NCBI GenBank assembly: GCA_964474445.1
Contig: CAYYSJ010000008.1
Coordinates: 1 to 54,514, forward strand
From: an uncultured Gammaproteobacteria bacterium
GTDB lineage: Bacteria; Patescibacteriota; Microgenomatia; Levybacterales; UBA12049
DNA: 54,514 bases
Direction: 5' to 3'
The notes under the pieces were generated by a model. It saw nothing but the letters and a program-made list of their open reading frames with translations. It did no database searches and was not told the origin of the DNA. The translations under genes were made by a program, and so were the position numbers. Positions 1-54,514 of this stretch are shown in pieces (position 1 is the first letter of the stretch; every line of letters starts with the position of its first letter).

Positions 1-169
1 TTGCTCCCCCTCCAATGACCAAAAAAAACTGGCGGTCATTGTGTTTCGCCAGTTGTTCGCGGATAAAGCTATTGAGCTTCTTAAGAAATTCGGTGTCAAT
101 TCCACCGTTAGGAACAATAAGGGACCCCCCAATTGACATGACTACCTTGTCAAGAAAATTAGATCCCAT
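1..169 (-). CDS. pyrH: UMP kinase, archaeal-type (N-terminal 56 codons; gene runs off the left edge)
   Basis: Not in the ORF track (no stop in window). Minus-strand ATG at 169 gives MGSNFLDKVVMSIGGSLIVPNGGIDTEFLKKLNSFIREQLAKHNDRQFFLVIGGGA. This is the IGGS...GGG amino-acid-kinase N-terminus typical of archaeal-type PyrH. Confidence 0.55.
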   Translation of the reverse strand, partial: MGSNFLDKVVMSIGGSLIVPNGGIDTEFLKKLNSFIREQLAKHNDRQFFLVIGGGA

Positions 170-183
170 AGCTCTAATTGCGT

Positions 184-212
184 ATCATAGCAGAGACGAT
201 TAGATATGGCAA
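184..212 (-). promoter_or_regulatory. sigma70-like promoter TTGCCA-17-TATGAT for the pyrH-like gene
   Basis: Minus strand: TTGCCA (212-207), 17-nt spacer, TATGAT (189-184), then 14 nt to the ATG at 169. Confidence 0.5.
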
Positions 213-219
213 GAAGCAA

Positions 220-432
220 TTAGCAAAATTGAGGAGAACGTCTTCTTTTTTCCAGTTCTTTTAGCCAGTCTGATCGAAGGATACCCGCTTCTGCTTTTTC
301 TTTTCCTGTCACAGAGTCTTTAAATATATGTACTGCAATACTCCCTGAAATAGGATCATCATTACCCACTGATTCCATTGGAACATGGCTATCTTGGTTA
401 TCTTTTGTAAAAGGTAAAAAAAGTTCAGTCAT
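220..432 (-). CDS. hypothetical small protein (70 aa, MTELFLPF...)
   Basis: The ORF-track entry 220..471 starts at a TTG that lies inside a TTGATA-17-TACAAT promoter. The ATG at 432 is 10 nt after the -10 box. No recognisable family. Confidence 0.35.
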   Translation of the reverse strand: MTELFLPFTKDNQDSHVPMESVGNDDPISGSIAVHIFKDSVTGKEKAEAGILRSDWLKELEKRRRSPQFC

Positions 433-442
433 ACTAATTGTT

Positions 443-471
443 ATTGTAGCAAATTTACTATGAGCTATCAA
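443..471 (-). promoter_or_regulatory. promoter TTGATA-17-TACAAT
   Basis: Minus strand: TTGATA (471-466), 17-nt spacer, TACAAT (448-443), 10 nt before the ATG at 432. Confidence 0.5.
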
Positions 472-483
472 TAGGTTACAACA

Positions 484-507
484 AAGCCCTCTTACAAAAG
501 AGGGCTT
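484..507. terminator. 10-bp perfect hairpin AAGCCCTCTT-ACAA-AAGAGGGCTT
   Basis: Perfect inverted repeat between two minus-strand genes, downstream of the 582..785 ORF. The flanks are only moderately T-rich. Confidence 0.5.
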
Positions 508-581
508 AGGAAAAATAAAATCAAGGCTATAATTAGTTTAAACCTTTTCTTGGATCAAACTCTTTAAGATTCCACTTCTAT

Positions 582-785
582 CTAGAGACTTCTTGGAAAT
601 CTACTGTTAAATTCGTCTTTTGATATTAAATCTGGAATATGTTTGCCTCTTCCTCTTGTCCACCAAGGGACTGCTCTCCCATATGCGACCTCACTACCAT
701 CCGGTCTACGTTCTACTCTTGTTCCATAATCTTTACTAGGTTGGGTACTTCCGGCATTAGCTACATCTTCTTTAGGTATTGCCAT
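582..785 (-). CDS. hypothetical small basic protein (67 aa, MAIPKEDVANAG...)
   Basis: The ATG at 785 is preceded by AAGGAAGTG, a Shine-Dalgarno-like sequence, 8 nt upstream. The longer ORF-track start at 842 adds only a hydrophobic extension. Confidence 0.5.
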   Translation of the reverse strand: MAIPKEDVANAGSTQPSKDYGTRVERRPDGSEVAYGRAVPWWTRGRGKHIPDLISKDEFNSRFPRSL

Positions 786-905
786 TTTTGTTACACTTCC
801 TTTTGGTATTATTAGAACAAGAAGAAAAGTAGTAGGCAACAAAAAGTAGATCTTGAAGCCTATTGCCTTAAACTTCTTTGTCTAAAACAATAACGACAAG
901 AATGT

Positions 906-934
906 ACTATACGCCTAATGCTTATAGCTGTCAA
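906..934 (-). promoter_or_regulatory. promoter TTGACA-17-TATAGT (long leader to the 582..785 ORF)
   Basis: Minus strand: TTGACA (934-929), 17-nt spacer, TATAGT (911-906). This predicts a leader of about 110 nt. Confidence 0.55.
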
Positions 935-1009
935 AAAGATTTTTATACAAAATAGCCTCGTTAATGCACAACAGATTATGAATAATCTAGTGTCAATAAC
1001 AATGTTTAC

Positions 1010-1237
1010 TTAACTTGCCGTCCTATTGCGAGATCCGCCTTTATTTCCATTAAATGGACCAGGATCTTTAGGTGGTTGGGACATTTCTTCTTCATGATCA
1101 TAAACATAAACAGATACCCCTCCAGCAGTTGTATAGATTTGTCTTTTTCTACCTTGAAGCTCTTGTTTGGGGCTTTTTCTAGCATCTGCATCTCGAAAAA
1201 CGATATCTGCTAATCTTGCCCAATCTTCTGCTGTCAT
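1010..1237 (-). CDS. hypothetical small protein (75 aa, MTAEDWARLADIVFRD...)
   Basis: ATG-initiated ORF. It is preferred over the overlapping 1006..1191 frame because of its more protein-like composition. No family recognised. Confidence 0.4.
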   Translation of the reverse strand: MTAEDWARLADIVFRDADARKSPKQELQGRKRQIYTTAGGVSVYVYDHEEEMSQPPKDPGPFNGNKGGSRNRTAS

Positions 1238-1638
1238 ATCTTTATAAAGAATACCTCTCTTTTTATTACTTATCTTGACTCTGCTCTACCAATTCTCTAA
1301 CACATTCCTGTCAAAAGGATTGTAGAGAGACATTCTCCTGACAGTTTAGGTGAGAGAACACAGAATTTTTATGGCAATAGTGTAAGAAGTTGGTAAGCAA
1401 GAAGACAAGAGAGGATTTCAAACATGTCGTAACTTACCTGCCGTACTGTCAAACTGAGGACGTACTCCATCGCGGTATAAATCAGTTATAGAGGTACCAC
1501 TAACTACCTGGAGAGACTTGAACTTCCAGCAAGCCTTGTTGAGGTTTGCCTTGTGAGGTTACTCTTTCTGATAACTTTATTGTCGTAGACAAATATTGTA
1601 CTGTACTATAGCTTTTGCCATTTTCCCAAGGTTATTTC

Positions 1639-2499
1639 CTATTTTTGACAGGTTTGACAAAAGTAGGTGCCACGACCACCTAACATGATTTTCTTGATAT
1701 GTGTTCCATCCCTTTCACATGCTCCCTCTTTCCCATAAACCTTCGTATGATTTTGGTAATTGCCTGACTCCCCTAGCACATCCACAAATGTTAACTCCGA
1801 TGCTCCCCTCTCTTCCAACCCTTTGTGTAGGACCTTCAGAATGGCTTTGTAGAGACTTATTACTTCGTTTTGACTCAAACTGTTTGCAGGACGTCGCGGA
1901 TCGATTCTTGCCACGTACAATGCGTCATTTGCATAAATGTTACCAACTCCAGCCATTTTTTGCTGATCCATAATAAATGGCTTAATAGCTGTCTTTGATT
2001 TAGAGAGAATTGCAGCAAATTGTGCCTCTGTTAATTTGTCTTTTCCTTCCACTAATGGAAATTCTGGCCCGAGTTCTTTAAAGAAAGGCAATTCTGAGAC
2101 TCTATCAGTTAGAACCACCTTTATCCATCCAAATTGTCGAATATCATTGTAAAAAAGCGTTGCACCTCTATCTAAATGAAAAATAACATGAGTCCAGGAA
2201 TTGGGAAGATCTTTGCCTACTCGCTTGAGGTCAGTATGAATGATATGAGGCTCATCTTTCCCTCGATAAATTAGTTGCCCTGTGAGCTTAATATGGACTG
2301 CTAAAGAATGACCGTTCGATAAATCAATGACTAACCCTTTTCCAAATCGCCTAACAGCAGTTACTTTTGCACCTTCGATATCTTTCACATTCCCTTGAAA
2401 AATCTTAGGACGTCTCACATCAATTGACTCAATAGTATGTCCAACAACATACTTTTCAAGCCCTCTACGTAACGTTTCTACTTCTGGTAACTCTGGCAT
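1639..2499 (-). CDS. mutM: formamidopyrimidine-DNA glycosylase (Fpg/MutM)
   Basis: N-terminus is MPELPEVE (catalytic Pro2/Glu3). The H2TH region is present, and the C-terminus has a zinc finger (...CERDG...CQTCQK). Confidence 0.9.
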   Translation of the reverse strand: MPELPEVETLRRGLEKYVVGHTIESIDVRRPKIFQGNVKDIEGAKVTAVRRFGKGLVIDLSNGHSLAVHIKLTGQLIYRGKDEPHIIHTDLKRVGKDLPNSWTHVIFHLDRGATLFYNDIRQFGWIKVVLTDRVSELPFFKELGPEFPLVEGKDKLTEAQFAAILSKSKTAIKPFIMDQQKMAGVGNIYANDALYVARIDPRRPANSLSQNEVISLYKAILKVLHKGLEERGASELTFVDVLGESGNYQNHTKVYGKEGACERDGTHIKKIMLGGRGTYFCQTCQK

Positions 2500-2505
2500 A
2501 GGTTC

Positions 2506-3642
2506 TTATATCCCCCTTAGTATCGCTTGTATCTTTTCTTCAAAATGTTTTCTATTAAATTTTTCTGCCTGTTTGATACAATCCTGTGATTTTATATTCA
2601 TAGTTTTGAATTTTTTAATTGCTCTTATAACACTTGCAACAGTGAGCTCGTCAAAGAATACGCCAGTCTTGTCTTCAAGAACTGTCTCTTTCACTCCTCC
2701 TGATCTATACGCAATAACAGGAGTACCTACCCCCATTGCCTCGACGGGAACAATCCCAAAATCCTCATCCTCTCCTGCAAAGAAAAATGCTTTTGCATCC
2801 TTCATCAAAGCAACTTTTTCTGCATCGCTTACCTCTCCCACAAACTCAACAGTAGACCCAGCCATCGCTTGTAATTCGTCGCCATAACCTGCAAAACCTT
2901 TCCCGAAAATCTTCAGTGGAATCTTGAGTTCATTTGCTGCTTGAATAATGAGATCAAAATGTTTTGGTCTGGCAAGTCTCCCTCCTGCGAGATAATATTG
3001 ATTAGCGTGTAGTCCATTAGTATCTCGTTGTTTTTTCTCTCTACTAGTTGCTCGCTTTTGATCACTAGGTGCTATAACGACAGGCGGATATACCACAACA
3101 GCATCACGTCTATAGAATTTTTTGATCCTTTGAGCTACTTCTTCAGAATTCGCAATGTATTGATCCACATTCTGAGAGGCTTTGAAGTCAACCATGCGTA
3201 AGATGTGATTCATCACCTCAGCGGTTACTCTTATAACAAGATTTTTCTTCCATTCTCTTGCTGTTGCATAGCCATACAGGTACCGTGGTGGTGTATGGCA
3301 ATAACAGACAAGCTTTGCAGTTTTTTTATTGAGCATGTTTGGGATATATGCACCGGTTGCAGAGACTAAAATAACGTCATAACCTGAAAAATTAAATATA
3401 CGAAACAGCCAAGGAGCAAAAAGTCTATAGATACTAATAAATTTTTCTTTGAAAGGAACGTCATTAAACGGCGATGTTTTTATATTCCATGAAGCAAACC
3501 TTTCTTTGTGTGGCCCCAAAAACTCTGGACAATAAACAAGTGTATACACAGGTGCATCTGGATACATCTCATGCAATGTTTCCAAGACTCTTTCTGCTCC
3601 ACCATATTCCTTAATATAATCGTGTACTAAAGCAATCTTCAT
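2506..3642 (-). CDS. glycosyltransferase, GT4 (group 1) family
   Basis: Starts MKIALVHDYIKEYGGAERV. The C-terminal half has the E-x7-E-like GT1 region (EDFGIVPVEAMGVGTPVIA). It sits 6 nt upstream of mutM, probably in one operon. Confidence 0.85.
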   Translation of the reverse strand: MKIALVHDYIKEYGGAERVLETLHEMYPDAPVYTLVYCPEFLGPHKERFASWNIKTSPFNDVPFKEKFISIYRLFAPWLFRIFNFSGYDVILVSATGAYIPNMLNKKTAKLVCYCHTPPRYLYGYATAREWKKNLVIRVTAEVMNHILRMVDFKASQNVDQYIANSEEVAQRIKKFYRRDAVVVYPPVVIAPSDQKRATSREKKQRDTNGLHANQYYLAGGRLARPKHFDLIIQAANELKIPLKIFGKGFAGYGDELQAMAGSTVEFVGEVSDAEKVALMKDAKAFFFAGEDEDFGIVPVEAMGVGTPVIAYRSGGVKETVLEDKTGVFFDELTVASVIRAIKKFKTMNIKSQDCIKQAEKFNRKHFEEKIQAILRGI

Positions 3643-3784
3643 CTATCAGTATTCTACATGACAACAAAACAAGACGCTACTATAGCAAATTTCTTGCATA
3701 CTCTCTAGCCATTTTCTAAAAATCAGCTTCACGTATTTCTCTGTCTGATGAAGAAATAGAAAGATGGAAACAAAATCCTAAACC

Positions 3785-3910
3785 TCACCTTAAAGCATTA
3801 TTTGAAAGGTTATTAGTGCTGCAAAAGAGTAACGAAAGAACTGTCAAAAAGATAAATATGCTATCTGAGAAGTAATCTTGCAGCAATAATACAACATACC
3901 AAATCTGCAC
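3785..3910 (-). CDS. candidate 41-aa hydrophobic mini-protein (below the ORF-track cutoff)
   Basis: Minus-strand AGGAGGAGGG (3927-3918) is followed 7 nt later by GTG at 3910. Translation: MQIWYVVLLLQDYFSDSIFIFLTVLSLLFCSTNNLSNNALR, stop TGA at 3787-3785. Confidence 0.3.
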   Translation of the reverse strand: MQIWYVVLLLQDYFSDSIFIFLTVLSLLFCSTNNLSNNALR

Positions 3911-3971
3911 AAAGATGCCCTCCTCCTAACACATGAAATGCTTTGACCTACTTTGACCTTTTTTATCCTGG

Positions 3972-4000
3972 TTGACCAGATCGCCTTTCTCCCCTATCAT
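3972..4000 (+). promoter_or_regulatory. promoter TTGACC-17-TATCAT
   Basis: TTGACC 3972-3977, 17-nt spacer, TATCAT 3995-4000, then 13 nt to the ATG at 4014. The ORF-track TTG start at 3972 is the -35 box itself. Confidence 0.55.
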
Positions 4001-4013
4001 GCTCACTATTGTT

Positions 4014-4673
4014 ATGAAAGGATTGAATATTCAAAAATTGGATTTTCTGCTATCTCTTTATATTGCATGTATTGCAATATCAGAATTGATGGGAGCCAAA
4101 ACATTCCCTATTACAACAATTGGGACATTTCATTTGTCTGCAAGTGTTGCAATTTTTGTTGTCCCACTTGTCTATGCTATCAATGACATCATCACTGAAG
4201 TCTTTGGGAAACCTCGAGCACAAAGTATTGTCCGCTCTGGGCTTTTTATGGTCTTTCTATTTATGATTTTTTCTCTTTTTGCAACGCGTTTGCCTGCAAC
4301 TCCTCGTTTTGCACACACCGAATCAGCATATGAAGCAATCTTTAGCGTGTCTGCACGAATTGCAGCTGCATCCCTTACTGCATTTGCCATTGGAGAATTT
4401 TTAGATGTCATTCTTTTTGCAAGGCTTAGGAAAAGATTTGGCGTTCAAAGACTATGGCTTCGCACTAATCTTTCTAACTTCGTCTCCCAATTTTTTGATA
4501 CAACACTCTTTATGTTTTTGGCATTTTATGCTTTCAATAGACCTTTTGGAGATAACTTCTCATTCCTCTTTGGCCTCATTCTCCCTTACTGGCTCTTAAA
4601 GTGTTTTCTGTCCATTATTGAGACACCTCTGGTATACTTAGGCGTACGATTGCTCAAGAAAGAAGAGCTGTAA
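4014..4673 (+). CDS. yhhQ: queuosine-precursor transporter (YhhQ/DUF165 family)
   Basis: Polytopic membrane protein with the YhhQ-type motif VPLVYAINDIITEVFGKPRAQ. Start moved to MKGLNIQ... downstream of the promoter. Confidence 0.8.
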   Translation: MKGLNIQKLDFLLSLYIACIAISELMGAKTFPITTIGTFHLSASVAIFVVPLVYAINDIITEVFGKPRAQSIVRSGLFMVFLFMIFSLFATRLPATPRFAHTESAYEAIFSVSARIAAASLTAFAIGEFLDVILFARLRKRFGVQRLWLRTNLSNFVSQFFDTTLFMFLAFYAFNRPFGDNFSFLFGLILPYWLLKCFLSIIETPLVYLGVRLLKKEEL

Positions 4674-4722
4674 GACTGATGATTCATGAAGTATGACCTC
4701 TTAAATCTTGCATCTTAAATTT

Positions 4723-5259
4723 ATGAAAGTAGTTTGCGTTATGGTCTCCTCCTTGAATGGGAAAATAACAAATGGCACAGATCCTCATATCTACACATGG
4801 ACTTCCAAAGAAGACCAAGATCATTTTTTTTCACTTATCGAACACGCATCATGTATCATCATGGGACGAAATACCTATGAACAGGCTAAAGATATTATGA
4901 AACACAAAGAAGGACGACTTCGTGTCGTTTTAACTTCTACTCCTGACCAATTCCAAGGGGAGACAATTCCTGGCCAACTCGAATTTACCAACGAATCTCC
5001 CTCCAAACTTCTTACCAGACTAGCAGAAAAAGGGATTCAAGAAGCACTTTTGGTTGGAGGAGCTACAACCAACACGGCGTTTTTGCAAGAAAACTGTATT
5101 GATGAACTGTGGCTTACCGTCGAACCAATTATCTTTGGCACAGGTACTCCCCTTTTTACAGAAGATATTTTAGAAAAAAGACTCATGCTACAGAACATTG
5201 AAAGATTAAATAATAAAGGCACACTATTTTTGCAGTATACATTTCTAAAGCAGTTCTAG
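4723..5259 (+). CDS. RibD C-terminal domain / dihydrofolate-reductase-like reductase
   Basis: MKVVCVMVSSLNGKITNG...IIMGRNTY...LLVGGATTN...LTVEPIIFGTG matches the RibD_C/DHFR-like fold pattern. The ATG at 4723 is preferred over the TTG at 4708. Confidence 0.75.
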   Translation: MKVVCVMVSSLNGKITNGTDPHIYTWTSKEDQDHFFSLIEHASCIIMGRNTYEQAKDIMKHKEGRLRVVLTSTPDQFQGETIPGQLEFTNESPSKLLTRLAEKGIQEALLVGGATTNTAFLQENCIDELWLTVEPIIFGTGTPLFTEDILEKRLMLQNIERLNNKGTLFLQYTFLKQF

Positions 5260-6186
5260 CTGCTTCTCATTTTCTGTTTTTTCCTCTTTATTCTCTATCT
5301 GTCGAATAGATTTTTTTGGAGCTTCAGGTGCAAAACCCAATCTTTTCTTTAATGAGTTAAATCCAAAAGGTTCAAATGCTTGAAGAAATTTTTCTTTGGT
5401 AAAGTTACGAACAGATGCTTTCTCAAGCTCTAAATGAACAGGTGCGTCTAAATGAATTGTTGCCAATGATTTGCAAAGACTTGCTGCTTCTGCATCTTTA
5501 GCCAATTTGTCAGCAATCTCAGGCTTCACATCTGCCAAATGGGTATACAAATTTTCCAGAGTCTCAAACTGCTGTAAAAGTCCTGCTGCTGTTTTTGGTC
5601 CGATCCCAGCAACACCTGGATAGCCATCAGACTGATCCCCTACAAGTGCCTTGTAATCAATAAATTGAGACGCCTTAACTCCATATTTTTCCTCAACAGC
5701 TTTCTCATCCATAATCACAGATTTTGTAATACCCGTTATTGGCATCAACACTTTTACTACTCCATTCACCAGTTGGAGTAAATCTCTATCTCCTGTCACA
5801 ATCATTGTCTCCAAACCTTTTTCTTTTGATTCTTTTGATAAAGTTCCTATTAAATCATCTGCTTCATACCCTTCAACGCCATAATGTGGGACACCCAAGG
5901 CATCAAGCGAATCATACAGCCTTTGGACTTGAGGAACCAAATCATCAGACATTTTTGGTCTATTTGCATGGTATCCCGCATACATATTCATTCGGAAGGT
6001 TGGTGCTCCCCTATCAAAACAGATAGTTACATAATCTGGCTTTACCTCATCGAAAAGCTTTATCAGCATGGCATAAAATCCATAAATCGCATTCACAATA
6101 TTTCCATCTTTATCAGTAAATGGTGGATAGGCATGAAATGCTCGGTGAAGAATGGCATTCCCATCAATAAGGAGTAATTTTTGCAT
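5245..6186 (-). CDS. 5'-3' exonuclease (stand-alone Pol I N-terminal/FEN-like domain)
   Basis: MQKLLLIDGNAILHRAFHA...VTGDRDLLQL...GDQSDGYPGVAGIGPKTA are the classic 5'-3' exonuclease and H3TH motifs. Start set at 6186: a TATACT -10 box ends 6 nt upstream. Confidence 0.85.
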   Translation of the reverse strand: MQKLLLIDGNAILHRAFHAYPPFTDKDGNIVNAIYGFYAMLIKLFDEVKPDYVTICFDRGAPTFRMNMYAGYHANRPKMSDDLVPQVQRLYDSLDALGVPHYGVEGYEADDLIGTLSKESKEKGLETMIVTGDRDLLQLVNGVVKVLMPITGITKSVIMDEKAVEEKYGVKASQFIDYKALVGDQSDGYPGVAGIGPKTAAGLLQQFETLENLYTHLADVKPEIADKLAKDAEAASLCKSLATIHLDAPVHLELEKASVRNFTKEKFLQAFEPFGFNSLKKRLGFAPEAPKKSIRQIENKEEKTENEKQLELL

Positions 6187-6206
6187 AGAGTTAGTATAGC
6201 AAATTA

Positions 6207-6231
6207 GAAAAGCTGGGGCAGGCAGCTTTTC
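6207..6231 (-). terminator. intrinsic terminator GAAAAGCTG-cctgccc-CAGCTTTTC
   Basis: 9-bp stem with a 7-nt loop, followed on the minus strand by TAATTT. It lies directly after the stop of the 6261..6542 ORF. Confidence 0.55.
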
Positions 6232-6260
6232 AAAAGACAATAAAATGAATTTAACGATTA

Positions 6261-6542
6261 TCATCCGTTGCCATTTCTATTGTCATCACTATGTGGAGCT
6301 GGTGGATGTCCATGCCTATCAATGTAGGTTTGATAAGCCCAATCTGGATAACCATGGTCTCCTCTTTCATGAACATCTCTATCTTGTTGCTCTTGCTCGG
6401 GAGTATAGTTATTTCCGTGTGTTGCAGGATCTTGATGTGCTCGCATCACATCTCCTCTTCTTCTCATTATTGTAGGAGAAGATAATGTTGTCAAAACATT
6501 TTGTCTTACTTCTCCACCTGCCAAAACTTGTAATCGTGCCAT
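6261..6542 (-). CDS. hypothetical small His/Arg/Asp-rich protein (93 aa)
   Basis: ATG at 6542 is preceded by GAAAGGAGGTGATATGA (strong Shine-Dalgarno sequence). It has its own promoter and terminator. No family recognised. Confidence 0.55.
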   Translation of the reverse strand: MARLQVLAGGEVRQNVLTTLSSPTIMRRRGDVMRAHQDPATHGNNYTPEQEQQDRDVHERGDHGYPDWAYQTYIDRHGHPPAPHSDDNRNGNG

Positions 6543-6572
6543 TCATATCACCTCCTTTCTTTTTGTTGGAAA

Positions 6573-6616
6573 AGTCTAAGACTGGAGGCTATAATAAGCA
6601 ATGCAAAAGAGATATG
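6573..6616 (-). promoter_or_regulatory. promoter TTGCTT-17-TAGACT plus conserved upstream box (copy 1)
   Basis: Minus strand: -35 at 6601-6596 and -10 at 6578-6573. The 24-nt box 6593-6616 matches 7168-7191 at 20 of 24 positions. Confidence 0.5.
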
Positions 6617-6652
6617 AATCACTATTTCTATAAAAGTTACTCTTGCTACGTT

Positions 6653-6676
6653 AAGAGCCGGATTTTTCCGGCTCTT
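6653..6676. terminator. hairpin AAGAGCCGG-ATTTTT-CCGGCTCTT
   Basis: 9-bp perfect stem immediately downstream of the 6705..7115 ORF. The T-run is on the plus strand, so direction is ambiguous. Confidence 0.4.
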
Positions 6677-6704
6677 TATTTTCTTTATTTTTTTACAGAA
6701 AACT

Positions 6705-7115
6705 TTATTTCCCTTTTTCATCGAAGTGTTTCTGCAACATTTCTTCTGCAGCCCAATTGGCTGCATCCCCTTCTGTGTCATAAGGTTTACTCTCGTGCTC
6801 CTGAGCGACAAAGATTAAACCTCGACGACGATTGGCGATTGGACTTGGGCCTGTTTGATCATCATCTGGTCCTGGCGGAACATATGCTTCTGAAACATAT
6901 AAGGCAGCACTAACATGACCTCCACCTGTTGCTCTTTCTTTGAGTGGTCCAGTTGCTCTTCCTTCGCGACTTGCTCTAAATCCAGTTGATCCTGGTTCGT
7001 GTGGTGCTGGATTTGTTGGTTCTGGATTAGGCCCTTCACCTGGTCCCCAAGATAAAAGAGCGACTTGTCTTGCTGCAGGCAAGCTACCTCTTGTTGCTTC
7101 TAATGTTCTTAACAT
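6705..7115 (-). CDS. hypothetical Gly/Pro-rich small protein (136 aa, MLRTLEATRGS...)
   Basis: ATG at 7115 is preceded by AGAAAGGAGGTGATAACA. The ORF-track GTG at 7124 lies inside that Shine-Dalgarno sequence. Overlapping alternative frames were rejected. Confidence 0.55.
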   Translation of the reverse strand: MLRTLEATRGSLPAARQVALLSWGPGEGPNPEPTNPAPHEPGSTGFRASREGRATGPLKERATGGGHVSAALYVSEAYVPPGPDDDQTGPSPIANRRRGLIFVAQEHESKPYDTEGDAANWAAEEMLQKHFDEKGK

Positions 7116-7147
7116 TGTTATCACCTCCTTTCTCTTTTATTCAGAAG

Positions 7148-7191
7148 ATGATAATTCTGAATAGGACAATGAGCAATGCAGAGGAGATGTG
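7148..7191 (-). promoter_or_regulatory. promoter TTGCTC-17-TATCAT plus conserved upstream box (copy 2)
   Basis: Minus strand: -35 at 7176-7171 and -10 at 7153-7148. The box 7168-7191 is paralogous to 6593-6616. Confidence 0.5.
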
Positions 7192-7332
7192 GAAGGAACT
7201 CAATTGACTTTTATCAAATGTTGGATACCGTAATTCTTATGGTTTATCAGAAGACCTCTTCTAGGGATGTAAAATAGACATAGTAAAAATATTAGGGGTA
7301 GCACTGAAATTTAAAATGAAATGTAAGAAGAA

Positions 7333-7647
7333 TTAACGTGTTCTACGAAGAACTCGTCGCGCTAAATTTGTCACTGCGTGTACTGCACATTCAACTAAAC
7401 TAGGACCAAAATGAACACCATTTAATGTTCTGGCACGCCCCATCTGTTTTAGGGCATCTCTGTTAACATCACTCACCCATGCAGCGTTTGCAAGAGGTCC
7501 AGCATGTATATCTACACCATGTATTGCAGCAGGCAGCCTATCTTGCATCATTTGTTGTGCTCGTCTCTGCAATACATTAGCAGCAATTCCTTGAATTTCA
7601 GGACTAGGTAATCCAGACACTCTTTCTTCAGGGTATTCATAGCTCAT
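7333..7647 (-). CDS. hypothetical protein (104 aa, MSYEYPEERVSGL...)
   Basis: ORF starts 9 nt after a perfect consensus promoter. No family recognised. Confidence 0.55.
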   Translation of the reverse strand: MSYEYPEERVSGLPSPEIQGIAANVLQRRAQQMMQDRLPAAIHGVDIHAGPLANAAWVSDVNRDALKQMGRARTLNGVHFGPSLVECAVHAVTNLARRVLRRTR

Positions 7648-7656
7648 AGTAGTTGG

Positions 7657-7685
7657 ATTATAAAAGGAAATGGTTACTGTGTCAA
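7657..7685 (-). promoter_or_regulatory. perfect consensus promoter TTGACA-17-TATAAT (leaderless)
   Basis: Minus strand: TTGACA 7685-7680, 17-nt spacer, TATAAT 7662-7657, 9 nt to the ATG at 7647. Confidence 0.7.
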
Positions 7686-7727
7686 GCTTTTCCCAATAGG
7701 TCGAGTAATAACGCTAAGTATTAATCC

Positions 7728-9608
7728 CTAGCCTCTTACTTTTGCGGCAGCAATTTTGGGAAGGAATGGAGAAATAACTTTTGGTTTTTGTCCCAATAAT
7801 GCTATAAAGTCATCTGCCTCCATTGTTTCTTTCTTCATCAGCGCTTCAGCCAATTTATCCATTTCTTTTCGTACTGATTTCAGCGCCTTGATTGCATTAT
7901 CATACGCAGCATCAAGGAGTCTTTTCACTTCTGCATCAACTTTAGAACGCATATCTGGAGAAACTTCATATGTCTCATAACTAAATCTTTTATCTGGCGC
8001 TAAATTAACTGGGCCCAACTCACTCATTCCCATTTCCAAAACCATTTGTCTTGCAACACTGGTTGCTTTTTCAATATCATTTGCTGCTCCTGTGGAGATT
8101 TCACCAAAAACAACTTGTTCTGCAGCTCGACCTCCCATCATCATAGCAAGCTGTTCCATCAAATAGGTCCGAGTCTCATGCAAATGCTCTGCTGGCTCTG
8201 TCATTGTATGCCCAAGACTCATACCACGACTTACAATAGAAATTCGGTGAATTGGATCCATATGTGGCATGTACCAGCTTACTAACGCATGACCAGCTTC
8301 ATGGTATGCAGTCATTCGCTTATCTTCATCTGATTGGAGTCGTTTTTTCTCAGGTCCTAATTTCACTTTAGTTGCAGACTCCTCAATATCTGACATTGTA
8401 ATTGCTTTATGGCTAAGTCGTGCTGCTCCAATTGCTGCTTCATTGAGCATGTTTTCTAAGTCCGCTCCTGAAAATCCAACAGTACGTTGTGCAACTTTAT
8501 CCCAATCTACCTTTGAATCAAATGGCTTGCCTTTTGCATGAATTGCCAGGATTGCTTTTCTGCCTTCCTTGTCTGGCATATCCAAACTTACCCTTCTATC
8601 AAATCTCCCTGGTCTCACAAGTGCTGGATCTAAAACATCAGGTCTATTGGTTGCGGCCATAACAACAATTTGCTCATTTTGGGTAAATCCATCCATCTCA
8701 ACTAAAATCTGATTGAGCGTTTGCTCCCGCTCATCATGACCTCCCATAAGACCCATACCTCGTTGACGCCCAATTGCATCAATTTCATCAATAAAGATAA
8801 TTGCAGGTTGTGCTTTTTTCGCAGTGTTAAACAAATCTCGAACACGACTTGCCCCAACACCAACAAGCATCTCCATGAATTCAGATCCTGCCATTGAGAA
8901 GAATGCAACACCTGCCTCTCCTGCTGTTGCACGGGCTAAAAGTGTCTTTCCAGTACCTGCAGGACCAATCATCAGAACCCCTTTTGGTGTGCGTGCACCC
9001 ATTGCTTTATACTTTCCAGGATTCTTCAAGAAATCAACAATTTCCGTCAGCTCTTGCTTTGCCTCATCCACTCCTGCGACATCAGAGAAAGTTACCTGTG
9101 GGGTGTCTTTTGTGATTTGTTTTGCTGAAGATTTTCCAAAAGAAAAAATATTCTCTTGTGCACCTCGTGCTTGTCTGAAAATAAAATAAAAGAAAGCAAC
9201 CATCAGAAGAATTGGCAAAACACTAGAAATGAGGTTAATCCAACTCCCTATACTACTTTCGTCCTTCACCATGACTTTTGTCTTATCTAAAGATACTCCT
9301 GCGTCTTTGAAAAGTGTGTAAACATTTGCATTTGCTTCTTTCGTTGTGTCAACAACTTTTCCACCTTTTTCAGTTGCTTGAATTTTTGTATCACTTACCG
9401 TAATGCTTTGCACTTTTCCATCTCGTACATCTTGGACAACTTGTGAAAGAGGTACTGATTGGTTACTTTCAAATCCAGAATTAAAGCCCATGAAAACGAA
9501 AAAGAGTAAAAAAAGCAAAAATCCGTAGAGAAGAATATTTTTCCACGAGAAGTTAAACTTTACTTTATATATCCTTTTGGAGTTTTTCTTTGGAGTATTT
9601 CCTGCCAT
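7728..9608 (-). CDS. ftsH: ATP-dependent zinc metalloprotease FtsH
   Basis: Walker A GPAGTGKT, Walker [10 protein letters not shown], second region of homology, HEAGH zinc site, and N-terminal transmembrane segments. Start set at MAGNTPKK (9608). Confidence 0.95.
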
Positions 9609-9699
9609 GGTAATAAGGAGTATATCATAGGCATTTTCAGAATGCACGTATTGCCTGATTGCTGACAAGATAAAAACAGCTTTCTAACACCATTTTTAT

Positions 9700-9729
9700 T
9701 TGCCTGACAATGACATTCCACGGTATAGT
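9700..9729 (+). promoter_or_regulatory. promoter TTGCCT-18-TATAGT
   Basis: The -10 box ends 9 nt before the ATG at 9739. The ORF-track TTG start at 9700 is the -35 box. Confidence 0.5.
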
Positions 9730-9738
9730 AAGATTCCT

Positions 9739-9927
9739 ATGTCATACAGAACACCAGATAGAGAGCTTGGAGGGATACCAAAAGAAGGTACAAGAACACC
9801 AACAAAACCTGCAGATAGAGACAAGCTAAAAGAAACGAATAGCATACAGACTCCACCATCCTTTGTTCCCTCAAGAAGACTTCATCACGTTATAACTAGA
9901 ATTAATGGTGATTTAGAAGTTCTTTAA
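9739..9927 (+). CDS. hypothetical small Pro/Arg/Thr-rich protein (62 aa, MSYRTPDREL...)
   Basis: ATG positioned as a leaderless start after the promoter. No family recognised. Confidence 0.45.
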   Translation: MSYRTPDRELGGIPKEGTRTPTKPADRDKLKETNSIQTPPSFVPSRRLHHVITRINGDLEVL

Positions 9928-9967
9928 TCAGCTTATCTCCTCCTCAAATATTCATTACCACTACATA

Positions 9968-9996
9968 TTGACAAAATGCTATTACCTTATTATCAT
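9968..9996 (+). promoter_or_regulatory. promoter TTGACA-17-TATCAT
   Basis: Consensus -35 box, 17-nt spacer, TATCAT. The ORF-track ATG at 9976 lies inside the spacer and so cannot be the start. Confidence 0.55.
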
Positions 9997-10035
9997 GCAT
10001 TTGTCAGGTTATTGTTTGGACAAAGTTTTTATCTT

Positions 10036-10254
10036 ATGACAACAGAAGCATTATCAAGAATATACAAAGGTGAGCTGCCAAGACTCGTTAAGCAGTCTAC
10101 AATGGACAATTACTTCAGACGTCTTAGTTCAGAAGAGCAAGAAACAATTAGAATACAAGCAGAAAGAGTGATAAATTCAGATCGGCAATGGTATTCATCT
10201 GAAGAAGCTCGCGCATATAGAAGCAGAGTGCAAGCAGAACAAAGAGCTCTATAA
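10036..10254 (+). CDS. hypothetical small protein (72 aa, MTTEALSRIYKG...)
   Basis: First in-frame ATG downstream of the promoter. An in-frame TTG at 10012 is an alternative start. Confidence 0.4.
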   Translation: MTTEALSRIYKGELPRLVKQSTMDNYFRRLSSEEQETIRIQAERVINSDRQWYSSEEARAYRSRVQAEQRAL

Positions 10255-10262
10255 ATTCTTCT

Positions 10263-11249
10263 CTAAGGCAGTTTAATATTATTTCCCTCTTGCTGGATAA
10301 GAAAATCTTTCTTCATTCCTTGCAGAATAGTTTGCATTCGCTCTTTAGAAACAGGTGTATCAAGGAGAGTAAAATGTTCTTGTATTGACTTTTTCTCTAC
10401 TATTCCCTTTTCCAAAAGAAGCTTAAGTATCCTTCCTCTGTAGTATCTATCAGAATCTTTAAATTTGGACTGCTTTGGAATTGGAATCTTATGCGCTTTC
10501 AATTCTGTTCCTGCATAGTCCATCAGGGCCTGGTTCCATTCATAGGCTTTTCCTTTTGGCAACAACTTCTCCGCTAAAAACTGTATTGCCTTTCTCTCCC
10601 TGTCATTCCCACGAAAGCGGGAATCTATTTCTGGATCCCTGATTAAATCAGGGATGACATCGTTAAAATGCACTAAGATTACTTTTCGAACATTGGTATC
10701 AATGACAGGAATTTGCTTATTAAATGCAAAACATAAGAGAGCTCTTGAAGTGTATTCACCTATTCCCGGAAGTTGTCTCAACTCTTTTTCTGTTTGTGGC
10801 CAAAGTATTTTTTCCCTGAACACAGTCGAAGGGTTATTCTTCGAGTGAAGTCCTAAGCTATTCCCTTTTGAATTTCTCGATTCGACTAATAGCTTTCTCG
10901 AAGAAAAAGCTATTTCTTTTGCCAATCTTTGCAAATACAATGCCCGTCTGTTATATCCGAGTCCATTCCAATATCGAAGGATTTCACTTGTCGGTGCTTC
11001 TGCCACATCCTGAATTGTAGGGAACCTCTCCATCCATGCAAGATATTTTGGGATAACTCGTGCGATTTGTGTCTGTTGGGACATAACTTCACTAACCAAA
11101 ATTTTGTACGGATCTCGTTCTTTACTATTCTGAAGCTTCACTGACGGATGACGCCATGGTAAGTCTCTTTTATTCTTTTTATACCAATCTAGAATCTCTT
11201 TTTGAAAAGACGTAATTTGTTCCTGTGAAAGTACTGTCATGTCTTTCAT
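10263..11249 (-). CDS. HhH-GPD base-excision glycosylase, MutY-like, without Fe-S cluster cysteines
   Basis: DLPWR, SEVMSQQTQ, LPGIGEYT (helix-hairpin-helix) and VIDTNVRKV (catalytic Asp) match MutY/Nth. No Cys occurs after the HhH-GPD core. Start is ambiguous (11240, 11249, 11264 or 11321). Confidence 0.75.
   Translation of the reverse strand: MKDMTVLSQEQITSFQKEILDWYKKNKRDLPWRHPSVKLQNSKERDPYKILVSEVMSQQTQIARVIPKYLAWMERFPTIQDVAEAPTSEILRYWNGLGYNRRALYLQRLAKEIAFSSRKLLVESRNSKGNSLGLHSKNNPSTVFREKILWPQTEKELRQLPGIGEYTSRALLCFAFNKQIPVIDTNVRKVILVHFNDVIPDLIRDPEIDSRFRGNDRERKAIQFLAEKLLPKGKAYEWNQALMDYAGTELKAHKIPIPKQSKFKDSDRYYRGRILKLLLEKGIVEKKSIQEHFTLLDTPVSKERMQTILQGMKKDFLIQQEGNNIKLP
10602..10658. repeat. 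57-nt palindromic element inserted in frame in the MutY-like gene
   Basis: Termini are GTCATTCCC...GGGATGAC. Internal hairpins are TTCCCACGAAAGCGGGAA and the perfect 21-nt palindrome ATCCCTGATTAAATCAGGGAT. It spans exactly 19 codons (VIPDLIRDPEIDSRFRGND). Confidence 0.5.
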
Positions 11250-11327
11250 TCTAACACAGGCCATGCTCGTTACATTGAGACCTGAATAAGGGTACAAAAG
11301 ATTATTTTCTTCTGCTACCATAGACTA

Positions 11328-12116
11328 ATGGAAGTAAAAATTTTGCAACTTAATATCTGGAAAGGAAAGCTTTTTGATAACTTTCTCCCCTACCTCAAGA
11401 CTACTCATTTTGATATTCTTCATTTTCAAGAAGTTGCAGGACCTGGGGTGAGCTTTTCAGGAGAAGATAACTATAGACAGCTCCAAGAAACCCTTGGTAT
11501 AGAGTATATCGGGCTTCGGGCCAAAGAATTCGATACCACTTTCCCTGGTGGCTATGAAGGGAGTGCAACATTCTTTCACTCAACATTTTCTCTTGTGGAA
11601 GAAAAAGTACTGTATCTGAATAGTCAGTTTGACCAACCAGTGGACAATGACTATCTTACTAGTATTCAAAACAGCTCCAATCCCTTTTTTGAAAATGTTC
11701 CACGAATTGCCTTAGCTACAAAGCTAGAAAAACTCGGTAAAGTCTGCTGGTTTGTGCAAAGCCAATTTGCATGGAGCCCTACACCAAAAGATACTCCTAA
11801 AAAAATACCCTATGCGAAAGTTTTAGAAGACTTTATTTCTCAGTTGAAAGACCCCTTTGTCCTAACAGGAGATTTTAATGTTGAAAGTGGAACAAAAGTT
11901 GTCAAAGGATTTGAAAAATATGGCCAAAACCTCAATACAAAATATAATGTAACAAATACACTCAATGGACGGGTACATAGAGCAAAGCATCTCTTTCCCC
12001 CTGGTTTAGCAGTTGATTTTATTATGCCAAAGAAAGGAATGAAGGTAAAAGAATTTGCAGTTCTTGATAAAGACTATTCAGACCACCTAGGACTTACTGC
12101 AATTGTTGAGATATAA
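11328..12116 (+). CDS. endonuclease/exonuclease/phosphatase (EEP) family protein
   Basis: ILQLNIW...FQEV...GDFN...SDHLGL is the standard EEP motif series. Confidence 0.8.
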   Translation: MEVKILQLNIWKGKLFDNFLPYLKTTHFDILHFQEVAGPGVSFSGEDNYRQLQETLGIEYIGLRAKEFDTTFPGGYEGSATFFHSTFSLVEEKVLYLNSQFDQPVDNDYLTSIQNSSNPFFENVPRIALATKLEKLGKVCWFVQSQFAWSPTPKDTPKKIPYAKVLEDFISQLKDPFVLTGDFNVESGTKVVKGFEKYGQNLNTKYNVTNTLNGRVHRAKHLFPPGLAVDFIMPKKGMKVKEFAVLDKDYSDHLGLTAIVEI

Positions 12117-12142
12117 CGTATTGATGAAAGCTTGTTATCCGC

Positions 12143-13129
12143 CTACAAAGGAAGGCCCATTTTTACTTTGACTTCATTGATTGTTTCTGATGCAATGGCT
12201 AAACATTCGTTTCTTCCCTGCGCAATAATATCTTCTACAAGTTGGGGATTTTCTTCAAAGTACTTTCTCTTTTCTTGGAAAGGTTGTAATTCTTCATAAA
12301 TTGCTTCTGCCAAGTACCCTTTCAAATCACCATACCGAATTTGACCCTTCTCATAATCTTCCTTATATTTTTTATAAATATCGTTCTTATTAAAAAGTGC
12401 AAGAAGAGTAAAAAGACTTGCTACTCCCCCTTCTTTTGGTAATGGCCCGCCGGTTGTTCCTGTATCTGTCACGACTTTCGATAGCTTCTTTTTTATTGTG
12501 TCGAAATCATCAGTTAAAGCAATAAAACTTCCCTCCACTGTTTTACTCATTTTCCCCTTTCCAGTCAGTGATGGGACGTATTCTCCCATTGTTTTAAAAC
12601 GCCTGGGTTCTGGGAATATCTCACCATACATTTGATTAAACTTTCGTGCAATTTCCCGTGCAACTTCAAGATGGGGTTCCTGGTCTATGCCAACCGGAAT
12701 TAATTCTCCTTTGTAAAGTAAAATATCTGCCGCCATAAGGATTGGGTAATACAAAAGAGCTGTTGTAATATGTTTAGGAAATTGAGCTACCTTGTCTTTA
12801 AAGGTCGGTAAATCCTGAAGCGGCGCTAATGGATAAATTGTTGCAAGAAGATAGGCAAGCTCTGTGTGTTGTGGAATTTGAGATTGAATTTCAATTCGTG
12901 CTTTTTTAGGATCAACTCCTGCTGCTAAATAGTCCAATATGACACTCCTAACACTTTGTCTCAGTGTTTTTGGATCATAAGGAGTAGTCATGGCGTGCAA
13001 GTCTACAACACTAAACGTACAATCATACTCCTCCTGCAACGCAAGCATGCCTTTCACAGAGCCAAGATAATTTCCAAGATGGAGATATCCCGTTGCTCTG
13101 ACTCCATTATAAACTCGTTTTTTATTCAT
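12143..13129 (-). CDS. trpS: tryptophan--tRNA ligase
   Basis: HLGNYLG (HIGH motif), KMSKT (KMSKS motif) and overall TrpRS pattern. Start at MNKKRVYNGV (13129). Confidence 0.95.
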   Translation of the reverse strand: MNKKRVYNGVRATGYLHLGNYLGSVKGMLALQEEYDCTFSVVDLHAMTTPYDPKTLRQSVRSVILDYLAAGVDPKKARIEIQSQIPQHTELAYLLATIYPLAPLQDLPTFKDKVAQFPKHITTALLYYPILMAADILLYKGELIPVGIDQEPHLEVAREIARKFNQMYGEIFPEPRRFKTMGEYVPSLTGKGKMSKTVEGSFIALTDDFDTIKKKLSKVVTDTGTTGGPLPKEGGVASLFTLLALFNKNDIYKKYKEDYEKGQIRYGDLKGYLAEAIYEELQPFQEKRKYFEENPQLVEDIIAQGRNECLAIASETINEVKVKMGLPL

Positions 13130-13139
13130 ATTTTTTTCT

Positions 13140-13529
13140 TTAATGTATTTTTGATCCTGGATTTGTTGGTCTCTCTGGACCCAAAAGTACAATTCCCTGT
13201 TCGTTATCTGTTGCCATAATCATACCTTGAGATTCATACCCTCTAAATTTTCGGGGCTCAAGATTTGTGACAACACAAATTTGTTTACCTACCAAAACGG
13301 ATGGGTCTGGGATGTATGGTGCGATGGCTGACATAATTTGCCTCACGTCTCGTCCTGGATACTTTTCCAAAAGTTCTGGAATTCGCGTAAGACCATTTGC
13401 GTCTTCTTCTGGCATTGGACCAAAATCAAAGATAAGTTTTATCAAACGGTCAGCATCCGGAACTTTGGTTGCTTCCAAAACCGTTCCAATTCTCATTTCA
13501 ATTTTTCCAAAATCATCAATTGTTATCAT
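13140..13529 (-). CDS. tRNA-binding domain protein (CsaA/EMAP-II/MetRS-C-like)
   Basis: FGKIEMRIGTVLEATKVPDADRLIKL...VTNLEPRKFRGYESQGMI is the OB-fold tRNA-binding domain signature. It is directly upstream of trpS. Confidence 0.85.
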   Translation of the reverse strand: MITIDDFGKIEMRIGTVLEATKVPDADRLIKLIFDFGPMPEEDANGLTRIPELLEKYPGRDVRQIMSAIAPYIPDPSVLVGKQICVVTNLEPRKFRGYESQGMIMATDNEQGIVLLGPERPTNPGSKIH

Positions 13530-13538
13530 ATGTCTTAT

Positions 13539-13567
13539 ATTCTACCATGTTTGGTTGTTTAATTGAA
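13539..13567 (-). promoter_or_regulatory. promoter TTCAAT-17-TAGAAT (leaderless csaA-like/trpS operon)
   Basis: The -10 box ends 9 nt before the ATG at 13529. Confidence 0.45.
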
Positions 13568-13570
13568 TGA

Positions 13571-13589
13571 GGGAGGGCGCGCTCCTCCC
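13571..13589 (-). terminator. GC-rich hairpin GGGAGG-N7-CCTCCC
   Basis: Sits 8 nt after the stop of the 13597..13848 ORF. The U-tract is weak. Confidence 0.4.
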
Positions 13590-13596
13590 ACATCCT

Positions 13597-13848
13597 TCAG
13601 AAGTGAGATTTTACCCTTACTCCTTTTTCCATTGCTACTCTTTCTCCTTGAAGAGCAAGATCAACCAATCTATTCACTCTTTCAGAAAGAGGATGTCGTA
13701 AATAATTAATCCCATCTTCAGGAAAAATTCTTTGTGCAATAACTTCAGCGGTAATAATACCCCTTTCTTCAGCAACACCCTCTCTACGAGCTCTGTGTGT
13801 TGCAATTCTTCTTGCATGCATTACTTCTCTTTGTATTTCTCGTGTCAT
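13597..13848 (-). CDS. hypothetical small Arg-rich protein (83 aa)
   Basis: ATG at 13848 is preceded by AGAAAGGAGGTGAAAGAAT, the same Shine-Dalgarno context as the ORFs at 6542 and 7115. Confidence 0.55.
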   Translation of the reverse strand: MTREIQREVMHARRIATHRARREGVAEERGIITAEVIAQRIFPEDGINYLRHPLSERVNRLVDLALQGERVAMEKGVRVKSHF

Positions 13849-13914
13849 ATTCTTTCACCTCCTTTCTTGTGGCCTATTCGCTATTCATCTCCCAAAAAAC
13901 AGCGGATAGCCCAC

Positions 13915-13939
13915 AAAAAAACCTCTCGTGCTTGAGAGG
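13915..13939 (-). terminator. intrinsic terminator CCTCTC-aagcac-GAGAGG + T7
   Basis: 6-bp GC-rich stem followed by TTTTTTT on the minus strand, downstream of the TrpR-like gene. Confidence 0.7.
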
Positions 13940-14058
13940 TCTTCCTAATTTTTATCTTTAAAACACGGTAAGAACTAACCTCTCAATAAAGAGAAGTTAC
14001 CCCACCAATTCAATGTTCTTTTTTGTGCTTTTGTTTTATTCATAATTCGTTAGCCTAT

Positions 14059-14304
14059 CTATATATACCTAAATCTTCCTTCCTTAATTTCTTTTGATCC
14101 GCGAGTAACTGTTGCAACACCAATACCTAATCTTTTAGCTATTTCGTGTTGTGCTACCCCCTTTTTTAAAAGCCGGACAATTTCCATCCGCTGTCTCAGC
14201 TCTTCTATTTCTGAGGAAGTTAAAAGACCTTCAAGAAGATTTTTCATTTTTTCATCTGTATCTGCATCTCTTAAGACCTTAACTAATTCAGAAATAGCTT
14301 TCAT
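14059..14304 (-). CDS. trpR: Trp repressor family protein (TrpR / YerC-YecD-like), 81 aa
   Basis: The C-terminal reading head LGIGVATVTRGSKEIK resembles E. coli TrpR LGAGIATITRGSNSLK. A trp-operator-like palindrome overlaps its promoter. Confidence 0.85.
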   Translation of the reverse strand: MKAISELVKVLRDADTDEKMKNLLEGLLTSSEIEELRQRMEIVRLLKKGVAQHEIAKRLGIGVATVTRGSKEIKEGRFRYI

Positions 14305-14307
14305 TCA

Positions 14308-14323
14308 TACTAGTATACTAGTA
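14308..14323. promoter_or_regulatory. TrpR-type operator TACTAGTATACTAGTA
   Basis: Perfect 16-bp palindrome with two ACTAGT hexamers separated by 2 nt, as in the E. coli trp operator (ACTAGTTAACTAGT). It overlaps the -10 box. Confidence 0.75.
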
Positions 14324-14341
14324 CAATAGTGTTTCTGTCAA
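14312..14341 (-). promoter_or_regulatory. promoter TTGACA-18-TATACT (leaderless trpR-like transcript)
   Basis: Minus strand: TTGACA 14341-14336, TATACT 14317-14312, 7 nt to the ATG at 14304. No Shine-Dalgarno sequence. Confidence 0.65.
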
Positions 14342-14516
14342 GAGCATTATTTCTCTTCTTTTGAAAGAGGTTTTATGGAAGGAGTTGTGCTCCAACCTTT
14401 CGAAAGTAACCTACAATATCTTTTATTTACGCTCCTGCTATTTTACGAATTCTCTTGGAAAGCACTAAAGTATGAAAGAAGAAAAGAAAAACTTTATACA
14501 ATATTCTCTAAAACGA

Positions 14517-14522
14517 TATAAT
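14517..14522 (+). promoter_or_regulatory. -10 box TATAAT, 6 nt before the ATG at 14529
   Basis: Consensus -10 hexamer placed as in the other leaderless genes here. The -35 box (TTATAC) is weak. Confidence 0.4.
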
Positions 14523-14528
14523 AGAACT

Positions 14529-16742
14529 ATGCAAGAACAATTAGCCTCTAGAGAAGTGCCTGTACATAAACCACCGTTATATGTTCCTGGAGTGATCCGC
14601 ATATCTCATTTGGCCTCAACCCCAGAAGGATTTACTATTCAAACTCGTCATACTCTTCGTATGAAAGAAGGTCTGACAAAACAAGAAAGTCAACCCGAAG
14701 AGTTTACTTTAGGGTCTCCTCTTCGAGCAAAAGCTTCTTCTGAAATGAGACAAGAAATGCTTCGAACATTAAAGCAGGTTATGACTCTCTCCGAAGCTGA
14801 TGAGCAACTATTCCTTAAACCTAACCGAGCACCAGAAGAGAATAGTCATATCCACTCATTAATAAAAAGTTTGAATTCTGAACAACACAGAAGATATAAC
14901 GATCTTCTTCTTACAACCAGAAAAACAGGATTAAGAAGTGCCAGAAAAATTGGAATAGAAAACTTGGTTGTTGAAGACAACACCATTACCGTTGATGTGA
15001 AGAATCCATATTACAGAATGTATGCTGCTATTCCTCCCACAGCATCTGAAGAAACAAGAGAATTGGCACACCCTGCTGCAGTTGCTATAGTAGTTCAAAC
15101 AGCTGATAATTATCTTGTTCTTCAATATAGAAAAGCATATGATCCAGAAAAGAAAATTGGAAATCGTTTTTATGGTGGAATTCCTGGAGTTAGTGCAGCT
15201 GGATATTTTGATGCTCCAAAAGGACCTCAAGGAACTGGGAAACCAGGTGAAATAAATAATATCGAAGTTGTAAAAATGGCAACAAGGGAGGCACAAGAAG
15301 AACTCGGCCTTGTACCTGAAGCTCTTACTCACGTTGCGATTACAGGAATTGCACAGGATTTTCTCAAACCTCATGATGAACTACTGCTTTTTGCAAAAAC
15401 CGATAAAACAAGTACAGAATTGAGAAGCTTGCGTATCTCAGAGGAAACTGCACAAAGTGAATACGACTTTTCAGAAAGTTTTTATACTATTACTTCAACA
15501 CCTGATGCTGTAGAGCGATTGCTAACAAAGGTTCATATCCCACTTCCCCCTACTCATGTTGCAGCTTTTTTTGCAGCAGGACATGCATTAGCATTGGAGC
15601 AACTTGGTCCCGATGCAGCAAAACAATGGGCAGAAAGGGTTGAAAAAGGTATTCAGAATAACTTTTCGCATATTGACCATACTGTTAAGCTTTATTGGCA
15701 AAAAAGAATGCATGCAGTAGCATCTATTGCAGATCCTGAAGAACGATCTAAACAACAAAACTTATTACTTCAACAAACAAAAACCATCACTATTGATCGA
15801 TATGATCCGCAACTCTCTGCAGAACAACAAGGCCTTCCATCTCTTTCTATAGAGCTTCAACGAACAGAACTTATTGAACGAACTCCACATCATGCGTGGC
15901 TTTTTGATATAGACGGTGTAATTACCAATCCAAAAGAAAAACGGATTACACAACCAGAAATGGTCAGAGAACTAGTTAATAAACTACAGCGAGGAGAACC
16001 CATTGCTCTTATCACAGGACGAGCACTTCCCTGGGTTGAAGATAGAGTAATTAATGAGTTGACAAGGTATATGAAAGACCATGGCTTGGAACAAGATCTT
16101 TTAGATAATGTGTTTGTTGCAGGAGAATTTGGAGGATGTACGATTACTTTCCATAACGGAGAAGCCTACCGAAGTATTGATCCAACTATTTCTATCCCTC
16201 CGGATATTATTCATGCTGCAAAAGATATTACCCACAAGTATGAAGAATGGGTATTTACTGATGAAGCAAAACAAACACAATATACTGTGGAACTACAGCA
16301 GGGAAAGGATATTGCTGCGTTTCATGCAGGAATAAGAAATAAAATGGCTGATGAATACAGAAAACTTTTAAAAAATAAGGGCGTAGACCCCGAGAAGCTT
16401 GAAGTGCATGAAGATAGAATAGCAATCAATATTCGAAGTAGAAAAGCAGATAAGCGTTATGCAACACGTCAATTTTTGACCTGGCTTGCAAAGCATAATA
16501 TTACCCCTGAAAGATATATTGCCTTTGGAGATAGTCCCAACGATTTAGAAATGGGCATTGAATTATATACCCAAGGAAAGTCCTTTGAATTTGCCTATAC
16601 TGGTGATGTTGGACAAGATTTAGGAGGTCGAGAGCTTCAGTTCCCTATTCGAAGTTCTGGGCTTTCTGTTGACCCAAATCATACTGACACAGCAACACTT
16701 ACTATTTTACAAAATATGGCAAATGAACAACAAATACAATAA
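14529..16742 (+). CDS. multidomain protein: N-terminal unknown region + Nudix-like hydrolase + HAD-IIB-like phosphatase (737 aa)
   Basis: Near-canonical Nudix box GEINNIEVVKMATREAQEELGL. HAD motifs WLFDIDGVITNP (DxDG), LITGR and AFGDSPNDLEM. Start moved from 14472 to 14529 because of the -10 box. Confidence 0.7.
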   Translation: MQEQLASREVPVHKPPLYVPGVIRISHLASTPEGFTIQTRHTLRMKEGLTKQESQPEEFTLGSPLRAKASSEMRQEMLRTLKQVMTLSEADEQLFLKPNRAPEENSHIHSLIKSLNSEQHRRYNDLLLTTRKTGLRSARKIGIENLVVEDNTITVDVKNPYYRMYAAIPPTASEETRELAHPAAVAIVVQTADNYLVLQYRKAYDPEKKIGNRFYGGIPGVSAAGYFDAPKGPQGTGKPGEINNIEVVKMATREAQEELGLVPEALTHVAITGIAQDFLKPHDELLLFAKTDKTSTELRSLRISEETAQSEYDFSESFYTITSTPDAVERLLTKVHIPLPPTHVAAFFAAGHALALEQLGPDAAKQWAERVEKGIQNNFSHIDHTVKLYWQKRMHAVASIADPEERSKQQNLLLQQTKTITIDRYDPQLSAEQQGLPSLSIELQRTELIERTPHHAWLFDIDGVITNPKEKRITQPEMVRELVNKLQRGEPIALITGRALPWVEDRVINELTRYMKDHGLEQDLLDNVFVAGEFGGCTITFHNGEAYRSIDPTISIPPDIIHAAKDITHKYEEWVFTDEAKQTQYTVELQQGKDIAAFHAGIRNKMADEYRKLLKNKGVDPEKLEVHEDRIAINIRSRKADKRYATRQFLTWLAKHNITPERYIAFGDSPNDLEMGIELYTQGKSFEFAYTGDVGQDLGGRELQFPIRSSGLSVDPNHTDTATLTILQNMANEQQIQ

Positions 16743-16759
16743 TTTCTCTATTTTCTTAC

Positions 16760-16789
16760 TTGCCAACAATAAGCATTATAGGGTATAAT
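16760..16789 (+). promoter_or_regulatory. promoter TTGCCA-18-TATAAT (leaderless)
   Basis: The -10 box ends 8 nt before the ATG at 16798. Confidence 0.6.
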
Positions 16790-16797
16790 GCCGCACA

Positions 16798-20694
<3,897 letters not shown>

Positions 20695-20741
20695 TCATTT
20701 CGAACAGGGCATGCCAATCTTAGGAATAGACTGTTTCGTTG

Positions 20742-20771
20742 TTTTAAAAACTCCTCGCAATAACGAGGAGT
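20742..20771 (-). terminator. intrinsic terminator ACTCCTCG-ttattg-CGAGGAGT + TTTT
   Basis: 8-bp stem followed by a T-run on the minus strand, directly after the murD stop. Confidence 0.65.
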
Positions 20772-20789
20772 GCTAGGCTAGTGTAGCAA

Positions 20790-22169
20790 TTATAACAGAT
20801 TGACTTTCTCTTTAAATTGGTTGCCTCGGTCCTTATAATTCTTAAACATATCAAAAGACGCACAGGCTGGTGATAACAGTACAACATCTCCTGGCTTTGC
20901 TAGCTCCTTGGCCTTCGTTATTATATCTTCCATCGTTGTTAATCCTTCGACAATTTGAAATTTGACGTTTGAAATTTGAGATTTTATTCTCTCCCACTCT
21001 ACTCCAATACCAATAATTGCTTTTATATTTGAAACTGAACCGATAACTCTCCCAAGCTCTGTAAAGTCTGAGTTTTTACTTGATCCACCAAGTATGAGAA
21101 TTTCAGGTTCTGTAAATGCAGAAATCGCAGCAATAGTGGTCTCAGGGACTGTTGAGAAAGAATCATCGTAGTATCTTACCCCATTTACGACTCGTACCAA
21201 TTCAAGTCTATGCTCCAACCCTTTAAAGGTCCTTAAAACAAATGCTATATCTGCAACACTTACTCCAGCTGTAAATGCAGCCATCGTTGCCGCACAGACA
21301 TTTTCTAAATTATGTGCTCCTGGTAAGAGAATATCATTTGTATTAATTACTTCTGTTTCCTGACCATTTACACGAAGAATAACCTTGTTATCTCTTACAA
21401 AACATCCACTTTCTACTTCTTGATACCTGCTTACCCATGCAACTTTTGCAGGTGTTTTGGTTGCAGATGTTTTGGTTGCAGGATAGTCTGTATTGAGGAC
21501 TGCCATATCTTCTGCACTTTGCCACTTGAGAATATTTCGTTTAGCTTCTTGGTATTCCTCAGTCGATGAATGGTAGTCCAAATGTTCAGAGGTTACCATA
21601 AGCATGACAGAGATAGAAGGACTTTTCTCCAGATCTTGCAGTTGAAATGAAGACATTTCAAGTACAACAACTGATGAGGGTGTAAGACTATCCAAAAACG
21701 TAAAAGGAGGCTTCCCAATATTCCCTCCTAAAAAGCTGTCAAATCCTCCTTTCTTGAGCATTTCATAAATAAGAGTACTAGTCGTGCCTTTTCCTTTTGT
21801 ACCAGTTACTCCAATAATGCGAGCTGGACAATTGTCAAAGAAGAGTTTTGTTTGAGAAGTAATTCCCCCAGCAAAATTTTGGAGAAACTCTTTATGAAGA
21901 GGAATACCAGGAGACCGAACAACAACATCAAAGTGCTTTACTGTTTCACCATTTATTTGTTGGCCAAGAACTAACTGAATACCCTTGTGCTTAAGGAGAA
22001 CAATAACTCTTCTCCACTCCTCTCCAACAGAGATTACCTCTGCCTCACTCTTTTCATCAATAACAGTAAAGGAAATATTATGCTGTAAGAAGTATTCTGC
22101 TGTAGAAAGTCCTTCAACGCCAAGTCCTAAAATGGCAACTTTCTTATCCTTTAATTCCGCTATCTTCAT
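20790..22169 (-). CDS. murD: UDP-N-acetylmuramoyl-L-alanine--D-glutamate ligase
   Basis: N-terminal Rossmann motif ILGLGVEGLS, GVTGTKGKGTT P-loop, and Mur ligase middle and C-terminal domains. Confidence 0.9.
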   Translation of the reverse strand: MKIAELKDKKVAILGLGVEGLSTAEYFLQHNISFTVIDEKSEAEVISVGEEWRRVIVLLKHKGIQLVLGQQINGETVKHFDVVVRSPGIPLHKEFLQNFAGGITSQTKLFFDNCPARIIGVTGTKGKGTTSTLIYEMLKKGGFDSFLGGNIGKPPFTFLDSLTPSSVVVLEMSSFQLQDLEKSPSISVMLMVTSEHLDYHSSTEEYQEAKRNILKWQSAEDMAVLNTDYPATKTSATKTPAKVAWVSRYQEVESGCFVRDNKVILRVNGQETEVINTNDILLPGAHNLENVCAATMAAFTAGVSVADIAFVLRTFKGLEHRLELVRVVNGVRYYDDSFSTVPETTIAAISAFTEPEILILGGSSKNSDFTELGRVIGSVSNIKAIIGIGVEWERIKSQISNVKFQIVEGLTTMEDIITKAKELAKPGDVVLLSPACASFDMFKNYKDRGNQFKEKVNLL

Positions 22170-22227
22170 ATTGCAATTGTATCACGCAAAGGTTTGTCCT
22201 TTGTTAAAAATCCGATTTTAAAAGACA

Positions 22228-23034
22228 TCATTCTGGCTTGCTCAAAATCTGAATTTCTGATTTCGTAGAAATAATAGGCAAAACACGCTCATGAACTATC
22301 CTTGTAAATATATTTCTATCTCCTGTTGTATATAGCAGATGCTCTCCTTTTGTCTTCCTCGCAAGCATTTTATTCTGTTCCAGAACTTTTCTTACCTGTC
22401 GTGCAATAGCAGCTCCCGAATCTAGTAGCATAACGTTCTTTCCAAGTATCTTTTGCATTTCCTTTTTTAGAAAAGGGAAATGAGTACATCCCAACGCTAA
22501 AACATCAACATGTGCCTTTCTAAAAGGTTCTAATTCCTCTTTTAAAGTCTTGAAAAGAGCATCATTCAACTCTCCCTTCTCGATAAGAGGAACTAGTCTA
22601 TCTGTCCCTAAATTTATGGCGTGTTTTCCATCTGAATATTCTTTGAGGAGTGATTTTTGGTACTCACTTTGTGCAGTCTTAGTTGTAGAGAGAACACCAA
22701 TTGTATTCGTCTTCGTAGCCCCTACTGCTGTCTTAATAACCGGGACAGTTCCAATAATTGGAACCTGTGGAAAAAATTTTCTAAGTTTGTCTACCCCACT
22801 CACTGTTATAGTGTTACAGGCAACAACAATAAGCTTCACATCTTGCTCAAGAAGAAATTTGATCATTTTTGAGGCAAGCTCAATAATCTCTTCTGTAGGG
22901 CGAGATCCATAAGGTGTATTTTTTGAATCACCAATATAGATAGTTGATTCATGAGGAAGTTCGCGGATAATTTCTCTCCAAACCGTTAACCCACCTACTC
23001 CACTATCCAGAACACCAATCGGATGATTAACCAT
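22228..23034 (-). CDS. murI: glutamate racemase
   Basis: GVLDSGVGGLTV, VVACNT and LGCTHFPF are the two catalytic-Cys motifs. Confidence 0.9.
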   Translation of the reverse strand: MVNHPIGVLDSGVGGLTVWREIIRELPHESTIYIGDSKNTPYGSRPTEEIIELASKMIKFLLEQDVKLIVVACNTITVSGVDKLRKFFPQVPIIGTVPVIKTAVGATKTNTIGVLSTTKTAQSEYQKSLLKEYSDGKHAINLGTDRLVPLIEKGELNDALFKTLKEELEPFRKAHVDVLALGCTHFPFLKKEMQKILGKNVMLLDSGAAIARQVRKVLEQNKMLARKTKGEHLLYTTGDRNIFTRIVHERVLPIISTKSEIQILSKPE

Positions 23035-23059
23035 AAAACGTCTCTTCAGTAGGAAAATG

Positions 23060-23132
23060 TAGCAGGGGCGGGGATCGAACCCGCGACCTACAGTTTATGA
23101 TACTGCCGCTACTACCACTGAGCTACCCTGCC
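23060..23132 (-). tRNA. tRNA-Met (anticodon CAU), probable elongator
   Basis: Cloverleaf GGCAGGG-TA-GCTC..AGC-G-GCAGT-ATCATAA-ACTGT-AGGTC-GCGGG-TTCGATC-CCCGC-CCCTGCT-A. T-loop is canonical, G1-U72 is a wobble pair, and CCA is not encoded. Confidence 0.85.
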
Positions 23133-23811
23133 CCACTGAATTGAAATGTAAACCTTCTATTAATCCTAAGACTTTATAGTAAAGTTCTCCTCCTTTTGCC
23201 ACTTTTATGACAAATGTTCCATAATGGTTTTCGAAATTACTATAAACCTTTCGATTTTTTACTTTTTTGAAACTGGTCTTCGTAAATTGCTGTAAAGAAA
23301 TACCGGTTAGATTTGACCAATACGCCTTTACACTATCTTCACGAGTTCTATGCATTTCATTTATACCGACATAACATTTAAGATCTGCAGGCTTTACATG
23401 AAAGCATTTTTGTAACCAGTGTAAAAAGAATTTTATCATTTTAGGATCAGAATTACAAAGCTCTAAACGTCTTTGTTTCTTACTACCTTCAGCCCAATAT
23501 AAAGCAAGACCAGCAATAAGAAGCTCTCTTTCCGTGATGTGAGAAAACATTTTTATACCCTCCCTCTTTAGTTTTTCTTCCCTTTCTAATCTTTTTTGTT
23601 TTTGTAAGAAAGCACTTCGCAACCTTCCTAATTCTGCACCTTTAATCTCACTATGACGAAGTTTTTCCAACTGTTCGATTGTTAAAACAATATCCCTAAC
23701 CCAAAGGCTTGCTGAACTTTTTGAAACACCAAGTTGATTAGCTATTTGTTTAACACTTATTCCTTGCTTTCTTAGCTCTCTTGCTTTTAAACGCAAATCA
23801 TATTTTGCCAT
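23095..23811 (-). CDS. HTH-containing protein with a LAGLIDADG-like motif (putative free-standing homing endonuclease)
   Basis: N-terminal resolvase-type HTH (ISVKQIANQLGVSKSSASLWV). Central ELLIAGLALYWAEGSK resembles a LAGLIDADG block. The 3' 38 nt overlap tRNA-Met, and the TAA stop lies in its anticodon loop. Confidence 0.45.
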   Translation of the reverse strand: MAKYDLRLKARELRKQGISVKQIANQLGVSKSSASLWVRDIVLTIEQLEKLRHSEIKGAELGRLRSAFLQKQKRLEREEKLKREGIKMFSHITERELLIAGLALYWAEGSKKQRRLELCNSDPKMIKFFLHWLQKCFHVKPADLKCYVGINEMHRTREDSVKAYWSNLTGISLQQFTKTSFKKVKNRKVYSNFENHYGTFVIKVAKGGELYYKVLGLIEGLHFNSVGQGSSVVVAAVS

Positions 23812-23876
23812 ATTTGACCTACCTAACAGAGGTTATATGCTTATATTATCTTGGGTTCGATAGAGAGTCAACAAGA

Positions 23877-23905
23877 TTGACCAAATGTATTGAAGCTGTT
23901 ATAAT
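23877..23905 (+). promoter_or_regulatory. promoter TTGACC-17-(TGt)TATAAT for the intron-containing tRNA
   Basis: Consensus -10 box with an extended TG. It ends 9 nt before tRNA position 1 (23915). Confidence 0.7.
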
Positions 23906-23914
23906 GATTTTATA

Positions 23915-24178
23915 CGCGGGGTAGTGTACAGTGCACATGAGGCTTGTAAAAATGGGCCGGCTTATTAGTAATAATAAGCAATGAACTCAGCTATATCGGA
24001 AAACTCCCACTTCTTTAAAGAAAGGACAATTCCGAGGGAAGGTTCGCCACTTGGCGAAAACCCGTAGAGACTATACGCTGAGCCAGCCACTGGCTGGATG
24101 ATATAGTCCGACACTCTGAGTAATCAGAGATAACTGATGCATAATCTCATAGGCTAGGCGCAACTCCTAGCCCCGCAA
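23915..24178 (+). tRNA. initiator-like tRNA(CAU) gene interrupted by a group I intron
   Basis: Exons 23915-23944 and 24140-24178 join to CGCGGGG-TA-GTGT-ACAGT-GCAC-A-TGAGG-CTCATAA-TCTCA-TAGG-CTAGG-CGCAACT-CCTAG-CCCCGCA-A. C1xA72 mismatch is present. The D- and T-loops are atypical. Confidence 0.7.
23945..24139 (+). ncRNA. group I intron (195 nt, IC3-like) in the anticodon loop
   Basis: Complete P1-P9 set: P2 and P9 are capped by GUAA; P3 CUCAGC/GCUGAG; P4 UCGGAA/UUCCGA; P6 UUCGCC/GGCGAA; P7 GACUAUA/UAUAGUC; P8 CCAGCC/GGCUGG. The 5' exon ends in U and the intron ends in G. Confidence 0.8.
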
Positions 24179-24346
24179 CAAAAGAAGCGTATCAAAAATG
24201 GCAGTTGGGAATTAAAAAAGCTTGGTTAGCAATCTCCAATTTTTTTGTCATGTCTACCCCCTGTTTTGCCACTTAAAGAACGGTATTTCTCTTGGATTTT
24301 GAATTGTCAGGGTAAGCTGAACAAGCAAAGTGGTGAGTTTCAGGAG

Positions 24347-24589
24347 TTATTTTCTAAGAACCCGAGAAAGAACATTTGGAAAGGTATTAAGCTTTTCTGC
24401 TTCACGCATGATTTCTACTAATCTCTTGTTTCTTTCATAAGCTGATTTTCTTTTTTCTTGACTACTGCTCTCGCTTAAGAGAACAATTCTTCTACTTCTT
24501 AAATAATGGATTCCTTCAATTACAACTTCAGAAACACCTAAAGTGGGATAGCTGATTACTGTTCTTATGTCTTTGGAAATACGTTTCAT
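24347..24589 (-). CDS. hypothetical protein (80 aa)
   Basis: ATG-initiated ORF. No family recognised. Confidence 0.4.
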   Translation of the reverse strand: MKRISKDIRTVISYPTLGVSEVVIEGIHYLRSRRIVLLSESSSQEKRKSAYERNKRLVEIMREAEKLNTFPNVLSRVLRK

Positions 24590-24686
24590 ATGATCATTAT
24601 GTCAAACTTATAGTTTAAAATCAAGGGTGGAATCAGGTTCTGATTTCTCTGAATCCCCGCAACACAATCTGTAAAATAGTCCGCAC

Positions 24687-24715
24687 TTTACTTTTCCTTT
24701 TCCCTTTATTACGCT
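24687..24715 (+). promoter_or_regulatory. promoter TTTACT-17-TACGCT
   Basis: The -10 box ends 10 nt before the ATG at 24726. Confidence 0.4.
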
Positions 24716-24725
24716 AAAAAGTGTT

Positions 24726-25361
24726 ATGGTAAAGCAATTCAAAGACCGATTTTTCCTAACTGAGCTTCATAGGGACGAAAGGAAAACTGTACTGGCCTTT
24801 GTTGTTGTAGGCATAATCCTTGTAGTGCTACTTTTCAATTCGTTTTATCTAACATTTTTGTCAAACACACAAAAAGGGAAAAATAACTTAACAAACCAAC
24901 CATCTCCTACTCCATCTGGAAACTTATCTCCTACACAAGCAGTTATATCAACAATTCCAACACAAACACCAGTTTTCCAACCAATCATTAACACACAATC
25001 GTCAGTAAAAGAATACTTTATTCCATTTGGTATAGGAAGTAACCAAACAAGCGATTGGGTAGATGTTCCTGGGGCACAAACAACTGTTGATTTTGAAAAT
25101 TATCAGAATATTAAAGCAATTCTCTTCGAGACATCTGTTAATGTTCCAACAGCAAATGAAACAGTATCTGTAAGACTTTTTAATGTCACCGACAGACATC
25201 CTGTCTGGTACTCGGAAGTTACAACGACAAATAATATGTTTGTTACCTCTCAGCCAATTGTGTATGATGCCGGCTCAAAAGTCTATCAAGTGCAGATGAA
25301 AACCCAACTCTCCTATCCTGCTAATCTTACTCTGGCTCGACTCCATATTATCTTAAACTAA
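24726..25361 (+). CDS. membrane-anchored hypothetical protein (211 aa)
   Basis: One N-terminal transmembrane helix (VLAFVVVGIILVVLLFNSFYLTFL), a Pro/Thr linker, then a beta-rich C-terminal domain. Confidence 0.6.
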   Translation: MVKQFKDRFFLTELHRDERKTVLAFVVVGIILVVLLFNSFYLTFLSNTQKGKNNLTNQPSPTPSGNLSPTQAVISTIPTQTPVFQPIINTQSSVKEYFIPFGIGSNQTSDWVDVPGAQTTVDFENYQNIKAILFETSVNVPTANETVSVRLFNVTDRHPVWYSEVTTTNNMFVTSQPIVYDAGSKVYQVQMKTQLSYPANLTLARLHIILN

Positions 25362-25376
25362 AGCTAGAGGAGTCTC

Positions 25377-26045
25377 TTATTTCCCTTCTGCAAAGGAAAA
25401 ATACGAAGACTCAGCCACTATAACATGGTCATATAAAATAACGCCCAATAGCTTGCCTGCTTCATGAAGCCTTTTTGTAAAAAGGATATCAGCATCTGAT
25501 GGAGCAGGATCTCCAGAAGGATGGTTGTGCACAACAGCAATACTGGTACAAGGAGTTAAAAGTGCTGGTGCAAAAATTTCTTTTATTTCTATACCTAATA
25601 CATTAACATTTCCTATTGCTATAGTTTCCTTTTTAATAAGTTCATTGCGCGCATTCATATATAATACGACCATATGTTCTTGTTTTTTCTGACCCATGTC
25701 AGTTACTTCTCTAAGAACATCTTGTACTGATTGAATATGTGTAATATGAAGAAGAGGCTTTGCAAATAATCGTTCTCCCAATGCGAGTGCTGCCTGTATA
25801 CGTGCACTCTTGGTCTTCCCTACCCCAGAAATTTTTATTTGTTCCACTTCTTTTGAGTTTAATTCTTCTAAAGGAATTTTCTTAAGTATCGTCTGAGCAA
25901 GCGTAAGAGCATTGTGTTTTTTTGATCCTGTCCCAAGAAGAATAGCTAACAGTTCTTCATCGCTGAGCGCTGCTTGACCTTTTTGGAATAATTTTTCTTG
26001 TGGTCGCTCTGAGGGAGGTAAATCTTTTATCTTCTTTTTTGCCAT
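25377..26045 (-). CDS. radC: RadC-family JAB/MPN domain protein
   Basis: N-terminal helix-hairpin-helix region and the C-terminal JAMM motif VVHNHPSGDPAPSDAD. Confidence 0.85.
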   Translation of the reverse strand: MAKKKIKDLPPSERPQEKLFQKGQAALSDEELLAILLGTGSKKHNALTLAQTILKKIPLEELNSKEVEQIKISGVGKTKSARIQAALALGERLFAKPLLHITHIQSVQDVLREVTDMGQKKQEHMVVLYMNARNELIKKETIAIGNVNVLGIEIKEIFAPALLTPCTSIAVVHNHPSGDPAPSDADILFTKRLHEAGKLLGVILYDHVIVAESSYFSFAEGK

Positions 26046-26103
26046 AGGAAAGCTAATAATTTAGTAATAAAACAATTTTCCGTATTATAGTATAATACAG
26101 AAA

Positions 26104-26418
26104 ATGAATCAGATAGATCAACAGAAAGCACTTCAACTCTTAGCAAAACGCATTCGTGAAGCACGTGAGCAAGCTAATCTTTCTCAAGCAACACTAGCAA
26201 AGAATATTGGTGTTTCTGACAAAGCAATCTCCTCATATGAAAAAGGTCGAAGTGTTCCTCCCTTTGAAAATTTAAAAAAAATTGCAGAACAGACGAATAG
26301 GCCACTCACCTACTTTACGGATGAATCAGCTGTTGAGTCTATTATTGCAACAAAATTGGCAACTATCGAACAGGAACTAGCAGCAATTAAAAAACTCCTT
26401 ACTGATAGAGAAAAATAA
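26104..26418 (+). CDS. XRE-family helix-turn-helix transcriptional regulator
   Basis: LSQATLAKNIGVSDKAISSYEKG is a classic Cro/CI-type HTH. A TATAAT box ends 7 nt before the ATG. Confidence 0.8.
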   Translation: MNQIDQQKALQLLAKRIREAREQANLSQATLAKNIGVSDKAISSYEKGRSVPPFENLKKIAEQTNRPLTYFTDESAVESIIATKLATIEQELAAIKKLLTDREK

Positions 26419-26433
26419 TATCAAAATAACATC

Positions 26434-26463
26434 TTGACAGAATAGACTTATCTCTCATAAGAT
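26434..26463 (+). promoter_or_regulatory. promoter TTGACA-18-TAAGAT (leaderless)
   Basis: The -10 box ends 6 nt before the ATG at 26470. Confidence 0.5.
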
Positions 26464-26469
26464 GAGAGT

Positions 26470-26820
26470 ATGTATGGGGTTATTCTCTTAGATTCTTCAC
26501 AGATCATTATATTCATTTACAAATATACTCATGATAAGAACTTTATTGTTTTGAACACAAATACCTATAACCTTACCACTACTGATGAATCAATCGCAGT
26601 TGATGCAACTCATATTCTCGCTGTATTAATGAGCTTCTTCCTTAGCCATAAATCATATATTCGAGAATGGCGTGTCATAAGTAAAGGCTTGCCAGAAGAA
26701 GTAGTAAAAGATGTTGCAAAAGCAATTGATATTCCCTATGAATTACTCACCTCACAGCGGGAGCAAGAACTTTTGTGTAAAGCTATTGCTACAGAAATTG
26801 TTCGCTACTATCAAATGTAA
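26470..26820 (+). CDS. hypothetical protein (116 aa)
   Basis: ORF starts at the predicted leaderless position. No family recognised. Confidence 0.5.
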   Translation: MYGVILLDSSQIIIFIYKYTHDKNFIVLNTNTYNLTTTDESIAVDATHILAVLMSFFLSHKSYIREWRVISKGLPEEVVKDVAKAIDIPYELLTSQREQELLCKAIATEIVRYYQM

Positions 26821-26852
26821 CGTTGTGTTAACTTATTAAAAGGATTTTTCAA

Positions 26853-26881
26853 TTTACATTTCTCTATACGCTAGCTAGAAT
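26853..26881 (+). promoter_or_regulatory. promoter TTTACA-17-TAGAAT (leaderless)
   Basis: The -10 box ends 6 nt before the ATG at 26888. Confidence 0.6.
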
Positions 26882-26887
26882 GGGAGT

Positions 26888-29335
26888 ATGACGACTGCTA
26901 GAGAATCTATAGCACCAGCAGCACCAATTGTAGCACGCATTCATACTCATCTTGAATCTGTCTCTGTGCCTTCTGATAGACCACAAGAAGAAATGTCCTC
27001 CCACAAAGAAAAATTTCAACCTTCAGGTCGCCTCATGTGGGCTGTAGCTACTGGTATCTTTGAGGAACAAGCTTTTCATCCAGAATCTCTTACTACACCC
27101 CTTACTGAAGTTGCTGAAATATCTTATAAGGCACTGGAAGCACAGCATAATAAGACAAGAAGTAATGACTCAGCTCTTCGTCAATCAGCAGTTGACCAAT
27201 ACTTATTAGAACGAGAGATTCCCATAAATGAAGTTCTTCCTGAGATGAGACATCATGTAGAAATGTTTCTCTGGTCAGGAAAAGAAGCGCAAACTATTGC
27301 TGAAATGATTACACATGGTAATGGAGAAACTATCGCAACACTCAAAAAACTTCAGTTCAACATTCCTGATGATGTTGACCCTCATACTTTTCATGACCTG
27401 TTACAAGATGCCCTGTATAATCCAGACTCTGGAGAATATGGCCCTTTTTACAAAAAATACTGTTCTTGGGGAGTGGCTATGAATGAACAGCTTGCACACG
27501 ATCTTACCCCTGAACAGATGGAAATAGTAAAACCTATGCTTGTTGATATCCTGGGTGGAGAAACAGCATTTCAGGCTTTAAAAACTCTTCGTTATACACA
27601 GGATACCCTTATTGCTACTAAAGATAGTCAGGTCAAACAAGTAGAAAAGTACACTTCGGAACCGAACTTACGACCAGAGGAACAAGATATTTTCACATAT
27701 TTCAAGGAAGGAGCCAAAGTAATAAAGGAACATTTCGAGGAAAGACAACAACCCAGGCAATCTGTTGGACGGATACAACCTCCTGCTCCTACTGAGGTAC
27801 CCGATGCTCCCTACTCACTCTTACCTGAAGATTTAAGATTAACTCCAGAACAACAAAAGAAAATTGACGAAGCCAAACAAGAAATTTTCGATAAAGCAGA
27901 GAATCATGAAAGAAATGAAGCTGATGTGAGGAAACTCATTCAAGAAACCACTGAAGCAGTTACTAAGAGAGAAACAGACGGTCACGGAATGATCAAGGGA
28001 ACAATACAAGAGACAATGGCAGAAGTACGAAGACTAGGCAAAGCAGAAAGTATTATTCAAGATCAGTACATTGTGGCAATCCAATCTCGAGATGCTGATA
28101 TTACCGTATTAGGTGATATTCACGGAGATTTTGCGGCAATGAAAAGAGCGATTGAGAAGAGTGGGTTTATAGAAAATATGGAAACAGGCAATAAATCAGC
28201 TGTTCTTGTCCTAGATGGAGACTTAATTGATAGAGGGAGAAAACAGACGGAAACTATGGAAGCAATCTTAGCTCTCCAAAAAAGATACTCAAATAATGTT
28301 ATTGTGATGAAAGCCGACCATGAAGTAGATAGAGGAATTTCAGATCATGACTTTAAAGCAAGAATTGCGGGACGTTATCCAGGATATCAACAACAAGCAA
28401 AACAGATGTTCATAACAGCTAACAGGTTGATTGAGAGCCAATTAAAAAATAGTACCTCACCAACGAACTCCGACAGTATTGTATTGTATGATTCCCATAC
28501 AACTGTATCTAAAAAAGATCTAGAAAAATACCTAACCTTAAAGCTGGGTAATGTTCTGCAAATTCGTATGGCTGGTGATACAACTCCTCCAATATTTACT
28601 CCTGAACAAAAAAGGGAGATAGACCGAATGTATTATGGAATTCAAGATAGGATTATAAACAGTATTGATAATGACCTCTATGCCAGGTATATGGACTTCT
28701 TTGACAAATTACCCAGAATGACGGTGTGTGAAAACGGTCTCGTTGTCACACACGGAGGTATTCCTCCCCATCTATACAAACTGGACCAACTTAAACAAAA
28801 TCCTCAAATCCTGGATGCATCTGTTACATGGGCGGATGTTCTTAATAATAGACAAGACCAGACAGTATATGAAGCAGAAAAGCAAGGAGTTATTAATCAA
28901 TTGGAACAATCATTAGCTACACAGAACGCAAAAATTACCTATGGTGGAAAACAATATGATAGACCTATTGTTGAAAATGCTTTAGAAACCCTTAGACAAC
29001 CAGGAATTTATTTTGATGCAAGAAGATCATCTGGATCAAGAAATTATCTTGATCTTGCTCTTCAAGGAGTACATATTGTGTATGCAATCGAAGCATTAGA
29101 AAATTACTTAGGAGTAATTGGAGGAAAAGTACTTGTAAGAGGACATGAAACACCAACAGATATAGGAGGCCCCCTTCAGTTGGAAGGGAAAGTTGCCACC
29201 CTCCACACAGCTGGTGCAGGACCTGATACTGATCAAACACGTCTTTATGAACCCCATCCAGTTGCATTTAGAACAAATCTTGCAACACCAATTGAGAGGA
29301 TAACAGAACAAAATCTTTTTGAGGTTTGGTCGTGA
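26888..29335 (+). CDS. PPP-family metallophosphoesterase (Ser/Thr phosphatase / ApaH-like) with an unknown N-terminal region of about 400 aa
   Basis: VLGDIHGD, LDGDLIDRG, KADHE (variant of GNHE), VTHGGIP and VRGHE motifs all lie in the C-terminal half. Confidence 0.7.
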   Translation: MTTARESIAPAAPIVARIHTHLESVSVPSDRPQEEMSSHKEKFQPSGRLMWAVATGIFEEQAFHPESLTTPLTEVAEISYKALEAQHNKTRSNDSALRQSAVDQYLLEREIPINEVLPEMRHHVEMFLWSGKEAQTIAEMITHGNGETIATLKKLQFNIPDDVDPHTFHDLLQDALYNPDSGEYGPFYKKYCSWGVAMNEQLAHDLTPEQMEIVKPMLVDILGGETAFQALKTLRYTQDTLIATKDSQVKQVEKYTSEPNLRPEEQDIFTYFKEGAKVIKEHFEERQQPRQSVGRIQPPAPTEVPDAPYSLLPEDLRLTPEQQKKIDEAKQEIFDKAENHERNEADVRKLIQETTEAVTKRETDGHGMIKGTIQETMAEVRRLGKAESIIQDQYIVAIQSRDADITVLGDIHGDFAAMKRAIEKSGFIENMETGNKSAVLVLDGDLIDRGRKQTETMEAILALQKRYSNNVIVMKADHEVDRGISDHDFKARIAGRYPGYQQQAKQMFITANRLIESQLKNSTSPTNSDSIVLYDSHTTVSKKDLEKYLTLKLGNVLQIRMAGDTTPPIFTPEQKREIDRMYYGIQDRIINSIDNDLYARYMDFFDKLPRMTVCENGLVVTHGGIPPHLYKLDQLKQNPQILDASVTWADVLNNRQDQTVYEAEKQGVINQLEQSLATQNAKITYGGKQYDRPIVENALETLRQPGIYFDARRSSGSRNYLDLALQGVHIVYAIEALENYLGVIGGKVLVRGHETPTDIGGPLQLEGKVATLHTAGAGPDTDQTRLYEPHPVAFRTNLATPIERITEQNLFEVWS

Positions 29336-29348
29336 GACGATAATTTCG

Positions 29349-30137
29349 TTAGAAAATCAAATCTCCCGCTTTGAGGTTGAAGGTATCAGCAGCATTGCCA
29401 CCCAAAACAATAAGCTCTACAAATTTCTTATCATCAATACCAGAACTGCCAATAATAAGAGCACTATCCCCTACAGCAACATCTCTCATGTGAGTGTGAC
29501 AGGTAAGCTCACCAAATCGTGTTTGGATTTTTTTGCCTGCTTCAAAACCAATTTCTTCTGGAAGAATTGTTGTCTTTGCATTCCCAAAGTTATCAATAAG
29601 CCAGATAGCTTGAGGGACATTGGCAATATTATCAAAAGAATATTTTTCATGAGGAATTTCAAACCCATCCATTATCCAGCGAGCAAGCCGTGGCATATAG
29701 TCATAACTTCTAAATTGTGTCGTGGCAATTTGCTCAGAGAGCTGCTTGTCAATATGCCCTTGCTCAAACATGGCTCGTGCAACAGTGGGGATATCAGTAA
29801 GCATAATTTCATCGGCAAGTCCCAGTTTTTTCACAAGGGACAATGTGTACCCATCAACAGTAGAGATAACAAGAGTTTTCTTATAACGGAAATACCCAAA
29901 AGGAGTACCATTAGGCCATTTTTTCTTTTGCCTTGGTGCGGCGTTAACTAAAATAACACCCTCCTGCCCGTCTGACGCATCAAGCATATCTATAAGATTG
30001 CCTGCAGCTTCAATTTCAACGAAGTTATTGATACCAACTAGGTTAATGGCAATACCAGGGAAAAGGTTGGCAAGACGGGTCGCTTGCCTTCCAAACGTAT
30101 TCCCATCTCGGCAATCGTTAATAATAGTGACAAACAT
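29349..30137 (-). CDS. SAM hydrolase / SAM-dependent halogenase family (DUF62)-like protein
   Basis: C-terminal WLIDNFGNAKTTI...GDSALIIGSSG...ELIVLGGNAADTF...GDLI matches the DUF62 C-domain pattern. The N-terminal half is divergent. Confidence 0.6.
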   Translation of the reverse strand: MFVTIINDCRDGNTFGRQATRLANLFPGIAINLVGINNFVEIEAAGNLIDMLDASDGQEGVILVNAAPRQKKKWPNGTPFGYFRYKKTLVISTVDGYTLSLVKKLGLADEIMLTDIPTVARAMFEQGHIDKQLSEQIATTQFRSYDYMPRLARWIMDGFEIPHEKYSFDNIANVPQAIWLIDNFGNAKTTILPEEIGFEAGKKIQTRFGELTCHTHMRDVAVGDSALIIGSSGIDDKKFVELIVLGGNAADTFNLKAGDLIF

Positions 30138-30146
30138 AGGGGTTTT

Positions 30147-30155
30147 ATTATACCA
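30147..30155 (-). promoter_or_regulatory. extended -10 promoter TGgTATAAT (leaderless)
   Basis: TATAAT ends 9 nt before the ATG at 30137. No good -35 box. Confidence 0.5.
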
Positions 30156-30179
30156 AAGGCAAATGATAAATCCACACTC

Positions 30180-30518
30180 TTATTGAGCAAAAAAGAGATC
30201 TAACCATTGCTGCCAGTGAGGTTTATTATCTTGTGTCGTAGATTGCCTGGCAGGAGCTTGGGTAGGCATAAGGAGACTACTCTCTCCTGGTTTAGCAAGA
30301 AATAGCTTATCTCGGGCTTCTTTTTCAATAAAATCAGGGCGTTGTACCTGCGTTAATTGATTTTTTAGCTTTGTATTTTCTTTTTCTGCAACTGAAAGCC
30401 TTTGTTGTGTTGAAATAAGAAGGTCCTTTTTATGATAGAGTTCATAGATCGATTTTGACAGGTTTGCAATGATCATAAGGAGTACGATACAGATAGTGAA
30501 AAATAAAATTCTCTTCAT
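30180..30518 (-). CDS. ftsB: septum formation initiator (FtsB/DivIC family)
   Basis: N-terminal transmembrane helix, coiled coil (AEKENTKLKNQL) and FIEKEARDKLFLAKPGE. Confidence 0.7.
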   Translation of the reverse strand: MKRILFFTICIVLLMIIANLSKSIYELYHKKDLLISTQQRLSVAEKENTKLKNQLTQVQRPDFIEKEARDKLFLAKPGESSLLMPTQAPARQSTTQDNKPHWQQWLDLFFAQ

Positions 30519-30546
30519 TGACTACTCTCTATTCTTGTGATATTAT
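30518..30546 (+). promoter_or_regulatory. promoter TTGACT-17-(TGa)TATTAT
   Basis: 14 nt upstream of the ATG at 30561. Its -10 box overlaps a minus-strand TATAAT that faces the ftsB-like gene. Confidence 0.55.
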
Positions 30547-30560
30547 AGGTTACAAAGCTT

Positions 30561-31421
30561 ATGAATTCCGTTGCATTACGTGCTGCGCAGCAGCAATTTA
30601 CCGATTTTTTGAAAGAGAAAGGCCGCTCTAACGCTACCATTGTAGCATACACAAAAGACATTGATCAGCTCACTAGCCACCTCGAAGGCACTGGCAAACA
30701 AGATGTAAATGCAATTAATAAAGAGGATATTGAATCTTTTCTTGGCAAACTTTCAACAGCAGGCTATACACCAAAATCACTTTCTCGAAAAATTAATTCT
30801 ATAAGGACATTCTACAGATTCTTAAAATCAAAATCTTTAGTCTCAGAAGACCCATCCCTTCAGGTTGCACACCCACAATATCAATTAGCAGCACCTCGAA
30901 TTCTTACTCCAACTGAATACCGAGCTCTCCGAGATGCAGCAAGAAATGATGCGAGAATGTTTGCTGTTATCGAGCTTTTGCTCCAGACAGGAATCAGAAT
31001 TGGAGAATTAGCCGAGCTTCGTATGGACGATATACTTCCAGAAGGCCTTCGAATTAGACCTTTTGAAAAGCATGAAGAAAGAGTTGTTCCACTTAATAAA
31101 TCAGCAAAAGAGGCATTAGATAGATACGTAAAGACACGACCACAAGTTGCAGAACAAAAAATCTTTATCACTAAATCTGGTAGACCATTCCTTATCCGAA
31201 ATATTCGTACTGCAGTTGAACGATACTTTAGGCTGGCTGAAATTAAAGGAGCAAAGGTAAATGATCTCAGACATACGTTTATTGCCCACCACTTAAAACA
31301 TGGTGTTTCTTTAGTGTTACTTTCAAAGATTGTTGGACACAAGAGACTTTCTACAACTGAAAGATATTTGGAGTTTGTTCCAGACCGAGCAAAAGAAAAT
31401 ACTCATCTCACTGAACTCTAA
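30561..31421 (+). CDS. xerC: tyrosine recombinase, XerC/XerD-like
   Basis: SAM-like N-terminal domain plus the catalytic region (R...LRHTFIAHHL...GHKRLSTTERY). Confidence 0.85.
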   Translation: MNSVALRAAQQQFTDFLKEKGRSNATIVAYTKDIDQLTSHLEGTGKQDVNAINKEDIESFLGKLSTAGYTPKSLSRKINSIRTFYRFLKSKSLVSEDPSLQVAHPQYQLAAPRILTPTEYRALRDAARNDARMFAVIELLLQTGIRIGELAELRMDDILPEGLRIRPFEKHEERVVPLNKSAKEALDRYVKTRPQVAEQKIFITKSGRPFLIRNIRTAVERYFRLAEIKGAKVNDLRHTFIAHHLKHGVSLVLLSKIVGHKRLSTTERYLEFVPDRAKENTHLTEL

Positions 31422-31442
31422 CGCGTCACGAGTCAACAATCC

Positions 31443-32153
31443 TTAGGGCATCAGTATCCTCGTAAAACTCTCTGCATATTCATACCCTTTCCCCTTTCCA
31501 AACATATGTGACCTCTCCTTTATTCTTTGCAAAAAATTTTCAACATCTTGGAATTGTGATTGATGGCATCTGAGAGCTTCCACTTTTTGATTCCATGTTG
31601 AAGAGATATCAACAACATGCTTTGGCTCGGTAAAATTAATAAGCCATAATTCTGCTGTTTTCCAAGGTAAAAGTCCTTCTTTTTCATGTTCCGGAAATGT
31701 TAGTCTATCCCTTGCTAGTGGGAATACCGCATCGAGTGTTGCAAGACCAACAGCCCTATGGTCTGTATGATTCACAAAACCAAATTCATCCCCTGCATAG
31801 AAATAAAAGGTTGGATCCATAGTAATTGCAATGGACGGCCTCACAGTACGGATAACGCGTACAATTTCTTCCTTGAGTAGTAAATCAGAAACAAGTTGAG
31901 TATCTGTATGCCCTAAGAAGAAAACATCTTTGACTCCCAAGACTTTTGCCGCAGCCAATTGTTCTTTTTGTCGTATCTCACCAAGGCGGGCATGAGTCAT
32001 TTGTGGATCTTCCGATCCCCTACTTCCATCCGTTGCTACAATATAATAGGCATCCCAACCATCTTTAATAAATTTGGCAATTGTTCCTGAGGCTCCAAAG
32101 TCCATATCATCCGCATGCGCTCCCACTGCTAATATGGTCTTCTTATCACTCAT
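31443..32153 (-). CDS. PIG-L/LmbE family deacetylase
   Basis: ILAVGAHADDMDFGASGT...ATDGSRGS...HTDH motifs. Start at MSDKKT (32153) follows TGtTATAAT. Confidence 0.8.
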   Translation of the reverse strand: MSDKKTILAVGAHADDMDFGASGTIAKFIKDGWDAYYIVATDGSRGSEDPQMTHARLGEIRQKEQLAAAKVLGVKDVFFLGHTDTQLVSDLLLKEEIVRVIRTVRPSIAITMDPTFYFYAGDEFGFVNHTDHRAVGLATLDAVFPLARDRLTFPEHEKEGLLPWKTAELWLINFTEPKHVVDISSTWNQKVEALRCHQSQFQDVENFLQRIKERSHMFGKGKGYEYAESFTRILMP

Positions 32154-32201
32154 GATAAAATTTATTATAACAACAAACTGCAAGTACAGACCTGCTGCAA
32201 T

Positions 32202-32230
32202 TTGACAAGATATGGTAAAAGCACTAAAAT
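32202..32230 (+). promoter_or_regulatory. promoter TTGACA-17-TAAAAT
   Basis: The ORF-track ATG at 32212 lies inside the spacer. The next in-frame ATG (32242) is 11 nt after the -10 box. Confidence 0.55.
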
Positions 32231-32241
32231 CACACAAATCT

Positions 32242-34002
32242 ATGGAACCACACCCCAAAATGAAAAATTCAACGGTACCTGAACTTCGAGCTCAATCTCC
32301 TCAAGAAAGACAGCACTATCTTCTGGGAATGGTTAAAACCATTGAAAGAAAATATCCTGAAATGGACCCAGGAGCAAAAGCATCATTTTCCTTTTTCTTG
32401 ACAGAAATAACTCCTATTGTTAGACCTTCTGGTGGAGAAAAAGCTACGAGAGAGCATCTCATAGCATGGTCTCAAAATCATGAATATGCCGATCAAATGA
32501 GCCTTGCTGTTGATAATGCTGGGAATTTACTCATTACCATAGAAGCAACCAACGGATACGAAGACATTCCTGGAAGCATTCTGCAATCTCATATGGATAT
32601 GAATTGCAATCCCACTGCGGAACAGAGACCTGACATAAGTCCCGCAACCAATCCTGTTATCCCTGTTTTTAAAGATAATGAAACAAAAATTGGAACAGAA
32701 GGGACAACATTAGGAGCAGATGACGGGCTGGGTATTGCAACGGCAATTACACTTGCTGAAGAGTTATTTACGAATAGTGTCCCCCATGGGAAAGTTGCTC
32801 TTCTCTTTACGACAGATGAAGAAGTTGGATTAACCGGTGCACAAGGATTCTCGTTTCCGAAAGAACTATTACAAGGATACAAATATTATTTTAACTTAGA
32901 TAATGAAGAAACCCACGAAGCTATTGTCGGCGCTGCGGGCGGAATACGACTTGATATCCGTCTCCCTATCACTAGAGAAAGTGAAACAGGTGGAAGAAAA
33001 TATCTTACTCTTGGTTTAGGTGGACTAACAGGAGGTCACTCAGGAGCAGAGATCCATTTGGGACATTTAAATGCGATTAAAGTTATGCAACGAATGCTTA
33101 CTGATACCGTTTCTTCACTTAGTGATGTTCGCCTTGTTACATTTGACGCGGGAACAGCTGATTCCTCAATTCCTCAAAGGGCAAAAGCTATTATTGCAAT
33201 ACAGCCTGATAAAGAGGAGCTTCTTAAAGACGCTCTTGAGAAAGCACGACAAAAGATCATGGACAAAGACGTACAGACAAAACATGATCTTGAAAAGAGT
33301 CCTGTTGTAAAAGAAAAAGAAAAACTAAAAAACAAATTACAACCGGAAACTCCCCATATAGAGGTATCTGAGACCTCAGGAGAGGCTTTGGAAGTACTCC
33401 CAATGACAGCAGAATCAACTCACCAAGTCTTTTCCTTTATTGAGAGTATTCCTTCAGGACCTCTAGAAATTGATGAACAATATAATATTGTGAAAACATC
33501 GACGAACATGGGAGTTCTTCAAACACTACATGATGAAGGAAACGATTATATACAAATTTCTAGTCTTACCCGTAGTTCGTCAGAACAAAGTATGGAAGAA
33601 GTTAATAGAAAAATTTTGGAGGCCGTTACGCAAATCGGAGCAACCTCTATTCCTACAGACAAACGATTTTCACCATGGGAGCCAGACTTTTCCGATCCCC
33701 TTCTTCAGGTGGCACAAGAAACTCATATACAAGCAACGGGAAAAGCCCTTGAAGTCAACGTGATTCATGCAGGACTTGAATCACATACTATCTATCTAAA
33801 AATGAGAGCAATTTTGGGGGATGATATGCCAGAAGATTTTCATATTATTTCTTTAGGACCAACTCTTGATGGACCTCACTCAGAGAATGAAAATTTTCCT
33901 ATTGAGGAAGCCGCAGAATTTTTCCCCGCGATGAGGCTTCTTTTCAATACAGTTTTGGACAATGAATTAGCTCAAAGAAGAAGTATAAGACGCGATGCCT
34001 AA
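32242..34002 (+). CDS. pepD: aminoacyl-histidine dipeptidase (PepD, M20C family)
   Basis: LQSHMDMN, GADDGLGIA and LLFTTDEEVGLTGA metal-ligand motifs, plus length typical of PepD. Confidence 0.8.
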   Translation: MEPHPKMKNSTVPELRAQSPQERQHYLLGMVKTIERKYPEMDPGAKASFSFFLTEITPIVRPSGGEKATREHLIAWSQNHEYADQMSLAVDNAGNLLITIEATNGYEDIPGSILQSHMDMNCNPTAEQRPDISPATNPVIPVFKDNETKIGTEGTTLGADDGLGIATAITLAEELFTNSVPHGKVALLFTTDEEVGLTGAQGFSFPKELLQGYKYYFNLDNEETHEAIVGAAGGIRLDIRLPITRESETGGRKYLTLGLGGLTGGHSGAEIHLGHLNAIKVMQRMLTDTVSSLSDVRLVTFDAGTADSSIPQRAKAIIAIQPDKEELLKDALEKARQKIMDKDVQTKHDLEKSPVVKEKEKLKNKLQPETPHIEVSETSGEALEVLPMTAESTHQVFSFIESIPSGPLEIDEQYNIVKTSTNMGVLQTLHDEGNDYIQISSLTRSSSEQSMEEVNRKILEAVTQIGATSIPTDKRFSPWEPDFSDPLLQVAQETHIQATGKALEVNVIHAGLESHTIYLKMRAILGDDMPEDFHIISLGPTLDGPHSENENFPIEEAAEFFPAMRLLFNTVLDNELAQRRSIRRDA

Positions 34003-34025
34003 AACCTTAAGGACAACGAATATTG

Positions 34026-34099
34026 TGGGTCAGGCAGGACTCGGACCTGCGACACCCTGTGTATAAGACAAGTGCTCTAACCAACTGAGCTACTGACCC
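34026..34099 (-). tRNA. tRNA-Ile (anticodon UAU)
   Basis: GGGTCAG-TA-GCTC-AGTTGGTTA-GAGC-A-CTTGT-CTTATAC-ACAGG-GTGTC-GCAGG-TCCGAGT-CCTGC-CTGACCC-A. Clean cloverleaf. The T-loop begins UC rather than UU. Confidence 0.85.
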
Positions 34100-34139
34100 T
34101 TATTTTTGCTTCAGTATTATATCAAACTTCTATGAAGTT

Positions 34140-34175
34140 AAAAAACAAGAAAAACGTCATGAATGGCGCCATTCA
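34140..34175 (-). terminator. terminator: palindrome ATGAATGGCGCCATTCAT followed by a T-rich tract
   Basis: 18-nt perfect palindrome (34158-34175) followed on the minus strand by GACGTTTTTCTTGTTTT. It lies 30 nt after the ATPase stop. Confidence 0.55.
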
Positions 34176-34205
34176 TATACTTAATGTTCTTTACGTTTCA
34201 TGCTT

Positions 34206-36584
34206 CTATAGCTTTGCTCTCGCGGAAATTTCTGCTTCAACTTGTGTTATATCTTTTGCATATTTGAGTCGTGAAAGTTCTTTAATTAACTCTCCTACTC
34301 GTGGGTTATCAAGTGCTTTTTCCTTTGCCATATCTTTTGTGACATCAATAGAGAAAGGGCTGACTGGTTCACCATGAACAACAGTTCTAAAATATGCGTT
34401 AAATCGATCAACATTAATCAAATCTCCTTCATTAAAGACAGGTTGGAATTCATGCTGTAAAAAGTTAGCATCCTGGACACCAACACGGAAAGAAGCAATC
34501 GTACCAACATTTCCGAAGACAGCATTTTTCACATCATCTTCCATCTGGCCCGTAAACTGGTTCGCAACAATCAGATTTAGTTTATATTTTCTTGCCTCAG
34601 AAAGAATCGCTGCAAAGTCAGGAGTTGCAAAATTCTGGAACTCGTCAACATAGAGATAAAAATCTTGTCGTTGTTCAAACGGAATATCCTGTCTACTCAT
34701 AGCTGCAGTCAACAGTTTTGGCACAAGAATAAGACCTAAGAATTGAGAATTCTCTTCTCCAATTTTTCCTTTAGACAAATTTACTAGTAAGATTTTTTTC
34801 TCATCCATGACTTTTCGAAAGTCAAAAGCACTCTTTGACTGTCCAATGATGTTTCGCATGAGCTTGTTAGTAACAAATCGACCAAATTTAGAAACAATAT
34901 AGTCCAACACTTCTGACTTATGGAAGTCATTTGTCTGAGCAATCTGGTCAGTCCAGTACCGTTTAATAATTGGGTCTGTCACTTTTGGCAAAAGATCCTG
35001 AACAAAACTGGTATCAGTGAGTGCACGCTGTACCTCAATAAAGGTATTGCCGGGTTCTGCCATAACAGTAAGCATTGCATTACGGATACCGTGCTCGAGT
35101 CGAGGACCAACAATACCTGTTTTGTTAGGATCATACAATTTATAGAACAATCCAATAATGGAAGACACCATGTAGTGCTTTTGCTCTTCTGTGTATGCTT
35201 CCATAATGTTAATACCCATTGGTCGCTGAGTATCTGATGGGTCAAAGATAATAACATCCTCTGCTCTCTCCGGTGGTACACGAAGCAGAATTTCTTCAAT
35301 CAAGTCACCATGAGGATCAATAACACACAGTCCTTCCCCATTCTCAACATCCTGCACAATCATTTGCTTTAAGAATTGAGATTTCCCAGTACCAGTCTTT
35401 CCGATAATGTACATATGGCGCGCTCTATCTTCTTTGAGCATATAGACAGGACGTGAAAGGCCTCTAAAGGTACTCTTTCCAACATAAAGTCCTTCTGTTG
35501 GGATTTGGGTTGGGGCTGGCGCCCTCTTACTGGTGAGCCAGAAAACACCTGGTGTTGTGACCTGTTTATTGGGGAAATGATATATAGTTGCTAACTCTTC
35601 TGAGGACATAATGCCAGTGCACTTTCTCATTGGCCAGTAACGGTAAATAAAATCTTGCATGAAAAGTCCTTTGAAACGATGCTTATTTTTTGTGAGTGAG
35701 TTTGCTCCACCAAACATCGCAAATGCACTACCAATATTATCTAAGTGAGACTTTGCTGATTCAGAAGTACTTGAGCACACAACTGCACGAATAACAACCT
35801 CAAATCCTGGCTTGCTAATTTTATTTTCAATTGCTTCCAGTTCTTTCGGATCTGTTGAATAACTGGCCTTTTCCGGATTTGATTCTTTTTTCTTCACACC
35901 TGCGATATGACTTCTTCCTACTTTTTTCCATGCACCATCTGCAGGACTAATAAGAAATTGAATTGCAGCTCCCTCCCCTTCCTGCATTTTTGCCAATGTT
36001 GAGGTAATCATTGACATGCCATCAACTGCCATTTCTTTGTAAATTTTCATCGGCTTATATCCAGGAGCTTTTGGCCTCCAGGATGCAAAAGCAACTTTCC
36101 CGTCCTCCGAAAAGATGTTATATTCATTGCCAATAACACCTTTTTGCTTGACATCATTCTCATCAACAACCGAAATATCAGCATCAGGATAAGCTCCATT
36201 AATTTGCTTTTCTACTAAATCTCGGAGTTTTTTGGGAACATAGACGTAGTAGCGAATATCTCCTGGTTTGCCAACAATCTCAAATGATAAAAATGGCTGA
36301 GGGTGAAAATTTGCAAATCGTCCACTTTTTCGTAATGACGAAAATCCTGAAAAAAGTTGTTCTGCAGCATCTATCTTAACTTCATTATCTCTGGGAAGTG
36401 ATACTTGAAGGAGAATTGATTCAAGAGACGCTTTTTCTCTCTCTTTCCATTTGTACCAGAGGAATAATGCATATCCTCCGATATACCCAATACCAGCCAA
36501 AAGTCCTAATGACACGATTGTTGCTAAAAGACTAAATCCAAGGGCTGCAAGTCCGTCTGATGTTGTTAAAAGTGTTGGGTCCAT
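34206..36584 (-). CDS. membrane-anchored TraG/TraD/VirD4-like (FtsK/HerA-superfamily) ATPase
   Basis: N-terminal transmembrane helices, Walker A GKTGTGKSQF, Walker B-like FYLYVDEFQNF, then RKYKLNLIVANQ. A GGAGG Shine-Dalgarno sequence lies 9 nt upstream. Confidence 0.7.
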   Translation of the reverse strand: MDPTLLTTSDGLAALGFSLLATIVSLGLLAGIGYIGGYALFLWYKWKEREKASLESILLQVSLPRDNEVKIDAAEQLFSGFSSLRKSGRFANFHPQPFLSFEIVGKPGDIRYYVYVPKKLRDLVEKQINGAYPDADISVVDENDVKQKGVIGNEYNIFSEDGKVAFASWRPKAPGYKPMKIYKEMAVDGMSMITSTLAKMQEGEGAAIQFLISPADGAWKKVGRSHIAGVKKKESNPEKASYSTDPKELEAIENKISKPGFEVVIRAVVCSSTSESAKSHLDNIGSAFAMFGGANSLTKNKHRFKGLFMQDFIYRYWPMRKCTGIMSSEELATIYHFPNKQVTTPGVFWLTSKRAPAPTQIPTEGLYVGKSTFRGLSRPVYMLKEDRARHMYIIGKTGTGKSQFLKQMIVQDVENGEGLCVIDPHGDLIEEILLRVPPERAEDVIIFDPSDTQRPMGINIMEAYTEEQKHYMVSSIIGLFYKLYDPNKTGIVGPRLEHGIRNAMLTVMAEPGNTFIEVQRALTDTSFVQDLLPKVTDPIIKRYWTDQIAQTNDFHKSEVLDYIVSKFGRFVTNKLMRNIIGQSKSAFDFRKVMDEKKILLVNLSKGKIGEENSQFLGLILVPKLLTAAMSRQDIPFEQRQDFYLYVDEFQNFATPDFAAILSEARKYKLNLIVANQFTGQMEDDVKNAVFGNVGTIASFRVGVQDANFLQHEFQPVFNEGDLINVDRFNAYFRTVVHGEPVSPFSIDVTKDMAKEKALDNPRVGELIKELSRLKYAKDITQVEAEISARAKL

Positions 36585-37075
36585 TATTCTTTTCCTCCTT
36601 TCTCTATCTCACGATCGCGCTTTCTTTGTGCAAGTCCAACTAATTCTACTAACCATCGCACTGCATCTTTCATATTATTATGTGTTTGCTTAACTCTTGC
36701 CAATACGCTTGGTGATGTATTAATGGTTATCTGTTCATCTTCTGAAATTGAAACTGGGGTTGCATCCTTAGCGACTGTCACTCCTGCTTGCTTCACGTCA
36801 TTTGGTAAAATAGGTGCAACAGGTTGTACTTCAACACCATGTTCTTTCAACTCCTGGGCAACATTCACCTCTGGAGTAGAAGGTGCAATCCATTCCGAAG
36901 AAGATGTTTTTGGCATTGGGGCCTGTTCTTTACCTCCAGATGGTATGCTCTGAGGCACTTGAACAGGTTGAGACGTTCCATTGCTCCCCGAGTTAATACC
37001 TTGTGTTGAAGAGTTTACCCGTGTATTTCTATCATCTTGTATAGATTGCTGCTGCGGCTTTTGTGTACCATCCAT
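36584..37075 (-). CDS. hypothetical low-complexity protein (163 aa), translationally coupled to the ATPase
   Basis: Its TAA stop overlaps the ATG of the ATPase gene by 1 nt (TAATG). The N-terminal half is Gln/Ser/Pro-rich. Confidence 0.55.
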   Translation of the reverse strand: MDGTQKPQQQSIQDDRNTRVNSSTQGINSGSNGTSQPVQVPQSIPSGGKEQAPMPKTSSSEWIAPSTPEVNVAQELKEHGVEVQPVAPILPNDVKQAGVTVAKDATPVSISEDEQITINTSPSVLARVKQTHNNMKDAVRWLVELVGLAQRKRDREIEKGGKE

Positions 37076-37084
37076 AGTAATTTA

Positions 37085-37113
37085 ATGATACCACTCTCCG
37101 TGGCTATTAACAA
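37085..37113 (-). promoter_or_regulatory. promoter TTGTTA-17-TATCAT (leaderless)
   Basis: The -10 box ends 9 nt before the ATG at 37075. Confidence 0.6.
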
Positions 37114-37147
37114 TGAAACTAACCTTTTAAAGGAGTAACAATAATTT

Positions 37148-37176
37148 TTGACACTTAATTCTTCAATAGATACAAT
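37148..37176 (+). promoter_or_regulatory. promoter TTGACA-17-TACAAT (leaderless)
   Basis: The -10 box ends 6 nt before the ATG at 37183. Confidence 0.7.
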
Positions 37177-37182
37177 AACTAT

Positions 37183-38271
37183 ATGAACGAACAACTTCTC
37201 CCTCCCGCTGCTCCGATAGCACTTCCAGAAACCCCACCTACTGAAGAAGCATCATCCCCAAAAAGTCTTGATATCCCACAATGGCCAGATCTTGACTATC
37301 AAAAAATTGCATCTGAGGCTTCAATAAGACCCTTCAAATCTCGATGGGGCAAGCCTATTAACCTTTCCCTCATAAGGTTTTATGATTGGATTTTAGGAGG
37401 AAAGGGAAAATCCTTTCAAGAAATTGCCACCGATACTATTTATGAAAGTCTTACTGTAAGACCTGAGATACTTGATCAAAAAGAAAGTGGCACAAGGATA
37501 GATATATCTCGTTCAGAATCTCTGAAAGAAAGCGCACATCATTTTGAATCGACAATCGAATTAGAAAATCAAAGGCATGCTCCTCACGAACAAATCTCAT
37601 TAGAGAATATTGATATTAATGGAAAATCACACCAACACGATGGATTTCTTGTACATCACTCAGACAGAAAAGAAGGCGATGATGCAGTAACAGCAAGAGC
37701 ATATATCACTGTTGACAGGGAAAGAGTGTCACAAATACCTGAACGTTATGTTACTTTACTGTTCCGGTTAAAAGAAGCGGGTGTAGAATGTTCTTCTAAG
37801 GCATTGGACCCCTTTGGAGCTAAATTTAGCACAACAGATATTGTTTTCTATCTTTCTTCTTCACAAATAGATATGGCTAACTTAGTATTCACAACATTCC
37901 TAGCAGAACATCCTGAATTTGGAAAAGGACATACTAAAGCAGGTATACCTAGCGAACAAGAGGGGCTTACTTGGTCGCGTGAACCTAATCAAAATCAGAG
38001 AGAACTCATAAGAGAAATCCGAGGGGAGAAGCAATTTATTTCCTTTAATGAGTTAATAGCATGCATGGCAATGCCTGCCTACTTACACAGACTCCATGAA
38101 TTTTATCAAAAAAAAGGAAAACATAAGGACGCTGCAAGAATTAAACAAGAGCTTGAAAGGGTTGAGGCAATAATCAAAAGATATAAATCTAAAGAAGCAG
38201 ACACTACTCAGGCAGAAAATTTAGATCATGCTTCTGTTCCTATTGCCCCACAAACCTCCACAGACATATAA
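37183..38271 (+). CDS. hypothetical protein (362 aa)
   Basis: Long ORF starting at a near-consensus leaderless promoter. I cannot assign a family with confidence. Confidence 0.6.
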   Translation: MNEQLLPPAAPIALPETPPTEEASSPKSLDIPQWPDLDYQKIASEASIRPFKSRWGKPINLSLIRFYDWILGGKGKSFQEIATDTIYESLTVRPEILDQKESGTRIDISRSESLKESAHHFESTIELENQRHAPHEQISLENIDINGKSHQHDGFLVHHSDRKEGDDAVTARAYITVDRERVSQIPERYVTLLFRLKEAGVECSSKALDPFGAKFSTTDIVFYLSSSQIDMANLVFTTFLAEHPEFGKGHTKAGIPSEQEGLTWSREPNQNQRELIREIRGEKQFISFNELIACMAMPAYLHRLHEFYQKKGKHKDAARIKQELERVEAIIKRYKSKEADTTQAENLDHASVPIAPQTSTDI

Positions 38272-38338
38272 AAATACATTGTAAACTTTCCTTTTAAAGA
38301 AGACCATTAAATATCATAGAATTCATATTCCCAGATTC

Positions 38339-38479
38339 TTAGTTCTCTCCAGGTTTCCATCCACAGTCCGGACAAACAGACATTGTCCCATTTTGCACCA
38401 AAATCACCTGTTCAGATGTTGGTTCCCATCCACATCCCCTACATTTTATTTTAAAACATTCTTGGCAATCTTGTTTCAT
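38339..38479 (-). CDS. 46-aa zinc-ribbon mini-protein (below the ORF-track cutoff)
   Basis: MKQDCQECFKIKCRGCGWEPTSEQVILVQNGTMSVCPDCGWKPGEN has CxxC plus two CxxCGW(E/K)P repeats. It is preceded by TTGGCA-16-TACAAC, then 7 nt to the ATG. Confidence 0.45.
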   Translation of the reverse strand: MKQDCQECFKIKCRGCGWEPTSEQVILVQNGTMSVCPDCGWKPGEN

Positions 38480-38518
38480 ATGTATTGTTGTATGACTTTA
38501 CTGAGAACTGCCAAGATT

Positions 38519-39886
38519 CTAACAAGCAAGTTCTGGATGTTCTTTAATAAAGTCTACTTTTGTGTAATGACAATGGGGACACTCATCTCCAACAGGGGGT
38601 TTTGCTCGCTGTTCACATTTAGGGCACTGAAACCAACTTGATTCATTTTCCTGCGTTCCACTGGCAAGTCGTCCGCTTCTATACCCACCCATAGTCATAA
38701 CAGATGTGGACTCATTTCGTGAAGATGTTCCTCCTCCTGCGCATCCTTTGATTTTTTGTACCTCTTCAAATACCCTCCCAAATGACATAGATTGCTGGAG
38801 AAGAGCCATTGGAACTAGAAGTTTCATCTTATCCACATCGCATCTCGTTGCTATCAATTGTTTGTTAATCTGCATAGCATTCTGCTCAGTTAAGAATACT
38901 TGAGAAACCCGAAGAAGGGTTGCGGCAACTGCTTTCTGCAACTGAAGACGACCATGTCCACCTTCCGCAACATACTCCATAAACTCTGACACATATTGTT
39001 GTGTTTGTTGATTAAAGTTATACAACGCTTCACCCTTAGCAACTCCCTGGTATACTTCATCCCACGCTCTTCCTTCAAAGGCATTATCTTCACCACGATA
39101 ATGAAGTTTTGTTTGTCTCATAAGAGAGATTACATCATCAACACTTTGTATATCGTCGCGTCTTTCATTTGGGTTGATGAGCGCAATCGTTTTTACAAAG
39201 TCTTGCAAACTAGCATCAAAGGGCAGCTCTTTTCCTGTTAATGTTTTAAGCATTGCGCGATACTCTTTGTTAGTAAAATCTGTTTTTATCGTAGACCCAA
39301 CAATCTCATTACCTTTTTTCTGCATAACAAAGAAAAATGAGGTAAGATATTCAATTGCTTTTCCGTCATCTGTAGTAAGACCACTCGGACCTTTAGGAGA
39401 AGGGACAACAGCAATTGCTCCATCTTTTGTCTTGGGATCAAGGAAAAAATCCTGAATCCGTCTCATATTTTCAACGACTACACCCCCTCTTTCTCGTGGG
39501 TCTATCATGTCCACTGCGCTACGATTGCCATACAGTGGGTCAACAAGTTCTTTAGTTCCATCAGGCTTTGTATGAACTTTGTATTTATAAACAAATACCA
39601 ATCCCTTGGATAAGTATTCTAAACAAAACCCTAAGATATCTCGTTTTGTTTGTTGCGCCCATACATCTAACTCTTCTGGCTTACCTTCAGCACCTTCTGG
39701 CAGTAAGTGCATTTGGGTATTCATAAGAAATCCAATGCCATGAAACTTGTACCAATCTTTATTTAATCCATGAGTTTTTGGTTTGTTGTCAAACTCTTGG
39801 ATATGCCATGCTAAGGATTGAAGTCTAGATCCTTCATGTCTTATCTGTTCTCTTGGTATTGGTTGTAAAACTGCTCCTTTTTCCAT
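38519..39886 (-). CDS. uncharacterised 455-aa protein with a C-terminal zinc ribbon
   Basis: Long uninterrupted ORF in AT-rich DNA. The C-terminus reads CPKCEQRAKPPVGDECPHCH. AGAGGAG Shine-Dalgarno sequence is 7 nt upstream. No family recognised. Confidence 0.65.
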   Translation of the reverse strand: MEKGAVLQPIPREQIRHEGSRLQSLAWHIQEFDNKPKTHGLNKDWYKFHGIGFLMNTQMHLLPEGAEGKPEELDVWAQQTKRDILGFCLEYLSKGLVFVYKYKVHTKPDGTKELVDPLYGNRSAVDMIDPRERGGVVVENMRRIQDFFLDPKTKDGAIAVVPSPKGPSGLTTDDGKAIEYLTSFFFVMQKKGNEIVGSTIKTDFTNKEYRAMLKTLTGKELPFDASLQDFVKTIALINPNERRDDIQSVDDVISLMRQTKLHYRGEDNAFEGRAWDEVYQGVAKGEALYNFNQQTQQYVSEFMEYVAEGGHGRLQLQKAVAATLLRVSQVFLTEQNAMQINKQLIATRCDVDKMKLLVPMALLQQSMSFGRVFEEVQKIKGCAGGGTSSRNESTSVMTMGGYRSGRLASGTQENESSWFQCPKCEQRAKPPVGDECPHCHYTKVDFIKEHPELAC

Positions 39887-40033
39887 AAAAAAACTCCTCT
39901 TTTTAATCCGAGGAGCAATAATATATTGCTTCTGCTCGGAAGTCTTTGGGGCTCGGACTTTCCTGACAATACAGGATCACCGTTGCGGCACAGTCAAGGA
40001 ATTGCTTGCACTTCTTCATGAAGGCAGCGCACC
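39887..40033 (-). promoter_or_regulatory. riboswitch-like OFF leader related to the cobalamin element at 43196-43300
   Basis: Shares TGTGCCGCAAC, AAGTCCG and CTTCC(C)GAGCAG blocks with the upstream riboswitch. It ends in the hairpin CTCCTC-N10-GAGGAG + U7, which buries the Shine-Dalgarno sequence. A competing CCGAG/CTCGG helix is possible. Confidence 0.45.
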
Positions 40034-40603
40034 TTATTCACCCATTTTCAATTTATTCCAAATGGTCTCTTTTTTCTTTTCTTTAAAATTGACAAATCTA
40101 CTCATAGTAAATAATAAATCTGAGAGCCTATTGATATATTTAATAAAACTTGGTTCAACAGACTCTTTTTGGGCAAGTTCAGTAATTCGTCTCTCAGCTC
40201 GTCTGGCAACAGTTCTGGCAAGATGCAAGGATGCTCCTGCCTTCCCTCCACCAGGAAGAATAAAGTTTGTAAGCAAAGGCAATTTTTCTGTCATCGCATC
40301 AATTTGTTTCTCAAATTCCAAGACCCTGTTGTCAAAATAGCTAGTGATTGGAAGCCTATTGTTAGTACTAGGATTAGCAAGCATTGAACCAACTTCGAAT
40401 AAATCTTTTTGGATTTGTTCAAGTTCTTTTCTAAGAACTGCATACGCATTAGCAGATATATGCGATAGTGCCACACCAAGTATAGAATTCAGTTCATCTA
40501 TTGTTCCGTATGTTTCAACTCTTATATGGTTTTTAGGAACTCGAGAACCGTCCATAAGCGACGTTTGCCCTTTATCCCCTGTCTTAGTATAGATTTTACT
40601 CAT
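40034..40603 (-). CDS. pduO: ATP:cob(I)alamin adenosyltransferase, PduO type
   Basis: MSKIYTKTGDKGQTSL...ETYGTIDELNS...ILPGG...LHLARTVARRAER are hallmark PduO/MMAB motifs. Confidence 0.9.
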   Translation of the reverse strand: MSKIYTKTGDKGQTSLMDGSRVPKNHIRVETYGTIDELNSILGVALSHISANAYAVLRKELEQIQKDLFEVGSMLANPSTNNRLPITSYFDNRVLEFEKQIDAMTEKLPLLTNFILPGGGKAGASLHLARTVARRAERRITELAQKESVEPSFIKYINRLSDLLFTMSRFVNFKEKKKETIWNKLKMGE

Positions 40604-40617
40604 AGATCATTTGTAGA

Positions 40618-41118
40618 CTATTGTGCTGCGTTAAATCGGAAACCTTTCACAATATGTAAGACGGTCTCATATCCACCAAATAATACTGTAGTGTAAAAAA
40701 GATCTCCCACTATAGTGTTCCTAAAGAATGGTAATGCCATGACATATGCCTCTATCATTCCTGAAAACGTTTTTGGATATAACGATGTTACATACCAAAA
40801 GGTAAAATTCGTAAGAAGGAAGAACAACAACGAAGAGACTAATGATGCTCCAATAACGGTTTGAATACTTTTATGGGAATGTAACCATAGTCCTATAAAT
40901 CCAGTAATTAGAAAACTAAGATATACAAATGGTGTACTAGCACTAAATCCAAGGAAAAAGTCCGAGAGAACCATTGCTGCAAGTGGAACAATCAACGCAT
41001 ATTTTTTATTCAGATAGGTTCCTCCAAAAAGTGCCATAGCAGCAATTGGTGCAACGTTTGAAATATGAGGGAGCAAGCGTAAAAGAGCTGCTCCAATGAT
41101 TAAAAATAATGCAAACAT
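40618..41118 (-). CDS. small polytopic membrane protein, putative substrate-capture (S-component-like) B12 transporter
   Basis: About 5-6 transmembrane helices. The transporter call rests on operon context only, plus a resemblance to DUF6580-type proteins as I recall them. Confidence 0.45.
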   Translation of the reverse strand: MFALFLIIGAALLRLLPHISNVAPIAAMALFGGTYLNKKYALIVPLAAMVLSDFFLGFSASTPFVYLSFLITGFIGLWLHSHKSIQTVIGASLVSSLLFFLLTNFTFWYVTSLYPKTFSGMIEAYVMALPFFRNTIVGDLFYTTVLFGGYETVLHIVKGFRFNAAQ

Positions 41119-41121
41119 AGC

Positions 41122-42516
41122 TTACTTTTTTCTCCTTTTCAAGGTATTGGTAGCATAGAACAAAAGGAAAACTATGCCAAGAGTAGTTACTATAACAAAT
41201 GCTATCGTATTTTTTCGATACACTGTTTGTGTAACCGCTTTTTGATCTTGCGCTCCCAATACTTCTGTTGTCGGACTTGCCTCAGGTGTGAGATTTGTGT
41301 CTGTAGCCAAGACAAGAGCACCTGTAACAGGTGCAGGAGAGATAACAAGTGAAATTGGTTGCCTTGAGCTTATTGATGAGGTTATGGTTGGAGTTGCCAC
41401 CTGTATAGATGTTGGCATTGGAGTAACCGTCAGAACAACTGTTGGAGTAGGTGTACTACTTGGCGTAGGACTGACTACCGATGGAGATGGTGTCGTTGCA
41501 CTCGAAGTTTGCGAGCTTGTATTGAAGCTCTGAATAATCCATCCTTTCCCGCTTAACCCAATTAACGCGTGAGCTGTTGTTGTCGAGTTAGAAGCATACC
41601 CTGTGCATGCAAATGTCGTTGGATCCCACTGATTACAGGCAGTAAATCCTCCATCAGTTGGTGATTGTTGAGATAATAGCCATGTGCGTGCATTACCTGT
41701 TTCGTCTGAGTTTTGCATTGCCAATACATTTAAAGCCATCAAAGCCCATGTCGTAGAGTCAGAGTCTGGTGTTGTCGTCCACGGGTTTGTGTCATACAGG
41801 AATCCCCCACTTTTGTCTTGAGTACTTAATAGGTATGTTTTTGCTTTGTTTAGTCCAGTATCTAACAATCCATTAACTACACCGTAATTTTTGGCAGCAA
41901 CTAACGCTTGTATTGCTGCAGCAGTATCATTTCCATCGCTTCCTGCTGTTGTTGAGTATCCAAAACCACCATCGGCATTTTGGTGAGCAAGAATAAATGA
42001 AAGACTATCCGTTAATTCAGCATCTGAGGTGGCAACTCCACTTGAGACAAGTGCCATAACTCCAAACCAATCATCATTCTCAGTAGTAGGATCTCCAATT
42101 TGGTGGTTGTTATAATATGGAGCTGACTGAAGTGTAGTCACATAGTTGATCCCTCCAAAGCTATAGGGATTTTGTCCACTTGCTACTATCGCAAGAGTCC
42201 ATTTTTCCCATTCAGTTACAGATGAAGATGTTGTGGGATGATTGTTCTGCAAATACGTTATTACTGACGGAGCGTGTGTTGAAGTTTTTACCGTTGACAG
42301 ATCTATCCCATTTGCTGAAAAAGCAACCGCAGCCCACGGAGACGCATCGCCAGTTGAGCCTCCCGTTATCTGTCCTGTTGCCCCGTTGAGTTGGGTTCCT
42401 AAGTAATTTATCCCCTTCCCTATTGCAGCATCTGTTTTCGCATCTGCATACACATGTAAGGCACTCAGGTTGAGTATGAAGAATGTCAATAAAACGATCA
42501 GCGCTACTACTCTCAT
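41122..42516 (-). CDS. secreted prenyltransferase/squalene-oxidase-repeat protein with a C-terminal membrane anchor
   Basis: Signal peptide, repeated QxxDGGF motifs (QNADGGFGY, QDKSGGF, QSPTDGGF), Ser/Thr/Pro linker and a terminal transmembrane helix + RRKK. Start at MRVVAL (42516). Confidence 0.7.
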   Translation of the reverse strand: MRVVALIVLLTFFILNLSALHVYADAKTDAAIGKGINYLGTQLNGATGQITGGSTGDASPWAAVAFSANGIDLSTVKTSTHAPSVITYLQNNHPTTSSSVTEWEKWTLAIVASGQNPYSFGGINYVTTLQSAPYYNNHQIGDPTTENDDWFGVMALVSSGVATSDAELTDSLSFILAHQNADGGFGYSTTAGSDGNDTAAAIQALVAAKNYGVVNGLLDTGLNKAKTYLLSTQDKSGGFLYDTNPWTTTPDSDSTTWALMALNVLAMQNSDETGNARTWLLSQQSPTDGGFTACNQWDPTTFACTGYASNSTTTAHALIGLSGKGWIIQSFNTSSQTSSATTPSPSVVSPTPSSTPTPTVVLTVTPMPTSIQVATPTITSSISSRQPISLVISPAPVTGALVLATDTNLTPEASPTTEVLGAQDQKAVTQTVYRKNTIAFVIVTTLGIVFLLFYATNTLKRRKK

Positions 42517-42520
42517 ATGG

Positions 42521-43105
42521 TTATCCAAACTTCCAAACAATACTGTCTCCTGAGTTGGGTGTATACAAAGAACAGCCTTGAGGAGACTTTCCGTTGACTG
42601 TTACTGTCCAATTGTTTTGATACCCATTTACTTCTTTTATATAAGCACTATGGAGAGATGACATATAAGAATAATCAATAGTTACGGACCGTACTTTCCC
42701 CTCATTCTTCGCCTCAGTAAGATTGTCACAAAGATTATTCCCCGAATTAAGAGTAACTGTAAAAGTATTTGTTCCATCTGGCTCAATAATCTGCATCGTG
42801 ACAGTAGGTTTAGGTGCCTGGCTTGGTTGAGAAGTTGGTGGTGTTGATTGAGATACAGAAACTGGGGTCATTGAGATTGGTATCACTGGAACCGTTGGAG
42901 GTGTTGTAACAGCAACATGTTGTATCTTTTTTACTATCTCCGTAGGGGTCGGTGGTGGTGTTAGTTTCTTTGTTAAGCCTGCTACAGTAGTTGTTTGCTT
43001 TATCCCCAAAAAATGTTGGGGCGAGATAACAATGCCAACTGCGAGTAAAAAACACAGTATTGCTCCAAAGAGCGAAAAGAATATTTGTAACTTTTTTGTG
43101 TTCAT
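42521..43105 (-). CDS. DUF4430-domain (transcobalamin-like) surface protein
   Basis: Signal/anchor, Pro/Thr linker and the C-terminal pattern IKEVNGYQNNWTVTVNGKSPQGCSLYTPNSGDSIVWKF, typical of DUF4430. Confidence 0.7.
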   Translation of the reverse strand: MNTKKLQIFFSLFGAILCFLLAVGIVISPQHFLGIKQTTTVAGLTKKLTPPPTPTEIVKKIQHVAVTTPPTVPVIPISMTPVSVSQSTPPTSQPSQAPKPTVTMQIIEPDGTNTFTVTLNSGNNLCDNLTEAKNEGKVRSVTIDYSYMSSLHSAYIKEVNGYQNNWTVTVNGKSPQGCSLYTPNSGDSIVWKFG

Positions 43106-43164
43106 ATACTAGAGCAAAGAGGTATTTTGAGGAAACCTTTTGCTCGAAAGGGGGATTTAATCAC

Positions 43165-43195
43165 AAAAAAAATCCCTCTTGATTCCCAAGAAGGA
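43165..43195 (-). terminator. riboswitch expression-platform terminator UCCUUCUUG-GGAAU-CAAGAGGGA + U8
   Basis: 9-bp stem (one G-U pair) followed by eight U. Its 5' arm can instead pair with UUCCCGAG of the B12-box region (anti-terminator). Confidence 0.65.
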
Positions 43196-43300
43196 TACAA
43201 AAAAATCCTGCTCGGGAAGATTTGCTTGTTTAGTTTTCTGGGTTTACAGTTGCGGCACACCCACGGACTTTCACCGTGATTGCCTAAACAGGCATACTGA
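43196..43300 (-). promoter_or_regulatory. cobalamin riboswitch aptamer
   Basis: The minus strand has AGGCAAUCACGGUGAAAGUCCGUGGGUGUGCCGCAACUGUAAACCC...CUUCCCGAGCAGG. This matches the remembered core (GGGAA, GGUGxAAxUCC hairpin, GCxGCxACUGU, B12 box CCCGAxGxxx with P1 pairing CCUG/CAGG). Confidence 0.65.
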
Positions 43301-43345
43301 TTATATTTTCTCTCTTGTTATTGCTCAATGCACATCAGTACTGCA

Positions 43346-45841
43346 TTAGCATTCGCTGTGTCCACAGCTATAGCATTTCTTACAACCGTCTTCGTACGCA
43401 AATGCACTCACTCCACACTCTGGGCAAATATCGTACAAATTTGTTTTTGCACTTTCCTGAGCAAATAACGACTCTTGTCCAACAACAGGAGCTTGTGTTT
43501 CTTCTTCATGAACAACATGTGTTTCTGCTGTTGATTCTACAGATGGAACAACGCCATCTGTTAAAACTTGCTTAATAACATTTCTATCTTCCACTTTCCC
43601 ATTGACTGCGAATGAGAAATGCTGTGCCAATATTTTCGCGATAGCATCTGGAAGAGATCGCACTTTGTTTATACCAAAGCCGACGCTTCGTGATCCACCA
43701 ATACCGGTCAGTTGTGCAACAACTTGTCGTATTCTCTCTCGTGGAGCAAGTGCACCATTGAGACGAAGATTAAGAGAAATCATTCTACCTAATGCGTCTG
43801 CCATTGCAGCAACATCAGAGCCTGATTTACCAATGGTAATAAATACTTCAAATGGCTGGTTGTTTTCGGTGTGATTGATAGTAATAAAGGTTTCGCCAAC
43901 AGGTGTTTCTGTTTTGTATGTTGATCCATCAATTCTTTGTGGTCTTGCAACAACTGGCATAATTGCAGGAAGTGGTGCTTGCACTGGTTGCTCAACAGGC
44001 TTTGCTTCCTCTTTTTTCTTTTCATCAACTCGCTCCAAAACTCCTTGTCTACTCCCATCTCTCATATATGTCACTCCTTTCAGACCGTAATCATATGCTG
44101 CCATATAGAGTGTCTTCACATCTTCAACAGTGTGTGCATTTGGTGCATTCACGGTTTTTGAAATAGAAGAATCAATATACTCCTGAGCAACTGCTTGTAC
44201 TTTTACATGCTCAAGTGGAGTAAGGTCATTTGCTGAGACAAAATAAGCTGGTTTCTCTTGCCCTTCATGTGATTTTCTCCAGAGATCGTAAAGGGGATGG
44301 TACACCATGTCTTCCCCTCCTCTCCAGCGTCTCAAGAATGAGAATTCATATACTGGTTCCACTCCTGAGGATACTCCTGATACAAGAGATGTTGTTCCTG
44401 TAGGTGCAATTGTGAGCAAAACTGCGTTGCGAATACCATTCTTTGCAATTTTTTGTTGAATTGCCCTAGGAAGATTTTGGATATGATACCCTTTTAAGTA
44501 TTTTGCTTTTTGGAATTGAGGAAATGCTCCCTTTTCGTTTGCAATCTCTGCTGATGCCTCATATGCTTCGTTTCGAAGTGTTTCAAAAATTTTATGGATG
44601 ACAGGGAGTGACTCTTCAGACCCATATGGTAGATGCATTTTAATGAGTGCATCTCCTAAGCCCATGATGCCAAGGCCCGTACGTCGAATTTGTTTTGCTA
44701 TTTCTTCATTCTCTTTAAAGAAGTAGTATGTTTTATCAATCACGTTGTCTAAGAAACGCATGGCAACCCGGACATCTTTCCCAAAGGCTTCATAATCAAA
44801 CCAGCCGGGCTTATCATTCGCCAAATCTGCATCTCTCACATAGACTGACAGATTCATTGCTCCCAAGTTACAGACTGCCCATGGACCAAGAGGCTGCTCG
44901 CCGCATGGGTTAGTAGCGACAAGTCTTTCAAAATACCAGGTATTGCTTCTTTTGTTGGATCTTTCCATAAAGTGAAGTCCTGGTTCAGCAGATCTCCATG
45001 CTGCAGTGCAAATAAGATTCCACAATTCTCGTGCCTTAACTGTTTTGTATACTTTTACTTTCTTTCCTAATGCTCTCCATTGATCAATCTCCCCATTCCA
45101 CTTTTCATCATACTCAGGGTCGTCAATATCAGGATATACCAAATCCCAATCTGCATCTTTTTTCACCGCTTCCATGAATGCATCAGAAATACAAACAGAA
45201 AGGTTTGCTCCGTTAATTTTTGAAAGGTCTTCTTTAACAGTAATAAATTCCTCAACATCTGGATGCCAATCCCACAACATGAGCATCGTAGCACCTCTTC
45301 GTGTACCTCCCTGTTGCACAACGTCATGGGTTGCATAGGAGAAAAGTCCAGCCCAGGTAACAGGACCTGAGGAGGTTCCATTTACTTTCTTCACTCGTGC
45401 GCCCCGAGGCCGAAGAGAGGACAAGTTAAGGCCTACGCCCCCGCTTCGGGACTGTATTTCAACGAGCTGCTTAAGTGATTCTAAGATTCCATCTCGGGAA
45501 TCTTTTGGACTTGGAATAACAAAACAATTAAAGTAGGTTACTTGATAGTCAGTCCCTGCTCCAGAGAGAATTCTTCCTCCTGGAACAAATTTGAAGTCAT
45601 TCATGAGGTCATAAAATTTATTTTCCCAAAGCTTTCTATTTTTCGGTAGTTCGTTTTGGGCAATACCCCACGCAACTCTTCTCCACGTTTCTTCAGGGGT
45701 TGTTTCAGTGAGGTTTCCCTCTTTATCTTTGAGAGCGTATCTATCTAAGAAGACTTTCTCTCGTAAAGTTCCAACGAAATCTTTTTGTAATGTTTGTTTT
45801 TTTGTATCACTCATAAATATTGGCTGAATTTGTTCCAGCAC
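43346..45841 (-). CDS. nrdJ: adenosylcobalamin-dependent ribonucleotide reductase (class II)
   Basis: Typical class II N-terminus (FLDRYALKD), catalytic NPCGEQPL, TIAPTGT, and a C-terminal Cys-rich tail (CPECG...CKKCYSCG). Start is GTG at 45841 or ATG at 45814. Confidence 0.9.
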   Translation of the reverse strand: MLEQIQPIFMSDTKKQTLQKDFVGTLREKVFLDRYALKDKEGNLTETTPEETWRRVAWGIAQNELPKNRKLWENKFYDLMNDFKFVPGGRILSGAGTDYQVTYFNCFVIPSPKDSRDGILESLKQLVEIQSRSGGVGLNLSSLRPRGARVKKVNGTSSGPVTWAGLFSYATHDVVQQGGTRRGATMLMLWDWHPDVEEFITVKEDLSKINGANLSVCISDAFMEAVKKDADWDLVYPDIDDPEYDEKWNGEIDQWRALGKKVKVYKTVKARELWNLICTAAWRSAEPGLHFMERSNKRSNTWYFERLVATNPCGEQPLGPWAVCNLGAMNLSVYVRDADLANDKPGWFDYEAFGKDVRVAMRFLDNVIDKTYYFFKENEEIAKQIRRTGLGIMGLGDALIKMHLPYGSEESLPVIHKIFETLRNEAYEASAEIANEKGAFPQFQKAKYLKGYHIQNLPRAIQQKIAKNGIRNAVLLTIAPTGTTSLVSGVSSGVEPVYEFSFLRRWRGGEDMVYHPLYDLWRKSHEGQEKPAYFVSANDLTPLEHVKVQAVAQEYIDSSISKTVNAPNAHTVEDVKTLYMAAYDYGLKGVTYMRDGSRQGVLERVDEKKKEEAKPVEQPVQAPLPAIMPVVARPQRIDGSTYKTETPVGETFITINHTENNQPFEVFITIGKSGSDVAAMADALGRMISLNLRLNGALAPRERIRQVVAQLTGIGGSRSVGFGINKVRSLPDAIAKILAQHFSFAVNGKVEDRNVIKQVLTDGVVPSVESTAETHVVHEEETQAPVVGQESLFAQESAKTNLYDICPECGVSAFAYEDGCKKCYSCGHSEC

Positions 45842-45881
45842 CTCTATTGATATTCGAATATTTGAAATGACAACGAGACTA

Positions 45882-46331
45882 TTACCGAATAAGTCTCTTT
45901 ACTTCTTTTTCAAAATCCTCGACATCAACAAACCGTTTAAAAACACTTGAAAAACGAATATATGCAACCTTATCAAGTTTTTTCAAACGTTTTGCAACCA
46001 TCTCCCCTATCTCTTTGCTTTTCACCTCAACACTATCTCGTCCCCGTAACTCTCTTTCTATATCAGTTACTAATTTTTCAACTGCATCAACAGAAATTTT
46101 TGTTTTTTCTGTTGATGTGAGCATACCTTTTTTTAATTTATCTCTATTAAAAAGCTCACGCCTGCCATCTTTTTTAATCACATACAAGTCGACATTTTCT
46201 ATTCTCTCGTATGTTGTAAAGCGCTTTCCACATGCAGTACAAGATCTTCTTCGTCGTATTGTCTCAAGTTCTTCATTATCCCGAGTTTCGACCACTTCTG
46301 TCTGATTATTTCCGCAATATGGACACTTCAT
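45882..46331 (-). CDS. nrdR: transcriptional repressor NrdR
   Basis: MKCPYCGNNQTEVVETRD...CTACGKRFTTYE zinc ribbon followed by an ATP-cone. Start at 46331. Confidence 0.9.
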   Translation of the reverse strand: MKCPYCGNNQTEVVETRDNEELETIRRRRSCTACGKRFTTYERIENVDLYVIKKDGRRELFNRDKLKKGMLTSTEKTKISVDAVEKLVTDIERELRGRDSVEVKSKEIGEMVAKRLKKLDKVAYIRFSSVFKRFVDVEDFEKEVKRLIR

Positions 46332-46539
46332 ATCTCTTGTAAAAGAACTTTTGTTTCCGTCCGACACCCTGCCTACATATAGTGTCTGTATCAATAGTAA
46401 TGCGCTAGATCTATGGCGTCAACTAGAAATAAGTGCATCAATCTGTATCACTCTTCTGATCTAGCCTCGAAATGGTGTAAGACGGAATATTCATAAAAAT
46501 AGTGAGTACAAAAGCTCACCATTCTCATGAATTTAGGCA

Positions 46540-47097
46540 CTATTGCTTAGAAAGAACATTTAGCATGCTTTCAAGAGTTCCGAGACGAATGAAGTCATGT
46601 TGTAAATTTTGTCGTAATTGGGGGGATGCTCCTTGTTCCATTTGGGTAATAATTTGTTTATGTTTCAGGAGTGCAGTGTGCAGTGTCCCAACTTGAGCAG
46701 TAGCATCTTCACCCATGGATTTTGCTTGTTTTGCCTCCCCTACTGCACTGTTGAAGTAATTTTCTGCCTTTGAAACAGTACTGCCCACTAACTCATCATA
46801 CGAGTTTCCCTTTTTTTGCAAATAATACGCCCCCTGTAACCTTTTATCTGCTTGCAACACATCAAAAGAAGAGCGTTTGAGAGGATCAGAGATAAAGAAA
46901 CTAATAAGCTTGTCTCGAAAAACTTTTAACACATATAACGGATTATCAGGAAGGAGTCCAGGATAAGGCATTGTATAATCAACGGTTATCGGGGTAGGAG
47001 AAATTGCTGCACTTTGTGTGCCAGCTGACTGAGCATACTGAAGCTGCGGAAAGGTAATGAAGAAGAGAAGAGGAAGTAAGAGGGTAATTCTTTTCAT
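46540..47097 (-). CDS. secreted hypothetical protein (185 aa)
   Basis: Start at MKRITLLLPLLFF (signal peptide). Helical protein of unknown family. Confidence 0.5.
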   Translation of the reverse strand: MKRITLLLPLLFFITFPQLQYAQSAGTQSAAISPTPITVDYTMPYPGLLPDNPLYVLKVFRDKLISFFISDPLKRSSFDVLQADKRLQGAYYLQKKGNSYDELVGSTVSKAENYFNSAVGEAKQAKSMGEDATAQVGTLHTALLKHKQIITQMEQGASPQLRQNLQHDFIRLGTLESMLNVLSKQ

Positions 47098-47189
47098 ACA
47101 AAAAGTATAGTAGTACAGTCTACCCAGTTTGACAAGAGTCAAAAGGTTCATTGCTTATTCTTGAAAGGAATGGGAGAGAAATGCAAAGT

Positions 47190-47816
47190 CTAGTGGAAGA
47201 GCTCTTGTCGTTTCGCCTCAATAATAGCCTCAACTTTACTCACTGTTTTCTCTAAATTACCATCTTCATTAATAACAAGATAGTCACAGTCATCATATTG
47301 TTCCATCTCCCACACAACAAGTGGTTCATTCCATCGATGATGAACTAAATGTTGCTCATCCTGTTGCACTCTGGTTTTTAAGACATCAATTGTTGGTGCA
47401 GTTAAAAAGACAAAAATACTTCGAGGAAACATTTCTTTTACTTTTTCTTTAATATTCTTGACTCCCTTTGCATCAATGTGCCAGATAACATCGTTCCCTG
47501 TTGCCAATGCTTTTTCCAATGTCTCTTTTTGTGTGCCATAGAGGTGTCCCCTAAATTCTACCCATTCAAAAAAAGCCCCATCAGCAATTTTTTGTTCAAA
47601 ATCAGATCGCTCTATAAAGTAGTATGGGTGACCTTCTGATTCATTCTCTCGTTTTGAACGACTCACTGTTGTTACAACTTTTACAATAGAAGGATTGCGA
47701 TCCATGAGGTGTTTGAAGACAGTATCTTTTCCTGCACCTGTTGGTCCTGTTAATACAAGAAGTACTCCACGCTTTCTCTGATCTGTTATTTCATCATTGA
47801 TATGCACACTGCCCAT
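47190..47816 (-). CDS. gmk: guanylate kinase
   Basis: P-loop GPTGAGKDT, TTVSRSKRENESEGHPYYF and YGT motifs. The ATG overlaps the gap stop by 1 nt. Confidence 0.85.
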   Translation of the reverse strand: MGSVHINDEITDQRKRGVLLVLTGPTGAGKDTVFKHLMDRNPSIVKVVTTVSRSKRENESEGHPYYFIERSDFEQKIADGAFFEWVEFRGHLYGTQKETLEKALATGNDVIWHIDAKGVKNIKEKVKEMFPRSIFVFLTAPTIDVLKTRVQQDEQHLVHHRWNEPLVVWEMEQYDDCDYLVINEDGNLEKTVSKVEAIIEAKRQELFH

Positions 47817-48850
47817 TATTTACTCCCTACCATGCTGACCATCTCAACAAGCCTGTTAGCATATCCCCATTCGTTGTCATACCAGGCAACCACTTTCACC
47901 ATATTTCCTCCGACAACTTGGGTCAAGGAAAGATCGGCAATAGATGAAACGGATGAACCGATTATATCAGATGAAACGATCGGTTCCTCTGTATATGCCA
48001 AATATCCTTTTGCCCATCCATCTGCTGCTTGCTTCAGAGCATTGTTCACTTCTTCAACAGTTGTGTCTCTTTTGAGTAAAAAGGTAAAGTCAGAAAGCGA
48101 ACCAACAGAAACAGGAACGCGAATAGAAAGCCCATTAAATTTATTTTCAAGAGCTGGAAGTGCTTTTGCTGCTGCTTGAGTGGCACCGGTTGATGTAGGG
48201 ACAATATTTTGCGCTGCTGCCCGTGCACGCCTGTAATCTTTATGTCCCCCATCCTGCAATTCTTGATCTGAAGTATATGCATGAATTGTTGTCATCATCG
48301 CCTTTTCAATACCAAAAACTTCTTCCATAACCTTTGCAACTGGAGTTATGCAGTTTGTTGTACAGGAAGCATTGTTAATAACTTCTTCCCCTTTAAAATC
48401 ATTATTATTAATAGACATAACATACGTTGGGGTATCATCTTTTGCTGGAGCAGAAATAACAACATTTTTTGCACCCGCTTGAATATGTGTCTTCGCTTTT
48501 TCTGTGGTGAGAAAATGACCAGTGGATTCAATAACAACATCTACTTGCAAATCCTTCCAAGGAAGAAGTGTTGGATCTTTTTGAGAGTAAACCTGAATAT
48601 CTTTTCCATTAACTGATAGCGTTCCAAGAAAATCAGGTTTTGATTCATCAGTATTTGGGGTAACTTTGAGATCATACCCCTGCAATACACCATAATTTGT
48701 GTCAAATTTGAGAAGATACATCCACCCTTTTAGATCTGTTGACTTCCCTGCATTAATTGCAACGACCTCAAGTTCTGGATGTTTTTGGAGGATAATACGA
48801 TGTGCGACTCTTCCAATTCTTCCGTATCCGTTGATTGCAACACGTGCCAT
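47816..48850 (-). CDS. gap: type I glyceraldehyde-3-phosphate dehydrogenase
   Basis: INGYGRIGR, active-site ASCTTNC and WYDNEWGY. Start at MARVAING (48850). Confidence 0.92.
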   Translation of the reverse strand: MARVAINGYGRIGRVAHRIILQKHPELEVVAINAGKSTDLKGWMYLLKFDTNYGVLQGYDLKVTPNTDESKPDFLGTLSVNGKDIQVYSQKDPTLLPWKDLQVDVVIESTGHFLTTEKAKTHIQAGAKNVVISAPAKDDTPTYVMSINNNDFKGEEVINNASCTTNCITPVAKVMEEVFGIEKAMMTTIHAYTSDQELQDGGHKDYRRARAAAQNIVPTSTGATQAAAKALPALENKFNGLSIRVPVSVGSLSDFTFLLKRDTTVEEVNNALKQAADGWAKGYLAYTEEPIVSSDIIGSSVSSIADLSLTQVVGGNMVKVVAWYDNEWGYANRLVEMVSMVGSK

Positions 48851-48856
48851 AGAATT

Positions 48857-48885
48857 AGTATAGAGAGTCGTTTGAAAGTTTGCAA
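48857..48885 (-). promoter_or_regulatory. promoter TTGCAA-17-TATACT (leaderless gap-gmk operon)
   Basis: The -10 box ends 6 nt before the ATG at 48850. Confidence 0.65.
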
Positions 48886-48935
48886 CAAACAACTTGTATC
48901 ATTCTTTTAAGTCTCTCCTTCTATAGAATGTTCAC

Positions 48936-48964
48936 TTGACATGATCTCTCAGTTAAGTTATTAT
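48936..48964 (+). promoter_or_regulatory. promoter TTGACA-17-TATTAT (leaderless)
   Basis: The -10 box ends 7 nt before the ATG at 48972. Confidence 0.65.
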
Positions 48965-48971
48965 AGGACAT

Positions 48972-49187
48972 ATGAGTTTGTTTTCAATCAATCGTACTCC
49001 TGAAGGCTGGAGTATAGAACCCAGTAGAGAAGTCCCTACTACACCACTTCTGAGAAGACTTTATCTACAAAGGGATACTCGCTCTGCAGCATTACGTCAC
49101 CATGAGGAGAGAACTTTTCGCTCACAAGACAACACTCCTAGAGGCCTTCAGGACTCTGCTCGTGTTCCACGATGGCATAGAGGGTAA
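48972..49187 (+). CDS. hypothetical small Arg-rich protein (71 aa)
   Basis: ORF begins exactly at the leaderless position of a near-consensus promoter. No family recognised. Confidence 0.5.
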   Translation: MSLFSINRTPEGWSIEPSREVPTTPLLRRLYLQRDTRSAALRHHEERTFRSQDNTPRGLQDSARVPRWHRG

Positions 49188-49193
49188 ATAGTG

Positions 49194-50165
49194 TCAGTCT
49201 GTAAACTCTTGGACAAACATCTCCCCATAAATTCCTGCTGAAATAACTCCAATACCTACTTTTCCAAAATCCTTGGATAAAATATTTGCTCTATGTCCTG
49301 GAGACTGCATAAGCCCCTGCATCGCCAAAGAGACATTGGGTGAAAAGGCAAGATTCTCTCCTGCAGCAGTATAACGAACCCCTGCCTGGTCCATCCTATC
49401 AAATGGACTTAAGCCTTCAGGTGTATAGTGAGAAAAGTATCCTCTGTAAAGCATATCCTGAGCATGAGCATGTGCAACCCCTTGTAGTTTTTTATCCATA
49501 GTAAGTGCTGGCAATCCTCGACTCGTTCTTTCATTATTCACCATAGTTAGCATTTGTTCCTCTGCAGATGAATCAATACTTCCATCTTTAAAGGTAAAAT
49601 TGAGTCTAACAGAAGAATTGCTCTCAGGCTCAACAGTTAAAAAGTTTATTGTTTCATTTGCTGCTCCTCCGAAAATAGCACTGAATTGTTTTTCAAGACT
49701 TTGAGATCGTTGAATGAGAAGTCCTGATATTCTTCCTTCGCTGATTGAGTTTTTAAGGTAAGGAGCAACTGGAAGAGAGATAATGACTGTTAATAAAAAC
49801 ATTAATAGAACAAGTCCTGAGAATACTCCCGGAACTAACCCTATTACACTGTCTAGTCTCCTCCATTCAGGTTTTCTCAAAATATTTCCCGCAAGCACTT
49901 TCGTTAGGATACCTGAAAGAACAAGTTGTAAAATAATTTCTACCGCAAAAGCAACAACAAAAAACCCTAGTGCATTTGCAATTCCCTTCGGAAGAGAAAG
50001 ATATTGGAAAAGCAAAGAACCAGCAAGACTATATATTTTCAATGCCAAGAAAAATGCAATAACAAACTTTAAGAAATCAAAAAATGCAGCAAGTCCCCCA
50101 ACAGCATACCCTTCAACGGCATAAAAAAAGAGAACGCCTAAGGTAATGTAGTCGACCCAATTCAT
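49194..50165 (-). CDS. CvpA-family membrane domain fused to a CAP/SCP (cysteine-rich secretory protein-like) domain
   Basis: N-terminal MNWVDYITLGVLFFYAVEGY with 4 transmembrane helices (CvpA). C-terminal NNERTSRGLPAL...HAQDM...YFSH...GENLA...GHRANIL (CAP/YkwD-like). Confidence 0.75.
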   Translation of the reverse strand: MNWVDYITLGVLFFYAVEGYAVGGLAAFFDFLKFVIAFFLALKIYSLAGSLLFQYLSLPKGIANALGFFVVAFAVEIILQLVLSGILTKVLAGNILRKPEWRRLDSVIGLVPGVFSGLVLLMFLLTVIISLPVAPYLKNSISEGRISGLLIQRSQSLEKQFSAIFGGAANETINFLTVEPESNSSVRLNFTFKDGSIDSSAEEQMLTMVNNERTSRGLPALTMDKKLQGVAHAHAQDMLYRGYFSHYTPEGLSPFDRMDQAGVRYTAAGENLAFSPNVSLAMQGLMQSPGHRANILSKDFGKVGIGVISAGIYGEMFVQEFTD

Positions 50166-50213
50166 ATAAATAAGTTCAAATAGTAACTTAGCCTATCTTT
50201 ACGATCAAAATTC

Positions 50214-50242
50214 TTGTAACAGACTCTCTTCCATGCTATCAT
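50214..50242 (+). promoter_or_regulatory. promoter TTGTAA-17-TATCAT (leaderless)
   Basis: The -10 box ends 7 nt before the ATG at 50250. Confidence 0.6.
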
Positions 50243-50249
50243 AAAGCCT

Positions 50250-52430
50250 ATGCCAGAGGCAAAACATTCCTCTATTCCAGAGCATGAACTTTTCTTAAAA
50301 ATTCTTTCGTACTGGAGGTTTCTAATTCCTGTTGTTTTGCTTGCTGGACTCTTTTATTACTTTATTTTACGAGATCTTCCCTCACCCACTAGACTCGCAA
50401 GTAGCAACCTTCCCCAATCAACACAAATTTTCGATAGGAATGGTGTTTTGCTCTATACTATATATGGTAGCCGCAACCAGACAACGGTTGCTCTTTCCTC
50501 TATTCCCAAAACCCTACAAGAAGCAACTATTGCTATTGAAGATCGAGATTTCTATAGACATGGTCCAATTGATATTAAAGGGATTGCGAGAGCATTCTAT
50601 GAAACGCTATTCCACAAACAAATACAGGGAGGATCAACGATTACCCAGCAGCTTGTAAAAAATACTCTCTTATCACCAGAAAGAACGTTAACGAGAAAGG
50701 TGCGAGAAATTTTCCTTTCTTTTATCACAGAGGTTTTGTATCCGAAAGATAAAATTTTGGCAATGTATCTGAATCAAATTCCCTATGGTGGAACAGCTTA
50801 CGGAATAGAAGCAGCATCAGAAACATATTTTCGTAAACACGCAAGTGAACTAGACTTGGCTGAGGCATCACTTCTTGCAGGACTTCCTGAAGCACCCACC
50901 TCCTACTCACCCTTTGGCCCTCATCCTGAACTTGCTAAACAAAGACAACTACAAGTTTTGAAAGCGATGAGAGATAACGGCTACATTACAGAAGCACAAC
51001 GTCAACAAGCAGCAAGTGAGCCACTTCATTATTCAACATTTGGCAATGATATGAAAGCGCCTCATTTTGTATTGTATGTAAAAGACCTATTGGCACAAAA
51101 ATATGGAACCAAAATGGTTGAAGAGGGAGGGCTAAAAGTTCAAACTAGCCTTGATCTTTCTGTGCAAGATTTTGCACAAACCACTGTTACAACAGAAGTC
51201 GCTAATTTAGCCTCATATCACGTTACTAATGGAGCAGTTGTTGTCAGCAATCCAGCAACAGGAGAAGTTTTAGCCATGGTTGGGAGTCGTGACTATTTCA
51301 ACACAACGAATACTGACGGGAATGTTAACGTCACGACAATGAAAAGACAACCAGGCTCCTCTATAAAACCAATTAACTATGCTGATGGGTTAATTCATGG
51401 TTTTACAGCAGCAACCCCGTTTATCGATCAAGCGACATGTTTCCCTAACCCTGGGAAAGCACCATATTGTCCAGTAAATTATGACGGAAAATTCCATGGT
51501 GTTGTTGATATACGTCACGCCCTAGCAAATTCCATTAATATTCCAGCGGTAAAAATGCTGAAAGTAAATGGCGTGGATAGTATGCTTCACCTTGCTCAAG
51601 ATATGGGGATCTCTTCATTAAGTAACTCAAATGATTATGGACTTGCACTGACTCTGGGAGGAGGAGAAGTAACCATGCTTGATATGACAACTGCGTATGG
51701 TGTTTTTGCCAATAGTGGATACCGTATTGACCTTCACCCCATTCTCAAAGTAATAGATAGCAAAGGCCAAGTTCTTGAGCAATATACTCCAGTCCAAAGT
51801 CCCATTTTTGGAACAAAAGTACTCCCTGAAGGAGTAGCTTTTATTATTTCAGATATCCTTGCTGACAATAATGCCCGATCTTTGGAGTTTGGTTCGAATT
51901 CTGCTTTGTATATTCCAGGGAAGTACGTTCCCGTCAAAACAGGAACAACCAACGATTTCCGAGATAACTGGACTATTGGCTATACGCCAAATTATGTTGT
52001 CACAGTTTGGGTAGGAAATAATGATAATACACCAATGAATGGTCTCGCATCCGGTATTACTGGCGCAGCTCCTATATGGCACAAAGTTATGACATATTTA
52101 TTGAGTGACAGACTTGCTCCACAATCTCCTCGACCAGGAAATGTCGTTCAATTGCCCGTCTGTAGTGTAACTGGTTCGCAACCTTCTCCAACAAACCAAT
52201 GTTCAACACATATGGAATACTTTATAAAAGGTACTGAGGGTAAACAGATCGCAAATATATTTACTGAAAACCAGTGGATTGATAAATCAACAAATAGACT
52301 TCCAACACCAGGCCAGACTGATAATTTGGAAGTCAGAAATGTTACCATGGTGACAGACCCAACTGGGGATAAATATTGCCTTTCATGTCCAGCTCCATCG
52401 GAAACACCTACCCCCACGCCAGGACACTAA
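50250..52430 (+). CDS. class A penicillin-binding protein (GT51 transglycosylase + transpeptidase)
   Basis: EDRDFYRHGPID, GGSTITQQL, RKVRE, SSIKP (SxxK), SIN (SxN) and KTGTT motifs. Confidence 0.9.
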   Translation: MPEAKHSSIPEHELFLKILSYWRFLIPVVLLAGLFYYFILRDLPSPTRLASSNLPQSTQIFDRNGVLLYTIYGSRNQTTVALSSIPKTLQEATIAIEDRDFYRHGPIDIKGIARAFYETLFHKQIQGGSTITQQLVKNTLLSPERTLTRKVREIFLSFITEVLYPKDKILAMYLNQIPYGGTAYGIEAASETYFRKHASELDLAEASLLAGLPEAPTSYSPFGPHPELAKQRQLQVLKAMRDNGYITEAQRQQAASEPLHYSTFGNDMKAPHFVLYVKDLLAQKYGTKMVEEGGLKVQTSLDLSVQDFAQTTVTTEVANLASYHVTNGAVVVSNPATGEVLAMVGSRDYFNTTNTDGNVNVTTMKRQPGSSIKPINYADGLIHGFTAATPFIDQATCFPNPGKAPYCPVNYDGKFHGVVDIRHALANSINIPAVKMLKVNGVDSMLHLAQDMGISSLSNSNDYGLALTLGGGEVTMLDMTTAYGVFANSGYRIDLHPILKVIDSKGQVLEQYTPVQSPIFGTKVLPEGVAFIISDILADNNARSLEFGSNSALYIPGKYVPVKTGTTNDFRDNWTIGYTPNYVVTVWVGNNDNTPMNGLASGITGAAPIWHKVMTYLLSDRLAPQSPRPGNVVQLPVCSVTGSQPSPTNQCSTHMEYFIKGTEGKQIANIFTENQWIDKSTNRLPTPGQTDNLEVRNVTMVTDPTGDKYCLSCPAPSETPTPTPGH

Positions 52431-52541
52431 AATTCAAGAATACACACTATTTTGAAAATGATATAGTTCGTCGTATTTTCAGAGAAAGAGACCTCCTTGT
52501 ATAATCAAAACAACCCTGCTGGACCATGTGTCTTTTTGGGT

Positions 52542-54514
52542 ATGAAAATAGTCAAAAGAGCGTTTATTGTTATTGAAACTGCGCTTATCGCAATTGGCGG
52601 TGGCACAATTGTCATTCTCTCTTTTGTATTAGCATTTTTTGACCTCTGTGCTTTTTTAATTCTGTCTTTTCTCAGAACAGCTGGTAACCATATTAAACAT
52701 CCTATAAAAAAACGTCGTACAAAGAAACCCCTCTATTCTCCAGTAAAAATGAAATTAAAGTATTTTTTTATAGGAATATTTTTTTCATTCCTTTTTCTTT
52801 TTCTTCCACTCCTCGTTGTAACTCTTTTGCAAAGTCTTCCCAACCCATCCGTCCTTAAGCAGGAACAATTCCCCCAAACAACCAAAATTTATGATAGGAA
52901 CCATCACTTGCTCTATCAATTTTATGCAAACCAAAATAGAACGATTGTTCCACTCACCAATATTCCCAAAACCCTTCAACAAGCAACAATCGCAACAGAA
53001 GATAAGAATTTTTACACAAATCCTGGTTTCGATTTGGCAGCAATCCTCAGAGCCGCTCTTACGAATCTCCATGGAGACAAAATACAAGGAGGATCAACGA
53101 TTACCCAGCAGCTTATCAAGTCTGCCTTCCTTACCTCAGACAGGAAAATAGGGAGAAAAATACAAGAACTTATTCTGGCATTTTGGACGGAACATCTGTA
53201 TACCAAAAATCAAATTCTTGAAATGTATTTTAATCTCGTCCCCTATGGAGGAACAGCATGGGGCATAGAAGCTGCTTCTCAAACCTATTTTGGAAAAAGC
53301 GTCAAGAATGTAGATTTAGCACAGAGTGCATTCCTTGCTGGACTTCCTCAGGCCCCCTCGCTGTACTCCCCTTTTGGAGCAGCAAAAAATACTCTCTGGA
53401 AAGACAGACAAAAAGAGGTACTCTCTCGTATGGAAAGTCTTGGATTCATTACACAAAGACAATATGACGATGCAGTTGCTGAACAACTCGTTTTCCAATC
53501 TCCCGAAATTCCGCTGAAAGCACCTCATTTTGTAATGTATATAAAAGATTTACTTATTCAAAAATATGGCCTACCCATGGTGGAAAAAGGAGGATTAACC
53601 GTTACAACGTCGCTTGATTTAGCCATGCAGGAAAAAGTTGAGAAAATGGTTGCAGATGAGGTTGAGAAGGATGGGTATTTGAACCTGACAAATGGTGCAG
53701 CAGTTGTTGTGAGCCCCAAAAAAGGAGACATTTTGGCAATGGTTGGAAGTGCTAACTACAACAATCCTGATTGGGGTAATGTAAATATTGCAACTTCCTT
53801 AAGACAACCTGGCTCATCAATAAAAATTGTCACGTATGCGGCAGCTCTTTCAAAAGGATATACTCCAGCAAGCGGCATTGATGATACACCTGTTTCTTTC
53901 CCTGGAGCAGTTTATGCCTATGCACCGGTTAATTATGATGGGCAGTTTCATGGCCGAGTTACAGTAAGACAGGCATTAGCAAACTCATTTAATATTCCTG
54001 CAGTGAAACTGTTAAATACAGTAGGAGTTGATGCATTCGTCAATTTAGGGAAAAAATTAGGGATCTCAAGTCTTGACAGTCCTGATAATTATGGACTGTC
54101 AGTTACCTTGGGCAGTGCTGATGTAACCATGCTTGATATGGCAACTGCCTACAGCACCCTTGCTAATTTAGGCACGCGTGTTGACTTAAATCCACTTCTG
54201 AAGGTGATAGATTCTAAAGGAAATGTACTTGAGGAAAAAGAAGTTACTCAAGAGAATGTCCTTGATAAAACAGTTGCCTTTCAGATAGGGGATATTTTAG
54301 CTGATAATCAAGCTCGTTCTTGGGAATTCGGACCAAACTCTCCGTTAAAGATTGATGGACACCGGGTATCAGTGAAGACTGGTACTACTGATAATAAACG
54401 AGACAATTGGACTATTGGCTATACTCCTGATTATGTTGTCACAGTGTGGGTAGGAAATAATGATAATACCCCGATGAGCCAGAATTTAGCCAGTGGAATA
54501 ACAGGTGCTGCTCC
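52542..54514 (+). CDS. second class A penicillin-binding protein (paralogue; 3' end beyond the window)
   Basis: Not in the ORF track (no stop in window). The ATG at 52542 opens a frame with EDKNFYTNPGFD, GGSTITQQL, SSIKI, SFN and KTGTT. It is collinear with the upstream PBP. Confidence 0.85.
   Translation, partial: MKIVKRAFIVIETALIAIGGGTIVILSFVLAFFDLCAFLILSFLRTAGNHIKHPIKKRRTKKPLYSPVKMKLKYFFIGIFFSFLFLFLPLLVVTLLQSLPNPSVLKQEQFPQTTKIYDRNHHLLYQFYANQNRTIVPLTNIPKTLQQATIATEDKNFYTNPGFDLAAILRAALTNLHGDKIQGGSTITQQLIKSAFLTSDRKIGRKIQELILAFWTEHLYTKNQILEMYFNLVPYGGTAWGIEAASQTYFGKSVKNVDLAQSAFLAGLPQAPSLYSPFGAAKNTLWKDRQKEVLSRMESLGFITQRQYDDAVAEQLVFQSPEIPLKAPHFVMYIKDLLIQKYGLPMVEKGGLTVTTSLDLAMQEKVEKMVADEVEKDGYLNLTNGAAVVVSPKKGDILAMVGSANYNNPDWGNVNIATSLRQPGSSIKIVTYAAALSKGYTPASGIDDTPVSFPGAVYAYAPVNYDGQFHGRVTVRQALANSFNIPAVKLLNTVGVDAFVNLGKKLGISSLDSPDNYGLSVTLGSADVTMLDMATAYSTLANLGTRVDLNPLLKVIDSKGNVLEEKEVTQENVLDKTVAFQIGDILADNQARSWEFGPNSPLKIDGHRVSVKTGTTDNKRDNWTIGYTPDYVVTVWVGNNDNTPMSQNLASGITGAA

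Follow-up and report, generated by a model that had tools for sequence, protein, structure and literature searches.

Interruption of a bacterial CAU tRNA gene by a short insert in its anticodon loop raises three connected questions: what kind of element the insert is, which tRNA it splits, and whether the protein gene found next to it has anything to do with its spread. We examined these questions in a window of 54,514 nt, the whole stretch of DNA that was analysed. Taken as a whole, our results make it very probable that the locus is a genuine ORF-less, IC3-like group I intron lying in an initiator-type tRNA(CAU) gene of a Levybacteria-like CPR bacterium, an intron that would be removed by splicing and might plausibly move by homing.

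The window encodes, among other proteins, MurD, MurI, Tgt, RadC, and NrdJ, and has a G+C content of 39%. Its closest syntenic loci are found in Microgenomates MAGs, Candidatus Levybacteria among them, with sequence identities of 50–59% for MurI and 53–58% for MurD, and therefore we assign it to a CPR (Patescibacteria) chromosome. The host is a Microgenomates/Levybacteria-like member of the CPR with a small genome. We also considered a phage origin of the locus, which found no support: a BLAST search against phage records matched the neighboring tRNA-Met gene only, and a search of viral contigs with the tRNA pattern retrieved only unrelated phage tRNAs. At gathering thresholds and with default filters, an Rfam scan of the whole window reported two tRNAs and an AdoCbl-II riboswitch and nothing else, so that the group I intron model (Intron_gpI) was not among the families detected.

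The insert is 195 nt long (positions 23945–24139, plus strand) and separates U33 from C34 of the CAU tRNA gene. In a local scan run with laxer filters, Rfam model RF00028 (Intron_gpI) matched positions 23935–24130 on the plus strand with 50.6 bits (E = 5e-12), a narrow margin above the gathering score of 50, and the match covered model positions 1–253, that is, the whole model. The minimum free energy (MFE) of the insert was −63.3 kcal/mol (z = −5.5 relative to dinucleotide shuffles), and its MFE fold contained P2, P3, P4, P5, P6, P8, and P9; P1 appeared as well once the tail of the exon was added. The group I elements follow one another along the insert, starting with P1 (23941–23947/23952–23958), in which the last exon base forms a U·G pair (23944 with 23955), and P2 (23960–23967/23972–23979), capped by a GUAA loop. 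They continue with P3 (23986–23991/24077–24082), P4 (23996–24001/24030–24035), P5 (24005–24007/24024–24026, with a short extension besides), P6 (GGG/CCC, 24036–24038/24061–24063), P6a (24043–24048/24053–24058), P7 (24069–24075/24102–24108), P8 (24083–24088/24092–24097), and P9 (24114–24119/24124–24129), also with a GUAA loop, up to the terminal G at 24139. In addition, the first three bases of the 3′ exon (CAU) can pair with AUG at 23952–23954 to form P10. The initial annotation of this DNA, made from the sequence by eye, had proposed a 195-nt group I intron with most of these elements. The plus-strand sequence that it gave for 23915–24178 is correct, and the helices that it listed are all present where it had placed them, including P1 with its wobble pair at the splice site, although its P6 is better named P6a and P5 had been omitted.

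To situate this intron, we scanned genomes, one per species, for the core string GTAGAGACTA...GATATAGTC and obtained at least 120 loci. Among the matches listed, most came from CPR lineages and others from Gammaproteobacteria, Acidobacteriota, Bacillaceae, and Bacteroidota, with none from cyanobacteria. ARAGORN located many of these introns within tRNA genes (Arg, Asp, Thr, Tyr, Ser, His, and Met), its intron mode being imprecise in placing the intron at these other loci. Our scans thus found tRNA group I introns in well over 100 species, and at least 12 loci among the matches listed carried full-length homologs of the exon-intron-exon unit of the window. A metagenome scan blind to the intron, with the 5′ exon alone as query, contributed 43 more complete intron-bearing copies. 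After an earlier covariation pass on 13 sequences, the structure statistics were computed on an alignment of 55 sequences.

In these homologs, 92.5% of the cells of the proposed structure were paired, as compared with 83.6% in shuffles, none of which attained the observed value (0 of 500), and with 33–46% when the pairing register was slid. The helices P3, P4, P5, P6, P8, and P9 were each 84–100% paired and each showed two-sided changes. The strongest cases were P3 (100% paired, both sides changed in 4 of its 6 pairs), P9 (99.7%, likewise 4 of 6), and P8, which covaried at every pair; P1, P4, and P5 were ~99% paired. Pairing reached 100% in the anticodon stem and 94.9% in P10. Covariation in P3, P7, and P8 had been named at the outset as one of the tests of the proposal: P3 and P8 provide it, whereas P7 is invariant. 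Five of the seven pairs proposed for P7 are always present and another fails to form in 31 of the 54 sequences; since the helix never varies, its covariation neither supports nor contradicts the pairing. The splice-site U·G pair was kept in 54 of 54 sequences and the terminal G of the intron (G225, window position 24139) was invariant. More generally, the catalytic core, the U·G pair, and the terminal G did not vary in 55 sequences coming from several candidate phyla, and the GNRA tetraloops L2 and L9 were both conserved in the family. The evidence observed for the intron far exceeds chance expectation. With a covariance score above the gathering threshold and a structure supported by 54 distinct homologous sequences, we can confirm that positions 23945–24139 are a group I intron devoid of an ORF. 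Intron lengths in the family range from 180 to 231 nt, so that the 195 nt of the window intron, which had been remarked on as small, are typical and close to the average for its own kind.

The position of the splice junction could be read from natural alleles. The intron-blind sample comprised 63 intronless and 49 intron-bearing genes, together with 8 unrelated matches. One of the intronless alleles (contig L203) matched the predicted ligated exons at every one of their 69 nt (100% identity), and ten exon haplotypes existed with as well as without the intron. Because of this identity and of these ten two-state haplotypes, the junction is fixed between GGCU and CAUAA, and the boundaries originally proposed for the intron (between U33 and C34, and behind the terminal G at 24139) are borne out by homologs and intronless alleles alike. 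The intron is therefore a presence/absence polymorphism among very close relatives, and it is probably mobile now or was so recently.

The gene that it splits has unusual features. Its 5′ exon (23915–23944, plus strand) opens the acceptor stem with CGCGGGG and further comprises a D stem of 3 bp, closed by the loop UACAGUG, and the anticodon-stem strand UGAGG followed by C32 and U33. The 3′ exon (24140–24178, plus strand) resumes with C34, A35, U36, A37, and A38, the anticodon-stem strand UCUCA, a variable loop UAGG, and a T stem CUAGG/CCUAG with loop CGCAACU, and ends with the acceptor strand CCCCGCA and a discriminator A; CCA is not encoded. Joining the exons restores the anticodon loop CUCAUAA, and ARAGORN identified the sequence spliced in silico as tRNA-Met(cat), in agreement with the initial annotation. 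On the unspliced region, intron mode included, the same program found no tRNA at the locus. A sigma-70-type promoter-like site (23877–23905, plus strand), consisting of TTGACC, a 17-nt spacer, and TATAAT with a TG extension, ends 9 nt ahead of tRNA position 1, as had been pointed out. With 11 of 12 positions agreeing with the consensus, it is the top site of the region, a match to the consensus only; −10-like boxes occur upstream of most of the homologous tRNA genes.

Several lines of evidence make it likely that the split gene encodes an initiator tRNA. Besides the CAU anticodon, it has the C1×A72 mismatch in the acceptor stem, which it shares with 51 of 54 homologs. A separate elongator-type tRNA-Met(CAU) gene (23059–23132, minus strand) lies 780 nt from the split gene, and the window also contains a tRNA-Ile(UAU) gene; therefore, a tRNA-Ile2 with a CAU anticodon is probably not needed. 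Moreover, other CPR lineages have, at the equivalent position upstream of the protein gene described below and the elongator tRNA-Met, a canonical-looking initiator with a 1×72 mismatch. The description of this tRNA as initiator-like holds for the anticodon and the mismatch, but not for other classical traits. The three G-C pairs of the initiator anticodon stem are replaced by A29-U41, G30-C40, and G31·U39, invariant in the family, the initiator A11-U24 pair is U11-A24 in all homologs, and neither the D loop, which is without GG, nor the T loop is canonical. Because two classical hallmarks are absent, the initiator assignment is likely rather than proven. Odd as it is, the tRNA is, in view of its sequence variation, under constraint: compensatory changes among homologs occur in all of its stems, those of the acceptor, anticodon, and T arm included, and position 18 of the D loop covaries without exception with position 55 of the T loop (G-U in 29 and A-G in 32 of 61 haplotypes).

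Divergently oriented from the split tRNA gene, with its start 104 nt away, is a free-standing ORF of 238 amino acids (23095–23811, minus strand), whose 3′-terminal 38 nt overlap the first 38 nt of the elongator tRNA-Met gene. Searches of Pfam, NCBIfam, PHROGs, and PDB with the full-length protein or its profile recognized only an N-terminal helix-turn-helix (HTH), the Pfam LAGLIDADG models did not match the ORF, and a search for viral relatives found none. A profile restricted to the C-terminal domain retrieved from PDB the homing endonuclease I-DmoI only (E = 5.6e-5 to 1e-4), at its second LAGLIDADG motif. In this alignment, LYWAEGSK of the ORF corresponds to LYVAEGDK of I-DmoI, and the acidic residue of the ORF aligns with the catalytic E117; this motif glutamate is invariant in the family, and the chain of the I-DmoI E117A mutant obtained a lower profile score. 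We read the protein as an N-terminal HTH followed by a C-terminal single LAGLIDADG-type domain with motif LIAGLALYWAEGSK and the invariant E108. A confident AlphaFold2 model (pLDDT 87, pTM 0.79) retrieved I-DmoI in Foldseek repeatedly but weakly (TM 0.35–0.40, rmsd 3.3–4 Å, E > 0.1, probability 0.9–0.97), and unrelated alpha/beta folds scored about as well. The conserved residues also led us to consider a PD-(D/E)XK or an HNH nuclease, for which we found no support. The family is large: one search gave 586 matches, the C-terminal domain taken by itself forms 2,272 clusters at 50% identity, and the two-domain relatives are tandem repeats of the HTH-plus-domain unit with no further annotation. 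From the profile match and the retained catalytic glutamate, we regard this HTH-LAGLIDADG-like protein as a candidate homing endonuclease.

Presence of this gene varies together with that of the intron. In relatives devoid of the ORF, the gap between the initiator and the elongator tRNA-Met genes measures 56–100 nt, ORF-bearing ones have an added block of ~720 nt, and intermediate spacings hold decayed copies of the ORF, frameshifted or fragmentary. When contigs of the intron-blind sample that extend 800 nt or more upstream were counted, the ORF was adjacent to 19 of 40 intron-bearing versus 1 of 50 intronless alleles (odds ratio 44, p = 1.3e-7, for contigs that are not phylogenetically independent). 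The bias persisted within the exon haplotypes found in both states (9 of 20 intron-bearing versus 0 of 18 intronless, p = 0.0013), and the ORF-bearing copies were spread across 13 exon haplotypes. The remaining 21 of the 40 intron-bearing alleles had no adjacent ORF or only decayed remnants of it. A sample collected starting from the protein in other CPR lineages gave a different picture: all five ORF relatives were flanked by an initiator tRNA gene on one side and an elongator tRNA-Met gene on the other, with the initiator intronless at four of the five loci and intron-bearing at one. We accordingly discarded a general restriction of the ORF family to tRNAs with introns; because of those four intronless loci, it is tied to the tRNA gene pair and not to introns as such. 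The linkage between ORF and intron holds within the Microgenomates-type tRNA family only, where the co-occurrence suggests, without proving it, endonuclease-assisted homing of the intron.

How far could other explanations account for these observations? The split gene might encode an elongator tRNA-Met or a tRNA-Ile2 (lysidine), the true initiator being elsewhere in the genome. The lack of the three anticodon-stem G-C pairs and of A11-U24, the atypical D and T loops, and the three homologs with U1-A72 in place of the mismatch would all fit such a tRNA. We nevertheless consider this very improbable, given the prevalence of C1×A72 in the other 51 homologs, the presence of an elongator-type tRNA-Met(CAU) so close by and of tRNA-Ile(UAU) in the same window, and the canonical-looking mismatch-bearing initiators that occupy the corresponding place in other CPR lineages. 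These non-canonical D and T loops, together with the borderline Rfam score and the failure of ARAGORN to see the unspliced gene, could also be taken as signs of decay, that is, of an initiator-like tRNA gene broken by a splicing-dead intron. Against this pseudogene reading, for which we see hardly any chance, the unusual tRNA has been conserved through compensatory changes that affect all stems and the elbow, its exons recur unchanged as an intronless gene, a strong promoter-like site has been kept, and the catalytic core, the U·G pair, and the terminal G are invariant throughout the 55 sequences and the several candidate phyla that they represent.

A further alternative accepts the intron as a true group I intron but one that needs a protein cofactor in vivo, with the HTH-LAGLIDADG protein as a trans-acting maturase and the co-occurrence as a dependency in splicing. 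LAGLIDADG proteins can indeed act as maturases (PMC11270868), and the intron is very small (195 nt in a family of 180–231 nt) and has few peripheral stabilizing elements; the co-occurrence by itself would be expected under this explanation too. However, since about half of the intron-bearing alleles (21 of 40) lack an intact adjacent ORF, splicing of the intron is not generally dependent on it. The HTH is of DNA type, the acidic residue aligned with E117 of I-DmoI has been kept, members of the ORF family neighbor tRNA genes without introns elsewhere in the CPR, and the conserved GNRA tetraloops L2 and L9 are typical of self-sufficient IC3 introns. A maturase role for the protein is, in consequence, unlikely in our opinion. 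It may also be, with less than even probability in our opinion, that the intron and the HTH-LAGLIDADG gene 130 nt away constitute a two-part mobile unit of CPR chromosomes, in which the protein would cut empty alleles.

From these sequence features we infer that the split gene is expressed, self-splices, and functions as an initiator, in the following way. Transcription would begin at the promoter-like site (23877–23905), and the intron would fold so that exon GGCU and intron GGCC form P1, with U33 in the U·G wobble. An exogenous guanosine bound by P7 would then attack the 5′ splice site, P10 (CAU/AUG) would dock the 3′ exon, and the free 3′-OH of U33 would attack behind the terminal G at 24139. 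The expected product is a tRNA of 69 nt, discriminator included, with the loop CUCAUAA, to which CCA would be added later because it is not encoded. As for mobility, the protein might make a double-strand break in alleles devoid of both intron and ORF, possibly at the pseudo-palindromic DNA of the anticodon stem or at the tRNA-Met boundary. Gene conversion could then copy the ORF jointly with the intron, 130 nt from it, as in collaborative or trans homing.

The intron itself is only modestly novel, and what merits further study is the endonuclease-like gene linked to it. Some consequences are nonetheless practical. Because ARAGORN misses the split gene and the whole-window Rfam scan misses the intron, genomes of this lineage will seem to lack an initiator tRNA, which skews estimates of completeness and tRNA inventories for CPR bacteria. 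In intron-bearing strains, production of the probable initiator tRNA would hinge on a ribozyme step. The family also offers many natural introns of 180–231 nt with rich covariation, some of them shorter than that of Azoarcus, which commonly serves as the small model. Likewise, an ORF-less intron and a LAGLIDADG-like gene for which all intermediate states exist in public metagenomes make collaborative homing testable in cells. Should the two-part unit be real, it would represent collaborative or trans homing at a cellular tRNA gene, the proposed intermediate toward endonuclease-carrying introns, and would reveal a LAGLIDADG family, large (>2000 clusters at 50% identity) and unannotated, with the initiator/elongator tRNA-Met gene pair as its target.

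Several known systems resemble this locus in part. Bacterial tRNA group I introns have been divided into four classical classes, all of them IC3, one of which is fMet.2Ug (bioRxiv 10.1101/2020.01.27.920355). Cyanobacterial introns of this class have been known since 1994 (Biniszkiewicz et al. 1994; Paquin et al. 1997). By its insertion between CU and CAUAA of the loop, its U(−1), and its G(omega), the window intron belongs to this known class; the GNRA loops of P2 and P9 and the lack of P5abc make it IC3-like. The initial annotation had considered such an intron noteworthy in this type of genome, but the case is neither rare nor exceptional. In addition to the well over 100 species detected here, a 2020 survey of 80,413 bacterial genomes found group I introns to be widespread in tRNA genes: it counted 5,292 that are split, and metagenomic assemblies of unnamed phyla had 0.49 of them per genome (bioRxiv 10.1101/2020.01.27.920355). 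Moreover, some tRNAs with group I introns, hard to detect, were noted when 34 CPR genomes were closed (PMC8172020). Cyanobacterial fMet.2Ug introns share with that of the window a CAU tRNA with C1×A72, the insertion site, U(−1), and G(omega), as well as their compactness, the GNRA loops on P2 and P9, and a sporadic presence and absence. The likeness is one of site and architecture, and the window intron differs by its CPR host and its atypical exon tRNA, with no GGG/CCC anticodon stem and with altered D and T loops. Furthermore, the Synechocystis intron encodes I-Ssp6803I, a PD-(D/E)XK endonuclease (Bonocora and Shub 2001, as cited in PMC3984707), whereas the window intron is ORF-less.

In size and in the absence of an ORF, a close parallel is the IC3 intron of tRNA-Ile(CAU) in Azoarcus sp. 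BH72, also a small anticodon-loop intron with P1–P10 and without P5abc. That intron measures ~205 nt and is inserted after position 36, unlike the window intron, which is 10 nt shorter and has relatives reaching 180 nt. The J6/7-P7 string of the window intron, GUAGAGACUA, is presumably present in the Azoarcus intron as well. The structures available for the latter are cited in PMC3984707.

For the protein, the single-domain LAGLIDADG endonucleases of the I-ShaI type found in CPR rRNA introns are a natural point of comparison, because they too go with group I introns that interrupt genes for structural RNAs (PMC11270868). They are, however, intron-encoded, match the Pfam models LAGLIDADG_1/2/3, and have rRNA targets (PMC11270868), whereas the window ORF is free-standing between two tRNA genes, has an N-terminal HTH, and is not matched by the Pfam LAGLIDADG models.

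Collaborative or trans homing, in which free-standing endonucleases assist introns that have no ORF or a defunct one, has been described in phages. In cyanophage S-PM2, F-CphI acts on behalf of the psbA intron (PMC6083498), and in T4, mobE does so for the I-TevIII intron of nrdB (PMC2790892); both are covered by a review (PMC3984707). Unlike these cases, the window pair belongs to a cellular chromosome and a tRNA gene, involves a putative HTH-LAGLIDADG endonuclease and not an HNH or Endo VII one, and has an ORF family that also occurs without the intron in other CPR lineages. As in the phages, an intron without a functional endonuclease gene has a free-standing endonuclease-like gene within ~130 nt, both are present together much more frequently than expected, and the decayed ORF copies fit the life cycle of homing endonucleases.

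The gene for the 238-aa protein with HTH and LAGLIDADG-type domains (23095-23811, minus strand) is an insertion that separates the initiator tRNA gene from that of the elongator tRNA-Met, an arrangement also found at other loci (L123, L135, L146, L210, L242 and others). Its presence or absence strongly tracks that of the intron: in the metagenome sample collected with the 5' exon only, it accompanied 19 of 40 intron-bearing alleles versus 1 of 50 intronless ones. Several contigs carry degenerate copies of the gene. The ORF and tRNA-Met(CAU), which are encoded on the same strand, share 38 nt (23095-23132), at the end of the former and the start of the latter. Abutment or overlap of the ORF with a tRNA-Met was seen again in nearly all relatives and extends to distant CPR lineages (L008, L019, L069, L085 and L267-L272). 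At one of these distant loci, L267, positions 1-400 contain a tRNA-like gene whose group I intron is larger and scores 82 bits with Rfam, followed downstream by a distant relative of the ORF; this intron appears to be inserted at a different point in the anticodon loop or beside it. Several TPA MAGs titled 'uncultured Gammaproteobacteria', one of them a 615-kb chromosome (OZ246397.1), contain the Microgenomates-type locus of tRNA, intron and ORF (L004, L033, L038, L046, L083), and these taxonomic labels look doubtful.

The initiator-type tRNA itself exhibited several peculiarities. Across 61 exon haplotypes from L126-L245, position 18 of the D loop (23927-23933 in the window, plus strand) and position 55 of the T loop (24159-24165, plus strand) covary with zero exceptions: 29 haplotypes combine G18 with U55, and 32 have A18 together with G55, the form found in the window. 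Such exceptionless covariation suggests that the tRNA elbow contact has been remodelled and yet conserved in these CPR initiator tRNAs. The anticodon stem (23938-23942/24145-24149, plus strand) lacks the canonical three G-C pairs in every homologue, intron-bearing or intronless; A29-U41, G30-C40 and G31·U39 are invariant in all of them.

Elsewhere in the window, a tRNA-Ile with anticodon UAU (34025-34099, minus strand) suggests that this organism reads AUA without a lysidine-modified tRNA-Ile2(CAU). An AdoCbl-II (B12) riboswitch (43223-43294, minus strand; 40.4 bits, cut-off 36.5) is located just downstream of nrdJ, encoding a B12-dependent ribonucleotide reductase (43346-45841), and upstream of genes for DUF4430, prenyltransferase-like toroid and DUF6580 proteins (40618-43105), with which it probably forms a cobalamin-uptake operon.

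More broadly, the genome-contig scan (L003-L122) revealed group I introns with a shared GTAGAGACTA...GATATAGTC core splitting tRNA genes in at least 120 species, mostly CPR. According to ARAGORN, whose isotype and boundary calls are approximate for these introns, the split genes include Arg, Asp, Thr, Tyr, Ser, His, Leu and Met isotypes, and the shortest introns among the matches listed measure ~167 nt. Within the family of the window's intron, some members measure just 180-183 nt, with P6a nearly missing (L236, L201, L146, L176), which makes them candidate natural group I ribozymes of very small size.

Follow-up and report, generated by a model that had tools for sequence, protein, structure and literature searches.

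Patescibacteria are ultra-small, host-dependent organisms unable to make B12, and riboswitch-guided discovery has repeatedly revealed missing transporters and enzymes of cofactor metabolism. In the 54.5-kb stretch of DNA analysed here (the window), a pduO gene is followed by a gene for an uncharacterised 455-aa protein. The initial annotation interpreted the interval between them as a second corrinoid-type OFF leader and assigned the 455-aa gene to the B12 regulon. Is this leader, designated RS2, indeed a riboswitch, and does it reveal the function of the genes behind it? On the evidence of sequence comparison, RS2 is very probably a functional, operon-internal class-II/AdoCbl-II cobalamin (corrinoid) OFF riboswitch preceding a unit of the 455-aa gene and a gene for a 46-aa protein.

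The locus and the extent of RS2

The main features of the locus are:

43300..43328, minus strand: promoter-like site TTGAGC-17-TATAAT just upstream of RS1 (consensus match only)
43172..43294, minus strand: RS1, comprising an AdoCbl-II aptamer, P13 and an 11-bp terminator with U8 (RF01689, 40.4 bits; R1, 48.3 bits)
40034..40603, minus strand: pduO, encoding a PduO-type ATP:cob(I)alamin adenosyltransferase (Pfam PF01923, 212.5 bits); the final 16 nt of the gene are also part of the RS2 aptamer
40049..39887, minus strand: RS2, comprising aptamer, P13 and an expression platform that extends to the nucleotide immediately preceding the AUG, delimited by the R1 match, a sub-threshold RF00174 match, sequence and folds
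38519..39886, minus strand: 455-aa gene, member of an uncharacterised Patescibacteria superfamily
38339..38479, minus strand: gene for p46, a 46-aa zinc-ribbon mini-protein with two CxxCGW motifs, the co-conserved partner gene

RS2 lies within a cluster of nrdJ, DUF4430, toroid, DUF6580 and pduO genes, and this context is the same in all related loci, with the 455-aa family gene always downstream of pduO. RS1, whose terminator is at 43196..43172, is located downstream of nrdJ and upstream of the DUF4430, toroid, DUF6580 and pduO genes. The two elements are four genes apart (two to four in relatives) and are contiguous only in loci L017 and L022.

The intergenic region measures 147 nt (40033..39887, minus strand), as originally described, but the element is not confined to it. 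The aptamer begins at about 40049, 16 nt inside pduO, so that the stop codon of the upstream gene falls inside RS2; the part within pduO consists of the P3 strand and J3/4 and includes the stop UAA (40036..40034). In most loci the aptamer likewise starts 0–20 nt after the pduO stop codon or inside it.

A covariance model, R1, was trained only on the leaders of other genomes, with the window left out. It matched RS2 over the full length of the model (40049..39929, 68.2 bits, E 2.8e-13), and its second match in the 54.5 kb was RS1 only (48.3 bits). With the Rfam model RF00174, RS2 scored 17.2 bits (E 0.032) in a match spanning the pduO stop codon, which is below the gathering threshold of 31.5 bits, and it was missing from the gathering-mode scan. 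This low score results from the insertion of about 25–30 nt in L4. Orthologous leaders exceed the Rfam gathering scores, with 33.2 bits for RF00174 in L002 and 50.1 bits for RF01689 in L010.

Architecture and conservation of the aptamer

The following elements of the aptamer were recognised:

39947..40044, minus strand: P3 closing helix, UGGG (40044–40041) with CCCA (39950–39947)
39995..40036, minus strand: P4 hairpin, UAAGG (40036–40032) with CCUUG (39999–39995), the 5' strand holding the pduO stop UAA (40036–40034)
39984..39992, minus strand: P5 and L5, UG/CA around L5 UGCCG (39990–39986), the proposed kissing partner
39954..39982, minus strand: P6, CGG (39982–39980) with CCG (39956–39954), with the inserted hairpin UCCUG-UAUUGU-CAGGA (39976–39961)

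The architecture thus comprises P3, P4/L4, P5/L5, P6/L6 and J6/3, where AAGUCCGAG forms a B12-box-like region, and additional hairpins are present within L4 and L6. The compact P3–P6 core is typical of class-II cobalamin riboswitches (RF01689, AdoCbl-II, formerly "AdoCbl-variant"; clan CL00101; e.g., env8Cbl-IIa), and an orthologous leader matches RF01689 with 50 bits. The RS2 type shares with this class an L4 T-loop (UGUAAUU type), an L6 of the UAAAGU type and a B12-box remnant AAGUCAGAU in J6/3, and with env8 an L5-L13 kissing loop (predicted for RS2) and a bulge in L13. It differs in L5 (UGCCG instead of the consensus UCCCG), in lineage-specific hairpins in L4 (the window, L037 and L042) and L6, in its operon-internal position overlapping the preceding stop codon and, for the window copy, in scoring below the Rfam thresholds. 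P1 and J1/3 are not identifiable in the RS2 sequence, which also sets it apart from the class, although J1/3 is absent from some Cbl-II members too (PMC6158498).

L4 of RS2 is 32 nt long (40031–40000) instead of the usual 7 nt. The inserted hairpin of about 25 nt folds on its own (-10.1 kcal/mol) between the retained canonical flanks UG...AAUU, and in the R1 alignment the extra 30 nt of L4 appear as an insert. Unrelated hairpins are inserted at exactly this site in L037 and L042. These sequences argue for L4 as an expansion point that class-II cobalamin riboswitches may tolerate. The hairpin UCCUG-N6-CAGGA followed by AAGUC was present as described before and represents a peripheral insertion in P6/L6; such an extension occurs in some orthologues, with a different sequence, and is lacking in others. 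Many orthologues have a minimal L6 (UAAAGU) and match RF01689, while the window copy carries simple hairpins in both L6 and L4. If L4 and L6 of this class accept hairpin insertions, some copies are invisible at Rfam thresholds. The suggested likeness of the P6/L6 hairpin to the GGGAAGUC element of long class-I riboswitches proved loose, the RS2 core being class-II-like (AdoCbl-II, RF01689 type).

The four sequence blocks reported to be shared with RS1 are of unequal value. TGTGCCGCAAC (two matches in the window against 0.00 expected) and CUUCC(C)GAGCAG (two against 0.10) occur only in RS1 and RS2. AAGUCCG (seven against 3.3) and AAGCAAU/AGGCAAU (ARGCAAU; 42 against 27) are chance 7-mers, since their positions are not homologous, falling in the P4/L4 hairpin of one leader and in J6/3 of the other. 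The apparently different block order, for which RS2 had been called rearranged, was due to these two words alone: R1 aligns RS1 and RS2 end to end and collinearly.

Conservation was assessed in 14 loci obtained by exact-protein look-ups and in 27 more leaders from a DNA-pattern genome scan. For L016–L047 the search pattern fixed P13 and the platform, so only the aptamer part is independent evidence. Protein-pattern scans yielded no locus among genome contigs and one among metagenome contigs. The leader precedes the family gene in 11 of the 14 protein-ascertained loci; in the other three (L007, L008 and L013) it is absent, and the family gene abuts or overlaps pduO under RS1. The literature search revealed no prior description of cobalamin riboswitches in Patescibacteria/Saccharibacteria.

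The MAFFT alignment A4 (30 copies) was not fitted to the structure and excludes three rows with L4 insertions that were mis-registered in A3. In it, 98.6% of cells are paired, 10 of 19 pairs show compensatory changes, and the covariation score is 0.412, compared with at most 0.097 in slid controls; none of 500 shuffles reached the observed value. In a 63-copy alignment, 17 of 23 pairs are compensatory. All four helices of the four-way-junction core P3–P6, which contains GCCGCAAC (P5/L5) and an AGUCAG-type B12 box, covary. The outer pair of P3 occurs as C-G, U-A, A-U and G-U (in 30 and 63 copies); the P4 pairs are 96–99% paired, with four of five compensatory in A4 and all five in A5; P5 is 100% paired, with covariation at both of its pairs, and P6 is likewise 100% paired, its middle pair covarying (U-A, C-G, G-C). 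L5 is near-invariant in the 63 copies, the variant in L004 being UGACG. The leader is therefore conserved before orthologues with strong structural covariation, which bears out both the corrinoid-type leader and the placement of the 455-aa gene in the B12 regulon.

These data leave little room for regarding the interval as a plain intrinsic terminator with a spacer, in which the blocks shared with RS1 are leftovers of a local duplication. Two blocks are in fact common to RS1 and RS2, but the Rfam-passing orthologues, the R1 match, the compensatory changes in P3, P4, P5 and P6 across dozens of genomes, and the existence of two distinct, ancient series of leaders contradict this explanation and make it scarcely tenable. 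The window copy in itself calls for more caution: its function is not guaranteed, because about 25 nt are inserted in the L4 T-loop and the Rfam threshold is failed. In class-II structures the L4 T-loop, normally a highly conserved 7-nt element, docks on L6 (PMC6158498), and an insert that breaks this docking would turn RS2 into a decaying relic, leaving the 455-aa gene constitutive or controlled by read-through from RS1. Both the Rfam score far under threshold and a terminator weaker than those of orthologues fit such decay. However, the remaining conserved nucleotides of the core are in place, as are L5, L13, P13 and the platform, the R1 score is high, the L4 flanks are preserved around an independently folding hairpin, and the same site holds unrelated hairpins in two other lineages, so that loss of function appears unlikely and a working riboswitch is the preferred reading.

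Expression platform and predicted regulation

Between the aptamer core and the start codon, RS2 contains:

39929..39942, minus strand: P13 hairpin CUUC-CGAGCA-GAAG, with L13 CG[A]GCA (39938–39933) complementary to L5 and A39936 bulged
39907..39940, minus strand: anti-terminator/anti-sequestor helix, UCCGAG (39940–39935) with CUCGGA (39912–39907), around the spacer hairpin GCAAU...AUUGC (39929–39915)
39887..39915, minus strand: terminator/SD-sequestering hairpin, CUCCUC (39915–39910), a 10-nt loop, GAGGAG (39899–39894, Shine-Dalgarno) and U7 (39893–39887), followed by the AUG at 39886

The stem of P13 covaries between the RS1 and RS2 series, while L13 is near-invariant, with A, C or U at the bulge position. 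L5 and L13 can form five pairs with one bulge, compatible in 99.7% of cases in the 63 copies; four of these pairs never vary, and the single compensatory event is in L004. Both the CUCCUC-N10-GAGGAG hairpin with U7 directly before the AUG and the competing CCGAG/CUCGG helix, already pointed out in the initial annotation, are present and conserved. The terminator/sequestor (-11.6 kcal/mol, z -2.73) recurs in every leader, and its CUCCUUGG/CCAAGGAG variants are compensatory; in the window its stem has 6 bp and is weaker than in orthologues. It was not flagged by a simple terminator scan, in which loops were limited to 8 nt as against 10 nt here. When the platform is folded in isolation, the anti-terminator has the lowest free energy (-13.7 kcal/mol, z -3.94), and its complementarity is preserved in orthologues, including CUUGGA variants via G-U pairs. 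The platform thus consists of a GC-containing SD hairpin with a U tract, mutually exclusive with an alternative helix.

This arrangement is consistent with the established OFF mechanism, in which an L5-L13 kissing loop, P13, an anti-terminator and a terminator/SD sequestor act together. In the presence of a bound corrinoid, L5 (UGCCG) would kiss L13 (CG[A]GCA) and lock P13 (CUUC/GAAG), so that CUCCUC could pair with GAGGAG in a hairpin which, with U7 behind it, would stop transcription and bury the SD, which is 7 nt from the AUG. Without ligand, UCCGAG, comprising the P13 5' strand and part of L13, would pair with CUCGGA and disrupt this hairpin, enabling expression. The same logic has been dissected experimentally in the repressing corrinoid riboswitch of Priestia megaterium metE (PMC10327014). 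In that riboswitch the terminator pairs with the 3' side of P13, whereas in RS2 the 5' strand of P13 and L13 (UCCGAG) are predicted to be used. The RS2 terminator, in addition, holds the SD and abuts the AUG, so both transcription and translation are predicted to be blocked. Ribosomes ending at the pduO stop codon within the aptamer could disturb its folding.

RS2 would act as a second checkpoint after RS1 on transcripts reading through pduO. Like the tandem and multiple riboswitch arrangements reviewed in PMC9481103 and PMC12452182, RS1 and RS2 appear to be two complete riboswitches of the same ligand class in series on one transcript, RS1 using a terminator and RS2 located next to the RBS. 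Unlike in those systems, four genes separate them, which would place promoter-proximal and distal genes under different control. The locus may therefore represent a natural case of two same-ligand riboswitches in series within one operon.

RS2 could also lead an independent unit with its own promoter in the 3' end of pduO, RS1 and RS2 perhaps differing in corrinoid threshold or selectivity. The two series are distinct, anciently diverged and both maintained across Patescibacteria, RS1 has its own strong terminator, and the selectivity for AdoCbl versus MeCbl varies widely among class-II riboswitches (PMC6158498). However, a sigma-70 scan revealed no promoter-like site upstream of RS2, although Patescibacterial promoters are poorly known; the proximity of the aptamer to the pduO stop in most loci leaves no intergenic room, and in three loci the family gene is directly fused to the pduO cistron. 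An independent unit is accordingly rather improbable, and RS2 is better regarded as an operon-internal element.

The 455-aa protein family and its 46-aa partner

The 455-aa ORF contains the CPKC...CPHC ribbon noted previously. The motifs of its family include ER-G, SP-G-SG, GCAGGG, a C-terminal CxxC...CxxC ribbon and a terminal Cys. The ORFs behind these leaders form one fast-evolving superfamily (hhalign 98.4% and 99.1%) of 365 clusters at 50% identity. It is confined to Patescibacteria and has no detectable relative of established function. The 455-aa protein gave no match in Pfam, NCBIfam or PDB, the latter searched with the single sequence and with a profile, and Pfam scans of 63 diverse family members gave nothing informative. 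Its AF2 model (pLDDT 81) had no Foldseek match at E<1e-3 in PDB or BFVD. Resemblance to a PAS/GAF/LOV-like fold was not significant (Foldseek E>3e-3, TM at most 0.39) and was rejected. A weak resemblance to eL43-type zinc ribbons was confined to the C-terminal ribbon (E 8e-4). No earlier description of the gene family was found in the literature search.

In work by Rodionov et al. in 2003, B12 transport and salvage genes were reportedly assigned by means of riboswitches. Here, too, a B12 element conserved upstream of an unknown gene assigns it to the B12 regulon, as does its location among pduO, ECF-type and transcobalamin-like (DUF4430, toroid) uptake genes and nrdJ; unlike in those cases, the regulated protein occurs only in Patescibacteria and lacks a detectable relative of known function. 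RS2 marks this superfamily and the co-conserved p46, both uncharacterised, as new B12-handling candidates. In Patescibacteria, their genes adjoin that of the adenosyltransferase and that of NrdJ, the sole obvious consumer of B12. The initial annotation proposed corrinoid processing or trafficking, or a B12-sparing function, as candidate roles of the 455-aa protein; we infer that both proteins take part, with PduO and NrdJ, in the salvage or handling of corrinoids. That they constitute a new Patescibacteria-specific corrinoid-handling system, with a fold unlike any solved structure, is proposed tentatively, at somewhat less than an even chance. Scavenged cobamides destined for PduO and the AdoCbl-dependent NrdJ might be reduced, dealkylated, remodelled or chaperoned by such a system. 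The locus is thus a concrete candidate for how Patescibacteria process scavenged corrinoids, and a corrinoid-handling role, if true, would supply a step so far lacking from B12 salvage in these bacteria.

The synteny of the family gene points not only to B12, because the genes for p163 and a DUF8128 ATPase also always adjoin it. With RS2 still a real riboswitch, the 455-aa and 46-aa genes could be unrelated to corrinoid chemistry and serve a module of p163 and this TrwB-like ATPase, to which B12 would signal only nutritional state or host contact. Conservation of the gene order family gene, (p46), p163, DUF8128 ATPase equals that of the association with pduO, no terminator was detected after p46 in L004, L005 and L012, and the fast evolution of the protein is atypical of a cofactor enzyme. 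In the window, however, a convergent 362-aa gene lies between p46 and p163/ATPase, and in L017 and L022 a family-like ORF with its RS2 leader has moved beside nrdJ, DUF6580 and pduO, away from p163/ATPase. Together with the translational coupling of the family gene to pduO in three loci, this makes service to the ATPase module a minor possibility beside corrinoid handling.

The earlier suggestion that the 46-aa CxxCGW protein belongs to the same regulon agrees with its conservation: p46, with its two CxxCGW motifs, is encoded in the same B12-riboswitch-controlled unit, and tblastn located it directly downstream of the family gene in over 20 loci. In L044, the family protein itself carries a fused p46-like module.

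Gene layout around the RS2 leader

The RS2 leader lies between the pduO gene and the gene for a 455-aa protein, within the following array.

Features of the window from nrdJ to the convergent gene (position, strand, feature, basis)
45841..43346, minus: nrdJ, 831 aa, RNR barrel and TSCPD (domain search)
43328..43300, minus: promoter-like site TTGAGC-17-TATAAT between the nrdJ stop and the RS1 aptamer (promoter scan)
43294..43223, minus: RS1, the first cobalamin riboswitch, RF01689 AdoCbl-II, 40.4 bits (Rfam)
43196..43172, minus: RS1 terminator, 11 bp and U8 (terminator scan)
43105..42521, minus: DUF4430 protein (domain search)
42540..41122, minus: prenyltransferase-like toroid protein (domain search)
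41118..40618, minus: DUF6580 protein, ECF-S-like (domain search)
40603..40034, minus: PduO-type adenosyltransferase, PF01923, 212 bits (domain search)
40033..39887, minus: 147-nt gap between pduO and the 455-aa ORF (sequence)
39886..38519, minus: 455-aa ORF (ORF reading)
38479..38339, minus: 46-aa ORF (ORF reading)
37183..38271, plus: 362-aa ORF, convergent (ORF reading)

The good promoter-like site after nrdJ and the strong RS1 terminator place nrdJ outside riboswitch control and the uptake and adenosylation genes inside it. DUF4430 is a domain of the transcobalamin C-terminus (PMC4350170). The convergent 362-aa gene, without a match in Pfam or NCBIfam, forms the 3' boundary of the RS2-controlled unit in the window. 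It separates the 46-aa gene from p163 (a conserved gene downstream of the 455-aa gene in relatives) and the DUF8128 ATPase gene, breaking a gene row that every related locus keeps uninterrupted.

RS2 as a cobalamin riboswitch

The RS2 RNA extends the well-known cobalamin riboswitch family by a new, divergent member. In a permissive Rfam search it matched Cobalamin (RF00174) at 40112..39928, extending into pduO, with 17.2 bits (gathering score 31.5); the score is low because L4 contains a hairpin of about 25 nt, UG-C[GCUGCC...GCAAGC]-AAUU (fold -10.1 kcal/mol). To assess conservation, 40 proteins homologous to the 455-aa protein were gathered (Saccharimonadales, Levybacteria and Patescibacteria; none with a Pfam domain), and contigs encoding them were examined. 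The gene order nrdR, nrdJ, (uptake genes), pduO, family gene, small ORF, DUF8128 ATPase is kept down to about 33% protein identity. At Rfam gathering thresholds, L002 (RF00174, 33.2 bits) and L010 (RF01689, 50.1 bits) each show a cobalamin riboswitch with pduO directly before it and the family gene directly after it, the latter locus carrying a further one after nrdJ; the Rfam search proposed in the initial annotation thus succeeds with these orthologous leaders and falls short with the window copy. The same leader was read in the pduO-to-gene spacers of the window, L002, L004, L005, L006, L009, L010, L012, L014 and L015, and the L003 copy is cut by the contig end. The spacer is missing in L007, L008 and L013, where the family gene abuts or overlaps pduO and therefore falls under RS1. 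A platform-motif scan of 185,579 species genomes yielded 32 loci, 27 with the full aptamer core and 4 without it, L024 being cut at the end of the examined stretch.

Covariation was evaluated on a MAFFT alignment of 30 leaders, with the window left out and no structure fitted; 98.6% of cells were paired and 10 of 19 pairs had compensatory changes. The covariation score was 0.412, versus 0.097 for the best slid control, and none of 500 shuffles matched the observed value. The covariance model built from this alignment, R1, matched the window exactly twice, at RS2 (40049..39929, full length, 68.2 bits, E 2.8e-13, with 30 nt taken as L4 insert) and at RS1 (48.3 bits). Over 38 sources it detected 63 copies, with compensatory changes in 17 of 23 pairs, and RS1 and RS2 occurred together in most loci. 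Covarying leader homologues upstream of 455-aa orthologues, which the initial annotation had proposed to look for, are thus found, with abundant compensatory changes.

The leader had been described as rearranged, with its blocks ordered differently from those of RS1. All strings listed in the initial annotation are present in the sequence, and the shared blocks TGTGCCGCAAC and CUUCC(C)GAGCAG are confined to the two leaders (at most 0.1 chance matches expected). The supposed difference in block order was based on AAGUCCG and AAGCAAU/AGGCAAU alone, both ordinary words in the window (7 matches, and 42 for ARGCAAU). AAGUCCG lies in the P4/L4 hairpin of RS1 and in J6/3 of RS2, so these positions are not homologous. 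Under R1 both leaders align collinearly, in one identical element order; RS2 is therefore not rearranged.

Unrelated hairpins also occur at the L4 insertion point in L037 and L042, which suggests that expansion is tolerated there and that the insert is no sign of decay. The extra UCCUG...CAGGA hairpin is real and represents an analogous insertion in L6, present in only part of the orthologues. A 179-nt leader with very long L4 and L6 insertions (L030:4768-4946) precedes a 395-aa ORF missed by the family HMM, without recognisable nrdJ or pduO neighbours.

Expression platform and proposed regulation

All copies carry a hairpin, P13, downstream of the aptamer, with a covarying stem (CUUC/GAAG in RS2, UCC/GGA in RS1, CCUU/AAGG in L023). 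Its loop, L13 (CG-N-GCA), can form five pairs with L5 (UGCCG) around one bulged base, which varies between A, C and U; L5 UGACG and L13 CG[U]UCA of L004 represent one compensatory event. [quoted passage not shown] In the window, the helix UCCGAG (39940-39935)/CUCGGA (39912-39907) folds at -13.7 kcal/mol (z -3.9), and the alternative helix CUCCUC (39915-39910)/GAGGAG (39899-39894), followed by U7 and AUG, at -11.6 kcal/mol (z -2.7). RS2 would bind a corrinoid, form the L5-L13 kissing loop and act as an OFF switch, predicted to affect both termination and Shine-Dalgarno access. The promoter scan found no promoter-like site upstream of RS2, and in most loci the aptamer begins either at the pduO stop codon or within 0-20 nt of it, so RS2 most likely serves as a second checkpoint, acting on transcripts that start at the RS1 promoter and read through.

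A common element, GAGAUUUCUCC...UCGAAAUGACAA, closely precedes the aptamer in the two loci whose pduO-to-RS2 spacer is enlarged (L004:1640-1700, L006:5760-5800); it could be a small repeat, insertion remnant or promoter region. At L017:2243-2486 and L022:143-383, nrdJ is directly followed by a tandem of an RS1-type and an RS2-type riboswitch with about 57 nt between them, upstream of a 504-aa family-like ORF, DUF6580 and pduO; here the RS2 leader has moved along with its gene. A third copy in L022 (5032-5130, minus strand) precedes the DUF4430 and toroid genes. Tandem and multiple riboswitch arrangements are already known in general; in the literature searched, neither patescibacterial cobalamin riboswitches nor the 455-aa protein family are described.

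The 455-aa and 46-aa proteins

The 455-aa protein has no match in Pfam, NCBIfam or PDB sequences. A profile search delineated a family of 365 clusters at 50% identity, with lengths of 400-550 aa throughout; 63 diverse members gave no meaningful Pfam match, and a PDB profile search picked up nothing beyond an eL43-like zinc ribbon. AF2 gave a confident model (pLDDT 81.3, pTM 0.75), for which Foldseek found no neighbour in PDB or BFVD at E<1e-3. Residues E131, R132, S162, G165, G380, C381, C420 and C435 are invariant superfamily-wide. The ORFs that follow leaders ascertained by pattern vary from clear family members to sequences hardly detected by the family HMM, and profile-profile comparison (98.4%, E 5e-15; 99.1%, E 6e-19) shows their homology to the family.

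Over 20 loci have the gene for the 46-aa zinc-ribbon protein, p46, directly behind the family gene. In the L044 family ORF (4990-6687), a p46-like CGWEA...CPxCG module (6493-6609) replaces the C-terminal ribbon, hinting at a domain fusion that links the two proteins; a separate p46 gene still follows (6702-6836). Together, this arrangement and the module point to a conserved two-gene unit as the probable target of RS2. What makes the finding valuable is the gene pair that RS2 singles out. The best guess for its role, a rather doubtful one, is corrinoid handling with PduO and NrdJ; a competing idea assigns the pair to the adjacent module of p163 and the DUF8128 ATPase.

In the L010/L011 lineage only, a gene for a PNPOx-like FMN-binding split-barrel protein, a possible flavin-dependent redox partner, directly follows the family gene and p46 (7615-8091). 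A group I intron (RF00028, 61 bits; L015:12875-13075, minus strand) adjoins a tRNA-rich stretch downstream of the locus. The typically patescibacterial locus also occurs on contigs L014/L041 (CAZCYO010000003.1), L020, L025, L028-L031, L037, L024, L035, L040 and L047, publicly titled 'uncultured Gammaproteobacteria', Limnocylindrales, Acidiferrales, Sulfotelmatobacter or Actinomycetota; these MAGs have probably been mislabelled taxonomically.
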